Positions 1 through 64,000 of a stretch of 64,000 nt of DNA are shown here, in pieces. The stretch is taken from NCBI GenBank assembly GCA_963750165.1, contig CAVVPN010000003.1:1216001-1280000 (forward strand), given 5' to 3'. Source of the DNA: an uncultured Gemmataceae bacterium. Lineage in GTDB: Bacteria; Planctomycetota; Planctomycetia; Gemmatales; Gemmataceae. The notes below the pieces were generated by a model. That model saw nothing but the letters and a program-made list of their open reading frames with translations, did not search any database and was not told the origin of the DNA. Each line of letters opens with the position of its first letter. The first letter of the stretch is position 1. The position numbers and the translations under genes were made by a program.

Positions 1-126
1 AATAATGTGGAAATGTTGAAATGCCAGGTTGGTAGGAGCGTTCGGAGGGGGGATAGGGGGATGGCGACCGCAGCCGGGGAAGGTATACTTGCAGTACCCC
101 AATCCCTCGGGAGGCCTCGTCGAGTC

Positions 127-996
127 ATGGCCAAATCGCCGACCCTGAGCCTGGTAACGCAGCTGCCAGCCCTGCCGCCGCGGCCGCCGGACAGCAACAA
201 GGGCAACTTCGGACGTGTCCTGGTGCTGGCCGGCAGTCGCGGGATGTCCGGCGCCGCCGTGCTGACCTCCAGCGGCGCCCTTCGTGCCGGCGCGGGCCTG
301 GTACGCCTGGCGACGCCGGCCGACGTGCTGCCCATCGCCGCGGCCGCCAACCCGTGCTACATGACCGTCCCGTTGCCGCAGGACGACCACGGCCGCTGTG
401 CCGCCAGCGCTGCCGACCTGTTGCAGCTCGCCGAGGGGCAGAGCGTCCTGGCCATCGGCCCCGGCCTGGGCCGCAGTCCGGCCTTGACGAGTTTGCTGGC
501 GGAATTGCTGCCACAACTGCGCGTCCCCGTGGTGCTCGACGCGGACGGCCTCAACAATCTCGTGGGTCACCTGGACGTGCTGGGCCGCTGTGCGGTGCCG
601 CTGGTCCTGACGCCGCACCCCGGCGAGCTGGCCCGGCTGCTGGGCTGCGAGATAGCGGTGGTGCAGGCCCGGCGGGCGGAACTGGCGGCGCAGTTCGCGG
701 CGCAGCACCGGGTGGTGCTCGTTCTCAAGGGGCACGGTACAGTGGTAGCGGATGGGGCGCAAATGTATGTCAACGCCACGGGCAACCCGGGCATGGCGAC
801 GGGCGGGAGTGGGGATGTACTGACCGGCGTGGTGGCGGCACTGCTGGCGCAAGGGCTGAAACCATTTGCCGCGGCCCAACTCGGCGTGTATCTTCATGGG
901 CGGGCGGGCGATTTGGCCCGGGACGAACTGGGCGAGGTCGGCCTGATCGCCACCGATCTGCTCGACTATTTGCCGCAGGCTCTGCGGCGCGGATGA
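127..996 (+). CDS. nnrD: ADP-dependent NAD(P)H-hydrate dehydratase (YjeF C-terminal domain only)
   Basis: Motifs SNKGNFGRVLVLAGS, AIGPGLG, VLDADGL, LTPHPGEL, VLKGHGT and NPGMATGGSGDVLTG. ATG 127 chosen because the earlier ORF part lacks family motifs. Confidence 0.92.
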   Translation: MAKSPTLSLVTQLPALPPRPPDSNKGNFGRVLVLAGSRGMSGAAVLTSSGALRAGAGLVRLATPADVLPIAAAANPCYMTVPLPQDDHGRCAASAADLLQLAEGQSVLAIGPGLGRSPALTSLLAELLPQLRVPVVLDADGLNNLVGHLDVLGRCAVPLVLTPHPGELARLLGCEIAVVQARRAELAAQFAAQHRVVLVLKGHGTVVADGAQMYVNATGNPGMATGGSGDVLTGVVAALLAQGLKPFAAAQLGVYLHGRAGDLARDELGEVGLIATDLLDYLPQALRRG

Positions 997-1056
997 CAGC
1001 GGTTGGCGTCATGGCCGGCCGTGGATCGACAAGCCCTCAACCGGTGAACCACTGTT

Positions 1057-2046
1057 ATGGAACTGCTCTGTCCGTCCTGTCAACAAAAACTGACCATCCC
1101 CGATCAGTACGCTGGCCAGCTGATGAAGTGTCCGCTGTGCCAGCAGAATTTCCCGGCGCCGGCGCTGCCCACGACGCCTGCGGCCGCCGCGCCGCCACCC
1201 CCGCCGCCGCCGATTCTGATGGAGCCCCTGCCGCCGCCCCCGCCGCCACCTGTCCCCGCCCGGGGCGACGGCTGGCAGCGGGACCGTGAGACCGAGGAAC
1301 ACTTGCCGGCCCTGCAACCGGTCGAGGAGGCGCCGCAGCCGCCGGGCGACTACACCCATTTCTGGAGCGTTTACTTCAGCCCGAAGGTGCTGATGTGGGT
1401 GCCGGCCCCGTTGCTGTTCGTCGTGTTCATCATGACGTTCTTTCCGTGGGTGGGCGTCTACCCTGGCGGGGTCTTCCTCCACAGCCAGAACGCTTACATG
1501 GCGGCCTTCGGCGGTTACTCCACGGACGAGGATCTGAAGGACGGATCGCCCTTCAGGGGTAAACTGGCGACGGAGGAGCCGGGATTCGGCATCGGCGTCT
1601 TTTTCTTCCTGCTGGTGTTTTTCCCCACGCTGCTGCTGGCCATCGCGGCGACAGTCCTGGGGGTGCTCGGCCACCAGGTGCCGCCGTTTTTGCGGATGAT
1701 TCGGCCGTGGCGCTGGGCGCTGGTGGGGGGTCTCTCCTTCGTCGCGCTGTGTTTTTTGTGGCTGCAGGGCCTGATCGGCTTCAGCATTGAGAACCGCACG
1801 CTGGACGCCACCAACAAGAAAGCGAATGAGATGCTCCAGAACCTACCCGAGCAGGCCGACCAGGCGGCCAAAATGCGGAAAGGGATCGCGGTCTTGCGCG
1901 GCGTCGATGCCCAGGCGCTGGTGCGCACCTTCTGGTTCCACGCAGCGGAATGGCTGCTGTTCCTGACGTTCCTGGTGTCGCTGATGCTGTTCTGGATCGA
2001 CTTCCGCGGCAACAAACCGCTGCCGCGCGTGGACATCATCTTCTAA
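1057..2046 (+). CDS. Membrane protein with N-terminal zinc ribbon (CPSC...CPLC), Pro-rich linker and about 4 TM helices
   Basis: Two CxxC pairs, a poly-Pro stretch and several hydrophobic segments; GC3-rich codon usage. Confidence 0.8.
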   Translation: MELLCPSCQQKLTIPDQYAGQLMKCPLCQQNFPAPALPTTPAAAAPPPPPPPILMEPLPPPPPPPVPARGDGWQRDRETEEHLPALQPVEEAPQPPGDYTHFWSVYFSPKVLMWVPAPLLFVVFIMTFFPWVGVYPGGVFLHSQNAYMAAFGGYSTDEDLKDGSPFRGKLATEEPGFGIGVFFFLLVFFPTLLLAIAATVLGVLGHQVPPFLRMIRPWRWALVGGLSFVALCFLWLQGLIGFSIENRTLDATNKKANEMLQNLPEQADQAAKMRKGIAVLRGVDAQALVRTFWFHAAEWLLFLTFLVSLMLFWIDFRGNKPLPRVDIIF

Positions 2047-2055
2047 CGGCGAAAC

Positions 2056-2118
2056 TCAGCTGACCCCGCTTACGTTTCGCGCGCTTCCAGCGCGCGAAAC
2101 GTAAACGAGGTCAGCTGA
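2056..2118. repeat. REP-like palindrome, family A (copy 1 of 3)
   Basis: TCAGCTGACCCCGCTTACGTTTCGCGCGC / GCGCGCGAAACGTAAACGAGGTCAGCTGA inverted repeat between convergent genes; same core at 10044 and 23057. Confidence 0.85.
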
Positions 2119-2125
2119 CATCCGC

Positions 2126-2944
2126 TCACCACATCGCCGCCTCCTCGCCGTCGAGCCGCAGCGTCAGGCACTTGGCACTGCCGCCCGCCTTGAGGAACTC
2201 ATCCAGTTCCACCGCCAGCGGATCGTAGCCCCATTTCTTCAGGCCGCGCATCAACTCCTCGCAGCCGCTGTTGACCACGACCGATTTGCCCACCACCACC
2301 GCGTTGCACCCGAAGCGTTCCGCCTCGTCCTTGCGCACCGCCAGCAGCCTCGGGATGTGCGCCTGCAGCACGCGGTTGCCATACTCGTCGAACGCCGCCG
2401 GGTAGTAGATCGCCTCGCCCTCACGCAGCGGACAGAAGCAGGTGTCCAGGTGGTAGAAGGACGGGTTGACCAGCTCCAGCGGCAGCACCTGGCGCTGCAG
2501 GGCCTTGCCCAGCCACTGATGGCCGTGAACGTCGCTGCGGATGCGGTAGCCGGCGAACAACGTCGTGCCGCAGAACAGCGCGTCGCCGGCCCCCTCGAAG
2601 TACATGTCCGCCGGCAGCCGCATCACCTCAAAGCCGTGCGCCGCGAACCAGGCGTCGAAGTGCGGCGACTCGCGGGCGCGGACCTCGTGGCGGAAGCGCG
2701 AACTGAAGAACTTTTTGGCGAAGATCAGCCCGGCGTTGGCGGTGAACACCAGGTCCGGCAGGCCCGGTTGCGGCGTCATCAGCTCGATCTGCACGTCCAG
2801 TTCCAGCAGCGTCTCGTGCAGCTTGCGCCACTGCTCGTGGGCGCGAACCGGGCTGCTGCCGCGCTCCCGGCTCATCCACGGGTTGATCTCGTACTCGATG
2901 CCGTAGTGGTCGGGCGGGCACATCAAAATCCGGGGCTGACGCAT
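2126..2944 (-). CDS. Amidinotransferase/pentein-family hydrolase (arginine dihydrolase-like, similar to the ArgZ N-terminal domain)
   Basis: ILMCPPDHYGIEYEINPWM, LPDLVFTANAG, FEGAGD, FYHLDTCF and GGSAKCL with the catalytic Cys. Confidence 0.88.
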   Translation of the reverse strand: MRQPRILMCPPDHYGIEYEINPWMSRERGSSPVRAHEQWRKLHETLLELDVQIELMTPQPGLPDLVFTANAGLIFAKKFFSSRFRHEVRARESPHFDAWFAAHGFEVMRLPADMYFEGAGDALFCGTTLFAGYRIRSDVHGHQWLGKALQRQVLPLELVNPSFYHLDTCFCPLREGEAIYYPAAFDEYGNRVLQAHIPRLLAVRKDEAERFGCNAVVVGKSVVVNSGCEELMRGLKKWGYDPLAVELDEFLKAGGSAKCLTLRLDGEEAAMW

Positions 2945-2946
2945 GG

Positions 2947-4175
2947 CTATACCCCCAGTTCGTGCAGCAGGCGCGCAGGAACGGTTCCGCGTCCGTGACC
3001 ATGCCGACGGTCTGGACGCTGCCGCGCTCGTTCAGGCGCGTCACCGGCGCCGGGTTGATGTCCACGACCGCCACCTTGACCCACGCCGGCAGCAGCATGG
3101 CCGTCGCCAGCGAGTGCAGCGTCGTGGCGATCATCAGCGCGAAGCCGACGCCGTGGATCAGCTCGCGCATCTGCTGCAGGGCCGCCTGCATGCCGGTGAC
3201 AACCTCCGGTAGCGGCCCGTCGTCGCGGATGCTGCCGGCCAGGACGAACGGCAGCTGATGGCGGACGCACTCATACATGATACCACTTTTCAGCAGCCCC
3301 TGATCCACCGCGGCCCGGATGCCGCCGGCGCGGCGCATGGCGTTGATGGCGCGCAGGTGGTGTTCGTGGCCCTCCTCGGTCGGCAGGCCGTGCTCCAGCG
3401 ACACGCCCAAACTGGTGCCGTACAGCGCCTGCTCGATGTCGTGCGTCGCCAGGGCATTGCCAGCGAACAGTACGTTCAGATAGCCCTGGCGGATCAGCCG
3501 ACCGATGAACTCGACGCTGCCGGTGTGGACGACGGCGGGACCGAGCACCGCCAGGATCTTCTCGCCAGCGGCCCTGGCGCGGCGCATGGCCCCGGCGATT
3601 TCGCGGACGGTGACGCCCTTGGGCTTTTCGCTGGAAACGGGGCTGGCCATGAACTCGAACAGGTTCTGCCGGGCGGTGGCCGCATCGGAGAAGACACGCA
3701 GGCCCTGCCGGCCGACGACGATGCGGTCGCCCTTGCGAGCGTGGATCATCGGCAGGCAGCGGGCGGCGGCGCCCTCCGGGTCGAGGACAATGCCGCAGTC
3801 CTGCTCCTGGTCCTCCACGTCCACCCAGTCGCCGCGGAGCCGGACCTGCGTGCGCAGGTTCGTGGTGGCGTAGAAGTCCTCGGGAAAGGCCCCATCCAGA
3901 TCGGCGGCAACGGCGACGCAATCGTGGGCGGCGGTGGGCGTGGCACCGTGGTCGTGGATGGCGGCGAGGATGTCGCGCAGGACGGCGGCGCTGGGCGCGT
4001 GGACCTCGATGCGGGCCCGGCTGGTATCGCGGGGCCGCCGGCCGACGTCGATGTGCTTGAGCGTGTAGGTGCCGCCGCGTGTCAGAATCTCGTCGAGCAC
4101 CTTGGGCAGCAGCAGCGAGTCGATGATGTGACCTTCCAGGTTCACTTCTTCAACAAAGCCGGGAGAAACTGTCAT
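2947..4175 (-). CDS. TIGR00300-family protein (LOR/SDH-like, ornithine cyclodeaminase-type, similar to the ArgZ/AgrE C-terminal part); 1-nt frameshift near the 3' end
   Basis: LEGHIIDS, FEFMASPVSSEKPK, GPAVVHTG, GNALATHDIE and LAGSIRDDGPLP. Restoring one C at ~2971 gives ...FLRALLHELGV-stop at 2947, just before the next ATG (2944). Confidence 0.85.
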
Positions 4176-4201
4176 GTGAAAGACCTCAGGATGAATGAAT
4201 T

Positions 4202-4324
4202 AGAGCGGTTCACAGCCGCGTGGATCACGCCCCGTAGGACGGCTCTCCAGAGCCGTCTCCGAGACAAGGACGGCTCTGGAGAGCCGTCCCACAGGCTGTG
4301 CGCAAACCAAGTGTGAACCGCTCT
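4202..4324. mobile_element. Candidate MITE with 13-bp TIRs enclosing a REP family B doublet
   Basis: AGAGCGGTTCACA (4202-4214) and its perfect reverse complement TGTGAACCGCTCT (4312-4324) flank GTAGGACGGCTCTCCAGAGCCGTC...GACGGCTCTGGAGAGCCGTCCCAC (4233-4292). Confidence 0.6.
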
Positions 4325-4325
4325 C

Positions 4326-4428
4326 GCCACAGAGGACACAGAGAGAAAACCAGAGAAAAAGTGTTCTGGCCTCCCGGTCGGTTGCTGAATTTGATTTCTC
4401 CCTCTGTGTTCTCTGTGTCCTCTGTGGC
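4326..4428. repeat. Inverted repeat, family C (GCCACAGAGGACACAGAG...CTCTGTGTCCTCTGTGGC)
   Basis: Perfect arms of at least 18 bp built from a 9-nt CACAGAG-type unit, directly downstream of the phosphoesterase stop. Confidence 0.8.
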
Positions 4429-4436
4429 TAAATTCC

Positions 4437-5159
4437 TCACTCTTTCTTGTGCTTGCTGCTCTCCGGCTTGGCCAGGCCGCCTGTGCGCAGCACCTCGGCC
4501 AGCTGCGACTTGGCCGTCTCGGGCAGCGAACTCTCGTGGATGGTCCGCACCGTTTGCTCGACCGCGTACTCGACGCGCTTCAACTCGACCCGGTTGTCGT
4601 CGATGACCGCATAGGATGCCCGCGGGTCGCCGTCACGCGGTTGGCCGACGCTGCCGGGGTTGACGACCAGCTTGTCGCCGACCTCCAGCACGTAGGGGTG
4701 GTGCGTGTGGCCGACGCAGACGACGTTGGCCTCGATCTTCTGCAACCGCCGCGTCCAGAACTCCTTGTCCGCGACACCGTACTCGTCCAGCGGGTCACGC
4801 GGCGTTGCGTGGACCAGCAGGAAGCGCGTCTCGTTCAGCGTGACCATGCGCGACAGGGGCAGCAAACTCAGGTATCGGCGGTCCTCCGTGGACAGGCGCT
4901 CCTGCGTCAGCGGGCGGGTGACGCTGGTCAGGTACTTGAAGCCGCTGCGGCCGGTGACGGTGACGTACTGGGCGACGCCGTGGTCGTGGTTGCCGCGCAC
5001 CGCGTAATGGGCGTGCGTCCGCACCCAGTGGATGCACGGCACCGGCTCCAGGCCGTAGTCCACCAGGTCGCCCAGGAACAGGCAGACATCGTGCGGTTCC
5101 TGGATCGCCTGCAGCGCGGCCCAGTTGGCGTGGATGTCGGCCAGTACCAGGATGCGCAT
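4437..5159 (-). CDS. Metallophosphoesterase (calcineurin-like, YfcE/MJ0936 family)
   Basis: DIHAN, GDLVDYG, RGNHD, HATP, GHTH and NPGSVGQPRDGDPRASY. Confidence 0.92.
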   Translation of the reverse strand: MRILVLADIHANWAALQAIQEPHDVCLFLGDLVDYGLEPVPCIHWVRTHAHYAVRGNHDHGVAQYVTVTGRSGFKYLTSVTRPLTQERLSTEDRRYLSLLPLSRMVTLNETRFLLVHATPRDPLDEYGVADKEFWTRRLQKIEANVVCVGHTHHPYVLEVGDKLVVNPGSVGQPRDGDPRASYAVIDDNRVELKRVEYAVEQTVRTIHESSLPETAKSQLAEVLRTGGLAKPESSKHKKE

Positions 5160-5194
5160 GCGCAGGCCCTTTGCCAAAAAAATGTCGAGATCGC

Positions 5195-5224
5195 TTGACG
5201 CGCACAACCCCCAGGGATTATAGT
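5195..5224 (+). promoter_or_regulatory. Candidate sigma70 promoter
   Basis: TTGACG, 18-nt spacer, TATAGT; about 170 nt upstream of the ATG at 5395. Confidence 0.5.
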
Positions 5225-5394
5225 ACAGGGAAAGCTCCCACAACCAGTAGCGAACGCACCCTGGAAGGAAGCCCGGAGTGACAAACGGGGTTGCCTGCCT
5301 GGCGCCACCGGCGCACCAGCCCCACGCTTTCCGAACCCCCGCCGCGACCGGCGCCAGCCGCCCGTCGTCGGCCGCTTCCCCGAAGGACGGTGCC

Positions 5395-5694
5395 ATGGCT
5401 GAACGATCTGTACGTCGCATGACCCTGCGACAGCTGCTGACCCACGCGGAAAAGCTCACGCGCGACATGATCGAGCACGTGCAGAACACACTGCTGACGC
5501 AGGCGTCGGAGTACCGCGACCTGACCCGGCCCGTGCGCCGCAAGAGCCACTACCCGAAGTTCATCGCCGTGCAGAACACCCTGCGCAAGCTGCTGACGGC
5601 CGCCGAGGAGGCCAACGTAATGGCGGACCTGATTCGCGAGGAACTGCAGGAGATCCGCGAACACTCCCGCCGCGAGCGCATCAACCGGATGTAA
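5395..5694 (+). CDS. Small helical hypothetical protein (99 aa)
   Basis: Strong GC3 codon bias, AAGGA upstream of ATG, amphipathic/coiled-coil pattern. Confidence 0.75.
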   Translation: MAERSVRRMTLRQLLTHAEKLTRDMIEHVQNTLLTQASEYRDLTRPVRRKSHYPKFIAVQNTLRKLLTAAEEANVMADLIREELQEIREHSRRERINRM

Positions 5695-5701
5695 TGTCCC
5701 C

Positions 5702-5769
5702 GGCGAGCGGCGCGGCGTCAGGCCGCCGTGTCTGGCGTTCCACGGCGGTCTGACGCCGCGCCGCTCGCC
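5702..5769. repeat. REP-like palindrome, family D (copy 1 of 3)
   Basis: GGCGAGCGGCGCGGCGTCAG...CTGACGCCGCGCCGCTCGCC; identical outer arms at 33898 and 41745. Confidence 0.9.
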
Positions 5770-5795
5770 AATCAAGGATGATCGGAGCGAAGCGC

Positions 5796-6935
5796 ATGGA
5801 TGCGTTCCCCCCCCGTGTTCACCTCGTCCACGACTGGCTGACCGGCATGCGCGGCGGCGAAAAGTGCCTGGAGGCGCTGTGCCGTCACTGGCCGCACGCC
5901 CGCCTGTACACGCTGCTGCACCAGCCCGGCAGCGTCAGCGAGCCCATCGAACAACTGCGGCCGCGCACCAGCTTCCTGCAGCGCCTGCCCGGCGTCCACC
6001 GCTACTACCGCTATCTGCTGCCGCTGCTGCCGCTGGCCGCGCGCTGGCGGTTGCCGCCCGCGGACCTCGTGGTCAGCTTCAGCCACTGCGTCGCCAAGGC
6101 CGCGCTGCCGCCGCCCGGCACGCCGCATGTCTGCTACTGCTTCACACCCATGCGCTACGCCTGGCACCTGCGCGAGTCCTACTTCGGCCGCGGCCTCAAG
6201 GGTCGGTTGCTCGACCAGGTGCTGCGCCGCCTGCGCGACTGGGACCGCCGTACCGCCGGCCGCGTCACGCACTTCCTGGCCATCAGCCGGGCCGTGCAGC
6301 GCCGCATCCGCGAATGCTACGACCGCGACAGCACTGTCCTGTACCCGCCGGTGGACACCGATTTCTACACCCCCGCCGCGGTGCCGCGCGAGCCGTATTA
6401 TCTCGTGGTCTCGGCGCTGGCGCCGTACAAGCGCTTCGACCTGGCGCTGGCGGCGTGCCGGCGACTGCGGCGGCGGCTGGTGGTCATCGGCAGCGGCCAG
6501 GACGAGCCGCGCCTGCGGGCGCTGGCGGGACCGGAGACGCACTTCCTCGGCTGGCAGCCCGATGCGGTCATCCGCGACCACCTGCGCCGCTGCCGGGCCC
6601 TGCTGTTTCCGGGGGAGGAGGATTTCGGCATCGTGCCGCTGGAGGCGCAGGCGTGCGGTACGCCGGTCGTGGCGCTGGCGCGCGGCGGAGCCACGGAAAC
6701 GGTGCTGCCGCTGGGCGGCGACCGGCCGCCGACGGGTGTGTGGTTCGCGGAGCAGTCCGCCGAGGCGCTGGCGGCAGCAGTCGAGCGCTTCGAGGCCCAC
6801 GCCGACGCATTTGCGCCCGCGGTCGCGCGGCGGCAGGCATTGCGTTTCCACCAGTGGCGGTTCACGACGGAGTTGGTGGCGTATCTGGAAGGGGTGCTGC
6901 GCGGCACGGCGGAGGCGCTGCCGCGGGCGGCGTGA
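5796..6935 (+). CDS. Glycosyltransferase family 4 (GT-B, WbaZ-like)
   Basis: VHDWLTGMRGGEKCL, YCFTPMRYAW, SALAPYKRFD and EEDFGIVPLEAQACGTPV. Confidence 0.92.
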   Translation: MDAFPPRVHLVHDWLTGMRGGEKCLEALCRHWPHARLYTLLHQPGSVSEPIEQLRPRTSFLQRLPGVHRYYRYLLPLLPLAARWRLPPADLVVSFSHCVAKAALPPPGTPHVCYCFTPMRYAWHLRESYFGRGLKGRLLDQVLRRLRDWDRRTAGRVTHFLAISRAVQRRIRECYDRDSTVLYPPVDTDFYTPAAVPREPYYLVVSALAPYKRFDLALAACRRLRRRLVVIGSGQDEPRLRALAGPETHFLGWQPDAVIRDHLRRCRALLFPGEEDFGIVPLEAQACGTPVVALARGGATETVLPLGGDRPPTGVWFAEQSAEALAAAVERFEAHADAFAPAVARRQALRFHQWRFTTELVAYLEGVLRGTAEALPRAA

Positions 6936-6944
6936 ACAGGCAAA

Positions 6945-7012
6945 GGCGAGCCGGGAACGTCAGCGACCGGAGGAAACAGAGTCCCTCCGGTCGCTGACGT
7001 TCCCGGCTCGCC
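6945..7012. repeat. REP-like palindrome, family E (related to D)
   Basis: GGCGAGCCGGGAACGTCAGCGACCGGAGG / CCTCCGGTCGCTGACGTTCCCGGCTCGCC perfect arms between convergent genes. Confidence 0.85.
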
Positions 7013-7042
7013 GGGGTGTTTCAGTCGGTCATGTCTGTGTGC

Positions 7043-8242
7043 TCACTTCACGGGCGGCATCGGCGGCCCACCAACGCCAGCGCCGTAGGAGCCGCACGGC
7101 GTATACACCGGCACGCACACCGTCGTCGGATAGGGCACCGTCACGCAGTAGGTCTCCTGGTAGGTGACGACCTCCGGCACCTGGTAGCACTCCAGCCGCC
7201 TGGCAACGCCTTCCACCACCTTGGGCTTGTAACTGCACACGTTGACGGTGATGTCCTTGACCACCGGCACGGTTTCGCAGACCATCCGCGTGCCTTCCAC
7301 CACCCTGGGCTTGTAGCTGCACACGTTGACGGTAACGTCCCTGACCACCGGCACCATCTCGCAGACCATCCGCGTGCCTTCCACCACCCTGGGCTTGTAG
7401 CTGCACACGTTGACGGTAACGTCCCTGACCACCGGCACCATCTCGCAGACCATCCGCGTGCCTTCCACCACCCTGGGCTTGTAGCTGCACACATTGACGG
7501 TAACGTCCCTGACCACCGGCACCATCTTCATCACGGTGCAGGTGACCGGGACGACCGTGGTCTGCGGGACGCACACCATGCGCACGCAGCCCGTGCAGGG
7601 ATCGACGACCGGACAGGACACCATGCGGCAGACCGTCACGTTCGTGGTGATCGTGCTTGGGACGCAGGTGTTGATCGTGATCTTCTGCGTGGTCGGAGTG
7701 ATGATCTGTTCCTGGATGGTGTAGGTGAACGGCACCGGCTTGGTGACCATCTGGTAGGTGGTCACTTTCTGCGGGGTCGGGGTGATGATCTGTTCCTGGA
7801 TGGTGTAGGTGAACGGCACCGGCTTGGTGACCATCTGATAGCTGGTCACCTTCTGCGTGGTCGGGGTGACGATCTGTTCGTAGACGGTGTAGTTGAACGG
7901 CACCGGCTTGGTGATCATCTGGTAGGTGGTCACCTTCTGCGGGGTCGGGGTGATGACCTGCTCGTAGACGGTGTACTTGTAGGGCACTTCGACTTCCTTG
8001 GTGTGCGTCCGCATCACGGTCACCTTGACCGGGCGCGTACGCACCTCCTGGCGGTAGGCCGTCACCTGCTGCTGGACGTAGGAAACGGTCATGCCGCACG
8101 GGGCTGCGCAGCCGACGCTGCCGACGCTGACGTAACCGCAGCCACTATTGCGCCGCCACCCGTGCGCGTCGCTGGTCGAAACGCAGGCGGCCACCACCAC
8201 GGCCGCCAGCAGCACCTTCGCCCAAATCCGCATGAGATGCAC
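7043..8242 (-). CDS. Secreted Val/Thr/Cys-rich repeat protein (YTV-like planctomycete envelope protein) with two blocks of 28-aa repeats
   Basis: Signal-peptide-like N-terminus and GGAGG RBS; 84-nt tandem repeats in both halves (for example 7283/7367/7451 and 7741/7825). Confidence 0.82.
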   Translation of the reverse strand: MHLMRIWAKVLLAAVVVAACVSTSDAHGWRRNSGCGYVSVGSVGCAAPCGMTVSYVQQQVTAYRQEVRTRPVKVTVMRTHTKEVEVPYKYTVYEQVITPTPQKVTTYQMITKPVPFNYTVYEQIVTPTTQKVTSYQMVTKPVPFTYTIQEQIITPTPQKVTTYQMVTKPVPFTYTIQEQIITPTTQKITINTCVPSTITTNVTVCRMVSCPVVDPCTGCVRMVCVPQTTVVPVTCTVMKMVPVVRDVTVNVCSYKPRVVEGTRMVCEMVPVVRDVTVNVCSYKPRVVEGTRMVCEMVPVVRDVTVNVCSYKPRVVEGTRMVCETVPVVKDITVNVCSYKPKVVEGVARRLECYQVPEVVTYQETYCVTVPYPTTVCVPVYTPCGSYGAGVGGPPMPPVK

Positions 8243-8641
8243 CTCCCTAAGTTGCGACCCACTGCCTCACCAGTCCCAGGACGGGAAACCACTCAGGTGT
8301 GCAGTATGTTTGTCTGGGTGAAAAACCCCTGTTTTGAGAAAATAAGAAACCTTGAGAGTTTAGGCAAGATGGAAGCTTAGCTTGCCATATTTTTTCGGTA
8401 TTGACAAGTGCAAATGTGCCGATTGTGCCGGTTTTTTCCGGGAGTCGGCCGTCGCCGTCGTCGCGCAATCTTTTTCCCAAAAGTGATCGCTTGCTGAATC
8501 GCAAATCGTGATAACGTCAGCGTTCGGCGCGCACCGAGGACACCTGGTGTCGCGGCCGCGCCAGATAATTTGCTGGCCTTCTCCACCTTCTCTACGTTAA
8601 AGTGCAAGAAGCTGATGCAACCTGCATGCCGAGGATGAAAC

Positions 8642-10023
8642 ATGAGGTGCTGTTTATTCGTTTGTCTCCTTGGGTTGCCGTGCTTGCTGGGCACCCTCGC
8701 GCCAGCCGTTGCGCAGCAGGGCGAACGGCCGCCGGACCTGCGCACGCGCAAGGCCGGTAGTGACTGGCCGAAGTTTCTGGGGCCGACCGGCGACGGTATT
8801 TCGCCAGAGAAGGGCCTGACCGTGCCATGGCCGAAAGAGGGGCCGCGCGTCGTGTGGCACCGGGAACTGGGCGCCGGCTACGGGGCGCCCGCCGTCAGCC
8901 GCGGCCGGCTGTTCGTGAGTGACCGCCACGAGGACCGCGTGCGACTGCAGTGCCTCAAGAGCGAGACCGGCGAGTTGCTGTGGAAGTTCGAGTATCCGAC
9001 CGACTACAAGGACAAATTCGGCTACAACAATGGGCCGCGCAGTTGCCCTGTGGTGGACGAGGACCGCGTGTACGTCTACGGCGCCGAGGGGATGTTGCAC
9101 TGCGTCCGGGCGGTGGATGGCAAGTTGGTCTGGAAGCGCGACACGCAGAAGGAGTTCGGCGTGGTGCAAAACTTCTTCGGTGTGGCCAGCGCGCCGGTGG
9201 TCGAGGGCGATCTGCTGATCGTGATGGTTGGCGGCAGTCCGAAGGACAGCGACGCGCAGGACTTCGAGAACCTGAAGGGCAACGGCAGCGGTGTGGTGGC
9301 GTTCGACAAGTACACCGGCAAGGTGCGCTACAAGATCACGGACGAACTGGCCAGTTACACGAGCCCCGTGCTGGCGACGATTCACGGCCGGCGCTGGTGC
9401 TTCGTGCTGGCGCGCGGCGGCCTGATCGGCTTCGAGCCGAAGAGCGGCAAGGTGGACTTCCACTTCCCGTGGCGCGCACCGACCTGGAGAGCGTCAACGC
9501 CAGCAACCCGGTGGTGGTTGAGGATCTGGTGTTCATTTCGGAGTGCTACGGGCCGGGCTCGGCGCTGCTGAAGGTGCGGCCGGGCGGCCATGACGTGGTC
9601 TGGAGCGACGCCAAAAAGGCGGTGCGCGACAAGAGCATGCAGACGCACTGGATGACGCCGATTTATGAGGGCGGTTACCTTTACGGCAGCAGTGGTCGGC
9701 ACCAGAGCGCGGACCTGCGCTGCATCGAACTGAAGACGGGCAAGGTGATGTGGAGGCAACCGCGGCTGACGCGCACGTCGCTGCTGCTGGTGGACCGGCA
9801 CTTCATTTGTTTGACGGAGGTGGGGCCGCTGCTGCTGTTCAAGGTGAACCCGCAGAAGTTTGAGCCGTTGTCGCTGGTGGAGATCAAGGAGAAGAAGGAG
9901 GAATTGCTGGAGGAGCCGTGCTGGGCGGCGCCGGTGCTGGCGCACGGCCTGATGTACGTGCGCGGCGCCCGGGGCCGCGACGAGGGGCGGTTGGTGTGCC
10001 TGGAGGTGATCCCGGCGAAGTGA
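8642..10023 (+). CDS. Secreted PQQ-like (BamB-type) beta-propeller protein; 1-nt frameshift at ~9480
   Basis: Signal peptide, DWPKFLGPTGDG, GPRSCPVV and ASYTSPV; after the frame change ESVNASNPVV...CWAAPVLAHGLMYVRG. Confidence 0.85.
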
Positions 10024-10043
10024 TCTTTTTACCGCGAACCCGG

Positions 10044-10096
10044 TTGGCCCCGTTTACGTTTCGCGCCGGCAGTGCGCGAGACGTAAACGGGGCCAA
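10044..10096. repeat. REP-like palindrome, family A (copy 2)
   Basis: TTGGCCCCGTTTACGTTTCGCGC...GCGCGAGACGTAAACGGGGCCAA. Confidence 0.85.
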
Positions 10097-10106
10097 GTTT
10101 TGCTCG

Positions 10107-10442
10107 TCAGATGAACTCGATCCGGTTCGTCAGCTCATCCGGCTCGTAGACTTCCCAAATCAGTTCCAGGGCCCGGATGATGTCCCCGATGGTGCGGGTG
10201 TTTTGGCGACAGTACCCGAGGCCGGCGTGGGCAACGCCCGCGGCAGCGAGTGCCAGAAAGTCGTCGTCTTCCGTGAAGATCACCCGACACTGAGCCAGGC
10301 CGAAAGCGATGTGGTCAGCATCTTCGGCCCCGAGAAGACCCACGTCCGTCGTGGTGGTCACGTCGATACCAAGGCGGCGAAGCCCGTCAGCCACCGCGTG
10401 TGGCACGTGCTCATCCAGGTGAAAGCGGATCGTCCGCGGCAT
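10107..10442 (-). CDS. DUF5615 family PIN-like protein (VapC45-like toxin)
   Basis: IRFHLDEHV, GLRRLGIDV, GAEDADH, RVIFTEDDDFL and HAG. Confidence 0.85.
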   Translation of the reverse strand: MPRTIRFHLDEHVPHAVADGLRRLGIDVTTTTDVGLLGAEDADHIAFGLAQCRVIFTEDDDFLALAAAGVAHAGLGYCRQNTRTIGDIIRALELIWEVYEPDELTNRIEFI

Positions 10443-10746
10443 CGTGCTCGGCCAGCCTTTCCTGGAGTTTGGACGGCCCCGCCCTGGCCTTCAACTCGGC
10501 GACCAACCGCTCTTCGTTTTCGATGTCCCGCTGAATTTCGTCACGATGCTCCTGGTAATACTCCAGCGCGGCGTGGACCTGGGCGAGCGTCAGGTGCGGA
10601 TACTCCGCCACCACCTGGGCAGGAGTCATCCCCATGCGCTCGACCCAGGTGTAGACGTGCTTGACCTTGATCCGCGTGCCGGCGATGCGCGGCTGCCCAC
10701 CACAGGTGCCGGGTGTCTTCACAATCATGGCGGTTGATGGTTCCAT
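10411..10746 (-). CDS. DUF433 domain protein (antitoxin)
   Basis: TPGTCGGQPRIAGTRIKV...YPHLTLAQVHAALEYY; overlaps the PIN gene. Confidence 0.9.
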   Translation of the reverse strand: MEPSTAMIVKTPGTCGGQPRIAGTRIKVKHVYTWVERMGMTPAQVVAEYPHLTLAQVHAALEYYQEHRDEIQRDIENEERLVAELKARAGPSKLQERLAEHDAADDPLSPG

Positions 10747-10828
10747 ACGCGCATTCTACCCGCCCGCCATTGGTTTCGCCATCAGACGTTAGCGCTCCCC
10801 TCCGCTGCTCAGCCGCCGCACGACGGCC

Positions 10829-11773
10829 TCACCGGCCGGTCGATTCCGTTTCCGCAGTCGGCGCCCAGAGACGGCGTACTTCCTCCGGGCTGTCCGCGGT
10901 TTCGAGAGCCTGGAGAATGGCCTCCAGTTTTTCTTCTTCGTGAATTTCATGAATCTCGGGCATCAACTTGAGCCCCGCTTCACCGAACCGCACCTTCAGG
11001 AGCGATTCAATGCCCCGTCGCAATCCCTTGCGGAGAGCGAGGCGCTCAATACTCGTGACGAACGGCATACGTTTCTCCTCTTGAAGCTTATCCAGTTCTT
11101 GCTGAAAAATTCCAGCTAGCGCCGGCGGCAATTCCATCAGCCAGTCGATCAAGCGGAACAATTCGCGCACATCCTGAGCGCTGAAGCCGCGCTCGTACAG
11201 GCCGCGCACCAACCGGAGCTTCCAGCCATGCCGGCCGACGGGATCGCCGCGCGTTTCGCGCGCCTTCAGGTGGGCCAGCACCACCGTGGCGAACGGGTTG
11301 GTGCTCGCCTCCAGCACGGCCTCGTGCGCCGCGAAGTCCAGCAGCTTGACGTGCTGGAAGCGAAGGCTGGCCTCGCAGTCGAACAGACTGCGGCGGTACT
11401 CGTCGGGTCGCCAATTGGGGTCGTCGTCGGCCAGCACCGCCAGGCTGGCCACCGGCCTATTGTAGCGGTCGAAGACGCGGTAGTTGTAGACGTACATGCG
11501 CAGCGGGAAGTCCGCGTCGCGCTCCGTCTGCACCTCGACATGGACCAGTACCCAGCACTCGACGCCGGCCTTCGTCCACACCTTGACCAGCTTATCGACG
11601 TAGCGCCGCCCCACCTCAGCCTCACGCACCACTTGCTGGAACTCCTTGTCCAGCGATTCATAACCGCGCGTCCAGTCGATCTGGGCATGCACTTTGGGGA
11701 ACAGTAGCGCCAGGAACGCCTCGAAGTAGCGGTCCAGCGCTTCCTTCCACGGGCTGTCATAGTCGGCGGACAC
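10829..11773 (-). CDS. Rpn/YhgA-like PD-(D/E)XK nuclease (recombination-promoting nuclease / transposase_31-like)
   Basis: DYDSPWKEAL, LDKEFQQ, RYVDKLVKV, LVHVEVQ, FPLRMYVYNYRVFD and RLIDWLMELP. Confidence 0.8.
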   Translation of the reverse strand: MSADYDSPWKEALDRYFEAFLALLFPKVHAQIDWTRGYESLDKEFQQVVREAEVGRRYVDKLVKVWTKAGVECWVLVHVEVQTERDADFPLRMYVYNYRVFDRYNRPVASLAVLADDDPNWRPDEYRRSLFDCEASLRFQHVKLLDFAAHEAVLEASTNPFATVVLAHLKARETRGDPVGRHGWKLRLVRGLYERGFSAQDVRELFRLIDWLMELPPALAGIFQQELDKLQEEKRMPFVTSIERLALRKGLRRGIESLLKVRFGEAGLKLMPEIHEIHEEEKLEAILQALETADSPEEVRRLWAPTAETESTGR

Positions 11774-12578
11774 GTTCGCTCTCCTTCGCGCTGGGGCCGG
11801 GAACCTCGGCCGTGCTCAACCGCCGCACGACGTTGACGTAGGGCTCCAGAAAACTCACCACCAGAATCTCCTTCTCCGACATCTTCTCGCGCAGCACGCG
11901 CTCCGAGAAGGTGCGCACCAGGTAACCGAAGATGAACAACGCACAGTCGTCCATCCAGCGCGTCACCCGTTTGGCCACGGCGTTGAAATGCTGGCGAGCG
12001 TACTCCACGTGGTCGGCCGGCCAGTGACTGTACTCGGCCAGGAACGCCTCGCGCTCGCCCATCGACCAGGCGCTGCGCTCGTCGGCGATGATGCCGCGGT
12101 TCACCAGCCAGCGGCACAAACACTGAAACATGTCGTGCAGCGCCGGCGGCGTCTGGGCTTGCACATCCGCGGCGCGGTCGAAGTGGAACACCAACCGCAC
12201 CACCTGCGTGCTCTCCTCCATGACCTCGCCGCTGTCCGGGTTGAAGTAGACGCCGTCCACCGCGTAGAGCGAGTAGCCGCGGAAGACGCTCTCATACATG
12301 CCGATGCGCTTGACCGCGTGCCGTTTGCTGAGCGGCTGCGGTGGCACGCCGCTGTCGCGGTCGTACTGGTCCGGGTCGAGCAGATGCGGCCATTGCTTCA
12401 ACTCGATCAGCAGGTCGGCGGCGCGGGCCTTCAGGTACGCCTGCACCTGGTCGGCGTGGAAACCGGCGCGCAGCGCGTCGAAGATGGCGCCCTGATAGGC
12501 GGCCTTCTTGGGGAAGTAGATTTCGGAGTAGAAGCCGGGGTCGCTGCGGTGGAAGACGTAACGGGTCGAAGGGGGCAT
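11757..12578 (-). CDS. Hypothetical protein (about 273 aa)
   Basis: Long ORF with GC3 bias and GAGGA RBS; stop overlaps the start of the Rpn gene; no motif recognised. Confidence 0.7.
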   Translation of the reverse strand: MPPSTRYVFHRSDPGFYSEIYFPKKAAYQGAIFDALRAGFHADQVQAYLKARAADLLIELKQWPHLLDPDQYDRDSGVPPQPLSKRHAVKRIGMYESVFRGYSLYAVDGVYFNPDSGEVMEESTQVVRLVFHFDRAADVQAQTPPALHDMFQCLCRWLVNRGIIADERSAWSMGEREAFLAEYSHWPADHVEYARQHFNAVAKRVTRWMDDCALFIFGYLVRTFSERVLREKMSEKEILVVSFLEPYVNVVRRLSTAEVPGPSAKESERVRRL

Positions 12579-12833
12579 GGGTTCCTCTTGCACTGCCGCG
12601 ACGGTTATTGACCTGCTCCGATCAATGTATCAATTACCCTCGAATAGATGACTCCTTTCCTCAACGAGGAGGACCACGGCTGAACCCCCGGGCGCGGCCA
12701 ACGCTTGTGCGCGGCGCCGCCGCCGGGTACAACACAGGCACCATTCGGCGTCCACGGGACCGTGGACCGCCATTCCCCAGGGGCACGCGCCGGCACGGAG
12801 CGCCGACCGCGCCACCCCAGCACGGAGTGTCCC

Positions 12834-14570
12834 ATGTTCAGAAGTTTGGCCGTCGTCGCGCTGTGTGTGCTCCCGGCCACCGCCGCCCAGGACAAGGCGA
12901 TGGTGCCCAAGGGCGTCTGGGCGGTGCCCTGCGTCATCATCGCGGTACACCCGGCCGCCCTTGAGGTGGCTCTCGATCCCCAGAAGTTCCCCAGCCCTGT
13001 CGAGCGACCCTTCAAGCTCAAGGTCACCAGGGAAACTCAGCTGGAGCAACTCGACGTGCCGGGGCCGGACGGCAAACAGGTCCTGACCACCCGGCCCATC
13101 AAACTGACCGACCTGCAGCCGGAGCAACCGCTCAGCGTCATCTTTTTTTCCGACGGCAAAGACCTGACGCTGTTGCGCGGCGTGGCGTCGGGCCCCAGCC
13201 TCAGCGGCAAGGACCTGCCGATCTTCGTCGATAAGCTGGGCGGCAAGGTCAAACGCCACAACTGGAAGGATAAGGTCTCCTACACCGTGGACCTGAAGGG
13301 AACCAAGGTCACCGACGCGGACCTGCGCCTGCTCGCCCCGATGCGGGGTCTGGCCACGCTCGATCTGGCGTTCACGGCCGTGACCGACAAGGGCATCGCT
13401 CATCTGGCCGGCGCGGAGGACCTCAGCAGCCTGGACCTCACCGGCACCAGGGTGACCGACGCGGCCGTCCCGCACCTGCGGCAGATCCCCAACTTGCACA
13501 CGGTCCAGTGTCCGCTCACGGCCATCACGGACAAGGGCGTGAGCCAGCTGGTCCAGGACATGAGTTTAACCGTGTGTCGGGCCAGCCGTGGGGACAAGGC
13601 GCACTACCGCGTCCACCAGAATTACGAGAAAGGCGAGTTGAAATTCAACTACCTGATGATCGGCGACACCTACTTCGGCAGCTACCTGGTGGGCAAGATG
13701 GAATTGCCGCCGGACTTCCGGCCCCAGAACCTGCGCCGCGAGGCGACGACCTACTACCACCGTCACGGCCCCGTCGGCCAGGTGCTGGCCAAGCTGGAAT
13801 GGTTCAAGCCCGCCGGCGTCGTGGACTATCCCTCCGATGTCCGCCTGCCCGCGTCGCTGGTGGCACTGTCGGCGCCGTTCTATGTTCGGCAGATGCAGCT
13901 GCTGCCGACGCTGGGCACCGAGCCGGCCATCGGCGTGGTGCGGCTCAACGTCGGCACCGCCGCTGCCTACGGCCGGCCTGGGCAGCACATCCACTTCTAC
14001 AACAGCACGCCCGAGATCAAGGCGCTGACGCTGCCGCCCAAAGGCCAGGTATACTTCGGCTATATTCAGGACGCCCGGAAGCGCGGCGTTCAGGTGAAGG
14101 TGATTGACGGCCCGGAGCGCGCGACGCTCAGCAAGAAAGCCCCGAAAAAGTATTACAGCGCCCTGTTCATCGACCTGGCGCGAACCGACCTGCGCGACAT
14201 CATGACGGAGTTCATGACGCAGGAGGCGCTGGCGGATCTCATGGGCACCTTGACGGAGACAGGCGTCGTGGGCTTCCACACGTCGCACCGCTACCAGGAT
14301 CTCCGGCTGCCGATCATCGATGCGGCCAAGGCCCTGAACCTGGCCTGGAAGGTGGGCAAGGACACGGGGGACCGCGTACAGAACCCGAACCACTTCGGCT
14401 CCGAGTGGGTGATGGTGGTGCGCAAGGCGGAGTACCTGCAACACCTGACAAACGTCCAGGAAAAGGAGCGGAGCCTGACCTGGACGGTCCCCGCCGCCAC
14501 GGGCAAGCATCTCTGGCGCGACGGCCAACCCCAGGACCTCAAATCGTTGACCCGGCCGCCGGCGAAGTGA
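12834..14570 (+). CDS. Secreted protein with leucine-rich repeats and a degenerate spermidine-synthase-like C-terminal domain
   Basis: Signal peptide; LDLAFTAVTDKGIAHL and LDLTGTRVTDAAV repeats; TTYYHRHGPVGQV, IGVVRLNVGTAAAYG and FHTSHRY. Confidence 0.72.
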   Translation: MFRSLAVVALCVLPATAAQDKAMVPKGVWAVPCVIIAVHPAALEVALDPQKFPSPVERPFKLKVTRETQLEQLDVPGPDGKQVLTTRPIKLTDLQPEQPLSVIFFSDGKDLTLLRGVASGPSLSGKDLPIFVDKLGGKVKRHNWKDKVSYTVDLKGTKVTDADLRLLAPMRGLATLDLAFTAVTDKGIAHLAGAEDLSSLDLTGTRVTDAAVPHLRQIPNLHTVQCPLTAITDKGVSQLVQDMSLTVCRASRGDKAHYRVHQNYEKGELKFNYLMIGDTYFGSYLVGKMELPPDFRPQNLRREATTYYHRHGPVGQVLAKLEWFKPAGVVDYPSDVRLPASLVALSAPFYVRQMQLLPTLGTEPAIGVVRLNVGTAAAYGRPGQHIHFYNSTPEIKALTLPPKGQVYFGYIQDARKRGVQVKVIDGPERATLSKKAPKKYYSALFIDLARTDLRDIMTEFMTQEALADLMGTLTETGVVGFHTSHRYQDLRLPIIDAAKALNLAWKVGKDTGDRVQNPNHFGSEWVMVVRKAEYLQHLTNVQEKERSLTWTVPAATGKHLWRDGQPQDLKSLTRPPAK

Positions 14571-14585
14571 CAGGATCTCTTGCCG

Positions 14586-14625
14586 CGGCTTGCCGCCTGG
14601 CGGGGGAGCGCCAGGCGGCAAGCCG
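14586..14625. repeat. REP-like palindrome, family F
   Basis: CGGCTTGCCGCCTGGCG / CGCCAGGCGGCAAGCCG between convergent genes; half copy near 59133. Confidence 0.8.
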
Positions 14626-14635
14626 AAGCAAAGCC

Positions 14636-16141
14636 TCAATATCCCTCCCAGCCCAGCGCCTCGAAGAAGGCATACAGCCACGGATGCCGCCACGGATTCA
14701 TCACCGCGTAACTCACCGACATCACCGACACCGCCAGCAACAGATACGCCACACCGCGGCCCCAGCGACTTTGGCCCAGGCGGTCCGCCACCGGCAGCAT
14801 CGTCAGCAGCCACAATGGCGACAGCCACATCAGCCAGCGCAGCCCCGTCGTCCAGCCGCCGTAGTTGACCGTGCGGTTCGTCAGGTAAAAGCCCAGCACC
14901 ACCACGCTCACCAGCAGCGTCCCCAGTGCCAGCAGCCGCCGGTTGCCGCGGCGCTCGTCGTCGGCGCCGAGGCGGCGCAGCAGCACCAGCACCATGCCGG
15001 CGAACGCCAGAATCCAGATCGGCGACAGCGAAAAGATGCCGTGATGGCCGATCAAACAGTTCAGGATGTACTCCGCCCGACTCTCGCGCTGACCGGCCCA
15101 GTCGATGCCGCGCTTGACCTGGCCGGCGGCGGGCGGCAGCCAGTGACTGCCGGCGTACTCGTACCAGGGGCCGCCGAACTCGCTGTACGCCGGCCGCCAC
15201 ATGCCGACCGCGAGGTAGTTCGTCAGGAAGAACGCAACGGCCGGGATCAGCGCCGCCGGCACGAACCACATCAGCGTCAGCCGCGGCAGCCGCCACAGCA
15301 ATACCAGCCCCAGGAACGCTGCGAACGCCGCCGCCGGCAGTTCGTTGGTGATCGTGAACGCCGTGAAGAAGCCGGACACCGCGAGGCAGATGGCGTCACG
15401 TCTTTCTTGCTCCCCTCCCCCCCCAGGGGGAGAGAGGGGAGCAGAACGGCGCTCCCACACGACCAGCGCGGGGTACAGCGCGAACAGCACACAGCACGTC
15501 GCGACACTGTGGTTGTTGAGCGTCACCGCGAACGGCGTCAGCAACGTCGCGAACGCCGCCGCGGTCAGGACGTACAGCCGCCCCCAGTCCGTCGTGCCGT
15601 AGCGGTCCAGCAGCCGGCTCAACAGGTACAGATAAATCACGAACGGCACCAGGTTCACCAGCACCAGGATGATGCGCACCACCGCGAACGGCTGCGTCAA
15701 CAGCGACAGGCCGCACTGCAACAGCAGCCAGTACACGCCCGCCACCAGCGTGGACAGCAGCGGCGGCTTGCTCGAATAGAACTCCAGCGTGTCCGGCCGC
15801 AGCACCTTGTCCACCGTTCCCCAGCCGTCCTGCGTCACCAGGCCGGTGTCGTAGTAACCGCCGTCCGGCAACAGCACACGCTGGCCGATGACGTAGGTGC
15901 CCTTCGTCGCCAGTTCCTGGATGGTACACCAGCGCGAGCGGTCGTTGGAGCTGAAGGTCGGCATCGGCGGCGGCACGCGCGGCGGCCACTTGCGCTTGTG
16001 GCCCGGCTCGTCCGCGTTCTGGTACAGCGACGGCTCGTAGAGCAGCTCCGCGGCGCAGATGCGACCGAACATCATGGCCGCGGCCACGGTGATGAGCAGC
16101 GTGTACAGCGAGCGAGGCGACAGGGTGAGCGTGGCGGTCAT
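14636..16141 (-). CDS. Polytopic membrane protein, probable GT-C-type glycosyltransferase
   Basis: About 11 TM segments, luminal SSNDRSRW and YSSKPPLL motifs, NYGG...GLRW; ATGA-coupled to the upstream GT2 gene. Confidence 0.65.
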   Translation of the reverse strand: MTATLTLSPRSLYTLLITVAAAMMFGRICAAELLYEPSLYQNADEPGHKRKWPPRVPPPMPTFSSNDRSRWCTIQELATKGTYVIGQRVLLPDGGYYDTGLVTQDGWGTVDKVLRPDTLEFYSSKPPLLSTLVAGVYWLLLQCGLSLLTQPFAVVRIILVLVNLVPFVIYLYLLSRLLDRYGTTDWGRLYVLTAAAFATLLTPFAVTLNNHSVATCCVLFALYPALVVWERRSAPLSPPGGGGEQERRDAICLAVSGFFTAFTITNELPAAAFAAFLGLVLLWRLPRLTLMWFVPAALIPAVAFFLTNYLAVGMWRPAYSEFGGPWYEYAGSHWLPPAAGQVKRGIDWAGQRESRAEYILNCLIGHHGIFSLSPIWILAFAGMVLVLLRRLGADDERRGNRRLLALGTLLVSVVVLGFYLTNRTVNYGGWTTGLRWLMWLSPLWLLTMLPVADRLGQSRWGRGVAYLLLAVSVMSVSYAVMNPWRHPWLYAFFEALGWEGY

Positions 16142-17172
16142 GACGGCGTTTCTTGGGGTGTGGGGCGCACCTCGGCGGGGGGGCCGTTGAGGTCCGCGGG
16201 CGGGGCGGTGCGCTCGGCGATGCTGAAGTGATCCTCCTCGCGCACCATCAAGGAGGCCATCATCTCCGCCAGCAGGCCGATGGACATCAGCTGCGCCCCC
16301 AGCAGCAGCGCCGCGACGGCGTAGACCAGCAGCGGCCGCTCGTGAACCGGCAGGAACAGCGTCGGGTCGAACAGCCGCACCACCCAGGTGCCGGCCAGGT
16401 ACAGCATGCCGAGCGCCCCCACGGCGAAGCACACCAGACCGACGCCGCCGAGCATGTGCTGCGGCCGCTGACCGAAGCCCGTCAGGAACTTGACCGTCAG
16501 CAGGTCGAGGAAGCCCTTGAAAAAGCGCCGGACGCCGTACTTGCTGTGGCCGTGCAGCCGCGGCCGATGGTTGATCTCGATCTCGCCGACACGGAAGCCG
16601 CGCGCCGCCGCCAGCACCGGAATGAAGCGGTGCATCTCGCCGTAGAGCCGCACCTCGCGGAAGACCTCGGCGCGGTACGCCTTCATGCCGCAGTTGTGGT
16701 CGTGCAATTTGACGCCCGTCAGCCAGCTAACCATCGCGTTGAACACACGGCTCGGGTAGACCTTGTGCCAGGGGTCCAGCCGCCGCCGCTTCCAGCCGCT
16801 CACCACGTCCAGCGGCCCGTGATTGCCCCCGTGAACTTCGCCGTCGTACAGGCCGCGCAGGAAGCGCGGTATCTCGGCGGGGTCGTCCTGCAGGTCGGCG
16901 TCCAGTGTCAGCAGGGTGTCACCGCGGGCGGCGCGGATGCCGGCAGTCAGCGCCGCCGCCTTGCCGAAGTTGCGGCGAAAGCGGATGCCGTGGACGTTCG
17001 CGTGCTGCCGGGCCAGCTCGCTGATGACCTGCCATGAACCGTCACGGCTGCCGTCATCGACGAGGATCACCTCCACGTCAAGGCGGTTGCCGCGGGCGCT
17101 GCGCACGATCTCCTCATGCAGCGCCGGCAGGCTGTCGCGCTCGTTGTACACAGGGATCACCAGCGAAATCAC
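16138..17172 (-). CDS. Glycosyltransferase family 2 (polyprenol-phosphate glycosyltransferase, ArnC/GtrB-like)
   Basis: SLVIPVYNE, VDDGSRD, RRNFGKAAAL, LDADLQDDP, HDHNCGMKAYR and two C-terminal TMs; GTG start overlaps the upstream TGA. Confidence 0.9.
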   Translation of the reverse strand: MISLVIPVYNERDSLPALHEEIVRSARGNRLDVEVILVDDGSRDGSWQVISELARQHANVHGIRFRRNFGKAAALTAGIRAARGDTLLTLDADLQDDPAEIPRFLRGLYDGEVHGGNHGPLDVVSGWKRRRLDPWHKVYPSRVFNAMVSWLTGVKLHDHNCGMKAYRAEVFREVRLYGEMHRFIPVLAAARGFRVGEIEINHRPRLHGHSKYGVRRFFKGFLDLLTVKFLTGFGQRPQHMLGGVGLVCFAVGALGMLYLAGTWVVRLFDPTLFLPVHERPLLVYAVAALLLGAQLMSIGLLAEMMASLMVREEDHFSIAERTAPPADLNGPPAEVRPTPQETPS

Positions 17173-18167
17173 GGCCGCCCCTTCCACCAGAACAGCACCG
17201 CCGCCAGCACCAGTTCTGCCGCCGTCCACGTCAACCGCAGCAGCAGCGCCACCAACGTCGCCAGGCCGCGGCCCAGGGGCTCCTCGACCGCCAGCGTCGG
17301 CGCCAGGAACAGTTCCAGCACCAGCTCGCGGACGCCGATGCCGCTCGGCACCACCAGCGCCAGAAAGCCGGCGACGTAACCCAGGCTGATCGACGCGGTG
17401 TAGCGCGCCCACACACCCGGCGTCAGCGGCGGCGGCTCCGGCACCACCGCCCACGCCAGCGCCCAGACGCTCACGCCCAGCAAACACCACCCCAGTCCCG
17501 TCACCAGCAAACCCAGCGCCACCGTCCGCGCCCGCAACTGCGGCAGCTGGAACGACTCCACCGTCTGGAAGCGCCGGCCCAGCCGGGCCAGCAGCCGGTT
17601 GAACACCGCCGGCAGCAGCGGCACGCCCAGCAGCGCCAGCAACGCCGCACCGAGCAGCACCGGGTGGACCTCCAGCCCGTCGCCGAGCGGGATGGAGCGC
17701 AGCCGGTCATCGGTCGCGGTCAGCGCCGGCAGCGCGAACAGCACCACCGCCAGCAGCGCCCCGGACGCCATCGTCGTCAGCACCTCAATGGTGGCGCTGA
17801 TGAGGGCGACGCCGACACGCACCTCCGCCCCGGGGACGCGGACCAGCTGGCCGCGCAGCAGGATCGCCAGCGCCTTACCAGGGACGTACTTGCCCAGATG
17901 GCTCAGGTAGTACGCCCGGAACGTCGGCAGCAGCCACGGCCCCTCGCCGAAGACGCGGAGCAGGTGGAACCAGTACCACGCCGAGCCGGCCAGGCCCGCC
18001 AGGTACAGCACCGCCGACAGCAGCAGCCAGGCGGGCTGCACCGTCAGCGTGGCCAGGTCGAGGCGGCCCAGGTTGACGGCGAATTCGCGGCCGACGAACG
18101 CCAGGATCGCCACCGCCAGCAGGGCCTTGACGAGCGGCCAGCCCCAGCGCCTTCGCCATGCGTTCAT
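17169..18167 (-). CDS. Lysylphosphatidylglycerol-synthase TM-domain (UPF0104) flippase-like protein
   Basis: YYLSHLGKYVPGK and PSGIGVRE motifs; multiple TMs. Confidence 0.85.
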   Translation of the reverse strand: MNAWRRRWGWPLVKALLAVAILAFVGREFAVNLGRLDLATLTVQPAWLLLSAVLYLAGLAGSAWYWFHLLRVFGEGPWLLPTFRAYYLSHLGKYVPGKALAILLRGQLVRVPGAEVRVGVALISATIEVLTTMASGALLAVVLFALPALTATDDRLRSIPLGDGLEVHPVLLGAALLALLGVPLLPAVFNRLLARLGRRFQTVESFQLPQLRARTVALGLLVTGLGWCLLGVSVWALAWAVVPEPPPLTPGVWARYTASISLGYVAGFLALVVPSGIGVRELVLELFLAPTLAVEEPLGRGLATLVALLLRLTWTAAELVLAAVLFWWKGRP

Positions 18168-18251
18168 GCTGGCACATTGTACGGCCCGTGCCGGCCAGCG
18201 TCCCTGGATCGGAAAAGGAGGTACAATAGCAGAAAGGCATGCGCTGTCTGG

Positions 18252-18312
18252 GTTCGTAGTTCCGCCTTCAGGCGGTCTTCGCCAAAACCCGCCTGAAGGC
18301 GGAACTACGAAC
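18252..18312. repeat. GTAG-type REP doublet, family G
   Basis: GTTCGTAGTTCCGCCTTCAGGCGG / CCGCCTGAAGGCGGAACTACGAAC; half copy at 27733-27751. Confidence 0.85.
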
Positions 18313-18421
18313 GAAGAAGAGCAGCGGCCGGAACTTTTTGGCCGGCGCCGCGGTCTATTGAAGAGAGGGCCGCCGGCAGCCCCTTCCCAGCGTTCGCGTT
18401 GACGGTGAAAGGACAGGTGCC

Positions 18422-18928
18422 ATGAAACTCTGCATCGCACTGAGTACGCTGTTCGGCGTGGTCGCGCTGACCACCGTGGAGGCCCAGCTCCCCAAGAAGG
18501 AAGAAATTCCCAGGTTCATCGGCCAGTTGAAGAACTCGAAAAGCGCCCAGGAGCGCGTCGCCGCCGCCGAAGCCATTGGTCGCCGCGGCGCCGTCATCGT
18601 CACCGACGTGAAGGATGCCATTGGGCCGCTGGCCAACGCGGTCAAGGTCGATGGCGACGCCCAGGTGCGCGCCGCCGCGGCCAGGGCACTGGGCGAGATC
18701 GGCAGCGAACCCACGATCACGGTGCCAGCGCTGACCGAGGCGCTCAAGGACAAGACGGTCGTGGTCAAGATGGCGGCCATCAACGCCCTGGGCCAGATCG
18801 GCAAGGACGCCAGCCCCGCCATGCCGCAGCTGCGTAAGATCGCCCAGGAAAAGAAGGAAAAGAAACTCTCGCAGGCGGCCAACGCGGCGCTGAAGGCGAT
18901 CAGCGGCAAGAAGAAAAAGAAGGGTTAA
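18422..18928 (+). CDS. Secreted HEAT-repeat protein
   Basis: Signal peptide; RVAAAEAIG, VRAAAARALGEIG and VKMAAINALGQIG. Confidence 0.88.
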   Translation: MKLCIALSTLFGVVALTTVEAQLPKKEEIPRFIGQLKNSKSAQERVAAAEAIGRRGAVIVTDVKDAIGPLANAVKVDGDAQVRAAAARALGEIGSEPTITVPALTEALKDKTVVVKMAAINALGQIGKDASPAMPQLRKIAQEKKEKKLSQAANAALKAISGKKKKKG

Positions 18929-18987
18929 CGCCTGGGCCAGGATCGTATGCTGTAAGGAGGAGGACATCTTTCATTGCAGATTGCGAC

Positions 18988-19057
18988 TGGGTGTAGCGGA
19001 AGTCGCCAGACTTCCGAGCAGCACCGGACGGAAGTCTGGCGACTTCCGCTACACCCA
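18988..19057. repeat. GTAG-type REP doublet, family L
   Basis: TGGGTGTAGCGGAAGTCGCCAGACTTCCG / CGGAAGTCTGGCGACTTCCGCTACACCCA. Confidence 0.85.
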
Positions 19058-19378
19058 ACTGCGAACCGCTCTAGCTTTTCGACAATCCAAGGTTCTGTTG
19101 GCCGTGGTACTCGGAAGCGGAAATGAATGCGAGGTTGAAGGCCCTCGCGGTCTCCGGGCCCAGCCACAGACATCGCCTGAAGGTTTCCTTGAGTGCCAGA
19201 CGATTGCAGAGGAGACCTTCGGTGGCGCTGTGCCTGGACCTGGCGGTTCGACCCGCCCATCAACTCCGACTACGCCCAGCAAATCGCGGCGTTCCTGGCC
19301 GCGCGCGGGCGTGAGAACGCGGGCGTCCCACCGCAGGAATTGCACTTTGCAGTGGGCAGCAATTAACACGGAGGACTC

Positions 19379-19648
19379 ATGGCCGAAATGACCATCCGCC
19401 TGATCTGCAACCCGGCGACCGGCAAGAAGGACATCATCATCAAGCTGCGCTCCGACGAGGACGCGCTGCCGCACGAGCACGAGCAGCAGCACCGCGCCCT
19501 GGTCGAGAAACTCATCCACGGCGGCGTCGTGGCGGCCAGCGAGGTCGGGCACATCGTCGTCGAGCGTGAGCAACCCGAGGCGGCGCCGGCCGCGGCCGCC
19601 AAAACTCCGCCGCAGGATCAACGCGCCGCCGTCGCCGAGGGAAATTGA
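19379..19648 (+). CDS. Small protein, possibly FtsH-ternary-system X3-like
   Basis: GGAGG RBS; MAEMTIRL...PATGKKDIIIKLRSDEDALPHEHEQQH. Family assignment is from recalled similarity only. Confidence 0.7.
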   Translation: MAEMTIRLICNPATGKKDIIIKLRSDEDALPHEHEQQHRALVEKLIHGGVVAASEVGHIVVEREQPEAAPAAAAKTPPQDQRAAVAEGN

Positions 19649-19655
19649 GCCCATC

Positions 19656-22600
19656 ATGGTCCTGTACTTCCCCGACAGCGACACCCTGCGCCTGGCCCTG
19701 ACCAGCGGCGCCGTGCCCGCGGCCGTCAGCGCCGCGGCCGTGCGCGCCGGCTTCGACCCCCAGGGCCCCTGCTGGGTCGAGCCGTCCGTCGGCCTGGCCC
19801 GCGCCGCCCTGCGCGAGCTGTCTCGCCTTGGCGTCAACGTCGTCCGCGGCCAGGAAAAGAAGCTCACCGACGCCCTCACCTGCTGGCGCAGTTGCTGCCG
19901 CTGCAGCGCCTGGCGGCGCCGCCGGCCCCGTCCGCCCAGACGCCCGTGCTGTTCGAGCTGGCCGACGCCGCGCAACTGCCGGCCATCGCCGGCGAAATCC
20001 TCCGCCTGGGCAACGACCGCCAGGGCTTCCGCGCCCTCGCTGGCGACGACGACCGCCGCGCCTTGCTGCGCGTCGTCGGACCGCCGTACTACTCGCTACT
20101 GCGCGCCCTCGACCGCGCCGGAGATGGCGGCGCGCCCGTCGCCTACCTCGAAGCGGCGCCGCGCCTCTGGGTCCAGGTTGGTCACACGCACCCGCTGCTC
20201 GGCCACCTGCAGGCGCCACCCGGTAAGCTCGTTCTGCTGCGGCCGCCGCGGCACTGGCTGTTCCTTGATGAGGCGCCCTTCGGCGACATTTACGATATTG
20301 TGGAGTTTAGCTTGCCAAAGGCGCCCGTCCGGCTGCGCGAGGCGGCGCTGGAACAGCGGTTGGGGGTGCCGCTCCGCCTGGTCCCCGGCGGCGCCAACGA
20401 CGTGGTGGAACTGTGGGTATTGCGCGAGCGCGGCCTGGAACAGATTGACGAACTGGTGCGCCAGGCGGACGACCTGTTGTTGCCGCGGCTGTCGTTCGCG
20501 GTCGGCGAGCACGGTGGCCAGCGCATCTTCGTGCTGCGGGCGCGGAAGTCGAAACAACTGCCGCCTGTGGTCGTGCTGCCGGACGCGCTGGGATTCCGGC
20601 CGTACCTGCACCTGCCCAACCTGTTCCTGCCGTGCGGCACGCGGCTGCAGCCGCTGCGCCGCGACGCCATCCGCAAACTGCTCGCGGCGGACCTGGAGCA
20701 AACCACCTGGCTGTACCCGGACGGCCAGGGCGGCTTCACGCCGGAGAGCCTGCCCGACCACGCCTTCCGGCCGCTGGCCGACTGGATCGATTACGTCCTC
20801 GACCATGACCGCGCCGCGCTACAGACGTGGGTGGAAGCGACGCAGTTCAACTTCGACGGCTTCATCTGCCGCGACGAACAGGAGCCGGGCGAGAAGCAAA
20901 AAAAGGCCGCGCGCGACAAACGGCCCGAGTCCCGCAAGGGCGACGGCAGAACCGCGACCCCGGGAACGACGTTCCAGGCCCCAGCCCCGACCGAACAGCC
21001 CGCCGCCCCGCTCGCGCCACTGGAGCGCCAGCGCGTGGAGCCGAGCCAGCTGCAGCGCGAACTGAAGGCACTGGAGCAGCAATTCCAGGCCTGCGCTGGC
21101 CCCGTCGATGCTCCGGAGCGGCAGGCGCTGTGGCCGCGGTTGGCGGAACTCAACAGTGCCCTTGGCGAGCAGGACGCCATGATCTGCTGGGCCAACGCCC
21201 TGTGGAACGGTGGCGCTGATGTCGTCGAGCACGCCCGCCACTGGGCGGCTCATGAAACCCGCGATGGCGGTGGGATGCTGTCACCCCAGGAACTGGGGCG
21301 CATCCTCAGCGCGACTGACGTGACGCCGCCGGACGTGCGTCGCGTGGCCGCCGCGGTCATCGCTGCGGAAGGCCAGCCCGGGCCGCTGCCTCAGCGGCTG
21401 GCGGAGGTACAGGCGTTTCTCCAGCGGCAAGAACACCTGTTGCCGGTGCGCGTCGTCTGGCTGGCGGCGCTGGCGCTGTACCGGCTGTCCGGCGGCGACG
21501 TGCTGGCGCTGACGCGCTGCCGCGACCGCCTGCTGGAGCGGCTGTACAAGACCGGCCTGGCGACCGACCTGGACTTGCCGCGTTTCCTGCGCTTCTCGGC
21601 GGTGCGCGGCGACCGTCTGCGCCTTCCGCGACTGGCTGGTGAAGCTGCCGGCGCTGGTCGAACACTGGCTCACCGCGGTTGATCGCGGCGAGGCTGACCC
21701 GAAGAACACCAACGCCTACGCCCAACTGATCCTGGCCTTCGCGATGGCGCGGCTGGGCGACGAGCGGGAGAGCCAGCGATTGCAGAACCTGGCCCGCGCC
21801 CGCCTCCGGCAGCCGGACCTGGAACAGCCCGAGGTCCACGCGGCACTGCTGGACGCCTTCGAGTTTCGCATCGGCCAGCTGATGCAGCAGCAGTCGGCGG
21901 CCGGCCCGTTGCCCGCCGACTGGCTGGCGCGGGTCGAGCACATGGACCACACGACGCGCTACAAGGTGGACAAACTGAGGCAATACTCGCGCGTCCTGGA
22001 GCCGCACGTCAAGATCGACCCCTATCGGCGCTTCCAGGTGCGCTACGATGGCGACCTCGACCGGGCCCTGGTCCGCCTGCAGGACGTGGCGGACCGCCAG
22101 CAGTTGCACAACGAACTGCGGGCGCTGCGCGCACAGGTCGGCCGCACGACCGCCGAGGACAAGGAACGTTGGGGGCGGGTGCTGGCCGCCAGCCTGGTGC
22201 TGGCGCCGCGCGTCGGCGAAGCGCTGGCCGAGGAGTTGCTCGCCGAGGTAACGCCCGCCTGCGACCTGCTCGCGAACCTGTGGCGGTCGAAGAAGAAGAA
22301 CGCGGCGGCGGACGAGGTGCCTGCCTTCCTGGAGCAGGCCAACCTGCTGGAAAAGGGCCTGTTCCTGGCGGCCCACTTCGACCGTCCGGCGCGGGTCCAG
22401 GAGTTCGTCAGCCGCTTCCGCCGACTGCTCCAGACCCAGCAGGGGCCGGCCACCCTCAAGGTGCTCAACACCGTGGCCGACCAGTCGTTCCGCGGCCTGC
22501 GCAAGCTGGGGTTGCGCGACGAGATCGACCAGGTGCTGCGTGAGATGGCAGACCTGGTGCTGCGGGGCCGCGACATGACCGTGCTGCGCGACGACAAGGA

Positions 22601-23026
22601 CTGGCCGGCGATGCTCACCACGTTGCTACGCGTGGCGGACGGCTGGTTTTACTTCGGCAAGGAGGCGGAGGCCAACGCGGTCATTGAGGAGGCACGGCGG
22701 CTACTCTACGGCGGGAATCTGGAGCGGCAGCTGCAGCAACAGCTGGCGCTGGCCTATGCGATGACGCTGGCCCAGGCGCCCGTGGAACAGGCCCTGCACG
22801 GCATCGAGGAACTGTTCGGCAAACTCAAGCGGGCACACGATGTCTTCTTCACGAAGTCGCATTACGGCGTGATGCAACTGGCCCTGATCGAGTCCGTGGT
22901 GCTGGCGGTGGTCAGCGAGGACTTCGCCGTCGGGCGCAGGCGCGGCGCTGGCTGGACGACGAGGAATATCTGATCCGCCGGCGCGTCCACGAGGACGTCG
23001 GCGCGGCGCACCGCGCCACGGGATGA
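19656..23026 (+). CDS. Large (~1120 aa) protein, possibly FtsH-ternary-system X7-like; reconstructed across three frameshifts (~19887, ~21621, ~22935)
   Basis: Consecutive GC3-biased segments in ORFs 19566, 19892 and 21639 plus a terminal frame (RRWLDDEEYLIRRRVHED...stop 23026) join into one coherent protein if 1-2 nt are restored at each break. Confidence 0.7.
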
Positions 23027-23056
23027 GTGGCGTTCGCGGGCGCGGTTCCCATCCGA

Positions 23057-23102
23057 CCCCGTTTACGTTTCGCGGGCTGAAGGTCGCGCGAAACGTAAAC
23101 GG
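23057..23102. repeat. REP-like palindrome, family A (copy 3)
   Basis: CCGTTTACGTTTCGCG...CGCGAAACGTAAACGG. Confidence 0.85.
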
Positions 23103-23115
23103 AGCAGGCTTGTCG

Positions 23116-23523
23116 TTAATGTTGACAGGTCTGGCAATTTGCCCCGCAGCAGGGCGCCAGCCAGTTGGGGCCCATGAAGGCGGACGGTGGCAGGAAGTAG
23201 TAATAATTCGGCACCGTGCAATAGCAGGAGCAGGTGTGCCTGCAGGCGCACGGCGGCAACGGCAGCGGTCGATAGCACAGCCAGTTGAAGAAGTGCTCCA
23301 CACAGTTGCCGTGGCGGTTCGGCCAGCAGCCGTCCGTTCCGCAGCTGGCGCAGCCGTTGCAGCCGCCGTTGGGCACAGTCGCGCCGGCCGGCACGACGTT
23401 GGCCGGCGGCAGCCCGCCATTGGGGACGATTTGCGGCGGCGGGGCCTCGGCCACCTGGGCGCGGGCGACGCCGGTCACGCCGAGCAGCACTACGAGCATC
23501 ACGGGGAGAATGCGGGTCTTCAT
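23116..23523 (-). CDS. Small secreted Cys/Pro-rich protein
   Basis: AAGGAAGG RBS, signal peptide ending ARA-Q, Cys clusters CNGCASCG, CACRHTCSCYC and CCGANCQTCQH. Confidence 0.7.
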   Translation of the reverse strand: MKTRILPVMLVVLLGVTGVARAQVAEAPPPQIVPNGGLPPANVVPAGATVPNGGCNGCASCGTDGCWPNRHGNCVEHFFNWLCYRPLPLPPCACRHTCSCYCTVPNYYYFLPPSAFMGPNWLAPCCGANCQTCQH

Positions 23524-23702
23524 GGCCTTCCTTGGCTCAGGGGACACGGCCGCGCCCGGACTCCGCCCACCAGAATACCGGCGCAACCCTCACCCCTATC
23601 TTTCGGCGTTTGGCAAGCGGCAAGCCAATCGAAGGGGCCGCCCCGGTGCCGTGAAAACCGCGCCGCCCGTTGCGACCGATACCAGGCGCAGGATTACGCG
23701 GC

Positions 23703-24011
23703 TTACCTCGATAGGGCTTTCAGCTCCTCCGCCTCCAACTTGAGCAATGCCGCGGTGTTTTCGACACACTCCGGGTCGCGCCGCCGCCAGTCGGCGACGA
23801 AGCGGGCCGCCTCGGGCCGCGGGTTGTGGAGGTAGCCAAAGACAATGGCCTCACTGGCGGCGGCGTCCTCGGTCAGTGTGGGCTTGCGGTCCATCCGGAA
23901 GTTACCGCACTTCCCCTGTGCGGAGAGTCGGCACGAGGTTCCCGAGGGCCCGGCCAGGCCGATGGCGAGGACGGCGACGACGGCCAGGATGGCGACACGA
24001 AGGGCACGCAT
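23703..24011 (-). CDS. Short secreted hypothetical protein, possibly an internally deleted remnant
   Basis: GGAGG RBS and signal peptide; only 102 aa. Confidence 0.5.
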   Translation of the reverse strand: MRALRVAILAVVAVLAIGLAGPSGTSCRLSAQGKCGNFRMDRKPTLTEDAAASEAIVFGYLHNPRPEAARFVADWRRRDPECVENTAALLKLEAEELKALSR

Positions 24012-24065
24012 ACGGACCTCCCGGTTGGCAAGAACGTCCGATCCCGCGGATCACTCCGGAGCGAA

Positions 24066-24548
24066 CTACAGCAGCACTGGCGAACTCAAGTGCAGGAGCA
24101 GGCCGGGCACCCCCGGGTGCAGCAACCGGCCGCCGCCCAGCGGCAGGACGTTTACGGGGGCGCGCGTCGCCTCGTCGTGTTCCGGCTTGACCTGGCGCGA
24201 CGGCGGCGTCGGGGCTGTGCGCGGCTCCCCTGGCAGCGCCGCGCCGGGTGGTGCGGTTTTTCGGGGGATCGGCGGTGTCTCACACGGGCAGCGGTTCGCG
24301 GTACCGGCGCTGCCTTCCCGGGCCTCGGAACAGGCACAGGTGGCGTCCGTCCGGAAGCGGGTCGGCGACCAGCCGCCCACGGCCACGGCGAAAACGCCGG
24401 TGGCGACCAGCAGCAGCCCAAGGCCGCTGGCGGTCCACCTGGCCGCCCGCACGGTGCGACACCGACGGCAGTACACGCGGAGGCCGAGCCGGCCGCCAGG
24501 AATCGGCGTTTCCGTGCCACACCGCGGACAGGAGAGCAGGGTCGCCAT
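24066..24548 (-). CDS. Hypothetical membrane protein with N-terminal zinc ribbon (CPRC...CRRC)
   Basis: CxxC pairs followed by one TM segment and a Pro-rich tail. Confidence 0.5.
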   Translation of the reverse strand: MATLLSCPRCGTETPIPGGRLGLRVYCRRCRTVRAARWTASGLGLLLVATGVFAVAVGGWSPTRFRTDATCACSEAREGSAGTANRCPCETPPIPRKTAPPGAALPGEPRTAPTPPSRQVKPEHDEATRAPVNVLPLGGGRLLHPGVPGLLLHLSSPVLL

Positions 24549-24645
24549 GACTGGGAACCTCTGGACAGTGGGCCAGGCGGCCCGATCAGGTTCACGACAT
24601 TTGCTATATCCTACGCTAACGGCTGGTTGGTGCAACCGCAACCAG

Positions 24646-24701
24646 GGAGCCCGAGCGCCAGCGCGGGACCAGCGCTGGCCCCGCGCTGGCGCTCGGGCTC
24701 C
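24646..24701. repeat. REP-like palindrome, family H (copy 1 of 2)
   Basis: GAGCCCGAGCGCCAGCGCGGG...CCCGCGCTGGCGCTCGGGCTC; second copy at 40409. Confidence 0.85.
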
Positions 24702-24842
24702 GAGCAGGCGCTCGCGGCGGCTTTCGTGGTTGACACCCGCCGCCCCCGCCTGCCACACTCAAAGAGGTGGGTCCGTCGATTTGGCACAGGGGATGCGTTG
24801 ACGAACGTGGAGGTTGATTCCGTTACCACTGTGAGGTGGCTC

Positions 24843-26429
24843 ATGTCCCGCTTATTCGCGCTGCCATTCATTGCGACCGTGGCCCTGTTGCTCGACGCCG
24901 GCCTCGCCTGCGCCCAGCCCACCAACACCACGGAGGTCACCAGTCTGACGTTCACACCGGACGGCAAGAGCGTCCTGGCCACCAGCCTCGACGGTACGCT
25001 GCGTCGCTGGGGCCCCAGCGACGGCAAGGAAAAACAGCGCGTGACCGCCCACAAGGGCGGCGTCTACGGCGGCGCCCTGTCCGCGGACGGCAAGCGCTTC
25101 GCCACCGCTGGCGGCGATGGCAGCGCCCGTCTCTGGGATGCCGTCACGCTCAAGGAACTCCGCGCCTTCCAGGGCCACCGCGGCGAGGTCGTGGCGGTCG
25201 CGCTGACGCCGGACGGCAAGATGCTGGCCACCGGCGGCGCCGACAAGACCATCCGCCTGTGGGACGCGGACACCGGCAAGGCGCTCCGGCAGTTCCACGG
25301 CCATGAGGTCCGCGTCACCGGCCTGGCGTTCGCGCCGGACGGACGACTACTGCTCTCGGGGGGCGTTGGCAACGTGGTCATCCCGGGCTTCTTCATCAAC
25401 GCCCAGCACGCCGACCAGGCGGCCCTGTGGGACACGGCCACGGGCAAGCCGGTGCGCCAGCTAACGCAACGCGGCACTCAGGTGGCATTCGCGCCCGATG
25501 GCCGGCGGCTGGCGGTCGGCGGCGTGGTGATCGTCGGCAACCCGGTCGGCCAGGGCGTGAGCATCAGCGGCGGCGCCCGCGTGCAGGTTGGCCCGGTGAA
25601 CGACGGCCGGGGCTGGCAGAGCATCGAAGGCCAGGGCGGCGGCTTCGCCTTCAGCGCCGACGGCCGCTGGCTGGCCACCACCTGGGGCAGCCGGCAGCAC
25701 CTGGGCCGCGCCCTCTTCGAGAACCGCACCCGACACCGCCGCGTGGCGTTGTGGGAACTGGCGACTGGCAAGGAGGTCTTGCAGGTGAACGAGGACGGCG
25801 CCACCGCGGTGGCTCTGTCGCCGGACGGTAAGCGGCTGGCGGCGGGCCGGCTGTTCGGCGGCGTGGTCTTCTTCGACACGAAGCCGGCCGGCTGGACCGC
25901 CGACGCGGCCGCCAAACTGACGCCGGCGGATCTGGAGAAGTGCTGGCAGGATCTGGCCGCCGACGCCAACGCCCAGACGCCGCACCAACTTCTGTGGACG
26001 CTCAGCGCCGCTGGCGGCAAGACGGTCAAGGCGCTGCAGGACCGGTTGCAGCCGGTCAAGCCGGGCGGCCCGGAGGCGGCCCGGTTGATCGCCGACCTGG
26101 ACAGCAAGACCTTCAAGGCGCGCGAACATGCGTTCAAGGAGTTGAAGAAACTGGGGGCGCGCGTCGAGCCGGAGTTGCGGCAGGCGCTGCAAAAGCAGCC
26201 GTCCGGCGAGGCCCGGCGGCGTTTGGAACAGCTGCTGGCGGCCGTGGAGCAGCACCCCGCGACGCCGGACGAACTGCGCCAGCTGCGGGCGCTCGCCGTG
26301 CTGGAGTGGATCGGCGACGCCGAGGCGCAGGCGCTGCTGACGCGCCTGGCAGGCGGCGCGCCGGGGGCCTGGCTGACGACCCAGGCTCAGGACTGTCTGC
26401 AGCGGCTGCGCCGGGCGTCGAAGTCGTGA
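24843..26429 (+). CDS. Secreted WD40-repeat protein with C-terminal helical (HEAT-like) domain
   Basis: Repeats such as GHRGEVVAVALTPDGKMLATGGADKTIRLWD; C-terminal LRALAVLEWIG...LAGGAPGAWLT. Confidence 0.9.
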   Translation: MSRLFALPFIATVALLLDAGLACAQPTNTTEVTSLTFTPDGKSVLATSLDGTLRRWGPSDGKEKQRVTAHKGGVYGGALSADGKRFATAGGDGSARLWDAVTLKELRAFQGHRGEVVAVALTPDGKMLATGGADKTIRLWDADTGKALRQFHGHEVRVTGLAFAPDGRLLLSGGVGNVVIPGFFINAQHADQAALWDTATGKPVRQLTQRGTQVAFAPDGRRLAVGGVVIVGNPVGQGVSISGGARVQVGPVNDGRGWQSIEGQGGGFAFSADGRWLATTWGSRQHLGRALFENRTRHRRVALWELATGKEVLQVNEDGATAVALSPDGKRLAAGRLFGGVVFFDTKPAGWTADAAAKLTPADLEKCWQDLAADANAQTPHQLLWTLSAAGGKTVKALQDRLQPVKPGGPEAARLIADLDSKTFKAREHAFKELKKLGARVEPELRQALQKQPSGEARRRLEQLLAAVEQHPATPDELRQLRALAVLEWIGDAEAQALLTRLAGGAPGAWLTTQAQDCLQRLRRASKS

Positions 26430-26776
26430 GGTCCGATGAAGGGGAACAGAGTCCTCATGGCGCTCTGCGGCACCCGAAGCCCATGAAAATGGGGGCGAGT
26501 CGGGCTCGACTACCGGGGGCTCTCCGGTGCGACTTGAGGCCGCTTTCTGCATGGTGCCATGAGCCCGCTCCAGAGTCTGGCCCACGACCTCGTCTCGAAC
26601 CCGAACTGGTCGCCCCCGCACCCGCGGGGAGCACGCAGGGCAGCTGGTTCTACCCTTTGAGGTCTGTCGCGCCGCGGCCCCTGATGTCTTGTCCGCCCTC
26701 GGTCGCTCCGCGTACCCACGTGCCCGTTGGGGAGGGGGAGTTTGTGTCCCTCCCTAGAATTCATTTTCAGGGCAGC
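26430..26776 (-). mobile_element. Non-coding hairpin-rich element, candidate orphan IS110/IS1111-type non-coding end (long copy)
   Basis: No credible ORF; at least five short hairpins; 26596-26776 is duplicated at 27498-27678. Family assignment is inference. Confidence 0.5.
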
Positions 26777-26784
26777 AGCAGAAA

Positions 26785-27312
26785 TCAGACTGCCCGCCAC
26801 TGCTCCGCGGTCAGCCGATAGAAGACGTGCGGCAAGTTCGCATAGGTGCCGTCGCGCTCGTAGCGGAAGCCGGCCTTCTCCATGACGCGCTGCGAAGCGC
26901 GGTTGGTCAGCAGCGTGAAACACACCAGGTCGGGCAGGTGCAACTCCTCGAACGCGGCGCGAATGCTCTCCTTCGCCAGCTCGGTCGCCAGACCGTGGCC
27001 CCAGAACTCCGGCAGCAGCGCGTAACCGACCTCCACCTCGGATTTGCCGTCGAGCGTGAGCCGCCGCAGACCGCCGCGGCCGACGAACGCTCCGGTGTCG
27101 CGGTCGCGCATGATCCACAGACCGAAGCCGTCCTGCTCCCAGTTCCGCAGCAGCAACGCGAACCGCTCCAGCATGACGGCTTCGGGTTTCATGCCGCCGA
27201 GCGTCGCCATGACCTGCGAGTCGCTGTACATGCGCAGGATGTCGTCGCGGTCGGCCGCGGTCGGCCGAACCAGCAGCAGGCGTTCCGTCTGGCGGTCGGC
27301 AAGCGGCGGCAT
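26785..27312 (-). CDS. GNAT N-acetyltransferase (RimJ/RimL family)
   Basis: TERLLL, FVGRGGL, EVGYALLPEFWGHGLATE and NRASQRVMEKAGF; GGAG RBS. Confidence 0.92.
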   Translation of the reverse strand: MPPLADRQTERLLLVRPTAADRDDILRMYSDSQVMATLGGMKPEAVMLERFALLLRNWEQDGFGLWIMRDRDTGAFVGRGGLRRLTLDGKSEVEVGYALLPEFWGHGLATELAKESIRAAFEELHLPDLVCFTLLTNRASQRVMEKAGFRYERDGTYANLPHVFYRLTAEQWRAV

Positions 27313-27374
27313 GGCGAATCTCCTTCGGACCGTGACCGCCGCTCCCCGACAAGGGAATCCCCGCAGCGGACGCA

Positions 27375-27497
27375 GCACGCCCAAAACGATCTTGCAAACA
27401 GCCCCGCTCGGGGCTTTCAGCAAAAGGGTGCGGGGGCACCTTGTAGACCCCGCGCACCTCTTCGGCGTCGATCTCCACCCGCTTCACCAGCACCCGG
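27375..27497 (-). pseudogene. C-terminal fragment resembling a large serine recombinase
   Basis: RRVLVKRVEIDAEEVRGVYKVPPHPFAESPERGCLQD resembles the C-terminal RxLVKRIEI...VRIVY tail of serine recombinases; no start codon, and it abuts the repeat. Confidence 0.55.
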
Positions 27498-27678
27498 CGA
27501 ACCCGAACTGGTCGCCCCCGCACCCGCGGGGAGCACGCAGGGCAGCTGGTTCTACCCTTTGAGGTCTGTCGCGCCGGGGCCCCTGATGTCTTGTCCGCCC
27601 TCGGTCGCTCCGCGTACCCACGTGCCCGTTGGGGAGGGGGAGTTTGTGTCCCTCCCTAGAATTCATTTTCAGGGCAGC
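27498..27678 (-). repeat. Second (truncated) copy of the 181-bp element
   Basis: 180/181 identical to 26596-26776 (offset 902; single mismatch 26675 C vs 27577 G). Confidence 0.95.
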
Positions 27679-27878
27679 GTCCAGCTTTCAAGTGCTGGTA
27701 ATTAAGGAGTTACGGCAAAGCCGGACGATCTGTGAAGGCGGAACCACGAACGAAGATGCGTTCCAATTCATTCGGATGGATGTTCGATCTCGACGATGAA
27801 CGCTTCAAGCGGTGCTTGCGAAAGTCAAACACCCTGGTCGGGCGCAAGGTTGCGCCCAACCGGGGTGCCAGATCGCTG

Positions 27879-29090
27879 CTACGCCCCGCCCTTCTTGTCC
27901 TTGCCGCCCTTGTCCTTCGTCTCCAGCTTCTCGTGCTTCTGCTTCGCCGGGTCGGTGCTCCAGATGTGGATGGTGCCGTCGTAACTGCAACTGATGAGCT
28001 TCTGCCCGTCGTTGCTGAACGCCACGCCCGTGATGGGCCGCGTGTGGCCGTGGATGTCCAGCACTTCCTTGCCGCTGTCGGCGTTCCAGACCTTGATGGT
28101 CTCCTCGTAGCCGCCGGCCGCCAGCTGCTTGCCGTCGCGACTGAACGCCACCGCCCAGACGCCCTCGCCCGCCTTCAACTTGTGCAGCTCCTTGCCGCTG
28201 GCCGTGTCGAAGACCAGCACCAGTCCGTCCTGACTGCCCGCCGCCAGCCGCGTGCCGGCCGGGTTGTACGCTACGCTCGTGACGCTCCGCTCCGGGCCCT
28301 TCAGCGTCAACACGTCCTTTTTGGCGGCCAGATCCCAGACCTTGATCGTCTTGTCCTCACTGCCCGACGCCAGCCGCTTGCCTTCCTTGTCGAACACCAC
28401 GCACAGCACCTGCCCGGTGTGCCCCGTCAGCGTGAACGCCACCTTGCCTGCGGCCAGGTCGTAGACGTTGATGGTCTTGTCGTCGCTGGCCGAGGCCAAC
28501 TGCTTGCCGTCCGGGCTGAACGCCACCGCCTCGATAAACTCGCCGTGCCCCTTCAGCGACGCCACCTCCTTACCGCTCTTGACCTCAAAGACCTTGATCT
28601 CGCCGACCCACTTGCCCTCGGCTTTCTTGTCGGCCTTCTTGTCCGGCTTGATGAACTTGCCGGCGGTTGCCGCGACCTTCGTGCCGTCCGGGCTGAACGC
28701 CACGCCCAGCACGCGATCCGGGAAGCCCTTGAAGGTCTGAATGTCCTTGCCGCTCTTGAGATCCCAGATCTTCACGGTGCGGTCGGCGCTGCCGGTCGCC
28801 AGCAGCGTGCCGTCCGGGCTCAGGGCCATCCGCGTGATGCCCTGCGTGTGGCCCTTGAAGGTGGCCTCCGGGATCGTCCGGGGCCGCGGTTTCTTTTCCT
28901 CAACGACCTTCTTGTCCTTGTCCTTGGCCGGGGCGTCCTTCTTCTTCTTGTCCTTGCCCTTCTGGGCCGGCTCGCCCTGGACGCTGAGGTCAAGGCCCTG
29001 GACCGCCAGCACCCCCACCAGCACCGCCGCCAAACACACCGCCAGCCGCTGCCAGCGGCCCCTACCCCTCGTCGCGCGCTCCACGGTCAT
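27879..29090 (-). CDS. Secreted/membrane-anchored WD40-repeat protein
   Basis: Seven GH...FSPDG...WD-type repeats, an N-terminal hydrophobic segment and Lys-rich linkers; AGGAG RBS. Confidence 0.9.
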   Translation of the reverse strand: MTVERATRGRGRWQRLAVCLAAVLVGVLAVQGLDLSVQGEPAQKGKDKKKKDAPAKDKDKKVVEEKKPRPRTIPEATFKGHTQGITRMALSPDGTLLATGSADRTVKIWDLKSGKDIQTFKGFPDRVLGVAFSPDGTKVAATAGKFIKPDKKADKKAEGKWVGEIKVFEVKSGKEVASLKGHGEFIEAVAFSPDGKQLASASDDKTINVYDLAAGKVAFTLTGHTGQVLCVVFDKEGKRLASGSEDKTIKVWDLAAKKDVLTLKGPERSVTSVAYNPAGTRLAAGSQDGLVLVFDTASGKELHKLKAGEGVWAVAFSRDGKQLAAGGYEETIKVWNADSGKEVLDIHGHTRPITGVAFSNDGQKLISCSYDGTIHIWSTDPAKQKHEKLETKDKGGKDKKGGA

Positions 29091-29212
29091 GTTGCACCAC
29101 TCCTGGAATTGTCGTTGCCGAACCTGGTGGGATTGTCGCACAGCCGGCCCGGCGGTCAAGGGGCAGGGCGGCGCGAAAAAAATGAAAAATGACTGGCCAA
29201 CTGCCACAGCCG

Positions 29213-29221
29213 TGCTACAAT
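29213..29221 (+). promoter_or_regulatory. Extended -10 promoter element (TGnTACAAT)
   Basis: TGCTACAAT with TGGCCA at 29194; no credible + strand CDS follows. Confidence 0.5.
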
Positions 29222-29227
29222 AGCACT

Positions 29228-29342
29228 GTTTTATAGCGACGGTTGGTTCCGGTGATTCATTGGAACTCCCGTCGTTGTACGCTCTCCATTCATATTTGGC
29301 CTGTTCGACTCCCCGGGCGGGAAGTCGGACAGGCCGTTTTTG
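29228..29342 (+). ncRNA. Candidate small regulatory RNA (~115 nt)
   Basis: Promoter upstream; 5' hairpin 29232-29279; single-stranded CTCTCCATTC; terminator stem 29298-29335 followed by GTTTTTGTT. Confidence 0.55.
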
Positions 29343-29351
29343 TTGCGCTCG

Positions 29352-30031
29352 TCACGGTTGCTGGCGTCGCTGTTGCAGCTGGGCCACGAAGGCGGCGTGT
29401 TCGGGCGAGTTCAAGCTCTGCGTGAGTGTGGCAGCAATTTGCGGAACGTTGTCCTGCCAAAATGCCGTTTCGTGAAGCCACAACCCCGGAAATTCCTGCG
29501 AACGCCAAACACCATCCGTTGGCGAGGCCGCCACCTGGTACGCCCCGTCCACCAACCGGTGCCAGCGCAACTCTTGCTCGAAAACCAGGACCGCCAAATA
29601 CTCCTGGACACCCTCTTCCTGGTAAAGTTCCAGCTTCTGGTGCAGGTCGTAGGCAGCGCTCGACAAGCACACCTCGGCCAGGAACTCCGGCACGCCCAAC
29701 GGGAAACGCCCTTGCATGACCGAGCGCCCGCCGTACTCCGGCAAAACGCGCAGTGACACGTCGGGTTGCGGGGCGTCCTCCCCCATCAACCAGGTGGCGT
29801 TCGCGGAGGCGGTGCAGCCTGGAGTGTAGCCAGAATAATGTTTGAGCCAGTAGCTGACCCGACAATCAACGTCCCCGTGTTCCAGGCTCGTCGGCGAAGG
29901 CATGTAAACGATCCCCCCAATCAATTCCGCGCGCTGAGATTCGGCATCGCGTCCCAGCGGCGCAGAAATTCCTCGCGGGTTAAGTTGTCGCCCTGCGACA
30001 GCGGCAACACCTGTTGTTCGACCGTGGACAT
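29352..30031 (-). CDS. Uma2 (DUF820) family endonuclease; 1-nt frameshift at ~29936
   Basis: MSTVEQQVLPLSQGDNLTREEFLRRWDAMPNL, then after the shift RAELIGGIVYMPSP, PQPDVSL, PEFLAEV, KLELYQEEGVQEY and SQEFPGLWL; AGGAG RBS before ATG 30031. Confidence 0.85.
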
Positions 30032-30142
30032 TGCGGTTGTCTCCTTGAAGGGTTTCGGTCATTCTACCCGACCGGGGACCGCTTTGAAAAACCCACCCGT
30101 CACTTATAATGGCGGCAATCGCCCTGGCTTCGAGACCGAATC

Positions 30143-30961
30143 ATGACCGCTCCCATTCGCATCGGCGCCGTCAACTACCTCAACACCAAACCGCTCATTC
30201 ACGACCTCGCCGAGCTAGCGCCCGACGCGGAACTGCGGTTGGAGGTGCCCAGCCTGCTCGCCGACCAGCTGCATCGCGGCCACCTCGACGTGGCGCTCAT
30301 CCCGGTCATCGAATACTTTCGCCACGGCAACTACCGCATTGTCCCCGACCTCGCCATCGCCAGCCACGGCCCCGTCCTGAGCGTCACGCTGTTCAGCCGC
30401 GTTCCCTGGGCGGACATCCGCCGCGTCGCTCTCGATGCGGGATCGCGCACCAGCGCCGCCCTGACGCAAATCCTGCTGCGGCAGCGGCATAGCGTCCGCC
30501 CGGAGGTGGTGCCGCTGGCGCTCGACAGGGGCGCCGAGGACAGCGACGCCGACGCCGTGCTGCTCATCGGTGATCGGGCCATGCGCGCCTGCCTGCCCGG
30601 CTTCGCACACGCCTACGACCTCGGCCAGGAGTGGCACGACTGGGTGGGGCTGCCGTTCGTTTACGCCGTCTGGGCGGTGCGGCCCGGCATCGATCTCGGC
30701 CCGGTCGCCGCCGCGCTGCACGAGGCCAAACAGCGCGGTTGCCGCCACGTTGGCCAGATCGCCGCCCGCGAGGCGCCGCTGCTGGGCCTGGACGCCGGCT
30801 TTTGCCGCCGCTATCTGAGCAACATCATCCGCTTCGACCTGGGCTCCCGCGAGCTGGCGGGGCTGCACCACTATTACATGCTGGCGTGCGAACTGGGCCT
30901 GGCACGCCGGGGGGTGAATCTTGAACGCTACGAGCAACCGCATCTTGTCGAAAGCCGTTGA
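30143..30961 (+). CDS. mqnA: Chorismate dehydratase (futalosine menaquinone pathway)
   Basis: IGAVNYLNTKPL, GPVLSV, SRTS, LLIGDRAM and DLGQEWHDWVGLPFVYAVW; adjacent to mqnC. Confidence 0.92.
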   Translation: MTAPIRIGAVNYLNTKPLIHDLAELAPDAELRLEVPSLLADQLHRGHLDVALIPVIEYFRHGNYRIVPDLAIASHGPVLSVTLFSRVPWADIRRVALDAGSRTSAALTQILLRQRHSVRPEVVPLALDRGAEDSDADAVLLIGDRAMRACLPGFAHAYDLGQEWHDWVGLPFVYAVWAVRPGIDLGPVAAALHEAKQRGCRHVGQIAAREAPLLGLDAGFCRRYLSNIIRFDLGSRELAGLHHYYMLACELGLARRGVNLERYEQPHLVESR

Positions 30962-31991
30962 CGGCGGCCGACTGAGCTACGACGAGGGCTGTGCCCTGTT
31001 CGAGTGCCGCGACCTGGCCGCCCTCGGTGCTGCCGCCGACGCCGTGACGCGCCGGCTGCATCCCGAGCCGTACCGCACCTACAACATCGACCGCAACATC
31101 AATTACACCAACGTCTGCGCCGCCGTTTGTGACTTCTGCGCCTTCTATCGCAAGTCCGGTGACGCCGACGCCTACGTGCTGCCGCGCGAAGTGCTGTACC
31201 GGAAGATCGAGGAGACGATCGCGCTGGGCGGCGACCAGTCGCTATTGCAGGGCGGCAACCATCCGTCGCTGAAACTCGACTGGTACGAGGAGTTGCTGCG
31301 CGACCTGAAAGCCCGCTATCCGACGTTCAACCTGCACGCCTTCAGTGCCGCGGAACTGTGGCACTTCCACAAGCTGAACAAGCTGCCGCTGCGCGAGGTG
31401 CTGCGCCGCCTGAAGGACGCGGGCATGGGCAGCCTGCCCGGCGGCGGCGGTGAAATCCTCGTGGACCGCGTGCGCCAGGCGATCACCGTCAACAAATGTC
31501 TGACCGATGAGTGGCTGGAAGTGCATCGCACCTGGCACGAACTGGGTGGCCGCTCCACCTGCACGATGATGTTCGGCCACGTCGAGACATTGCCGGAGCG
31601 TGTCGAGACACTGGAGCGACTGCGGCAGTTGCAGGACGAGACGGGCGGCTTCACGGCGTTCATCTGCTGGACGTTTCAGCCGCAGCACACGGCCCTGGCG
31701 CACTTACCCCCGGCCGGCTCGTTCGAGTATCTGCGCACGCAGGCCATCGCCCGGCTGTACCTCGACAATATCTCCAACATTCAGTCGTCGTGGGTGACGC
31801 AGGGCCTGAAAGTCGGCCAGCTGGCGCTGCGCTTCGGCGCCAACGACATGGGCAGTCTGATGATCGAGGAGAACGTTGTGGCGTCGGCGGGCACGGTCCA
31901 TTACCTGACGCTGGAGCAGATCAAGAACGCCATCCGCGAGGTCGGTTACACGCCACGGCAGCGGAATGTGTTCTATGAATATCTTAACTGA
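30921..31991 (+). CDS. mqnC: Cyclic dehypoxanthinyl futalosine synthase (radical SAM)
   Basis: DRNINYTNVCAAVCDFCAFYR (CxxxCxxC), SLPGGGGEIL, TMMFGHVE, NIQSSWVTQG and GANDMGSLMIEENVV. Confidence 0.92.
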   Translation: MNATSNRILSKAVDGGRLSYDEGCALFECRDLAALGAAADAVTRRLHPEPYRTYNIDRNINYTNVCAAVCDFCAFYRKSGDADAYVLPREVLYRKIEETIALGGDQSLLQGGNHPSLKLDWYEELLRDLKARYPTFNLHAFSAAELWHFHKLNKLPLREVLRRLKDAGMGSLPGGGGEILVDRVRQAITVNKCLTDEWLEVHRTWHELGGRSTCTMMFGHVETLPERVETLERLRQLQDETGGFTAFICWTFQPQHTALAHLPPAGSFEYLRTQAIARLYLDNISNIQSSWVTQGLKVGQLALRFGANDMGSLMIEENVVASAGTVHYLTLEQIKNAIREVGYTPRQRNVFYEYLN

Positions 31992-31993
31992 GG

Positions 31994-32087
31994 AGTCATT
32001 AGTCATTCGTTGGTGAACAAGGGCTCAGCGCTGGAACCTGTGCCCGATGGCTGACGACTAATGACTCATGACTAATGACTAATGACT
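31994..32087. repeat. Heptamer (ATGACTA) short tandem repeats in inverted arrangement
   Basis: AGTCATTAGTCATT at ~31994 and GACTAATGACTCATGACTAATGACTAATGACT at ~32056-32087. Confidence 0.75.
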
Positions 32088-32822
32088 ACTCCACTGATCC
32101 ATGTCGAACAGTTGACGAAATCCTTCCGCGACCTGCGCCGCGGTCAGGTGCTGGCGGTCGATCACGTCAGCTTCGACGCCTACCCCGGCGAGGTCTTCGG
32201 CCTGCTCGGCCCCAACGGCGCCGGCAAGACGACCACCATGCGCATCCTGTGTACCGTCCTGCGACCGACCGGCGGCACCGTCCGCCTGGCCGGCTACGAC
32301 GTGGTGAGCCAGGCGACGCAGGTACGGCAGCACATCGGCTTTCTGTCCGCCAACACCGCCATCTACGACCGCATGTCCGCCTGGGAGTTGGTCGATTACT
32401 TCGGCCGCCTTTACGGCATGGAGCCCGAACGCCTGCGGCAGCGCATGGAGGTGGTATTCGCGGACCTGCAAATGAACGACTTCCGCGACGTGCTCGGCGC
32501 CAAGATGAGCACGGGCATGCGGCAAAAGGTGTCCATCGCGCGGGCCATCATTCACGACCCGCCCGTGCTCATCTTCGACGAACCGACCATCGGCCTGGAC
32601 GTGCTCGTGGCCCGGGCGGTGCTGCAGAACATCGAACGGCTGCGCGGCATTGGCAAGTGCATCGTCTTCTCGACGCACATCATGCGCGAGGTGGAGAAAC
32701 TGTGCGACCGGGTGGCCATTATCAGCCGGGGCCGTATTCAGGCGAGCGGCACGCTGACGGAGTTGCGCGAACGGCACGGCCAGAATGACCTGGAAGAACT
32801 GTTCTTCAAACTGGTGTCCTGA
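32082..32822 (+). CDS. ABC transporter ATP-binding protein (NatA-like)
   Basis: [24 protein letters not shown] and STH. Confidence 0.9.
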
Positions 32823-32830
32823 AAAAAGCC

Positions 32831-32861
32831 GCGAGCCCGCAACTTACTGCTGCGGGCTCGC
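32831..32861. terminator. Hairpin between convergent genes (probable terminator, T-run on the - strand)
   Basis: GCGAGCCCGCA / TGCGGGCTCGC preceded by AAAAAA. Confidence 0.6.
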
Positions 32862-32894
32862 TTCGTCCGGCCATGGGAGAACGCCGAAAACCAC

Positions 32895-33764
32895 TCAGAA
32901 GCCGCCGCCGGTGAAGGGACTGCCAAACCCATTTACCCTACCGCCGCCGTAGCCGCTGCCGACGCCGCCGAAGGGGCTGCTGTAGCCGCTGCCGACGCCG
33001 CTAAGGGGGTTGCTGTAGCCGCTGCCGACGCCGCTGAAGGGGCTGCCGTAGCCGCTGCCGACGCCGCCGTAGGGGCTAAGGAAGGAACTGTTGTAGCCGC
33101 TGCCAAAGCCGCTGAAGGGGCTGCTGTAACCGCTGCCAAAGCTGCCGTAGGGGCTCGCGAAGGGACTGCCATACGCCCCACCGTAGCCGCTGCCAAAGCT
33201 GCCATAGCCCGTGCCGCCGAAGTAGTTCTGCATCGTCCCCTGGAAGCCGCCAATCTGGCCCACGCCACGGCCGTTCAGCGCCGGAAAGCCCGTGGTGCCG
33301 CCGCCGTAGGGGGTGCCGTAACCGCCCTGGTTGAAGCCGCCGTAGGGGTTGCCGTACGGGCTGCCGTACGAACTGCCGTAGGGGTAGCTGCCGTACAGGC
33401 TGCCCAGGTTGGTGGGGTAACCGTAGCTGCCGTAACCGTTGTTGCCCTGAACCAGCGGGCTGAGGTTGGTGCCGATGATGCCCGTGACCGTGTTCAGCTG
33501 GCGGTTGGCCTGGTTCTGATAGTACTGGTTGATGTTGTTGTTCAACCGGTTGGTCGAGCTGAGCGGGTTGCCCGGCACGGCCGCGTATGGGTAATAGTTG
33601 CTCAGCGTCCGGTTCTGCGGCGTGTAATGGGTGGCAACGGGCCGAACGCCGGTGTGCGGCTGGGTGTGATGCTGGGCGCCGACGGTTTGCTGGCCGACCA
33701 GGCTCAGGGTGAGTGCGACCACCCCGATTCCCCCGACCTTGAGTGTGGACCACGACAGCTTCAT
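32895..33764 (-). CDS. Secreted low-complexity Gly/Tyr/Ser/Asn-rich protein with 11-aa repeats (GSGYSSPFSGV)
   Basis: Signal peptide, GAGGGG RBS, 33-nt tandem repeats at ~32945-33200. Confidence 0.78.
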   Translation of the reverse strand: MKLSWSTLKVGGIGVVALTLSLVGQQTVGAQHHTQPHTGVRPVATHYTPQNRTLSNYYPYAAVPGNPLSSTNRLNNNINQYYQNQANRQLNTVTGIIGTNLSPLVQGNNGYGSYGYPTNLGSLYGSYPYGSSYGSPYGNPYGGFNQGGYGTPYGGGTTGFPALNGRGVGQIGGFQGTMQNYFGGTGYGSFGSGYGGAYGSPFASPYGSFGSGYSSPFSGFGSGYNSSFLSPYGGVGSGYGSPFSGVGSGYSNPLSGVGSGYSSPFGGVGSGYGGGRVNGFGSPFTGGGF

Positions 33765-33897
33765 GGGTACCCCTCTGCTGGTTTGAGAACCTTCCCGTTT
33801 ACCTGGTGCCAACTTCCCTACTTGCTGCTCAACCCTTCCATTGTACACCTGGGAGACGCGCTGGGAGGGAAAACTTGCGCTGATTTTCCTGGATTTG

Positions 33898-33966
33898 GGC
33901 GAGCGGCGCGGCGTCAGCTCGCCGGTAACGTACTACCACCGGCGAGCTGACGCCGCGCCGCTCGCC
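33898..33966. repeat. REP-like palindrome, family D (copy 2)
   Basis: Same outer arms as 5702. Confidence 0.9.
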
Positions 33967-34046
33967 TCGTTCCGGAGACGCACCGCCGCGCAACACCGGC
34001 TTGCGGCCCGGGCGGCGGCCGGGCTACAATGCCAGCGAGGAAACGG

Positions 34047-35285
34047 ATGACTCCAACCTCCAGGGCCGGACCTGTGCCACCAACGACCCCGACCGTGATC
34101 CAGTCTCGTTCCCCGCGGCGCGTCGTCGTCCTCGGCTCGACCGGCTCGGTCGGCGCCAACTGCCTCGACGTGATCGCCGCCCTGCCCGGCCGTCTGGAAG
34201 TCGTCGGCCTCAGCGCCCACAGCAGCGCCGACACCCTCGCCCGGCAAGCGCAGCAGTTCCGCCCGCGCTGGGTCGCTCTGACCGACCCCGACGCTGCATT
34301 ACCACGCGGCATCCGTCTGCCGCCGGGCATGCAAGTGCTCCGCGGCGTGGACGGCATCCGCACGATGGTCAGCGACCCCGACGTGGACGTGGTCGTCGTG
34401 GCCATCGTCGGCGCCGCCGGCCTGGCGGGGACGTGGGCCGCCCTGGAGGCGGGCAAGACGGTCGCCTTCGCCAACAAGGAAACGCTCGTCATGGCCGGAG
34501 CGCAGGTCATGGACCTGGCCCGCGCTCGCGGCGGCCGGTTGCTGCCCGTCGATAGCGAACACAGCGCCATCTTCCAGGCGCTGCACTGCGGCCGGGCCGG
34601 CGAGGTCGAGCGCGTCGTCCTGACCGGCAGCGGCGGCCCCTTCCGCGGCCGCAGCCGGGCCGAGCTGGAGGAGGTCAGCGTCGAGGACGCCCTCAAGCAT
34701 CCGACCTGGCGCATGGGGCCGAAGATCACCGTCGATTCCGCGACGCTGATGAACAAGGCGCTGGAGGTCATCGAGGCCCGCTGGCTGTTCGACCTGCGGC
34801 CCGAGCAGATCGAGGTCATCATCCACCCCGAATCGGTCATCCACTCGTTCGTGGAGTTCGTGGACGGCTCGGTGCTGGCCCAGCTGTCGCCGCCGGACAT
34901 GCGGCTGCCGATCCAGTACGCCCTGACGTTCCCGGAGCGCGTCGCCGGCCCCACGCACCGGCTGAACTGGCGCGAACTGGGGCTCTGGCATTTTGAACAG
35001 CCAGATTCCGAGACGTTTCCGGCCCTACAATTGGGGTACGAGGTTGCGCGCCGCGGCGGCACCTGTGGGGCGGTGCTCAATGCCGCCAACGAGGCCGCGG
35101 TGGAAAAATTCCTGCGCGGCGATCTGCGGTTCCTGGACATCACCACGGCCTGCCGGGCCGTGCTGGAGAATCATCATTACAGCCCGCGACCGGGGCTGGC
35201 CGAACTCGAGGCCGCCGACCGCTGGGCACGACAGGAGGTGTGTCGTTGGACAACCACGATCCCCAGTCCCGCCAGCCGGATTTGA
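34047..35285 (+). CDS. dxr: 1-deoxy-D-xylulose-5-phosphate reductoisomerase
   Basis: LGSTGSVG, FANKETLV, LPVDSEHSAIFQ, HPTWRMGPKITVDSATLMNKALE and NAANE. Confidence 0.96.
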   Translation: MTPTSRAGPVPPTTPTVIQSRSPRRVVVLGSTGSVGANCLDVIAALPGRLEVVGLSAHSSADTLARQAQQFRPRWVALTDPDAALPRGIRLPPGMQVLRGVDGIRTMVSDPDVDVVVVAIVGAAGLAGTWAALEAGKTVAFANKETLVMAGAQVMDLARARGGRLLPVDSEHSAIFQALHCGRAGEVERVVLTGSGGPFRGRSRAELEEVSVEDALKHPTWRMGPKITVDSATLMNKALEVIEARWLFDLRPEQIEVIIHPESVIHSFVEFVDGSVLAQLSPPDMRLPIQYALTFPERVAGPTHRLNWRELGLWHFEQPDSETFPALQLGYEVARRGGTCGAVLNAANEAAVEKFLRGDLRFLDITTACRAVLENHHYSPRPGLAELEAADRWARQEVCRWTTTIPSPASRI

Positions 35286-35360
35286 AGCCCGACGCCATCG
35301 CGCCGGGCGCGTCCCCCGTCCGCTCCGCCCCGGGCGGACGAGGACGATCACACGCCCGCG

Positions 35361-37655
35361 GTGGACATGACGTTTTCGCAGTGGCTCAAGGCCAACCGCG
35401 TTATGCTCGTCATCCTCGCCGCCGTGGCGACGTTCCTGTTCATCAAGTTTGACGCCGAGGGCCTGTGGTCCATCGCCAAGGCGGCCCTGGGCCTGAGCTT
35501 TGTCGTCTTCGTCCACGAGCTGGGCCACTTCCTGGTCGCCAAGTGGTGCGACGTGCATGTGACGACGTTCAGCATCGGCTTCGGGCCGGCACTGCCGGGC
35601 TGCAAGTTCAAGTGGGGCGAAACCACGTACATGCTGGCGCTGTTCCCGCTGGGCGGCTACGTGCAGATGGTCGGCCAGGTCGATGGCGACGAGTCCAGCG
35701 ACGGCACCGAGGAGGATCCGCGCTCGTACAAGAACAAGACGGTCTGGCAGCGCATGGCGATCATCTCCGCCGGCGTCATCATGAACGTCCTCCTGGCGTT
35801 CATCTGCTTCATCATCGTGTTCGAGGGGCCCGGCAAGGACCGCAAGGCGGCGGTGATCGCGGCGACCGACACCGGCTCGCCGGCCTACCGCAAGGGCCTG
35901 CCCACCGGGGCGGTCATCGAGCAGATCGGCGACGTGAAGGAGCCGTATTTTGAGGATCTGCTGGTCACAGTGATGACCACGACCTATGGCGAGAAGCTCA
36001 AACTGGTCTACCAGCAACCGGACCAGGAGCCGGTCAGCACCGAGATTGAGCCGCGGCTGGGACCGGACGACAAACGGCCGGTGATCGGCATCCAGCCGGC
36101 GCCGTCGCTGGAGTTGATGCCGCAGCGCTACGTCGGTAAGTCGATGGAGCAGCCGGCGTACCCGAACAGTCCCGCGGCCCGTGCGGAACCGCCGTTCGAG
36201 TTCGGCGATCACATCGTCGCCACCACCGACCCGGACCAGGCCGGGCCGTATGACCCGAAGAAGATCAAGGAACTGCCGCTGGACCCGCGCAAGCATGACG
36301 GCCAGCAGCGCGACTATTTCGCGTTCACGAAGCGGCTGCGCGAGCTGGCCGGCAAGCCGATGGTCATGCGCGTGGAGCGCGGCAAGAACCGCGAGAAGGT
36401 GGACATCCTGGTGTCGCCGGCGTTCCATCAGACGCTCGGGGCGCGGATGAAGATGGGCCAGGTGACGGCGGCCCGCAACGGCAGCGCCGCGGCGGAGCTG
36501 TTGCAGCAGCGTGACACAAGCAACACCGTCACCCGCGAAGGGGACGTGCTCAAGGCGGTGGAGGTGCGTGAGCCGGACGGCAGCCCGACGCGCTACGTCG
36601 AGACGGTCGGCACGCCGGAACTGGCGGCGCAGCTGGCGAGCGCTGTGTTCCTGCCGCCCTGGGCGCAGCCGCTGGCCCTGGCGCGGACCCTGGAGGTCGA
36701 GAAGCCGCTCGACCCGACGCGGCTGCCCGATCAGTTGCGGGCCTGGGCGAAGCGCATGCGCGACCACGGCAAGAAGGATCTGACCGTGACGCTGCAGGTG
36801 AAGCGGCACCGCGCCGCGGCCGGCAACACCTACGAAATGAAGACGGTGACGCTGCCCTGGGACTTCCGCTGGGAGTTCGACAACGAGGTGCCCTTCGGCA
36901 TGAACTCGCCGCTGTCGATCCCGGAACTGGGCTTCGCCTACCGCATCCAGGCGACGGTGCTGGACGTGGGCCCGAGGCCAGCCGACGGCCTGAAGGCCGG
37001 CGACGTGGTCAAGCGCATCCGCTACCACGGCAAGAACGCCGAGGGCAAGGTCGAGGATTTGCCGTGGCTCGAACTCAAAGGCGATCAGTGGGCGCGGGTG
37101 TTCTGGACAATGCAGAGTCCGGAGATCGTCAAGGTGACGCTGGAGGTGGAGCGCAACGGCCAGACGAAAGAGCTGACGATTGAGCCGCTGGTGGATAAAC
37201 ACTGGCCGCGGGATGAGCGCGGCCTGCTGCTGGCGGCCGACGTGCGGTTGCAAAAGGCGAGTAATCTGATGGAGGCCATCGGCATGGGCCTCAAGGACAC
37301 GCTCAACAACATGGGGCAGGTGTATCAGAACCTGCGCGGCATGTTGACGGGGCGCATCAGCACGGACAACCTGGGCGGCCCGGTGATGATCGCAACGGTG
37401 GCGTACCGGATCGCGGGCATCGACTTCTGGGAGTTCCTGTTCTTCCTGGGCCTGATTAGCGTCAACCTGGCGGTGATTAACTTCCTGCCGATCCCGGTGC
37501 TGGATGGCGGCCACATGGTCTTCCTGATTTACGAGAAGATTCGCGGCAAGCCGGCTTCGGAGGCGGTGCGTGTCGGTGCCACCTACGCGGGGCTGCTGAT
37601 GCTGGCGTCGCTGATGCTGTTCGTGCTGTTCCTGGACATCAAGCGGCTGTTGTAG
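35361..37655 (+). CDS. rseP: Site-2 protease RseP family zinc metalloprotease with PDZ domains; true start may be TTG 35246 with a frameshift at ~35335
   Basis: HELGH, FSIGFGP, PLGGYVQM and NFLPIPVLDGGH; follows dxr as in the conserved dxr-rseP synteny. Confidence 0.9.
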   Translation: MDMTFSQWLKANRVMLVILAAVATFLFIKFDAEGLWSIAKAALGLSFVVFVHELGHFLVAKWCDVHVTTFSIGFGPALPGCKFKWGETTYMLALFPLGGYVQMVGQVDGDESSDGTEEDPRSYKNKTVWQRMAIISAGVIMNVLLAFICFIIVFEGPGKDRKAAVIAATDTGSPAYRKGLPTGAVIEQIGDVKEPYFEDLLVTVMTTTYGEKLKLVYQQPDQEPVSTEIEPRLGPDDKRPVIGIQPAPSLELMPQRYVGKSMEQPAYPNSPAARAEPPFEFGDHIVATTDPDQAGPYDPKKIKELPLDPRKHDGQQRDYFAFTKRLRELAGKPMVMRVERGKNREKVDILVSPAFHQTLGARMKMGQVTAARNGSAAAELLQQRDTSNTVTREGDVLKAVEVREPDGSPTRYVETVGTPELAAQLASAVFLPPWAQPLALARTLEVEKPLDPTRLPDQLRAWAKRMRDHGKKDLTVTLQVKRHRAAAGNTYEMKTVTLPWDFRWEFDNEVPFGMNSPLSIPELGFAYRIQATVLDVGPRPADGLKAGDVVKRIRYHGKNAEGKVEDLPWLELKGDQWARVFWTMQSPEIVKVTLEVERNGQTKELTIEPLVDKHWPRDERGLLLAADVRLQKASNLMEAIGMGLKDTLNNMGQVYQNLRGMLTGRISTDNLGGPVMIATVAYRIAGIDFWEFLFFLGLISVNLAVINFLPIPVLDGGHMVFLIYEKIRGKPASEAVRVGATYAGLLMLASLMLFVLFLDIKRLL

Positions 37656-37661
37656 CTTCCT

Positions 37662-37696
37662 GCCCCCTCGTCCGGAAGCGGACGAGGGGGCTTCTT
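37662..37696 (+). terminator. Intrinsic terminator-like hairpin
   Basis: GCCCCCTCGTCCG-GAAG-CGGACGAGGGGGC then TTCTT, between convergent genes. Confidence 0.65.
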
Positions 37697-37727
37697 CATT
37701 CGTAGTGCCGCGGCCCACGCGCCCGGT

Positions 37728-39236
37728 TCACTGCAGCAACTCCTTGCGGATGCCCGTCTCCAGCCGCTGGATGCCCGTTTCCACCGCAGGCTCCGGCAGC
37801 CGCAGTCCGGCCTCCGGCTTCCACGCCAGGAACAGCGCCGCGCAGCCGGCCAGCGGCGCCAGGCCGACCAGGGCCAGCGCCAGCGAATAACTCTGCGTCT
37901 GCTGGACGACGTTGCCCACCAGGGCGTGCAGCAGCGCCATCGACAGCCAGCAAATGCAGCCCAGCGAGCCGGTCACCTTGCCCTGATGGCGAACCGTCAG
38001 TTCCTGGCTGAAGGCATAATAGACGGGGAAGACGCCGAGCGACCCCATGCCGATCACCAGCAGCAGCCCGATCAGCAGCGGCCCGGCCGGCAGCACGGCC
38101 AGCAGCCCGGTCAGCATGCCCAGCAGCGCACAGCCCAGAAACACCACCGACCGGCTGCCGTGGACCGAGAAGCCGAGCCGCACCAGGCCCAGCGCCACAA
38201 AGCCGGAGGTCAGCGAACCGGCGTCGGTGGCGAAGTTGTAGGCCATGATGATCCAGCCCATTTCCTCTTCCGTGTAGCCGACCTGCTTGACCAGGAACAG
38301 CGGCAGCCAGGCACGCAGGAAGTGCCAGAGTGTGTTGATGCTCACCACCAGCGTCACCAGCACCCAGAAGCGGCGCAGGAACAGCGGTCGCGGCAGCTTG
38401 TCGTCGTCGGCGGTGGCGCGGCGCAGCCAGCGGTAGACCACGACGATGCCCGCGGCGGTGACCAGCGCCTGCACCGCCAGGCCCGCCCAGGCCATTCCCA
38501 GGCGGACCTTCATATCGTGGGCGGCGAAGAACAGCACCCCCAGCGGCAGCAGCCAGCCGAGCACGCTCACCAGCGACGGCCCCGGAGCGGGCGGTGGCAG
38601 TTGCAAATCCGACGTGCGTACGCTGGGCAGCCAGCACGCCACCCAGACCAGGCCGAGACAGCCGACCACCAGGAACGGGATGCCCCACTGCTCCTTGCTG
38701 GGCGCCAGCCAGAAGACGAGCAGCGGCGTCAGAATGGCGCCGATGGCGGCGCCGCTCTGCAGGATGCTGTTGCCCAACGCGCGCTGGTGCGGCGGCAGGA
38801 TGCGCTGCGTGGTGCGCAGGGCGCTGGGCCAGTTGCCCGCCTCAAACAGACCCAGCGCGGCCCGGCACAACAGCAGCACCGCCAGGCCCTGTGCCAGGCC
38901 CGTCGCAAAGCCGGACGCCGACCACAACAGCACCGCCACGGCGTACAGCCAGCGCACGTTGATGCGATCCGCCAGCCAGCCGAACAGAATCGCCCCCAGC
39001 GCGAAGGCGTAGCCGAACGCCGACTCGATCAGACCGTATTCGAGTTCGCTGAAGCCGAGCACTTCCATGATGCGCTTGGCTTGCAGGTTGAGCGCCAGGC
39101 GGTCGATGTAGTTGAGCGAGGTCGCCAGCAGCAGCAGCACGCAAACATACCACTTCCAGAACTCGCCGCGTGCGGCCGGGGTCGGGGCGGACTGGGCGGC
39201 GAGCACCTTGGCGATTTCGGGGGTGGCAACGTGCAT
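37728..39236 (-). CDS. MFS transporter (ExuT/anion:cation symporter-like)
   Basis: LATSLNYIDR, GWLADRINVRW and LGLFEAGNWP. Confidence 0.9.
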   Translation of the reverse strand: MHVATPEIAKVLAAQSAPTPAARGEFWKWYVCVLLLLATSLNYIDRLALNLQAKRIMEVLGFSELEYGLIESAFGYAFALGAILFGWLADRINVRWLYAVAVLLWSASGFATGLAQGLAVLLLCRAALGLFEAGNWPSALRTTQRILPPHQRALGNSILQSGAAIGAILTPLLVFWLAPSKEQWGIPFLVVGCLGLVWVACWLPSVRTSDLQLPPPAPGPSLVSVLGWLLPLGVLFFAAHDMKVRLGMAWAGLAVQALVTAAGIVVVYRWLRRATADDDKLPRPLFLRRFWVLVTLVVSINTLWHFLRAWLPLFLVKQVGYTEEEMGWIIMAYNFATDAGSLTSGFVALGLVRLGFSVHGSRSVVFLGCALLGMLTGLLAVLPAGPLLIGLLLVIGMGSLGVFPVYYAFSQELTVRHQGKVTGSLGCICWLSMALLHALVGNVVQQTQSYSLALALVGLAPLAGCAALFLAWKPEAGLRLPEPAVETGIQRLETGIRKELLQ

Positions 39237-39409
39237 GGAGTCGGCTCGTGGTGGTCCGGGCGGTGGGTAGCGCTGCGGGTATGGGTCGAGTGTACCCGAC
39301 GCCGCGGCCGACAGCCAGCGGCTGCCGCAAAATTCCGCGCTGGCGATCCGGCGCCACCGCGACTACACTAACACCATTCCGATGACAAAAACTCTGAGGA
39401 GTCCCCGCC

Positions 39410-40402
39410 ATGATCCACCGACCCCGCCAGGCGGCGCTGCTGCTGACCGCGGCCCTCACCGCGCTGGCCGCGCCGCTCACCTTCGCGCAACAAGCCGGAG
39501 AGCCCATCCGCGACCGCACCAACTTCATCCCCTTTCGCAAGCACCAGCCGCTGCCGGGCAAGGTCGTCGGCGTCCTGCTCTACGACGGCCAGCCCGTCCT
39601 CCACGCCGAGGGCCGCTCCGGCCCGAACGACCAGCTCGTCCTGGGCCGCAACGGCGCCAGCTATCGCTGGGTCTACGTGCCGACGCCGAACGTCAAGCCG
39701 GTCATCAATAACTTGCAGGTGCCTGTCGGCGACAGGGGCGAGAAGAAAGTCTACCAGGCACTGGACATGGCCCGGCCCAAAAGCGTTCAGCACCTCGGCG
39801 TCACCGAGAAGTACACGCTGGTTGAGGTGAGCGTCAACGACGGCCTCGGCAGCCCACCGAACGACAGCTTCGTTGCCACCAATATCAAGGTGCTGGAGGG
39901 CACGCCGAATTTTCCCATCAAGACCGCCCAGGTCATCGAGGACCTGAAGCGGCGGCACGCCGACCACCTGCAGCGGCAGAATGCCGTCATCGAGCGGCAG
40001 CTGGCCGACGCGCTGAAGGCGGCGCTGAAGGACAAAAAGGTGACGGGGCCGCGGCAGAAGTCGGAGTTGATGTTCGTGACCTGGATGGAGGACAAGCAGC
40101 GGTTGCGCGTCCACTTCCGCACGACGATCAGCGACGGTGCCTATGAGATGGTCAAGGGCGGGCCTATGAAAATTCTGCCGCCGCAGAAGGGACCGCCGCA
40201 GAAGCGGCCGCGCGAGTTCCAGACGAAGGTCGGCACGACGGTCACGCTGGAGTTCGGTACGGCGTACGAGGTGGGCCGCGATGGCCGGCTGGTGGCGACG
40301 CACGAGCTGCCGTTCCAGGCAACCACTCAGCAGGTGAATCAGCGGATGATCGTCGGGCCGCGCAACCCGCCGGCGCTGCCGCTGCCGCCCGTGAAGCGGT
40401 GA
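39410..40402 (+). CDS. Secreted hypothetical protein
   Basis: GAGGAG RBS, signal peptide, GC3 bias. Confidence 0.78.
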   Translation: MIHRPRQAALLLTAALTALAAPLTFAQQAGEPIRDRTNFIPFRKHQPLPGKVVGVLLYDGQPVLHAEGRSGPNDQLVLGRNGASYRWVYVPTPNVKPVINNLQVPVGDRGEKKVYQALDMARPKSVQHLGVTEKYTLVEVSVNDGLGSPPNDSFVATNIKVLEGTPNFPIKTAQVIEDLKRRHADHLQRQNAVIERQLADALKAALKDKKVTGPRQKSELMFVTWMEDKQRLRVHFRTTISDGAYEMVKGGPMKILPPQKGPPQKRPREFQTKVGTTVTLEFGTAYEVGRDGRLVATHELPFQATTQQVNQRMIVGPRNPPALPLPPVKR

Positions 40403-40408
40403 TCGACT

Positions 40409-40458
40409 TCCGAGCCCGAGCGCCAGCGCGGGGCCCCTCGCTGGCGCTCGGGCTCGGA
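40409..40458. repeat. REP-like palindrome, family H (copy 2)
   Basis: TCCGAGCCCGAGCGCCAGCG...CGCTGGCGCTCGGGCTCGGA. Confidence 0.85.
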
Positions 40459-40617
40459 CGCTCACTTCGGCGGCAAGCTCGCAAGAGTTTGCCGGGAATT
40501 CGGCGCCGCGCGCGAGCGCTTGCGGCAATCGCGGGGTTTTCATTGGACAGAGGCGATTCGCCCGGCTATGTTCACACCATCGCTGTTCACCAGTCTGGAA
40601 ACCCCAGGAGGTAGACG

Positions 40618-41715
40618 ATGAAGCGCATCCCGTTGCTGGGCGTTATGGCGCTGCTGGCCTTTGCGGCGCCGGCACTCGGCCAGACGTCCGTAATCAAGAG
40701 GGCGGCCCAGGGCAACCCCGGCATCAAGTCCATCCAGGCCATCGCCTTCGCGCCGGGCGGCGTCCTGCTGATCGGCGACGCCCAGGGCAGCCAGATCGTC
40801 GCCATCGAGACCGGCGACACCACCCCGAAGCGCTGGACCATCCCCGCCATCGCCAAGCTCGACGAGAAGCTGGCCGGCCGCCTCGGCACCACCGCCAAGG
40901 GCATCGAGATCACCAAGATGGCGGTCAACCCCGTGTCGCTGACGCCGTACTTCGCCGTCAAGAACCTGGGCGACAAGAAGAGCCTGATTCTGACGGTCGA
41001 TGCCGCCGGCAAGGTCAGCGAGTTCAGCCTGGATAATGTCAAGTATGCGCGCGTCAAGCTGGACACCGGCGCCGACAAGGTGAGCCTGATTACCGACCTC
41101 GCCTGGGCCGACGACCGCGTCCTGGCGGCGATTCAGGCCGGCAAGACCTTCGCCAGCCGCATCATCTCCGTGCCGGCGCCGCTGGTGAATGACGCCAAGG
41201 CCGCGGCCTTCAGCACCGAGACGTTCCACGTCGCCCACAACAAGTGGGAGACGATGGCCCCCATCCGCACCGTCATCCCGTACAAGGAAGGCAAGAACAG
41301 CTACCTGGTCGGCGCCTTCACCTGCACGCCGCTGGTCAAGTATTCGTTGAACGACCTGCAGCCGGGCGCCAGGGTCAAGGGCGAGTCGGTCATCGAGGTC
41401 GGCAACGGCAACGAGCCGCGCGACATGTTCGTCTACGAGAAGGGTGGCAAGAAGTACATCCTGATGACGACCGTCCGCAAGTTCGGCCAGCCGTTCGGCA
41501 CCAGCCCGTACTGGGTGGTCAAACTCGACTTCAACGTGCTGGCCGAGCGCGAGAAGATCAACCAGAAGGCCCAGCGCCGCAACGTCAAGGCGGGCGAGTT
41601 CATGGTCGGCGCGTATGACGGCGTGATGCTCATGGACAAGCTCGACAGCGAGCGGGCGATGGTGGTCCGCAACACCAAGGGCGCCATCTCCCTGGAAGCG
41701 GTGGCGCTGCCGTAA
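40618..41715 (+). CDS. Secreted hypothetical protein, probable beta-propeller
   Basis: AGGAGG RBS, signal peptide, IAFAPGGVLLIGD and STETFHVAHNKWETMAPIRT. Confidence 0.8.
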   Translation: MKRIPLLGVMALLAFAAPALGQTSVIKRAAQGNPGIKSIQAIAFAPGGVLLIGDAQGSQIVAIETGDTTPKRWTIPAIAKLDEKLAGRLGTTAKGIEITKMAVNPVSLTPYFAVKNLGDKKSLILTVDAAGKVSEFSLDNVKYARVKLDTGADKVSLITDLAWADDRVLAAIQAGKTFASRIISVPAPLVNDAKAAAFSTETFHVAHNKWETMAPIRTVIPYKEGKNSYLVGAFTCTPLVKYSLNDLQPGARVKGESVIEVGNGNEPRDMFVYEKGGKKYILMTTVRKFGQPFGTSPYWVVKLDFNVLAEREKINQKAQRRNVKAGEFMVGAYDGVMLMDKLDSERAMVVRNTKGAISLEAVALP

Positions 41716-41744
41716 TGCGGTCATCGATGCTTTGAAAACACTGC

Positions 41745-41812
41745 GGCGAGCGGCGCGGCGTCAGCCCGCCGGTGCTCCGAAGTACCGGCGGGCTGACGCC
41801 GCGCCGCTCGCC
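41745..41812. repeat. REP-like palindrome, family D (copy 3)
   Basis: Same outer arms as 5702 and 33898. Confidence 0.9.
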
Positions 41813-41837
41813 TTCGCCGACTTCTGAGGGCTTTCGC

Positions 41838-42947
41838 ATGACCTCCCTGCTGCTGCTGGTCTGTCTGACCCTGCCGGCGCAACCGCCGCCGGTGCGTGTC
41901 GTGCCCGCGAAGAACCCGACGCAGGTGGAGGTCATCGCCGCGCTGCCCGCCAAAGCGCTGCCCAAGCTGCCGCAGGGCAAACTCACGCAGGACCAGGGCG
42001 AAACCGTTCTGCGGTTGGCTCTGCTGTCCGCGGGCGAAAAAGAACCTGGCGTCGCCATGCTCGGCAACTACGAGCGCCGCAAGGACGAGTTAATCTTTCG
42101 ACCGCGCTTCGCCCTGCAACACGGCCAGCGCTACCGGGTGTTTTTTGAGCCGGCGCCTGGCAAGGTCACCACCGCGGACTACATGGTGCCGGCGCGGAAG
42201 CCGACGCCACCGGCCATCGTGGAAAAAATCTACCCCACCGCCGACGTGCTGCCGGCCAACCATCTGCGCTTCCACATCCACTTCTCGAAGCCGATGCGCG
42301 GCGGCCCCGACCTGTTCGAGCACATCCAGCTGCTGGACGCGGACGGCAAGGTGATCGACGACCCGTGGCTGACCGACGAACTGTGGGACGCGGATGGCAA
42401 ACAGCTGGTGCTGTACATCCACCCCGGCCGCATCAAGTGGGGCCTCCTGTTGCGCATGCTGCTCGGCCCGGTGCTGGAGCCGGATCGGCGCTACACGCTG
42501 GTGATCGGCGGCGGCCTGCTCGACGCCAACGGGCAACCGCTCGGCAAGGACGTGCGCAAGCCATTCCGCACCAGCGCCGAGGATCGCGTGCGCATCGACC
42601 TGAAAGCGTGGAAGCTGTCGTCGCCGACGGCCGGCACGAAAACGCCCCTGGTGCTGACGCTGCCCAAGCCGGTGGACGTGGCCTCGCTGGAACAGTATGT
42701 GACCGTGACCGACATCAAGGGGGTCGCCATCAAGGGCCGCGTCACCGTCGGGGCGACGGAGAAGACGTGGACGTTTCAGCCGGAGCAGCCGTGGCGGGAG
42801 GGGAAATATCAGGTGAAGGTCAACGGCCGGCTGGAGGATCCGTGCGGCAACACGCCGTTGCGGCCGTTCGACCTTGACGTGGACACGCCGAGACTGCCCG
42901 ACCAGCCGCTGACGCTGCCGTTCCAGACGCTGAAAAGAACCAAATAA
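41838..42947 (+). CDS. Secreted protein with bacterial Ig-like (Big_5-like) domains
   Basis: IYPTADVLPANHLRFHIHFSKPM and WTFQPEQPW...LEDPCGN. Confidence 0.78.
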   Translation: MTSLLLLVCLTLPAQPPPVRVVPAKNPTQVEVIAALPAKALPKLPQGKLTQDQGETVLRLALLSAGEKEPGVAMLGNYERRKDELIFRPRFALQHGQRYRVFFEPAPGKVTTADYMVPARKPTPPAIVEKIYPTADVLPANHLRFHIHFSKPMRGGPDLFEHIQLLDADGKVIDDPWLTDELWDADGKQLVLYIHPGRIKWGLLLRMLLGPVLEPDRRYTLVIGGGLLDANGQPLGKDVRKPFRTSAEDRVRIDLKAWKLSSPTAGTKTPLVLTLPKPVDVASLEQYVTVTDIKGVAIKGRVTVGATEKTWTFQPEQPWREGKYQVKVNGRLEDPCGNTPLRPFDLDVDTPRLPDQPLTLPFQTLKRTK

Positions 42948-42984
42948 AGAAAGCTCACGCCTTTGCCTGAGCTTTTATCCTGAA

Positions 42985-44403
42985 TCAATCCACCTTCGGC
43001 CGCCGCGTGTGCCAGTCGGTCGCCTGCTGGTAGCGGTGCGCGATCGTCAGCAGCCGGGCCTCGCTCCAGACGCGGCCAGTGAACTGAATGCCCGTCGGCA
43101 GGTTGTTCTCGCCGAAGCCGTTCGGCACCGAAATCGCCGGCTGCCCGACAAGGTTGCCTGCCGGGATCAACGCCGGGCCGCCGCGGAACTTCGGATACGC
43201 CTTGTCGAAATCGACGCCGACCGGGTACGCCACGGTGCCGCGCAACGGCGCCACGAGCGCGTCAAACTTCGCATACAACTCGTCGAAGGTGCGCTTCATG
43301 ACCGTGCGCACGCGCAGCGCCTGGAGGTAATCGACGGCGAACACGGTCGTGCCGGCGTAGCCGCCCCAGCGGTCGTTGACGGCGCGCAGTTCACGCGGGC
43401 CGCCGCGGTCCAAAAACTCGCGGAAAGCGTTGGCCGCCTCAGCGCCGAGGATCGTGCTGACCACCGGCCCAAACGGCTGGCCCGGCAACTCCACCGTGTC
43501 AATGGTGCAGCCCTGCTTGCGCAGCACCGCCAGCGCCGCCTCGAAATTCTTGACCACCGCTTCCTGGCAGCCGGTCGTCGCATTCTTGACGACGCCGACG
43601 CGGAACTGCTTGCCCTTGTCCTTGGGCGGCTCCGGGTAGTGGAACGCCCGCGTCACACTGCTGGCGTCGCGCGCGTCGCGGCCGGCGATGGCGGCCAGCA
43701 CGATGCCGCAACAGTCGGCACTGCGGCACATCGGCCCCAGTTTGTCGAGCGTCCAGCTCAGGGCCATGGCGCCGTGGCGGCTGACGCGGCCGTAGGTCGG
43801 CCGCAGACCGCTGACGCCGCAGAACGCCGCCGGCGTCATGATCGAGCCGGACGTTTCCGAGCCGATGGTGAACGCACACAGCCCCGCCGCCATTGCCGCA
43901 CCAGGGCCGGACGACGAGCCGCCCGACCAGAACTTGGTGTTCCACGGTGTCCGGCACGGCCCGGTGAACGAGGCGTCCGCGTTGTTGTAGCCGAAGCCGC
44001 CAGCCAGCTCGACCATCGCCAGCTTGGCCACCAGCACCGCCCCGGCGTCGCGCAGCTTGCGCACCACCGTGGCGTCGTAATCGAAGACCTGCTTGCGATA
44101 CGGCTCGGCGCCCCAGGTGGTCGGAATGCCGGCGGTCGCCAGCAGGTCCTTGACGCCGTAGGGGACGCCGTGCAGCGGGCCGCGGTACTTGCCCGCCCGC
44201 ATCTCCTCGTCGGCGGCGCGGGCCTGCTTCAGCGCCAGGTCGCGCGTCACCGTCACGACGGCGCCGAGCTTGGGGCCGAGCTTTTCCAGGCGCCCAAGGT
44301 ACGCCTCGGTCAGCGCCACCGGCGACACCTTGCGCTGGCGGAGGCGGTTGCCCAGCTCGCGCAGCGGCAGGAAGAGCACGTCGTCCGAAATGTCCTGGGC
44401 CAT
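42985..44403 (-). CDS. Amidase-signature family enzyme (GatA/AtzE-like)
   Basis: GPLHGVPYGVKD, SGGSSSG and IGSETSGSIMTPAAFCGVSGLRPTYGRVSR. Confidence 0.92.
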   Translation of the reverse strand: MAQDISDDVLFLPLRELGNRLRQRKVSPVALTEAYLGRLEKLGPKLGAVVTVTRDLALKQARAADEEMRAGKYRGPLHGVPYGVKDLLATAGIPTTWGAEPYRKQVFDYDATVVRKLRDAGAVLVAKLAMVELAGGFGYNNADASFTGPCRTPWNTKFWSGGSSSGPGAAMAAGLCAFTIGSETSGSIMTPAAFCGVSGLRPTYGRVSRHGAMALSWTLDKLGPMCRSADCCGIVLAAIAGRDARDASSVTRAFHYPEPPKDKGKQFRVGVVKNATTGCQEAVVKNFEAALAVLRKQGCTIDTVELPGQPFGPVVSTILGAEAANAFREFLDRGGPRELRAVNDRWGGYAGTTVFAVDYLQALRVRTVMKRTFDELYAKFDALVAPLRGTVAYPVGVDFDKAYPKFRGGPALIPAGNLVGQPAISVPNGFGENNLPTGIQFTGRVWSEARLLTIAHRYQQATDWHTRRPKVD

Positions 44404-44433
44404 GAGCGGCACTCCATCAAGCAGGGGTGGGCG

Positions 44434-44763
44434 TCAGCCGGGCACGTCCGCCGGGAAAACGGTGGCGGGCTCGTCGTGACTGGTCAGCGGGAAGTCGCGC
44501 AAGCGGCGGGCCATGGCCAGGCCGGCGCGGATGCGCTGCTGGATCCGTTTGAGTTGTTCGTCGGTAAGGAACTTGCCGTGCCGGCCGCGTACGATGCCGG
44601 CCAGCGACGCGGCCTGGGCGGTCAGGGTTTCGGCGGCGGCCGGTGGATCGCCGGCCTGCGGCACGGGCGCCGCGGCGGCGGGCGCGGCGGCGGTCAGCGG
44701 CGCGACGGCCACCAGCGCAGCCCGTTTGGCGAACTGGCGGCGCGTGGGTTTGGACTGACTCAT
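44434..44763 (-). CDS. Small Tat-signal protein, probable amidase partner subunit
   Basis: GGAGG RBS; PTRRQFAK twin-arginine motif plus hydrophobic stretch; C-terminal LRDFPLTSHDEPATVF. Confidence 0.75.
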   Translation of the reverse strand: MSQSKPTRRQFAKRAALVAVAPLTAAAPAAAAPVPQAGDPPAAAETLTAQAASLAGIVRGRHGKFLTDEQLKRIQQRIRAGLAMARRLRDFPLTSHDEPATVFPADVPG

Positions 44764-44799
44764 GACAGAACCTCCTCGAAGGGACCGGGCCCCTGTCTG

Positions 44800-44878
44800 T
44801 TCTGCCGCTTGCGGCTTAGCGCGCTGCACCCCTCCAGTGACAGGCATTTGTCAGAGCGCTAAGCCGCAAGCGGCAGAA
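44800..44878. repeat. REP-like palindrome, family I (intact copy)
   Basis: TTCTGCCGCTTGCGGCTTAGCGC...GCGCTAAGCCGCAAGCGGCAGAA. Confidence 0.88.
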
Positions 44879-45091
44879 ATGCTGCGGACAGCGTACCGCA
44901 GCGGCGCCGCGGAGACAAGCGCGAACCATTTTGTGGCGGCGTGCCATTGCCCACGGCGGCCGGCTTCGAGTACGATCAACCGACGACAACCCCACTCCCA
45001 ATCCGAGGCGGGCACGTCCGGAAGAGCCTGGTGCCGGCCGCCGCCGCTGGGGCCGTAGCGTTCCTCTACCTTTCTCCAGCAAGGAGCCCGT

Positions 45092-47785
45092 ATGCGTACG
45101 CACACGCGCCGCCGACTCACGTTCGCGGTCCTGGCCGTCACCGCCGCCCTGACCGCCGCGGTCGTCTGGCACAACGCCTCGTCCAGCGCCAACCAGTTCG
45201 AGAAAGACAACCAGGCCGATCCGCTGGCCGACAAGCAGGCCGCCGCCGCGGCGCTGCCGATCACGCAGGTGGTGCTGTTCAATAGCGGCGTCGGCTACTA
45301 CCAGCGCGAGGGCGATGTGCAGGGCGACAACCACGTCGAATTGTCCTTCCCCGCCGGCGAGGTCAACGACCTGCTCAAGAGCCTGGTATTGCAGGATCAG
45401 GACAAGGGCAAGGTCGGCGTCATCACCTACGACAGCCACGATCCCGTGGACAAGACGCTGCGCAGTTTCGCCGTCAACCTGAACGGCAACCCCACCTTCG
45501 CCCAGATTCTCAACCAGGCCCGCGGCGAAAAGGTGGAAGTCGTCTACCGCCCACGCAAGGAAGCGGCGGTCGAGAAGCTCAGCGGTATCATCGTCGGCAT
45601 GGAAGCCCAGACCCAGCGGATCGACAAGGACCGCGTCGTCGAGGTCGAGTTGCTGAACCTGCTCAGCCGCGCAGGCTTGCAGAGCCTGGCGCTGGAGCGG
45701 GTGGAATCGGTGCGCTTTTTGAACCCGGCGCTGCAGACGGAGTTCGAGCGAGCGCTGCAGGTGGTGGCGTCGGCCCACGACACGCAGAAGAAGACGATTC
45801 GGCTGCAGTTCGTCGGCAACGGCAAGCGGCGCGTGAAGGTCGGCTACGTGGTGGAGCGGCCGATCTGGAAGACGAGCTATCGGCTACTGATTCAGGACGA
45901 TGGCAAGCTGTTCGTGCAGGGCTGGGCGCTGGTCGAGAACACCAGCGACGACGACTGGAAGGGCGTGCGCGTCGTCCTTGTCTCGGGTCGGCTCATCTCC
46001 TACCAGATGGATTTGTACACGCCGCTGTACGTGCCGCGGCCGGTGGTCGAGCCTGAGTTGTTCGCGTCGCTGCGGCCGCCGGTGTACTCCGGGGCGATGG
46101 GCGGCGATAAGGTGGATAGGTTGTCCCTGGAAGAAAAAATCAGACCGATGCAAGATAGCGTGGTGGGAGGGAAAGGCGGCCGATTCGGCAAGAAAGTGAA
46201 GGAGCAAGAGGAGGAGCGGGAACGGGAGCCGGCCACCGGGAGGCTGCTCAAGAGCCCTTACCTCAACCTGCTGCGGTCGGGCTCGGACCCGGCGATCAAC
46301 TACTACGGCATCGTCCGGCCCGAAATCGCGTTCCCGAAGAAACTGACCTACGAGGAATTGCAACAGCGCCGCGCCGAGCAGGAGAATAAGAAGGACGAGG
46401 CCAAAAAGATCGGCGCCTCAGTGACCGGGATGAACTTCAAGGAGGGCATCACCTCGGTGGCGACCGCGGAGGAACTGGGCGACTACCACCAGTACGTCAT
46501 CGACCAGAAGGTGACGCTGCTGCGGCAGAAGTCGGCCATGCTGCCCATCCTCAACCGCAACCTCGAGGGGCGCAAGGTCAGCATCTACAACGAGAGCGTT
46601 CACGCCAAATACCCGCTGCTGGGCCTGCGCCTGAAGAACACTTCAGGCCAACCGCTGACGCAGGGGCCGATCACCGTTTACGAGGATGGCGCTTATGCCG
46701 GCGACACGCGCATCCTCGACCTGCAACCCAACGAAGAACGGCTGCTCAGCTACGCGCTCGACCAGGGCACCGAGGTCAAGGTGACGAACAAGGTGACGCC
46801 GAGCCCGGACATGCACTTCAAGATCGGCGGCGACAACCTGACGGCCAATTACAAACTGCGGCAGACGCGCACCTACACCATCAAGAACCGTTCGCCACGC
46901 GACCGCCAGGTCATCCTCGAACACCCCATCCGCAGCGACTGGCAGCTGGTCTCGCCAGCGAAGCCGAAGGAACGCAGCCGCGATGTCTACCGCTTCCAGG
47001 TGTCTGTGCCAGCCGGCAAGACCGGCACCTTCGATGTGGTCGAGGACCAGAAGCGGATCGACGTGGTGGCGCTGACCACCACGAAGGACGTGCCGCCGTT
47101 CTACGCGGTCGCGGCCGGCGTCGAGGTCAAGCCGCTCGTCAAGGTCGAAGCGGATGAACTGCTGAGCCTGAAGATCGTCAAGGGCGTGCTGCTGCCGACG
47201 CACCGCACCCGCGAGTCAAAGACGTACTTCATCCAGAATACCAGCGACGAGGACCGCACGTTCACGGTCGATCACCTCGTCCGCAAGGACTACAAGCGTC
47301 TGAGCCCGGACGGCGACCAGACCGGCCCCGCCGCGTACCGCTTTGAGCTGAAGGTGCCGGCGCACAAGACCGGCCTGAAGGAAGTGACCGAGGAGTGCGT
47401 CCACCAGGCCCGCGCGGAGCACTTCAAGCGCGCGACCCTTGAGGATGTGCGGCCCGAGTATTTGACCAGTCCGGCGGTCAACGCCAGGGTCAAGAACGCG
47501 CTGAAGAAGTATCTCGACCTGAACGCCCAGGCGACCGAGACGAAGCGGAAACTGGACGAGCAGAAGGAGCAGCTCAAGATTTTGACGGAGGACCAGGCCC
47601 GGCTGCGCGAGAACCTCAAGATCATTCCGCAGACCGCCGACGAGTACAAGGGCTTCCTGCAGAAATTCGTGGCCCGCGAGGCGGAGATCGACGCTCACCA
47701 GAAGCAGGTCCGCCAGCTGGAGACGGCACTGCTCCAGCAACAGCGCGCGGTCGAGGCGTACCTGACGGCGCTGACCGCGGAGTGA
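45092..47785 (+). CDS. Secreted DUF4139-domain protein with duplicated C-terminal beta domain and coiled-coil tail
   Basis: LPITQVVLFNSGVGYY, VNDLLKSL, PIWKTSYRL, QGWALVENTSDDDW and GPITVYE...YAGD; duplicated TYTIKNRS/TYFIQNTS units. Confidence 0.85.
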   Translation: MRTHTRRRLTFAVLAVTAALTAAVVWHNASSSANQFEKDNQADPLADKQAAAAALPITQVVLFNSGVGYYQREGDVQGDNHVELSFPAGEVNDLLKSLVLQDQDKGKVGVITYDSHDPVDKTLRSFAVNLNGNPTFAQILNQARGEKVEVVYRPRKEAAVEKLSGIIVGMEAQTQRIDKDRVVEVELLNLLSRAGLQSLALERVESVRFLNPALQTEFERALQVVASAHDTQKKTIRLQFVGNGKRRVKVGYVVERPIWKTSYRLLIQDDGKLFVQGWALVENTSDDDWKGVRVVLVSGRLISYQMDLYTPLYVPRPVVEPELFASLRPPVYSGAMGGDKVDRLSLEEKIRPMQDSVVGGKGGRFGKKVKEQEEEREREPATGRLLKSPYLNLLRSGSDPAINYYGIVRPEIAFPKKLTYEELQQRRAEQENKKDEAKKIGASVTGMNFKEGITSVATAEELGDYHQYVIDQKVTLLRQKSAMLPILNRNLEGRKVSIYNESVHAKYPLLGLRLKNTSGQPLTQGPITVYEDGAYAGDTRILDLQPNEERLLSYALDQGTEVKVTNKVTPSPDMHFKIGGDNLTANYKLRQTRTYTIKNRSPRDRQVILEHPIRSDWQLVSPAKPKERSRDVYRFQVSVPAGKTGTFDVVEDQKRIDVVALTTTKDVPPFYAVAAGVEVKPLVKVEADELLSLKIVKGVLLPTHRTRESKTYFIQNTSDEDRTFTVDHLVRKDYKRLSPDGDQTGPAAYRFELKVPAHKTGLKEVTEECVHQARAEHFKRATLEDVRPEYLTSPAVNARVKNALKKYLDLNAQATETKRKLDEQKEQLKILTEDQARLRENLKIIPQTADEYKGFLQKFVAREAEIDAHQKQVRQLETALLQQQRAVEAYLTALTAE

Positions 47786-47791
47786 GGGTTT

Positions 47792-48026
47792 TTCTGCCGC
47801 TTGCGGCTTAGCGCGCTGCAACCCATCTAACGTGAGAAGGGTCGCAGCGCGCTAAGTGGTCCGTACCGCAATTAACTGGAGGGTTGGGGGTGACGGCCTG
47901 GGACCGTAGGACGGCTCTCCAGAGCCGTCCCGCTCACCCCGGGACGGCTCTGGAGAGCCGTCCTACGAACGATCCCGCAACCCTCCAGTTAATTGCGGTA
48001 CGAACCACTAAGCCGCAAGCGGCAGA
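47792..48026. repeat. REP-like palindrome, family I (copy interrupted by a MITE)
   Basis: Same arms as 44800; the right arm is split at GCGC-TAA / TAA-GCCGC. Confidence 0.88.
47856..48008. mobile_element. 153-bp MITE with 31-bp TIRs, TAA target duplication and an internal REP family B doublet
   Basis: GTGGTCCGTACCGCAATTAACTGGAGGGTTG (47856-47886) vs CAACCCTCCAGTTAATTGCGGTACGAACCAC (47978-48008), 30/31 match; TAA at 47853-55 and 48009-11. Confidence 0.85.
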
Positions 48027-48070
48027 CAAGATGATGGGCAGCGCCGGGCTGTACAGGGAGGCGCCAGACC

Positions 48071-48640
48071 GTGACCACACCGCAAAAACCCGGTGCGCCG
48101 TGCGACCTGCTCGGGCGCGTGCTGTGGCACGAGCCGGGAGCGTGGCCGCGCCTGGTGAGCCTGTGTGCGCCGCAGGTCTACGCCTGGCTGCGGCAGGGCG
48201 GACTGACGCCCGGCGAGGCCGTGGACGCCGGCCACACCGCCTTCGCCCGGCTGGCGCAGACGCTGCACACCTTCCGACCCGACCACGGCACCTTCTGTGC
48301 CTGGCTGCGCGGCCTGACCCGGCGGCAACTCCAGGAACACCGGTCCCGTCAGCAAACCCAGGACACCCCCGTGATCGGCGGCTCCAACGCGCCGCCCACC
48401 CCGAGCCCTACACCCGCCAACGGCCCGGTATGTCCGTTGCTGCTGGCCCGCGCCCTGGACCTGCTGCAGCCGGAATTCGAGGCGACCCACTGGCAAGCGT
48501 TCCAGCGCCTGGCGGTTGAGGGCCAGTCCGCCGCCGCCGCCGCCGCCGAACTGCGCCTGAGCGCCGCGGACGTGTACCTGGCCCAGGCCCGCATCCTGTG
48601 CCGGCTCCGCCAGGAGTTCGAGAATTTGATTGATTTGTGA
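48071..48640 (+). CDS. ECF sigma factor (planctomycete kinase-associated type, divergent)
   Basis: AWPRLVSLCAPQVYAWLR, GTFCAWLRGLTR and EFEATHWQAFQR...VYLAQARILCRLRQE. Confidence 0.8.
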   Translation: MTTPQKPGAPCDLLGRVLWHEPGAWPRLVSLCAPQVYAWLRQGGLTPGEAVDAGHTAFARLAQTLHTFRPDHGTFCAWLRGLTRRQLQEHRSRQQTQDTPVIGGSNAPPTPSPTPANGPVCPLLLARALDLLQPEFEATHWQAFQRLAVEGQSAAAAAAELRLSAADVYLAQARILCRLRQEFENLIDL

Positions 48641-48734
48641 GCGCCGGTCGTTAAAGTGGGAGGCGTCACCCCGGGTGGGGTGGAGTTCTTCGTGCGCAGT
48701 TTCATCATCACTCCCAGGTCATTACCCAAGAGTC

Positions 48735-50778
48735 ATGCCCGTGGCCACCGCGACCCCACCGCCCGAGCCCGGCTGCTGTCCCGACGCCGATTCGCTGGGC
48801 GCGTTCCTGCTCGGCCGCGCCACCGCTGCCGCGCTGGAGGAAGTTGCCGGCCACCTGGCCGGCTGCGTCGCCTGCACCACCGTCGTGGGCCGGATGCAAG
48901 GAGCGCGACGGCGACTGCCGGCGCCCCTGGGCCGAATGCCGGTCGAGCAGTCGTACGCCCCCGAGCGCGAGCGCGACAAGCTGGAGGCCAGCGCCGCCGG
49001 CCTGCCGGTGGCGGACGGCCCGGCCCCGGATCACGGTCCGCGTCCGGCTGTCGTCGGACTGCGGCAAATCAACCAGTACGTGTTGCTGGAACTGCTCGGT
49101 CAGGGCGGCATGGGGGCGGTCTTCCTGGCCCGCAACGTCCACCTGAACAAGTCCGTGGCCCTGAAACTCTTGCGCGGAGCACTTCGACGGGCCGCAGGCG
49201 CTGGCGCGCTTCCGCCGCGAGATGCTGGCGGTCGGCGCCCTGAACCACCCCAACGTCATTCAGGCCCTGGACGGCGGCGAGGCAGACGGCCGGCCCTTCC
49301 TGGTGATGGAACTGGCCGACGGCCTGGACCTGCACCGCCTGTCTGTCCGCCGCGGCCCGCTGGCGGTGGCGGACGCCTGTGAGTTGATTCGCCAGGCGGC
49401 GCTGGGCCTGCAGCACGTCCACGAGGGCGGCCTGGTCCACCGCGACGTGAAGCCGAGCAACCTCTTCCTGACGGCGGACGGCGTGGTCAAGGTGCTCGAC
49501 CTGGGGCTGGCCCGGCCGCGCGCCGTTCCGCCCGACCCCGAGGCGGGACCGATCACCGCCCCGGGCCAGGTGATGGGCACGGCGGACTTCATGGCTCCCG
49601 AACAGGGGCAGGACGCGCAGGTCGCCGACCTCCGTTCGGACCTGTACAGCCTCGGCTGCGCTTTCTACAAACTGCTCGCCGGCCACGCCCCGTTCGAGCG
49701 TCCCGACCTGCCCACGCCCACCCACAAGCTCCGCGCCCACGCTGGCCAGGACGCGCCGCCCCTGGAGCGCACGGACCTGCCCGCCGAGGTGGGGGCGCTG
49801 CTGCGGTGCCTGCTGGCCCGCGACCCGGCGGAGCGGCCAGCCACCGCCGCAGAGGTCGCCACCGCCCTGGAACCGTTCGCCGCCGGCGCCGACCTGCCCG
49901 ACCTGGTGCGTCATGCTCGCCGTGTCCCTTCCGGCGGCACGACGGTGGCGACGCCGCGCCCCGCCGCGCCGTCCACGCGGATCGCCCCCCACCGCCGTCG
50001 GGTGCGGTGGGGGGTTGGCGCGGTGGTGCTGCTGGCGGTACTGGTGCCGCTCAGTTGGCTGGGCTGGCAGGCCGCCTTCCCGGTCAAGCAGGTCGATGCC
50101 GAACCACAAAACGTCAACCAGGAGTCACCCGTGCCCCGCCTTCGCGACCGCTGGGAGTTCGGCCGACAGAACCACCTGCTCCAGCATTCACCCTTCTCCG
50201 CCGACCGCGACCCCACCCTGCGCAACACCCACTTGCAGTTCCTGCCCGACCGGGAGGAACTCATCGTGAACACCGACAACGTGGTGCTGGTGCCGCTCGG
50301 CCGGGTGCAGCGGGTCGATTACCGCTTGCAGGTGAACATCCGCCAGAACACCTGGACCGGCGGCACGGGCGTCTACTTCGGCTACCGCGACGCCGTGGTG
50401 GACGGCAAGCCGGGCAAGCAGTTTTTCACGATCACCCTGGAGCGCTCCCCCTCCAATAAACTCCAGGCGTCGTTCCAGCTCCTCTGGAGCCGGCACCAGG
50501 AGCCGGACCGGTTGGGCAACTCGCGGATTGACCAGTTGCGCGCCGTGCCGTTGAGACTGCCACCCCCCGAGACCTCCCTGGAAATCAACGTCACCCAGAA
50601 CGGGGTGAAGGAGGTGCGCTGGGACGGCGCCCCCCTCCCCGACCTGGTGAAGTTGCACCCGAACGTCGGCCGCCTGGCCGCCGCCGACTTTGACGGCACC
50701 TTCGGCCTTTACAACGTCCATAGTTCCACCATGTACCGGAACGCGAACCTTCTGGTGTTTGAAAGGAACGTCCCCTGA
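48735..50778 (+). CDS. Membrane Ser/Thr protein kinase with N-terminal zinc-binding anti-sigma-like motif; frameshift at ~49178
   Basis: HLAGCVAC; LGQGGMGAVF and VALK, then after the shift HRDVKPSN, DLGLA, GTADFMAPEQ and SDLYSLG; one TM and an extracytoplasmic domain. Confidence 0.88.
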
Positions 50779-51356
50779 TGGCCAAGAAAACCGCCCCCAA
50801 AAAGCCGGCTGCCTCCAAGCGGCCCGCCAAGAAGACCGCCGCCGCCCGCACGCAGGCGCCCAACAATGCCGTCAAGGCCCCGCTCAAAAAGGCACCGACC
50901 CGGCAGCAGACCTTGAAGAACCCGATCCCCAAGCCCGTGCCCGCCTCCTTGACGATCACCGTGCCGGTCGCCAACGGCCAGGCCCTGGTGCTGTGCCAGA
51001 AGGGGTCCACCACCGGGAGCATTTGCGCTCAGGGGAGTGTAGTGCCACCCGACGGGTTGAGTGTGGAGCAGGTCGTGGCCAAGATCTACCCCGGGGACTT
51101 CCCCCCGGCCAAGATCCCCAGTACCCCTGTGAATGTGCCCAACCTCACCACGGGTAACATCGATTCGCTGCCTAACTGGCAGTTCATCGCCGCCGACTGC
51201 AACCTGATCCCGGGCGCCGCGGCGGCCAGCGCCGCCCCGTACCCAAGCAACATCCTCGCGGTCTGGGCTGAGTGGAGTTCCGACCCGGCCACCTACCTCC
51301 TGGCGACCGAATACTTCGACGGCGTCGTCTCCAACCAGACCGACTGCGATTCCTGA
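50778..51356 (+). CDS. Hypothetical protein with Lys/Ala/Pro-rich N-terminus and beta-rich C-terminal domain
   Basis: TGATG coupling to the kinase; AAAGGA RBS. Confidence 0.72.
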   Translation: MAKKTAPKKPAASKRPAKKTAAARTQAPNNAVKAPLKKAPTRQQTLKNPIPKPVPASLTITVPVANGQALVLCQKGSTTGSICAQGSVVPPDGLSVEQVVAKIYPGDFPPAKIPSTPVNVPNLTTGNIDSLPNWQFIAADCNLIPGAAAASAAPYPSNILAVWAEWSSDPATYLLATEYFDGVVSNQTDCDS

Positions 51357-51506
51357 TGCCGGATCGCCCTGCTGCGTTGTGGAGGAACGGAATGAGTTGG
51401 GTTGCGCGAAGACCTCGTGGCCCAGCACGAAGGGCGAGTCCAGGTCGTCCACCACCTGCACGTTGGACAGCGGCCGAAAGGTCTTCTCCTTGTCCAGGCC
51501 CAGCGC

Positions 51507-51567
51507 CGCCACCGAGCCGCGCACGCAGCGTACTTGCGGAGTACGCTGCGTGCGCGGCTCGGTGGCG
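51507..51567. repeat. REP-like palindrome, family J
   Basis: CGCCACCGAGCCGCGCACGCAGCGTACT / AGTACGCTGCGTGCGCGGCTCGGTGGCG; degenerate copy at ~59020-59103. Confidence 0.85.
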
Positions 51568-51587
51568 CTCCTTGCTTCCGAACGCGC

Positions 51588-53051
51588 TTATCCTTTGATG
51601 ACGCCGATGGGCCGCATGCGCGCCACCTTGGCGGACAACCCCGCGCGATGCACCACGTCCACCACGTCGTCCACGTCCTTGTACGCCCGCGGTTGCTCTT
51701 CCGCGAGGCCCTTGCGGCTCTGCGCCCGAGCGATGACGCCACGACTTTCCAGCTCCTTGTCGATGCGCCGGCCGGCGGCGTCCTTGACCGCGGCGGTGCG
51801 GCTCATGGCCCGGCCCGCGCCGTGACAGGTGGTGCCGAACGTCTTCTCCATGCTGCCCGGCTGGCCGACCAGAATCCAGCTGGCCCGACCCATATCGCCA
51901 GGGATGATGACCGGCTGGCCGACCGCTTGGTACATCCGCGGCACCTCCGGGTGGCCCGCCGGGAACGCCCGCGTGGCCCCCTTGCGGTGGACCCACACTG
52001 GCTTGCGCCGGTCGCCGACCGTGTGCTCTTCCAGCTTGGCGATGTTGTGGCAAACGTCGTACAGCAGGTTCATTTGCAGTTCCTGCCACGAGCGGCCAAA
52101 GAGGTCCGCGAACACCTCGCGCGCCTGCTGCATGAGCAGCTGACGGTTGCACCAGGCGTAGTTGGCCGCGGCGCGCATCGCCGCAATGTACTTGCGGCCC
52201 TCCGGGCTGTTCACTGGGGCGCACGCCAGCTGGCGATCCGGCAACGCGATGCCGTACTTCTGCGGCGCGTTGCGCAGGCTCGCCAGGGCATCGTCACACA
52301 CCTGGTAGCCCAGGCCGCGCGAGCCGCTGTGGATCATCACGCACACCTGGTCCTTCTCCAGGCCGAACACCTGCGCCACCGCCTCGTCGAAGACGTGATC
52401 GACGACCTGCACCTCCAAAAAGTGGTTGCCCGAACCGAGGGTGCCGCACTGCTCGGCGCCGCGCGTCTTGGCGTGGTCGCTGACTGCATCCGGTTCGGCC
52501 CCCTCCAGGAAGCCGTGGGCTTCCGTGTGCTCCAGATCGCTCGCCTCGCCGAAGTCGTGCTCGATGAGGTAACGCGAGCCCTGGGACAGCAGCCGCTCCA
52601 GGTCCTGGCCGCGGAAGCTGAACCGGCCCGACTTGCCGACGCCCGTCGGCACGCTCTTGAACAGCGCCTCAACCAGCTGCCGCAGGTGCGGCTTCACGTC
52701 ACGATAGAATAAGCTAGTTTTGCACAATCTAACTCCGCAATTGATGTCATACCCGACCCCGCCGGGAGAGATAACGCCGCCCTCGTTCGGATCCGTGGCG
52801 GCGACGCCGCCGATGCAGAAGCCGTAGCCCCAGTGGATGTCCGGCATCGCCAGGCTGGCGTGCTGGATGCCCGGCAAGAACGCGACGTTGGCGACCTGGT
52901 CGGGGGCCTGATCCTTCATGAGCTGGCCGAGTAATTTCTCACTGCTGAAGATGAGGCCGTCCACGCGCATGCCCGGCTTGTAGCTTTTCGGGATGCGCCA
53001 GCAACACTCGCCCGCCGGCTCTAGCGGCCCGTGATACGCTTCCTTTGCCAT
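51588..53051 (-). CDS. rtcB: RNA-splicing/repair ligase RtcB (archaeal/eukaryote-like long form)
   Basis: MPDIHWGYGFCIGGV, GYDINCG, GTLGSGNHFLE, IHSGSRG, HNIAK, HRKGATR and CHGAGR. Confidence 0.96.
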   Translation of the reverse strand: MAKEAYHGPLEPAGECCWRIPKSYKPGMRVDGLIFSSEKLLGQLMKDQAPDQVANVAFLPGIQHASLAMPDIHWGYGFCIGGVAATDPNEGGVISPGGVGYDINCGVRLCKTSLFYRDVKPHLRQLVEALFKSVPTGVGKSGRFSFRGQDLERLLSQGSRYLIEHDFGEASDLEHTEAHGFLEGAEPDAVSDHAKTRGAEQCGTLGSGNHFLEVQVVDHVFDEAVAQVFGLEKDQVCVMIHSGSRGLGYQVCDDALASLRNAPQKYGIALPDRQLACAPVNSPEGRKYIAAMRAAANYAWCNRQLLMQQAREVFADLFGRSWQELQMNLLYDVCHNIAKLEEHTVGDRRKPVWVHRKGATRAFPAGHPEVPRMYQAVGQPVIIPGDMGRASWILVGQPGSMEKTFGTTCHGAGRAMSRTAAVKDAAGRRIDKELESRGVIARAQSRKGLAEEQPRAYKDVDDVVDVVHRAGLSAKVARMRPIGVIKG

Positions 53052-53062
53052 GTTACTTTCTC

Positions 53063-53473
53063 TCAAATATCCACGATGACTTCCGCCCGCCAGCCGTCGT
53101 CGGTCTGCGCGACGGTCAGGCCGTGGTAGGTGATCGCCTTGACCTCGTGGTCCAGGATGTGCCGGTCGCGGTCGAGCGGTTCACCCCACGCGGTGCCGGC
53201 CAGCCCGTCGGCGCTGACGCGCACGGCGAACCGACTGAACAGCAGGTGCTCGCTGTCGAAATGGTACAGCAGCTCCTTGAGCCAGTCGAACAGCAAAAAC
53301 TCGCGGTCGGTGCCCTGCAAACGCACCTCGACCTGCCGGCGCGGCTCGACGGTGGACAGGTCCTCGCTGATGACGGAAAACAGGGCCTCGGCGGCCTCGG
53401 CGAACAGTGTGTCCAGGTCTGCCGCCCGGACGCGCAGGCCCAGGTCCGCCGTGTGGTCGAAGGTTTCGTACAT
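53063..53473 (-). CDS. Archease
   Basis: YETFDHTADLG and EVKAITYH...VIVDI; directly upstream of rtcB. Confidence 0.95.
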   Translation of the reverse strand: MYETFDHTADLGLRVRAADLDTLFAEAAEALFSVISEDLSTVEPRRQVEVRLQGTDREFLLFDWLKELLYHFDSEHLLFSRFAVRVSADGLAGTAWGEPLDRDRHILDHEVKAITYHGLTVAQTDDGWRAEVIVDI

Positions 53474-53597
53474 AACACCCGCCGTTGAGCGAGTTGCCGA
53501 ACTATTGAAGGAAGACGCCCCCTGGCAGTCCCAGGTTCACTCCATTATCGTACGCAACGTCTGCGAACTTCCCTCCTGATGCCTGCCATTTGCGGCG

Positions 53598-54268
53598 TCA
53601 CCGGGAAAATTGATTGACGAAGTACGCCTGCCACTCCTGGATGTGCGCGACCATTGCCCGGCTTGCCTCCTTGCCGTCGCGCCGCTCCAGCGCCGCCAGG
53701 ATCTGGTAATGCTCCTCCAGGCCCTGCCGCAAACCATCGGGGTTGGTCGCCAGCTTGTTGATGGGGCGGTGCAGCAGCCGGTAGCGGGCGATGTCGTGCC
53801 ACAGCCGTGGACTGCCGGCGGCGCGGGCGATGGCGTTGTGAAACTCTTCGTCCATGTCGGCCCAGCGCGCCACCCAACCGACCCGGTCGCGGCAGTCGCG
53901 CAGTTCGTCCGCCCGGGTTCGCAACCGCGCCAGCGTCGGCCGGTCCACCCGCGCCGCCGCCCGCCGCGCCGCCTCGCCTTCGAGGAGTTCGCGCATTTCG
54001 TAAATGTCGTCCACATCCTCGCGCGTGAAGGTGGTGATGACCGCCCGGCGGTTGGCCCGCTGCTCGACCAGGCCGTCCCGGGCAAGCTGCCGCAGGGCGT
54101 CGTGGACAGGAGTGCGGCTCACGTCCAACTCCTGGGCCAGGGCCACCTCGCTGACCACGGAACCAGGCGCAGCTGGCCCGATTGGATGGCCACCAGAAGG
54201 GTTTCGTACACACTGTCCGACAGGCGCGTGCGGTCAAAGTTCGCCTGCAAATGCGGGGCGTCGCTCAT
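53598..54268 (-). CDS. GntR/FCD transcriptional regulator; 1-nt frameshift at ~54170
   Basis: LSDSVYETLLVAIQSGQL, then after the shift SEVALAQELDVSRTPVHDALRQL, IYEMRELLEG, DEEFH and EEHYQIL. Confidence 0.85.
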
Positions 54269-54360
54269 GAGCGGATCCAGCTGGTGGGTGAGGCGATATC
54301 CCAGGGCCGATGGGCGTCGAGGGTTTATTCTAGGGACGGCGTGCATTTCCAGCAACCTTC

Positions 54361-54392
54361 CATGCAGAGTTTATACTTGCCAACTCTGCATG
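54361..54392. promoter_or_regulatory. Palindromic candidate operator in a divergent promoter region
   Basis: CATGCAGAGTT-N10-AACTCTGCATG between the GntR gene and the TIM-barrel gene. Confidence 0.55.
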
Positions 54393-54573
54393 CAGTTCCT
54401 ATTATCGCCCTAAAGAGCCCTGTGGGCCAGCCGACGTGAACCGCGAACCGATCAATCGGGGCGCCAAGGGCGCCAGTTGCTCTTGACCGGGACAGGGGAA
54501 AAGTTATGGTGCCGCGCCGTGGCGGACAGCATCGACCGCGCCGCCCTCACCCCTGGGCAGAACGGAGGGAGCC

Positions 54574-55338
54574 GTGTACGTCGCTTGTTCCACGCTATGT
54601 TTCGCGCGTCTGCCGCTGGAGCGTGCTCTGCGCCTCATCGGCGAACTGGAGTTCAGCAAGCTCGACGTGGCCATCCACGAGCAGGGGCCGCATCTGAAGC
54701 CGTCCGAGGTCGCCGCCGACGTGCCGCTGGCCGCCCAGCGCATCCGCATCGGTCCCAGCCTGACGCCAGCCGCCTTCGACGTACAAATCCTCACCGATAG
54801 CGACGCCGAGTGCCAGCGCCAACTCCGCGCCCTCTGCCGCCTGGCCCGCATCTCGACTGTCTCCACCATCACGCTGTCGGCAGCCGACAGCGGCACCGGC
54901 CTGGACGCGGAGGTAACGCGGTTGGCGCCGCTGGTGCAGCTGGCCGAGGCGGAGGGCATCGTGCTGACCGTGGCCACGCGCACCGGCACCCTGACCGAGA
55001 CGCCGGACACCGCGGTGGAATTGTGCCAGCGTGTGCCGGGCCTCGGTTTGACGCTGGACCCGAGTCACTTCATCGCCGGGCCGCATCAGGGTGAGCCGTT
55101 CGACCAGGTGTATCCGTTCGTGCGCCATGTGCATCTGCGCGACACGCGCCGCGGGGCCGACCAGTTCCAGGTGCGCATCGGCCAGGGTGAGGTCGAGTAT
55201 GGACGCATCGTCAACCAGCTGGCGCGGCAGGGCTACGACCGCCTGCTGACCGTCGCCGTCCACGACTTCGCCGACGCGCCCTACCCGATGGACACCGAGG
55301 TGCGCAAGCTGAAATATTTGCTGGAAAGTTTGGTGTAA
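54574..55338 (+). CDS. Sugar phosphate isomerase/epimerase-like TIM barrel (AP endonuclease 2 family)
   Basis: GLTLDPSHF, VRHVHLRD and GQGEVEY; GGAGGG RBS before GTG. Confidence 0.82.
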   Translation: MYVACSTLCFARLPLERALRLIGELEFSKLDVAIHEQGPHLKPSEVAADVPLAAQRIRIGPSLTPAAFDVQILTDSDAECQRQLRALCRLARISTVSTITLSAADSGTGLDAEVTRLAPLVQLAEAEGIVLTVATRTGTLTETPDTAVELCQRVPGLGLTLDPSHFIAGPHQGEPFDQVYPFVRHVHLRDTRRGADQFQVRIGQGEVEYGRIVNQLARQGYDRLLTVAVHDFADAPYPMDTEVRKLKYLLESLV

Positions 55339-55443
55339 AACCCCCATCACGAAACCACGAACGAACGAAACTACGAAAAAGATAAATCAATTCCTGGTCT
55401 TTTTCGTAGTTTCGTTCGTTCGTGGTTTCGTGATGGGGGTTTT
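55337..55443. repeat. Perfect 46-bp inverted repeat, family K
   Basis: 55337-55382 is the exact reverse complement of 55398-55443 with a 15-nt loop; built from ACGAA(A) units; lies between convergent genes. Confidence 0.92.
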
Positions 55444-55460
55444 TCTTCTTGTGATTGACC

Positions 55461-57926
55461 TCACCGATACGCTGCCACCAACTCGACGCGGCCGCCCGCT
55501 CCCGGCACCTGCCAGAACGGTGTCCACGCCAGTCCGAAGTCCGTCACCAGCACGTCCTGCCGCCGCGGTGTCAGCGGGATGTCCGTATGCTCCTCGCCCA
55601 CCTGCCGCCATTTCTCCGCGATGCTCTGCTGCCTGGCGAACCATTCGGCGCGGAGCTTTTCGAGTTTGTCCTTCGTGGCCGCAGACGGCCGGCTCGAAAA
55701 CGCGAAGCTCACCCACGCCAGCGGGTTGACGACGTTCAGCAACGACGACTGTTGCTCGACCGGCCCTTCCGGCACCTTCGCGCCCAGCGCCGCGAACTTC
55801 GGCGCATACCGGTTTTTCTCCTGGGCCATTTCCACGTCCGCCTTCGCAGCGGCGGCGGCGCGGCAGCGCTGCTGGAACGCCTGCGCGTCCTCGCCCGGCT
55901 GGCTCAGCAGTTCCAGTTTGGCGTTCTCGCGCAACAGCAGCCGGGCGCTGTTGTAGAGGTAGTCGGAGAACACCTTCGCCAGCGCCTTGAGCTTGCGGGC
56001 CGTGTTCACCGCGTCCGACACTGGCGTCCACTGTGCCGGCGACAGCGGCCCGGGCGCGGGGTTGACCGTCATCCGCTCCGACGTGAACCAGTTCACCTGA
56101 CCGTTCTCGGGGATTTCTACAAGCAAACGGTGCGTCTGTTTTGGCGACAGGCCGCGCTTCTTGTCCACGAACAACACCTCTGCGACGCCGAGCAGCCGCA
56201 GCTGATACACCAGCGCCGCCCCCGTCGGCCAGGCGGGACTGCTCAGCGGCAGGAAAAACTGCTGCACGTCCACCGGCAGCGACGGCGCCGCGGTACTCGT
56301 CGTCTCGGGTGCCACCGGCGCCGCCTGGCCCTGCAACGTCTGCTTGAACTGCCGATCCTCCGTGCGCGGCGCGGCCGGCGTCGCCACCGGGAGCGCAACC
56401 GGCGGTATGTCGGCCGTGTCGGCGACCGGCGGCCTCGGCTCGGCGGCCTCGGCCTCCTTGAGCGGGTCCATGAGCACTGCGATCTGGTCGCGCGTCAGCG
56501 GGCCGCGCAGGAACGATAGTACGTGCCGGCTCTGGAACAGCAGCGGCTTGCCCTTGTGGATGTCGTGCAGCAGGAAAATACGATTGCCCAGAGCGGAAAT
56601 GACCGTCTCCAGATACGCCCGGCTGTTCAGCGTGCCACTCTCCGCCGCAACGCCCTCCAGACCTTCGATGAGGCGGGCCTTGTCGCGGTCGGTTTGCAGT
56701 TTGCCGATGAACCAGGTGCCGGCGTTGGACAGCGCCTTGTAGTCCAGGTCCACCGGGTTCTGCGTCGCCAGCAGCACGCCGACGCCGAACGCCCGCGCCT
56801 GCTTCAGCAGTGTCATCAGCGGCACCTTGGTCGGCGGGTTGGCCGGGTGCGGCGGCAGATAACCGTACACCTCGTCGAAGTACAGGATCGCTCGCAGGCT
56901 GGTCGTGCCCGGCTGCTTGCGTGTCCAGCTCAGCACCTCTTCCAGCAACAGCGTGATGAAGAACATCCGCTGCGCGTCGTCCAGGTGCGCGACGTAAAAG
57001 ATCAGGTGCCGCGGCTTCTCGCCCTTGCCGTAGAGCATCCGCGACAGGTCGAGCGCCTCGCCCTGGATCCAGGTCGAAAAACTCGGGGCGGCCAGCAGGT
57101 TGTTGAGCGCCACCGCCAGCTTGAGGCGGTCCTTCTCGGGGTAGAACGTGTCCACCTCGAAGGCGCCGATCTTGTTCATCGGCGGCACCTGAATCTGGCC
57201 GATGAGCGTGGGCAGGTCGAGGTCTTGCTGCTTGCTCCAGGAGTGCAGCAGCAGCTGGGCGATGAGGATGTGCTCGCGCGACTGCACCGGGTCGGCGCTG
57301 ATGCCGGTCAGGCCGAGCAGCGCCGTCGTGGTCGCGTCGATCTTCTGGTTCAGCGCCTCGCGCGACACCTTGCCCTTCGGCGCCTGGAACGTTTGCAGCA
57401 CCGACAACGGCATTCCCGCCTCGCTGCCCGGCGTGTAAATCCGCCACTCCGCCGACTCCTTCAGGCGCTGGATGCGCGCCGCCGACTGCCGCGACGACTC
57501 CAGCCCGGTGCGCCATTTGTCCGCGAGCTGCTTCGCGTAATTTTCGAGCGACATGCCCTTGAGCCGGGCATCGTCCGGGTTGAGCCACTTCTGGAAGTCC
57601 GCCGGCGCCAGGTCGGGGAACTGCAGCAGCAGATTCGTGAGATCGCCCTTGGGGTCGATGATGATGCACGGGATGCTGTCGATGGCGGCCTCTTCGAGCA
57701 GGCTGATGCACAGGCCGGTCTTGCCCGAGCCGGTCATGCCGACGACAACGCCGTGGGTCGTCAGGTCGCGGGCGTCGTACATGACCGGCTTGTTCAGAAC
57801 GGTCTTCGTGGCTAAATCGAACTCGTCGCCGAGGTAGAAGCACGCCGGCAGCTCGATGTCCGGCGCGGGCGCGGCGGGGGCGGTCGGTTCGGCGGCGGAC
57901 GGTGTGGGGGTCGTTGGTTCGCTCAC
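55461..57926 (-). CDS. HerA/FtsK-superfamily ATPase (DUF87/DUF853-like) with extended C-terminus
   Basis: THGVVVGMTGSGKT, IIDPKGD, ILYFDEVYGY, LLKQARAFGVGVLLATQNPVDLDYK and WFIGKLQT. Confidence 0.88.
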   Translation of the reverse strand: MSEPTTPTPSAAEPTAPAAPAPDIELPACFYLGDEFDLATKTVLNKPVMYDARDLTTHGVVVGMTGSGKTGLCISLLEEAAIDSIPCIIIDPKGDLTNLLLQFPDLAPADFQKWLNPDDARLKGMSLENYAKQLADKWRTGLESSRQSAARIQRLKESAEWRIYTPGSEAGMPLSVLQTFQAPKGKVSREALNQKIDATTTALLGLTGISADPVQSREHILIAQLLLHSWSKQQDLDLPTLIGQIQVPPMNKIGAFEVDTFYPEKDRLKLAVALNNLLAAPSFSTWIQGEALDLSRMLYGKGEKPRHLIFYVAHLDDAQRMFFITLLLEEVLSWTRKQPGTTSLRAILYFDEVYGYLPPHPANPPTKVPLMTLLKQARAFGVGVLLATQNPVDLDYKALSNAGTWFIGKLQTDRDKARLIEGLEGVAAESGTLNSRAYLETVISALGNRIFLLHDIHKGKPLLFQSRHVLSFLRGPLTRDQIAVLMDPLKEAEAAEPRPPVADTADIPPVALPVATPAAPRTEDRQFKQTLQGQAAPVAPETTSTAAPSLPVDVQQFFLPLSSPAWPTGAALVYQLRLLGVAEVLFVDKKRGLSPKQTHRLLVEIPENGQVNWFTSERMTVNPAPGPLSPAQWTPVSDAVNTARKLKALAKVFSDYLYNSARLLLRENAKLELLSQPGEDAQAFQQRCRAAAAAKADVEMAQEKNRYAPKFAALGAKVPEGPVEQQSSLLNVVNPLAWVSFAFSSRPSAATKDKLEKLRAEWFARQQSIAEKWRQVGEEHTDIPLTPRRQDVLVTDFGLAWTPFWQVPGAGGRVELVAAYR

Positions 57927-58004
57927 GGTTCGCTCTCTGGGACATCAGGGGAAAAGTCCGGAGTATTATCGACGTTGCGGGGCGCTTTGCAAAGGGGACA
58001 CGCC

Positions 58005-58772
58005 ATGCACACGCAACCGGTAGCGCTGGTGACGGGCGGCAGTCGCGGCATCGGCCGCGGCGTCTGTGTGGAGCTGGCCCGGCAGGGCTACGCTGTGGCC
58101 ATCAACTACGCCGGCAACGAGGACGCCGCCCGGCAGACGCAGACCGACATCGCCAGCACCGCCGAGACGCTGCTGTGCCGCGCGGATGTCGGCGTTACGG
58201 CGGAGCGCGAGCGGCTGGTCGCGGACGTGCTGGCGAAGTGGGACCGCATTGACGTGCTCGTGAACAACGCCGGCATCACCTCCGTGGGCCGGCGCGACCT
58301 CCTCGAAGCGACCGAGGACAGCTGGGACCGCGTTCTGGCCGTCAATCTCAAGGGGCCGTTCTTCCTGACGCAGCGCATGGCGCAAACGATGCTCGAACGC
58401 CTGCCGCGCCTGACGCGGCCCACCATCGTCAACATCTCCAGCCTGTCCGCCTATGCACTGTCCACGAACCGCGGCGACTACTGCGTCTCGAAGGCGGCGC
58501 TGGGCATGGTGACGCAGCTGTTCGCGGCCCGGCTGGCGGAGCACGGCATCCGCGTTTTCGAGGTGCGGCCGGGTATCGTCGAAACGGACATGACCGCGGG
58601 CGGCCACGAGCGCTACACGCAACTGATCGCGGAGGGCCTGACGCCGATCCGCCGCTGGGGCAGTCCCACGGACGTGGGCAAGGCCGTGGCGCTGCTGGCC
58701 TCTGACGCGCTGCCGTTCAGCACCGGCGATGTGCTCAACATCGACGGCGGCTACCACCTGCGGCGGTTCTGA
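58005..58772 (+). CDS. SDR oxidoreductase (3-ketoacyl-ACP reductase-like)
   Basis: TGGSRGIG, VNNAG, YCVSK and STGDVLNIDGG. Confidence 0.92.
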   Translation: MHTQPVALVTGGSRGIGRGVCVELARQGYAVAINYAGNEDAARQTQTDIASTAETLLCRADVGVTAERERLVADVLAKWDRIDVLVNNAGITSVGRRDLLEATEDSWDRVLAVNLKGPFFLTQRMAQTMLERLPRLTRPTIVNISSLSAYALSTNRGDYCVSKAALGMVTQLFAARLAEHGIRVFEVRPGIVETDMTAGGHERYTQLIAEGLTPIRRWGSPTDVGKAVALLASDALPFSTGDVLNIDGGYHLRRF

Positions 58773-58912
58773 GGGGCGGCCGGTGGTGTTCGACGTGCTC
58801 GGGCAACTGACCTTCGAGGACCGGCCGCTACGCGAACTCCTGCTGGAGGCGATCCGCTACGGCGACCAGCCCACCGTCCGCTCACGGCTCTTCACGGTGG
58901 TGGACAGGCTCG
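58771..58912 (+). pseudogene. Internal fragment resembling a SNF2-family (DUF3883-type) helicase
   Basis: VFDVLGQLTFEDRPLRELLLEAIRYGDQPTVRSRLFTVVD resembles the post-helicase-C region of those proteins (recalled similarity); no start codon or flanking domains. Confidence 0.55.
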
Positions 58913-59155
58913 AATCTCGACGTGTGAAAAAGTTGGCGTTCTTGGCGTTCTTGCTGTGGCAGCGCAGGCCGCTGGAGGTCAGCCCGTGCCCGCCGCCACT
59001 TGTGCGCAATCCGTGCGTGAACCGCGCGTAAGAACGTTCGGAAGCAATGAGCGCCTCCGAGGGCGCCTGTTTACTCCGCGAGTACGCTCCGTGCGCGGCT
59101 CGGGCGAATCGTCTTTGTTTCCGAACGCTCTTGGCGGCAAGCCGTAGAAAAACCC

Positions 59156-62100
59156 TCACGTCGCCGCATGGGCGTGCTCGGGCGGCGCTGCCGGGTGGTG
59201 CCCGTCCGCCGACGGTTCGGGCTGCTCCAGGCCCTCCGCCTTCGCCCGGCGATCAACCAACCGCTGGATCACGTAGAAGAACACGGGCGTCAGGAAGATA
59301 CCGAACAGCGTCACACCCAGCATGCCGCTGAACACCGCCGTGCCCAGCGCCCGCCGCATTTCCGCACCGGCCCCCTCCGAAATCACCAGCGGCAACACTC
59401 CCAGGATGAACGCGAAGCTCGTCATCATGATCGGCCGCAGCCGCAGCTTGCACGCCTCCAGCGTCGCCTCGTAGGGCTGCACTCCCGACTCGCGCTGCGC
59501 CTGCGCATATTCGACAATCAGGATGGCGTTCTTGCACGCCAGGCCGACCAGCACCACGAAGCCGATCTGCGTGAAGATGTTCACGTCCATGCGCGCCAGG
59601 ATGACGCCGGCGATGGCGCACAGCAGACACATGGGCACGACGAGAATCACCGCCAGCGGCAGCGACCAGCTCTCGTACTGCGCCGCCAGCACCAGGAACA
59701 CCAGCACCACCGCCAGAATGAAGACGTACATGGCCGTGTTGCCGGTCATCAGTTGCAGCAGCGCCAGTTCGGTCCATTCCGTGCGCATGCCCGGCTCCAG
59801 GTGCTCTTCCGTCGTCTGCCGCAGCGCCGCGATGGCCTGGCCGGAACTGACGCCGGGCGCCACGTTGGCGTTGACGGTCGCTGACTGGTACATGTTGTAG
59901 CGGATGATGATCGACGGCCCGGTCACGATCTTGACGCGCATCAGCGTGCCCAGCGGCACCATCGAGCCCCTGGAGTTGCGCACCTCCAGCAGGCGGATGT
60001 CGGACGCCTGCTGGCGGAAGCCTGGCGCCGCCTGCGCCGTCACCTGCCAGGTGCGGCCGAACTTGTTGAAGTCGTTGACGTACAGCGAACCCAGATTGAC
60101 CTGCAGCGTGTTGAACACCTCCGCCATCGAAACGCCCAGCGTCTCCGCCTTCTCGCGGTCGATGTCCAGGTACAGCCAGGGCGTGTTGGCCCGGAAGCTG
60201 GTGAACAGGCCCTGCAACTGGTGGCCGGCGTTGCCGTCCTCCACCACCTGGTCCGCCACGCTTTGCAGCTCGCCCATGCCGATGTCGCCGCGATCTTCGA
60301 TGACGATCTTGAAGCCGCCCGACGTACCCAGGCCCTCCACCGGCGGCGCCCCGAAGAGATTGACCTGGCCGTCCGGCACCGCCTTGCGCAGCGCTTCCTC
60401 CAGCCGCGCCGCGATCTCGTCGCTGGACATGCCCGGCCCGGTGCGGTGGTGGAAGTCGTCCAGCATCACGTACATCGCCCCGTAATTGGGGCCGTTGGCG
60501 CCCAGCACGATCGACTGGCCCGAGACGGCGACCGTATGCTTGACTCCGGGCGTATGACGCGCCACCTCGTCAATCCGCTTCATCGCTTCCTGCGTGCGCT
60601 CCACCGAGGCGGCGTCCGGCAATTGCAAATTGACCAGCAAATAGCCGCGGTCCTGCGCCGGGATGAAGCCCGTCGGCGTCACGCGGAAGGCGCCGTAGGT
60701 CAGCGCCAGCAGACCGCCGTAGACCAGCAGCACCAGCACGCTGACGCGCAGCAGCCGGCCCACCGAACGCGCGTACCAGCCGGTCGCCATGTCGAAGCCC
60801 TGGTTGAAGACGCGGAATGCCCAGGCCAGGATCACCTTGAGCACGTTGCCGAACACCCAGCCGAGCACGGCGCCGATCAGCGCGCCCGCAATGCCCGCCG
60901 CCAGCGTCGCCTGGCGCGTCAATTCCGCCACCTCCGCGGCCTCTTCCGCGTCAGCGGGGACGTAGATGTCGAACAACGAATTGACGTGCGGTTGCAGCAG
61001 GGGGCCGCCGAACTGGTAGCCGACCCAGCCGAGAATCAGCACGAACGCGAAGCGCGGCAGCGGCTCGACCTTGTTCTTCGCCCGCGGCTTGAGCAGCAGG
61101 GCTGCGAGGGCGGGGCTGAGTGTCAGCGAGTTAAACGCGGAGATGACGGTCGAGACGGCGATGGTTAGCGCGAACTGCCGGAAGAACTGCCCCGTGATGC
61201 CGGTGATGAACGCACACGGCACGAACACCGCCGACAGCACCAGGCCGACCGCGATGACCGGGCCGGACACCTGCTCCATCGCCCGGATGGTCGCGTCGCG
61301 TGGGGCCATGCCGTGCTCGATGTGGTGCTCGACCGCCTCCACCACGACAATGGCGTCATCGACGACGATACCAATCGCCAGCACCAGGCCGAACAGCGTC
61401 AGGTTGTTCAGCGAAAAGCCGGCCGCGGACATGACCGCGAAGGTGCCGATGATCGCCACCGGCACCGCCACCAGCGGGATCACCGCCGACCGCCAGTTCT
61501 GCAGGAACAGCAGCACCACCACCGCCACCAGGATGACCGCGTCGCGCAGCGTATTGAAAACTTCGTTGATCGACTCCTGGATGAACGGTGTCGTGTCGTA
61601 AACGATGTCGTACTCGATGTCGTCGGGGAAGCGCTGCCGCAGGTCCTGCATGCGTTCGCGCACGGAGCGGGCCACGTCCAGAGCGTTGGAGCCGGGCAGC
61701 TGGTAGACCGACAGCGCCACCGAATCGCGGCCGTCCAGCCAGCACACCTGGTCGTAGGACTGAGCGCCCAGCTCGACGCCCTTGAGGTCCTTGGTGTCGC
61801 TGACGACCACGTCGCGCAGGCGGATGAGGCGGCCAACGTTCGTTTTCAGGATCATTTCCTGGAACTGCTCGGGGTCCGCCAGACGGCCGCGCGTTGTCAG
61901 GGTGAACTGAAACGCCTGGCCGCGCGGCACCGGTGGCTGACCAATCTGGCCAGCGGCTACCTGGGCGTTCTGCTGCTGCACCGCGTTGACCACATCGCTG
62001 GCGCTGATGTTGCGCGCGGCCATCTTCTGCGGGTCGAGCCAGATGCGCATGCTGTAATCGCGCTGGCCGAGATAGGTGATGTCGCCGATGCCCGGCAGCC

Positions 62101-62605
62101 GGGCCAGTTCGTCGCGTAGCTGGATGGTGGCGTAGTTGCTCAGGTCGAGGCTGTTGCGCGTGCCTTTGGGCGAATACAGGTTGACGATCATCAGCTGGCT
62201 GGGCGACTTCTTCTTGACGGTGATGCCGCGGCGCTTCACCAGGTCGGGCAGGATCGGCTGCGCCAGGGCGACGCGGTTCTGCACCAGCACCTGGGCGATG
62301 TTCAGGTCGGTGCCCAGCTTGAAGGTGATCGACAGCGTGTAGGTGCCGTCGTTGGTGCATTGCGACGACATGTACATCATGCCCTCGACGCCGTTGACCT
62401 GTTGCTCGACGGGAGCCGCGACGGTGTCGGCGACCACCTGGGCGTTGGCGCCGGGGTAGCTGGCGGACACCTCCACCGTCGGTGGCGTGATTTCGGGGTA
62501 CTGGGCGATCGGCAGGTTCAGCAGCGCAATGGCGCCCGCCAGGGTGACGACGATGGACAGCACCGAGGCGAAGATCGGTCGGTCGATGAAGAAGCGCGAG
62601 AACAC
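59156..62605 (-). CDS. RND efflux permease (HAE1, MexF/BpeF-like)
   Basis: FSRFFIDRPIFA, LPIAQYPEITPP, IGIVVDDAIVVVE, KNAILIVE and RLRPIMMTS. Confidence 0.95.
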   Translation of the reverse strand: MFSRFFIDRPIFASVLSIVVTLAGAIALLNLPIAQYPEITPPTVEVSASYPGANAQVVADTVAAPVEQQVNGVEGMMYMSSQCTNDGTYTLSITFKLGTDLNIAQVLVQNRVALAQPILPDLVKRRGITVKKKSPSQLMIVNLYSPKGTRNSLDLSNYATIQLRDELARLPGIGDITYLGQRDYSMRIWLDPQKMAARNISASDVVNAVQQQNAQVAAGQIGQPPVPRGQAFQFTLTTRGRLADPEQFQEMILKTNVGRLIRLRDVVVSDTKDLKGVELGAQSYDQVCWLDGRDSVALSVYQLPGSNALDVARSVRERMQDLRQRFPDDIEYDIVYDTTPFIQESINEVFNTLRDAVILVAVVVLLFLQNWRSAVIPLVAVPVAIIGTFAVMSAAGFSLNNLTLFGLVLAIGIVVDDAIVVVEAVEHHIEHGMAPRDATIRAMEQVSGPVIAVGLVLSAVFVPCAFITGITGQFFRQFALTIAVSTVISAFNSLTLSPALAALLLKPRAKNKVEPLPRFAFVLILGWVGYQFGGPLLQPHVNSLFDIYVPADAEEAAEVAELTRQATLAAGIAGALIGAVLGWVFGNVLKVILAWAFRVFNQGFDMATGWYARSVGRLLRVSVLVLLVYGGLLALTYGAFRVTPTGFIPAQDRGYLLVNLQLPDAASVERTQEAMKRIDEVARHTPGVKHTVAVSGQSIVLGANGPNYGAMYVMLDDFHHRTGPGMSSDEIAARLEEALRKAVPDGQVNLFGAPPVEGLGTSGGFKIVIEDRGDIGMGELQSVADQVVEDGNAGHQLQGLFTSFRANTPWLYLDIDREKAETLGVSMAEVFNTLQVNLGSLYVNDFNKFGRTWQVTAQAAPGFRQQASDIRLLEVRNSRGSMVPLGTLMRVKIVTGPSIIIRYNMYQSATVNANVAPGVSSGQAIAALRQTTEEHLEPGMRTEWTELALLQLMTGNTAMYVFILAVVLVFLVLAAQYESWSLPLAVILVVPMCLLCAIAGVILARMDVNIFTQIGFVVLVGLACKNAILIVEYAQAQRESGVQPYEATLEACKLRLRPIMMTSFAFILGVLPLVISEGAGAEMRRALGTAVFSGMLGVTLFGIFLTPVFFYVIQRLVDRRAKAEGLEQPEPSADGHHPAAPPEHAHAAT

Positions 62606-62646
62606 GGATAGACCTCACATCACCTCGGGGGACTGAAACGCTGCTT

Positions 62647-62712
62647 TCGTGGGGCAGACATTTCTGTCTGCCGTCTTTAAAAGTTCGGCAGACAGGAATG
62701 TCTGCCCCACGA
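62647..62712. repeat. GTGG-type REP doublet, family M
   Basis: TCGTGGGGCAGACATTTCTGTCTGCCG / CGGCAGACAGGAATGTCTGCCCCACGA between the two RND genes. Confidence 0.85.
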
Positions 62713-62722
62713 CCGGAGCCGC

Positions 62723-64000
62723 TCACCCGGCGCCGCCGTCCGGCCGCCACGGCGGACCCTCGGGGTGGCCGTTCGCCTGGGGCGGCGCTTCCGGCGGCGC
62801 AGGCGGCGGCCCGTCGGCCGGGGGCGGCAGGCGGTTCGCCGGCCCAGCCTGGATGCCCGTGTCCCGCGGCGCTGCCGGCGGTTTCGGCGGCCGCGGCGGC
62901 AGCAGTGCCAGGAGTTCGCGGCGGCGCAGCTCACGGAAGCCCCACAGCAGCAGCCAGGCCACGCCCAGCGTGCCCACCATCAGCAGGTAGAACAGCACGG
63001 TGCCGACCGTCCGCATCGGCAACGACGCGAACAGCCGCGAATGGCCCAGCCAGTCGATGACGTAGAAGAACACGGGCGTCAGGAAGATGCCGAACAGCGT
63101 CACGCCCAGCATGCCGCTGAACACCGCCGTGCCCAGCGTCTGCCGCATCTCCGCGCCGGCACCCTCGGACACCAGCAGCGGCACCACGCCGAGGATGAAC
63201 GCGAAGCTCGTCATCAGGATCGGCCGCAACCGCAGCCGGCACGCCTCTAGCGTCGCCCGGAAACGGTCCTCGCCCGCCTCGCGCTTGTGCTTGGCGAACT
63301 CGACGATCAAAATCGCGTTCTTGCTCGCCAGACCGACCAGCACCACGAAGCCGATCTGTGTAAATATGTTGATGTCCGACTTGGTGACGACGACGCCGAC
63401 CAGCGAACCGAGGATGCACATGGGCACAACGAGGATGACAGCCAGCGGCAGCGACCAGCTCTCGTACTGGGCCGCCAGTACCAGGAACACGAACAGCACT
63501 GACAGCCCGAAGATGACGCCGGCGGTGTTGCCCGAGGTCAGCTGGATGTACGAAATCTCAGTCCACTCGATGGCCATGTCGCGCGGCAGCGTGCGGTCGG
63601 CAACGCCCTGCACGAGGTTAATGCCGTCGCCGGAACTGACGCCCGGCGCCGCGGCGCCGTTGACGATGGCGGCCGGGTACATGTTGTAGCGCGTCACCAG
63701 CAGCGGGCCGTTGATCTCCTTGACCGTGGCCACGGCGCCCAGCGGCACCATGCCGCCTTTGGCGTTGCGCACCTTCAGGTTCTTGACATCCTCCACCTCG
63801 TTGCGGAACGGGGCGTCCGCCTGCACGATCACCTGCCAGGTGCGGCCGAATTTGTTGAAATCGTTGACGTACAGCGAGCCCAGGTACACCTGCAGCGTGT
63901 CGAACACGGCCTGCAACTCCACCTCCATCATGGAGCACTGCGCGCGGTTCACGTCCACGAACAGTTGCGGCGAGTTGGCGCGGAAGACCGTGAACTGGGG
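62723..64000 (-). CDS. Second RND efflux permease, C-terminal part (5' end outside the window)
   Basis: LGSLYVNDFNKFGRTWQV, AAQYESWSLP, KNAILIVE and RLRPILMTS; paralogous to 59156-62605. Confidence 0.93.
   Translation of the reverse strand, partial: PQFTVFRANSPQLFVDVNRAQCSMMEVELQAVFDTLQVYLGSLYVNDFNKFGRTWQVIVQADAPFRNEVEDVKNLKVRNAKGGMVPLGAVATVKEINGPLLVTRYNMYPAAIVNGAAAPGVSSGDGINLVQGVADRTLPRDMAIEWTEISYIQLTSGNTAGVIFGLSVLFVFLVLAAQYESWSLPLAVILVVPMCILGSLVGVVVTKSDINIFTQIGFVVLVGLASKNAILIVEFAKHKREAGEDRFRATLEACRLRLRPILMTSFAFILGVVPLLVSEGAGAEMRQTLGTAVFSGMLGVTLFGIFLTPVFFYVIDWLGHSRLFASLPMRTVGTVLFYLLMVGTLGVAWLLLWGFRELRRRELLALLPPRPPKPPAAPRDTGIQAGPANRLPPPADGPPPAPPEAPPQANGHPEGPPWRPDGGAG

What the first reader, a model, noticed from the sequence alone, without database searches (positions are those of the whole stretch)
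26430..27751. Transposase-less structured element, duplicated as a 181-bp direct repeat around a GNAT gene: candidate orphan bridge/seek-RNA module with cargo
Seen: 26596-26776 and 27498-27678 are 180/181 identical direct repeats. They enclose a complete RimJ-type GNAT and a recombinase tail. The left copy continues for ~165 nt of further non-coding sequence. The element is dense in hairpins (CCCAT/ATGGG, AGTCG/CGACT, ACCGG/CCGGT, CCCCGC/GCGGGG, GGGAGGG/CCCTCCC). It has long-range complementarity (CTCATGGC 26454-61 vs GCCATGAG 26556-63) and internal copies of its own terminal sequences (CAGAGTC at 26447 and 26571; CAGGGCAGC at ~26636 and at the 26768-76 boundary). On the - strand both outer ends of the region contain CCTTCA, one of them within a half REP-G at 27733-51. 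Established: IS110/IS1111 elements encode structured guide RNAs in their non-coding ends and often target REPs. Inference: the - strand text ACCAGCTGCCCTG...GACCAGTTCGG...GGGCCAGACTCT...CCCCTTCAT looks to me like an IS110-family downstream non-coding region. This could be a non-autonomous RNA-guided unit mobilised in trans, or a repeat-flanked excisable 902-bp cassette.
Basis: partly seen in the sequence, partly recalled or inferred. Interest (0 to 1): 0.75.

Follow-up and report, generated by a model that had tools for sequence, protein, structure and literature searches.

The report
Guide-RNA-only mini insertion sequence
This is a small jumping element that has lost its enzyme gene but kept the guide RNA and both ends of an IS110 insertion sequence; the gene between two copies looks like a bystander, but the guide points to an undescribed way of recognising the element's own end, possibly as folded single-stranded DNA.

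Summary
The 181-bp repeat is real. It is the 3' part of a 324-bp element (26452-26775, AG core at both ends): the left end, bridge RNA and right end of an IS110, without transposase. The RNA lies on the + strand, upstream-type, not on the - strand downstream as first read. The genome holds three 98-99% identical copies with three different right flanks, and a homologous 333-bp module occurs in another genus, so it has probably moved in trans, like ssr9/MITEPpu9 of ISPpu9. Copy 2 is a 5'-deleted second insertion. The GNAT looks like a resident gene, and I found no evidence that it moved. This scan noted gene-less IS110 minis before in two other genomes. The surprise is clade-wide. In 49 dereplicated relatives three guides match flanks and right end, but the fourth does not match the adjacent donor (z 0.7). 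It matches a segment about 20-30 bp inside the left end, beyond a conserved palindrome (z 12.9; 15:1 in sister pairs). The CT-core strand of the circle junction can fold so that both donor guides bind one strand, suggesting an attC-like single-stranded donor (inferred, about 40%; eight literature searches found no such report).

The parts
26450..26451 (+). Left core dinucleotide AG (recombination point)
   Evidence: Same position in homologous IS110 left ends with varied flanks
26452..26775 (+). Copy 1: complete 324-bp transposase-less IS110 module (left end + bridge RNA + 3' tail + right end)
   Evidence: nhmmer profile built from 37 homologous left ends, without window sequence, hits it at E 2.9e-23; no transposase ORF
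26458..26472 (.). Left-end DNA palindrome (TG...CA), one G.G mismatch in this copy
   Evidence: Stem of 5 bp or more in 35 of 44 elements vs 22% of shuffles, fixed spacing
26472..26480 (+). Segment X (ACCCGAAGC): displaced donor site matched by the 5' strand of the donor loop
   Evidence: Covaries with Y: z 12.9, 15:1 sister pairs, single peak in sliding scan
26483..26490 (+). Left subterminal inverted repeat ATGAAAAT, 31 nt inside the end; also a candidate -35 box
   Evidence: Complements ATTTTCA of the right end, covariation z 3.9; a TANNNT box lies 16-19 nt downstream in 18 of 43 relatives
26506..26511 (+). Degenerate -10 position (TCGACT, lacks the conserved A)
   Evidence: no promoter found by consensus scan
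26538..26582 (+). [quoted passage not shown]
   Evidence: RNAalifold consensus of 38 sequences, 18 of 27 pairs with compensatory change
26544..26552 (+). Guide antisense to the right target flank (predicts CAGA)
   Evidence: Family covariation z 6.5; observed right flanks CAGC, CGTC, CAGC
26568..26577 (+). Guide identical to left target + core (CTCCAGAG) plus 2-nt handshake (TC)
   Evidence: Family covariation z 18.9 and 9.1; 5 of 8 match to this copy's flank, 2 of 2 handshake
26586..26663 (+). [quoted passage not shown]
26599..26607 (+). Segment Y (ACCCGAACT): 5' strand of donor loop, 7 of 9 identical to X
26636..26643 (+). Guide identical to the right-end donor + core (CAGGGCAG, 8 of 8)
   Evidence: Family covariation z 14.8
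26664..26762 (+). 3' tail with hairpin at 26727-26757, shared with transposase-less modules of another genus
   Evidence: Alignment score 49 vs 0 of 2000 (L215) and 1 of 2000 (L236) shuffles; 12 of 2000 for the long right end of full IS L022
26763..26775 (+). Right end: ATTTTCA inverted repeat, donor half-site and core AG
   Evidence: Same motif ends full IS110 copies
26785..27312 (-). GNAT acetyltransferase gene (175 aa), probably resident
   Evidence: PF13302 E 1e-31; one copy in genome, 21 of 251 other family genomes; GC3 0.90 like its neighbours
27383..27497 (-). C-terminal remnant of a large serine recombinase element
27498..27677 (+). Copy 2: 5'-deleted copy (donor loop, tail, intact right end; core AG 27676-77)
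27678..27760 (+). Right part of an interrupted genomic repeat (target of copy 2); its left arm is missing
   Evidence: 11 intact members elsewhere carry the left arm, 7 with AG and 4 with AT before the insertion point

Best explanation
A non-autonomous IS110 derivative. SHOWN: 26452-26775 consists of the left end and two-loop bridge RNA of an AG-core, upstream-RNA clade of IS110, joined through a ~100-bp tail to the right end, with no transposase. INFERRED: an IS110 transposase encoded elsewhere, loaded with this RNA or a similar one, joins the two AG cores into a ~324-nt circle and inserts it at CAGAG^C-type sites. This happened at least two and probably three times after the transposase was lost, because all three copies share the same transposase-less join and end exactly at the core. 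Copy 2 inserted into a genomic repeat near copy 1. A later deletion removed its 5' 144 bp, the left arm of the target repeat and most of a serine-recombinase element, leaving a 181-bp direct repeat around a resident GNAT gene. INFERRED, about 40%: in this clade the donor is the folded CT-core single strand of the circle junction. The inverted repeats and the left-end palindrome zip it into a rod whose bubble presents the right-end half-site to one guide and segment X to the other, so only one strand would be exchanged.
For: Homologue directly 5' of an IS110 gene (PF01548 E 5e-28, PF02371) in the same genome; a profile of such left ends hits 166 of 168 transposase upstream regions. Guide covariation over 49 dereplicated elements: LTG z 18.9, handshake 9.1, RTG 6.5, LDG 14.8; sister-pair tests 19:0, 10:0, 14:2, 11:0 of 21 pairs. 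Two-loop fold with 18 of 27 compensatory pairs. Three copies, three right flanks; own guides fit own ends (8/8, 7/9, 2/2) and two of three right flanks (3/4). Homologous 333-bp module in G038. Precedent: ssr9 forms circles and occurs apart from ISPpu9 (PMC12288879). Folded donor: Y matches X (z 12.9; 15:1), not the adjacent donor (z 0.7; 9:7); only 2 of 106 scanned windows peak (z 11), next highest 3.6; no complementary RNA partner of X or Y (z 0.2, 0.4); window junction folds as predicted at -10.7 kcal/mol; outer stem probability above 0.5 in 34 of 43 vs 46% of shuffles.
Against: No parent element: the best left-end relatives are only ~70-75% identical, and the closest transposase in the genome (C3:527336) begins with CTG where relatives have ATG. 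The -10 box of copy 1 is degenerate. The target guide matches copy 1's left flank at only 5 of 8, and matches a ~293-copy REP at 8 of 8, yet no REP copy is occupied. Left junctions of copies 2 and 3 are not at AG and no mechanism was found. No empty site (no congeneric genome held). For the folded donor: the wobble-polarity test gave 9 vs 20 against over all positions and 8 vs 7 over positions 2-8, so pairing direction is not shown. In 8 distant plasmid IS110s the X/Y match was clear in 2, plausible in 1 and poor in 5, judged by eye. Mutating the A-box palindrome of ISPpu9 did not stop circle formation (PMC12288879, section 17). About half of naked MFE folds show alternative pairings.
Confidence: 0.85

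Rival explanations
1. Composite cargo element: the intact left end of copy 1 and the right end of copy 2 bound a 1,226-bp unit (26452-27677) that carried the GNAT in, or can now move it.
For: Both outer ends are intact. ISPpu9 forms circles from alternative end pairs (PMC12288879). Cargo-bearing and partial IS110 circles are common (10.64898/2026.08.14.744561, sections 5 and 9). GNAT homologues in 13 other genomes are not next to these WD40 genes.
Against: The unit occurs once. The left flank is not the left arm expected for the repeat on the right flank. Copy 1's own right flank CAGC fits its guide and equals copy 3's, as expected of a separate insertion. GNAT codon GC is host-like.
Confidence: 0.15
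2. Inert debris: a full IS110 decayed in place and the pieces were spread by host recombination, with no transposition of the short form.
For: Two of three copies are truncated; the promoter is degenerate; four other decayed IS110s lie in the genome.
Against: All three copies share the transposase-less join, are 98-99% identical and stop at the core with different flanks; a same-sized module with a homologous tail exists in another genus.
Confidence: 0.1
3. X and Y look alike for another reason: the transposase binds the same word in DNA and RNA, an antisense RNA pairs with both, or the guide binds X on double-stranded DNA with only the palindrome extruded.
For: Pairing polarity is not shown. 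ISPpu9 and ISPpu10 make antisense RNAs over this region (PMC12288879, PMC8450116). Distant relatives often lack a clear match.
Against: 25 different 7-mer Y types among 43 elements track X, as guides do. Y sits in the loop strand opposite a proven guide. Guide order on the RNA is reversed relative to the two sites on one DNA strand, which needs a U-turn in that strand. No third RNA partner was found.
Confidence: 0.45
4. Assembly artefact producing the 181-bp duplication.
For: No reads could be examined (one search listed none).
Against: The copies differ by one base and copy 2's base is shared with the copy on contig C4; each right junction is unique and falls exactly at the core; contigs are megabase-sized.
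Confidence: 0.03

Closest known systems
ssr9 / MITEPpu9 of ISPpu9 (Pseudomonas putida KT2440; PMC12288879, PMC8450116)
   Same: Transposase-less module with IS110 ends, AG core, ~43-bp left box with a palindrome and ~14-16-bp right box, found apart from the transposase gene, native promoter inside the left end. The printed A and B boxes (Table S2) show a similar lopsided inverted repeat, judged by eye.
   Different: Sequence homology to ssr9 not tested. In the parts read, Ssr9 is discussed as a regulator or hitchhiker and no guides are assigned; here all guide positions are mapped. No copy here sits directly behind a transposase gene.
IS621 bridge RNA system (PMC11208160, PMC11208158)
   Same: Two-loop RNA in the left end, target guides on opposite strands, handshake dinucleotide, CT core (on the - strand here).
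   Different: Sites are inverted relative to the gene (AG on the coding strand; right-flank guide precedes left-flank guide). The fourth guide does not match the adjacent donor but a site 21-29 nt inside the left end. Promoter appears internal rather than formed at the junction. No transposase in the element.
ISEc21 (IS110 group, upstream seekRNA; PMC11187229)
   Same: Upstream non-coding region; mini-elements move when transposase and RNA are supplied in trans; guide order reported as reversed relative to IS1111 members.
   Different: Different transposase subgroup; donor-loop pairing not described in the passages read.
Integron attC sites (recalled, no call)
   Same: Proposed logic only: a folded single strand serves as recombination substrate and one strand is exchanged.
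   Different: Tyrosine recombinase reading extrahelical bases, no RNA guide; no homology implied.

Membership tests
IS110 family, autonomous element | Encodes a DEDD + Transposase_20 recombinase | tested here: not met
   No such ORF in 26430-27751; nearest is C3:527336
IS110 family ends and bridge RNA | Non-coding end homologous to ends of IS110 genes | tested here: met
   E 2.9e-23 with a window-free profile that hits 166 of 168 transposase upstream regions
IS110 family ends and bridge RNA | Shared core dinucleotide at both boundaries | tested here: met
   AG at 26450-51 and 26774-75
IS110 family ends and bridge RNA | Two internal loops on covarying stems | tested here: met
   18 of 27 consensus pairs compensatory in 38 sequences
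IS110 family ends and bridge RNA | Target guides match left and right flanks | tested here: met
   z 18.9 and 6.5; 19:0 and 14:2; in the window 5/8 and 3/4, 1/4, 3/4
IS110 family ends and bridge RNA | Donor guide matches the right-end half-site | tested here: met
   z 14.8; 8/8 in the window
IS110 family ends and bridge RNA | Second donor guide complementary to the first bases of the left end (IS621 type) | tested here: not met
   z 0.7; 9:7; no peak near the core
IS110 family ends and bridge RNA | RNA is expressed and bound by the recombinase; circles form | not testable with these tools
   No run listed
IS1111 group | Long non-coding region downstream of the transposase gene | tested here: not met
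   Homologues are upstream
IS1111 group | Subterminal inverted repeats a few bases from both ends | tested here: not met
   A 7-nt repeat exists but lies 31 nt inside the left end and 4 nt from the right core
MITEPpu9/ssr9-type non-autonomous module | Both IS ends, no transposase, copies at unlinked sites | tested here: met
   Three copies in G000, one with both ends; one complete and one truncated in G038
MITEPpu9/ssr9-type non-autonomous module | Sequence homology to ssr9 | not tested
   ssr9 sequence was not fetched; only the A/B boxes were seen
MITEPpu9/ssr9-type non-autonomous module | Small RNA made; transposase-dependent circle | not testable with these tools
   No reads; -10 degenerate in copy 1, intact in L215
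Cargo-bearing (composite) IS110 | Same bounded unit at another site, or an empty site | tested here: not met
   One GNAT copy in G000; 0 of 13 other GNAT loci with IS110 sequence; empty site not available
Folded single-strand donor (attC-like mode) | Junction strand folds with both guide sites in one bubble at fixed spacing | tested here: met
Folded single-strand donor (attC-like mode) | Mismatch polarity shows RNA pairing with the CT-core strand at X | tested here: inconclusive
   9 vs 20 all positions, 8 vs 7 positions 2-8
Folded single-strand donor (attC-like mode) | Single-strand exchange with a single-stranded substrate | not testable with these tools
   Needs biochemistry

The most novel reading that the evidence does not exclude
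A widespread IS110 clade uses its bridge RNA to recognise a folded single-stranded donor. Both donor guides pair with the CT-core strand of the circle junction, which the subterminal repeats and a left-end palindrome fold into a pseudo-duplex, so the excised single-stranded circle could insert directly by one strand exchange. The 324-bp module is a self-contained, separately mobile guide-RNA cassette of that clade, able to retarget transposases in trans.
Probability: 0.4. Interest if true: 0.85.

Novelty: new variant of a known kind. Interest (0 to 1): 0.62.

Why it matters
The element itself extends a known idea (ssr9/MITEPpu9) to another phylum and shows such modules can carry a complete, self-matching bridge RNA. 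The displaced fourth guide matters more. Bridge recombinases are being engineered on the IS621 model of two double-stranded substrates, while recent preprints argue that excision yields single-stranded circles that must be converted by the host. A clade whose donor loop reads a site beyond a palindrome offers a direct, cheap test of whether some IS110s insert folded single-stranded DNA, and gives the pairing rules needed to reprogram its donor loop. It may also explain why ISPpu9 conserves a 43-bp left box with a palindrome that is dispensable for circle formation.

Tried and rejected
Rfam: nothing. Minus-strand, downstream (IS1111-type) reading: rejected by homologue position and U.G pairs. 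CRISPR type I-E repeat (my first recall for the CCCCGC/GCGGGG hairpin): rejected, it is the donor-loop hairpin and is not arrayed. Canonical antisense fourth guide: not supported. An RNA partner pairing with X or Y: none. Wobble-polarity test: uninformative. Sequencing runs: none was listed, so no test of expression, circles or assembly. A loose pattern for further orphan modules gave matches in 88 of 252 genomes, at about the level of the reversed control; only G000 and G038 matches were recognisable modules. A stricter pattern found 0 in viral contigs. The tail first showed no significant likeness to right ends of 146 full elements (best 34, shuffled maximum 39); it became significant only against the G038 modules. 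Terminator scan did not call the 3' hairpin. The outer-stem count printed was miscomputed and its window junction carried the core twice; one search replaces both. Look-ups of earlier findings by sequence and by place returned nothing. No structure or complex prediction was run.

Full report
OBSERVATION. The repeat is as described: 26596-26776 and 27498-27678, one mismatch at 26675, spacing 902. Between them lie a complete GNAT gene and the last ~37 codons of a large serine recombinase; 17 of 251 other family genomes match that tail and both full ORFs I scanned carry resolvase, recombinase and zinc-ribbon domains. The host genome is 9.6 Mb in 12 contigs; its gene content and the named top hits suggest a planctomycete (inference).

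WHAT IT IS. BLAST of the left copy found a third copy on contig C4 (267 bp, 98.5%) and a 73% relative at C3:527180. That relative lies directly 5' of an IS110 gene on the same strand (PF01548 and PF02371), and that IS ends in the same right-end motif as the window copies. In 267 genomes of the order, 11 others matched; 8 of their 14 loci had an IS110 gene just downstream. I collected relatives (78 loci; 80; 2). A profile built from 37 of their left ends, without window sequence, hit 166 of 168 transposase upstream regions and scored copy 1 at E 2.9e-23. So 26452-26775 is left end + bridge RNA + ~100-bp tail + right end, 324 bp, with AG cores and no transposase. The consensus fold of 38 sequences has the two-loop bridge architecture, 18 of 27 pairs compensatory, with near-invariant U.G pairs fixing the + strand.

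GUIDES. Of 168 loci, 90 could be parsed by fixed motifs, 87 had a right flank, and 49 remained below 80% identity. Own versus permuted pairing (20,000 permutations): left target z 18.9, handshake 9.1, right target 6.5, right-end donor 14.8. I then dropped 6 visibly mis-parsed rows by eye (43 left) and compared 21 disjoint nearest pairs on a transposase tree: 19:0, 10:0, 14:2, 11:0. The first base after the donor guide also tracks the right flank (z 4.0). Read on the - strand this is the IS621 scheme with a CT core and handshake bases (PMC11208158, passages). In the window the donor guide matches its right end 8/8, the handshake 2/2, the right-target guide predicts CAGA against CAGC, CGTC, CAGC, and the left-target guide matches copy 1's flank 5/8. 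That guide matches a ~293-copy REP 8/8; only 14 of 4096 AG-ending 8-mers lie in such repeats, yet none of 9 candidate continuations was an insertion. This is unexplained.

HISTORY OF THE LOCUS. The three copies share the transposase-less join and end at the core with three flanks, so the short form spread after the gene was lost. Copy 2 interrupts a genomic repeat at the position where 7 of 11 intact members have AG; the left arm is missing. The simplest account is two insertions and one deletion that removed the 5' 144 bp of copy 2, the left arm and most of the recombinase element. The GNAT is single-copy, has GC3 0.90 like its neighbours, and 0 of 13 homologous loci show IS110 sequence. The outer ends could still act as a 1,226-bp composite, as alternative end pairs do in ISPpu9, but nothing shows that they did. 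With a covariance model (trained with the window copy) 20 of 150 family genomes matched; of 28 non-G000 loci returned, 22 had transposase sequence downstream and 6 did not. Two of the six, in G038, share the window's tail (0 and 1 of 2000 shuffles reach the score); one is a complete 333-bp module with a TATGAT box 17 nt after ATGAAA. Such modules therefore occur in at least two genera. A TANNNT box sits at that place in 18 of 43 relatives (controls 0-4); copy 1 has TCGACT, so it may be silent unless read through from the WD40 gene 22 bp upstream. The closest transposase in G000 keeps its catalytic motifs but starts with CTG; its donor guide differs from the module's end by one wobble.

THE FOURTH GUIDE. 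The strand opposite the donor guide (Y) should be complementary to the first bases of the left end. It is not (z 0.7; 9:7). It is identical in sense to segment X just before ATGAAA (z 12.9 on all 49; 15:1 in pairs), with 25 distinct 7-mers among 43 elements and a one-base DNA bulge in 26. A sliding scan of 106 strand-windows peaked only there (z 11; next 3.6). Between core and X lies a palindrome of 5 bp or more in 35 of 44 (22% in shuffles), starting 6-8 nt after the core and ending mostly 9-11 nt before ATGAA. The inverted repeats are lopsided: 4 nt from the right core, 31 nt from the left. X lies upstream of the likely promoter, and no RNA partner for X or Y was found, so X probably acts as DNA. 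Both donor guides would then pair with the CT-core strand, in an order that needs the strand to turn back. Folding the window junction gives that rod (-10.7 kcal/mol), and the outer stem has probability above 0.5 in 34 of 43 relatives against 46% with shuffled interiors. The 12 short (77-90 bp) RNA-less minis of this genome keep palindrome, X and both repeats. Against: mismatch polarity is uninformative or slightly adverse; 5 of 8 distant plasmid elements show no clear match (by eye); naked folds vary; and ISPpu9 circles form with a mutated palindrome, although the authors leave a role in integration open. I put the folded single-strand donor at about 40%; that Y reads X in some way is more likely than that.

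COMPARISON. Closest is ssr9/MITEPpu9 (PMC12288879: outline, sections 4, 13, 17, first part of 18, passages, Table S2 passages; PMC8450116: passages). Single-stranded excision circles and half-match recombination are reported for IS621 (10.64898/2026.08.31.748434: abstract, section 6), copy-out and top-strand insertion for CazIS110-1 (10.1101/2025.10.25.684509: abstract, first part of results), partial circles and cargo for many IS110s (10.64898/2026.08.14.744561: abstract, first part of results, section 9), and a target stem-loop for ISPpu10 (10.64898/2026.03.19.712850: abstract, passages). I also saw passages of PMC11208160, PMC11187229 (with supplement passages) and PMC13626964, and passages plus section 8 of 10.64898/2026.10.21.760802. 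Searches found no report of a displaced donor guide or folded donor for IS110. [quoted passage not shown] S12 of the last preprint show diverse bridge RNAs and could bear on this. The integron comparison is recalled, not from a call. Two earlier notes of this scan describe gene-less IS110 minis in other genomes; I did not check them.

VERDICT. Real, explained, and a new instance of a known kind of non-autonomous module; the GNAT cassette idea is weak. The clade-wide displaced guide lifts it to a new variant with a clear test. Interest 0.62.

Noticed in passing
G000: C1:61843, C3:527005, C3:680274, C3:2602295, C3:77648, C3:48177, C4:105263, C11:547852, C12:462278, C12:1145589, C1:387075, C11:706674: Twelve 77-90-bp IS110 minis with left box and right end but no RNA; 10 of 12 sit in the TTAGAG^ site of a REP-like repeat.
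   Followed up: partly
window 26568-26575: The left-target guide equals the centre of the genome's most abundant REP (~293 copies), but no REP copy carries the element.
   Followed up: partly
G000 C3:527005-528594: A full IS110 inserted exactly at the right end of a short mini; its target guide resembles IS110 right ends. L019 shows the same nesting.
   Followed up: partly
G000 C11:300521 and L236: Elements cut at the DNA copy of their own target guide: one continues into the REP's right half, the other has lost everything between its left end and the guide.
   Followed up: no
L083, L084, L205, L203: A second left-end/RNA module directly behind the transposase gene; in L083 its target guide matches the right end in front of it, in L203 it is a tandem copy. 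This recalls the ISPpu9-ssr9 layout.
   Followed up: no
G000 C4:900694, C11:300521, C11:1579149, C11:1956506: Four decayed copies of another IS110 whose target guide fits the TTAGAG site; a candidate former driver of the short minis.
   Followed up: no
G000 C3:2408256, C4:1181378, C4:1187865: Three copies of a more distant IS110 (53% protein identity); donor guide, palindrome and X/Y likeness are visible here too, by eye.
   Followed up: partly
L218 (G017), L233 (G091), L226, L219: Other bridge-RNA copies without a downstream transposase; L218 has a right-end-like motif ~220 nt later.
   Followed up: partly
window 27383-27497; L178-L186: The serine recombinase family is multi-copy in some relatives (5 matches in G037, 4 in G053) and its frames diverge right after the matched tail, as for an IS-like element ending in its own gene.
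   Followed up: no
window 29352-30062 (-): Uma2-family putative restriction endonuclease gene (PF05685 E 1e-22), 1.5 kb from the finding.
   Followed up: no
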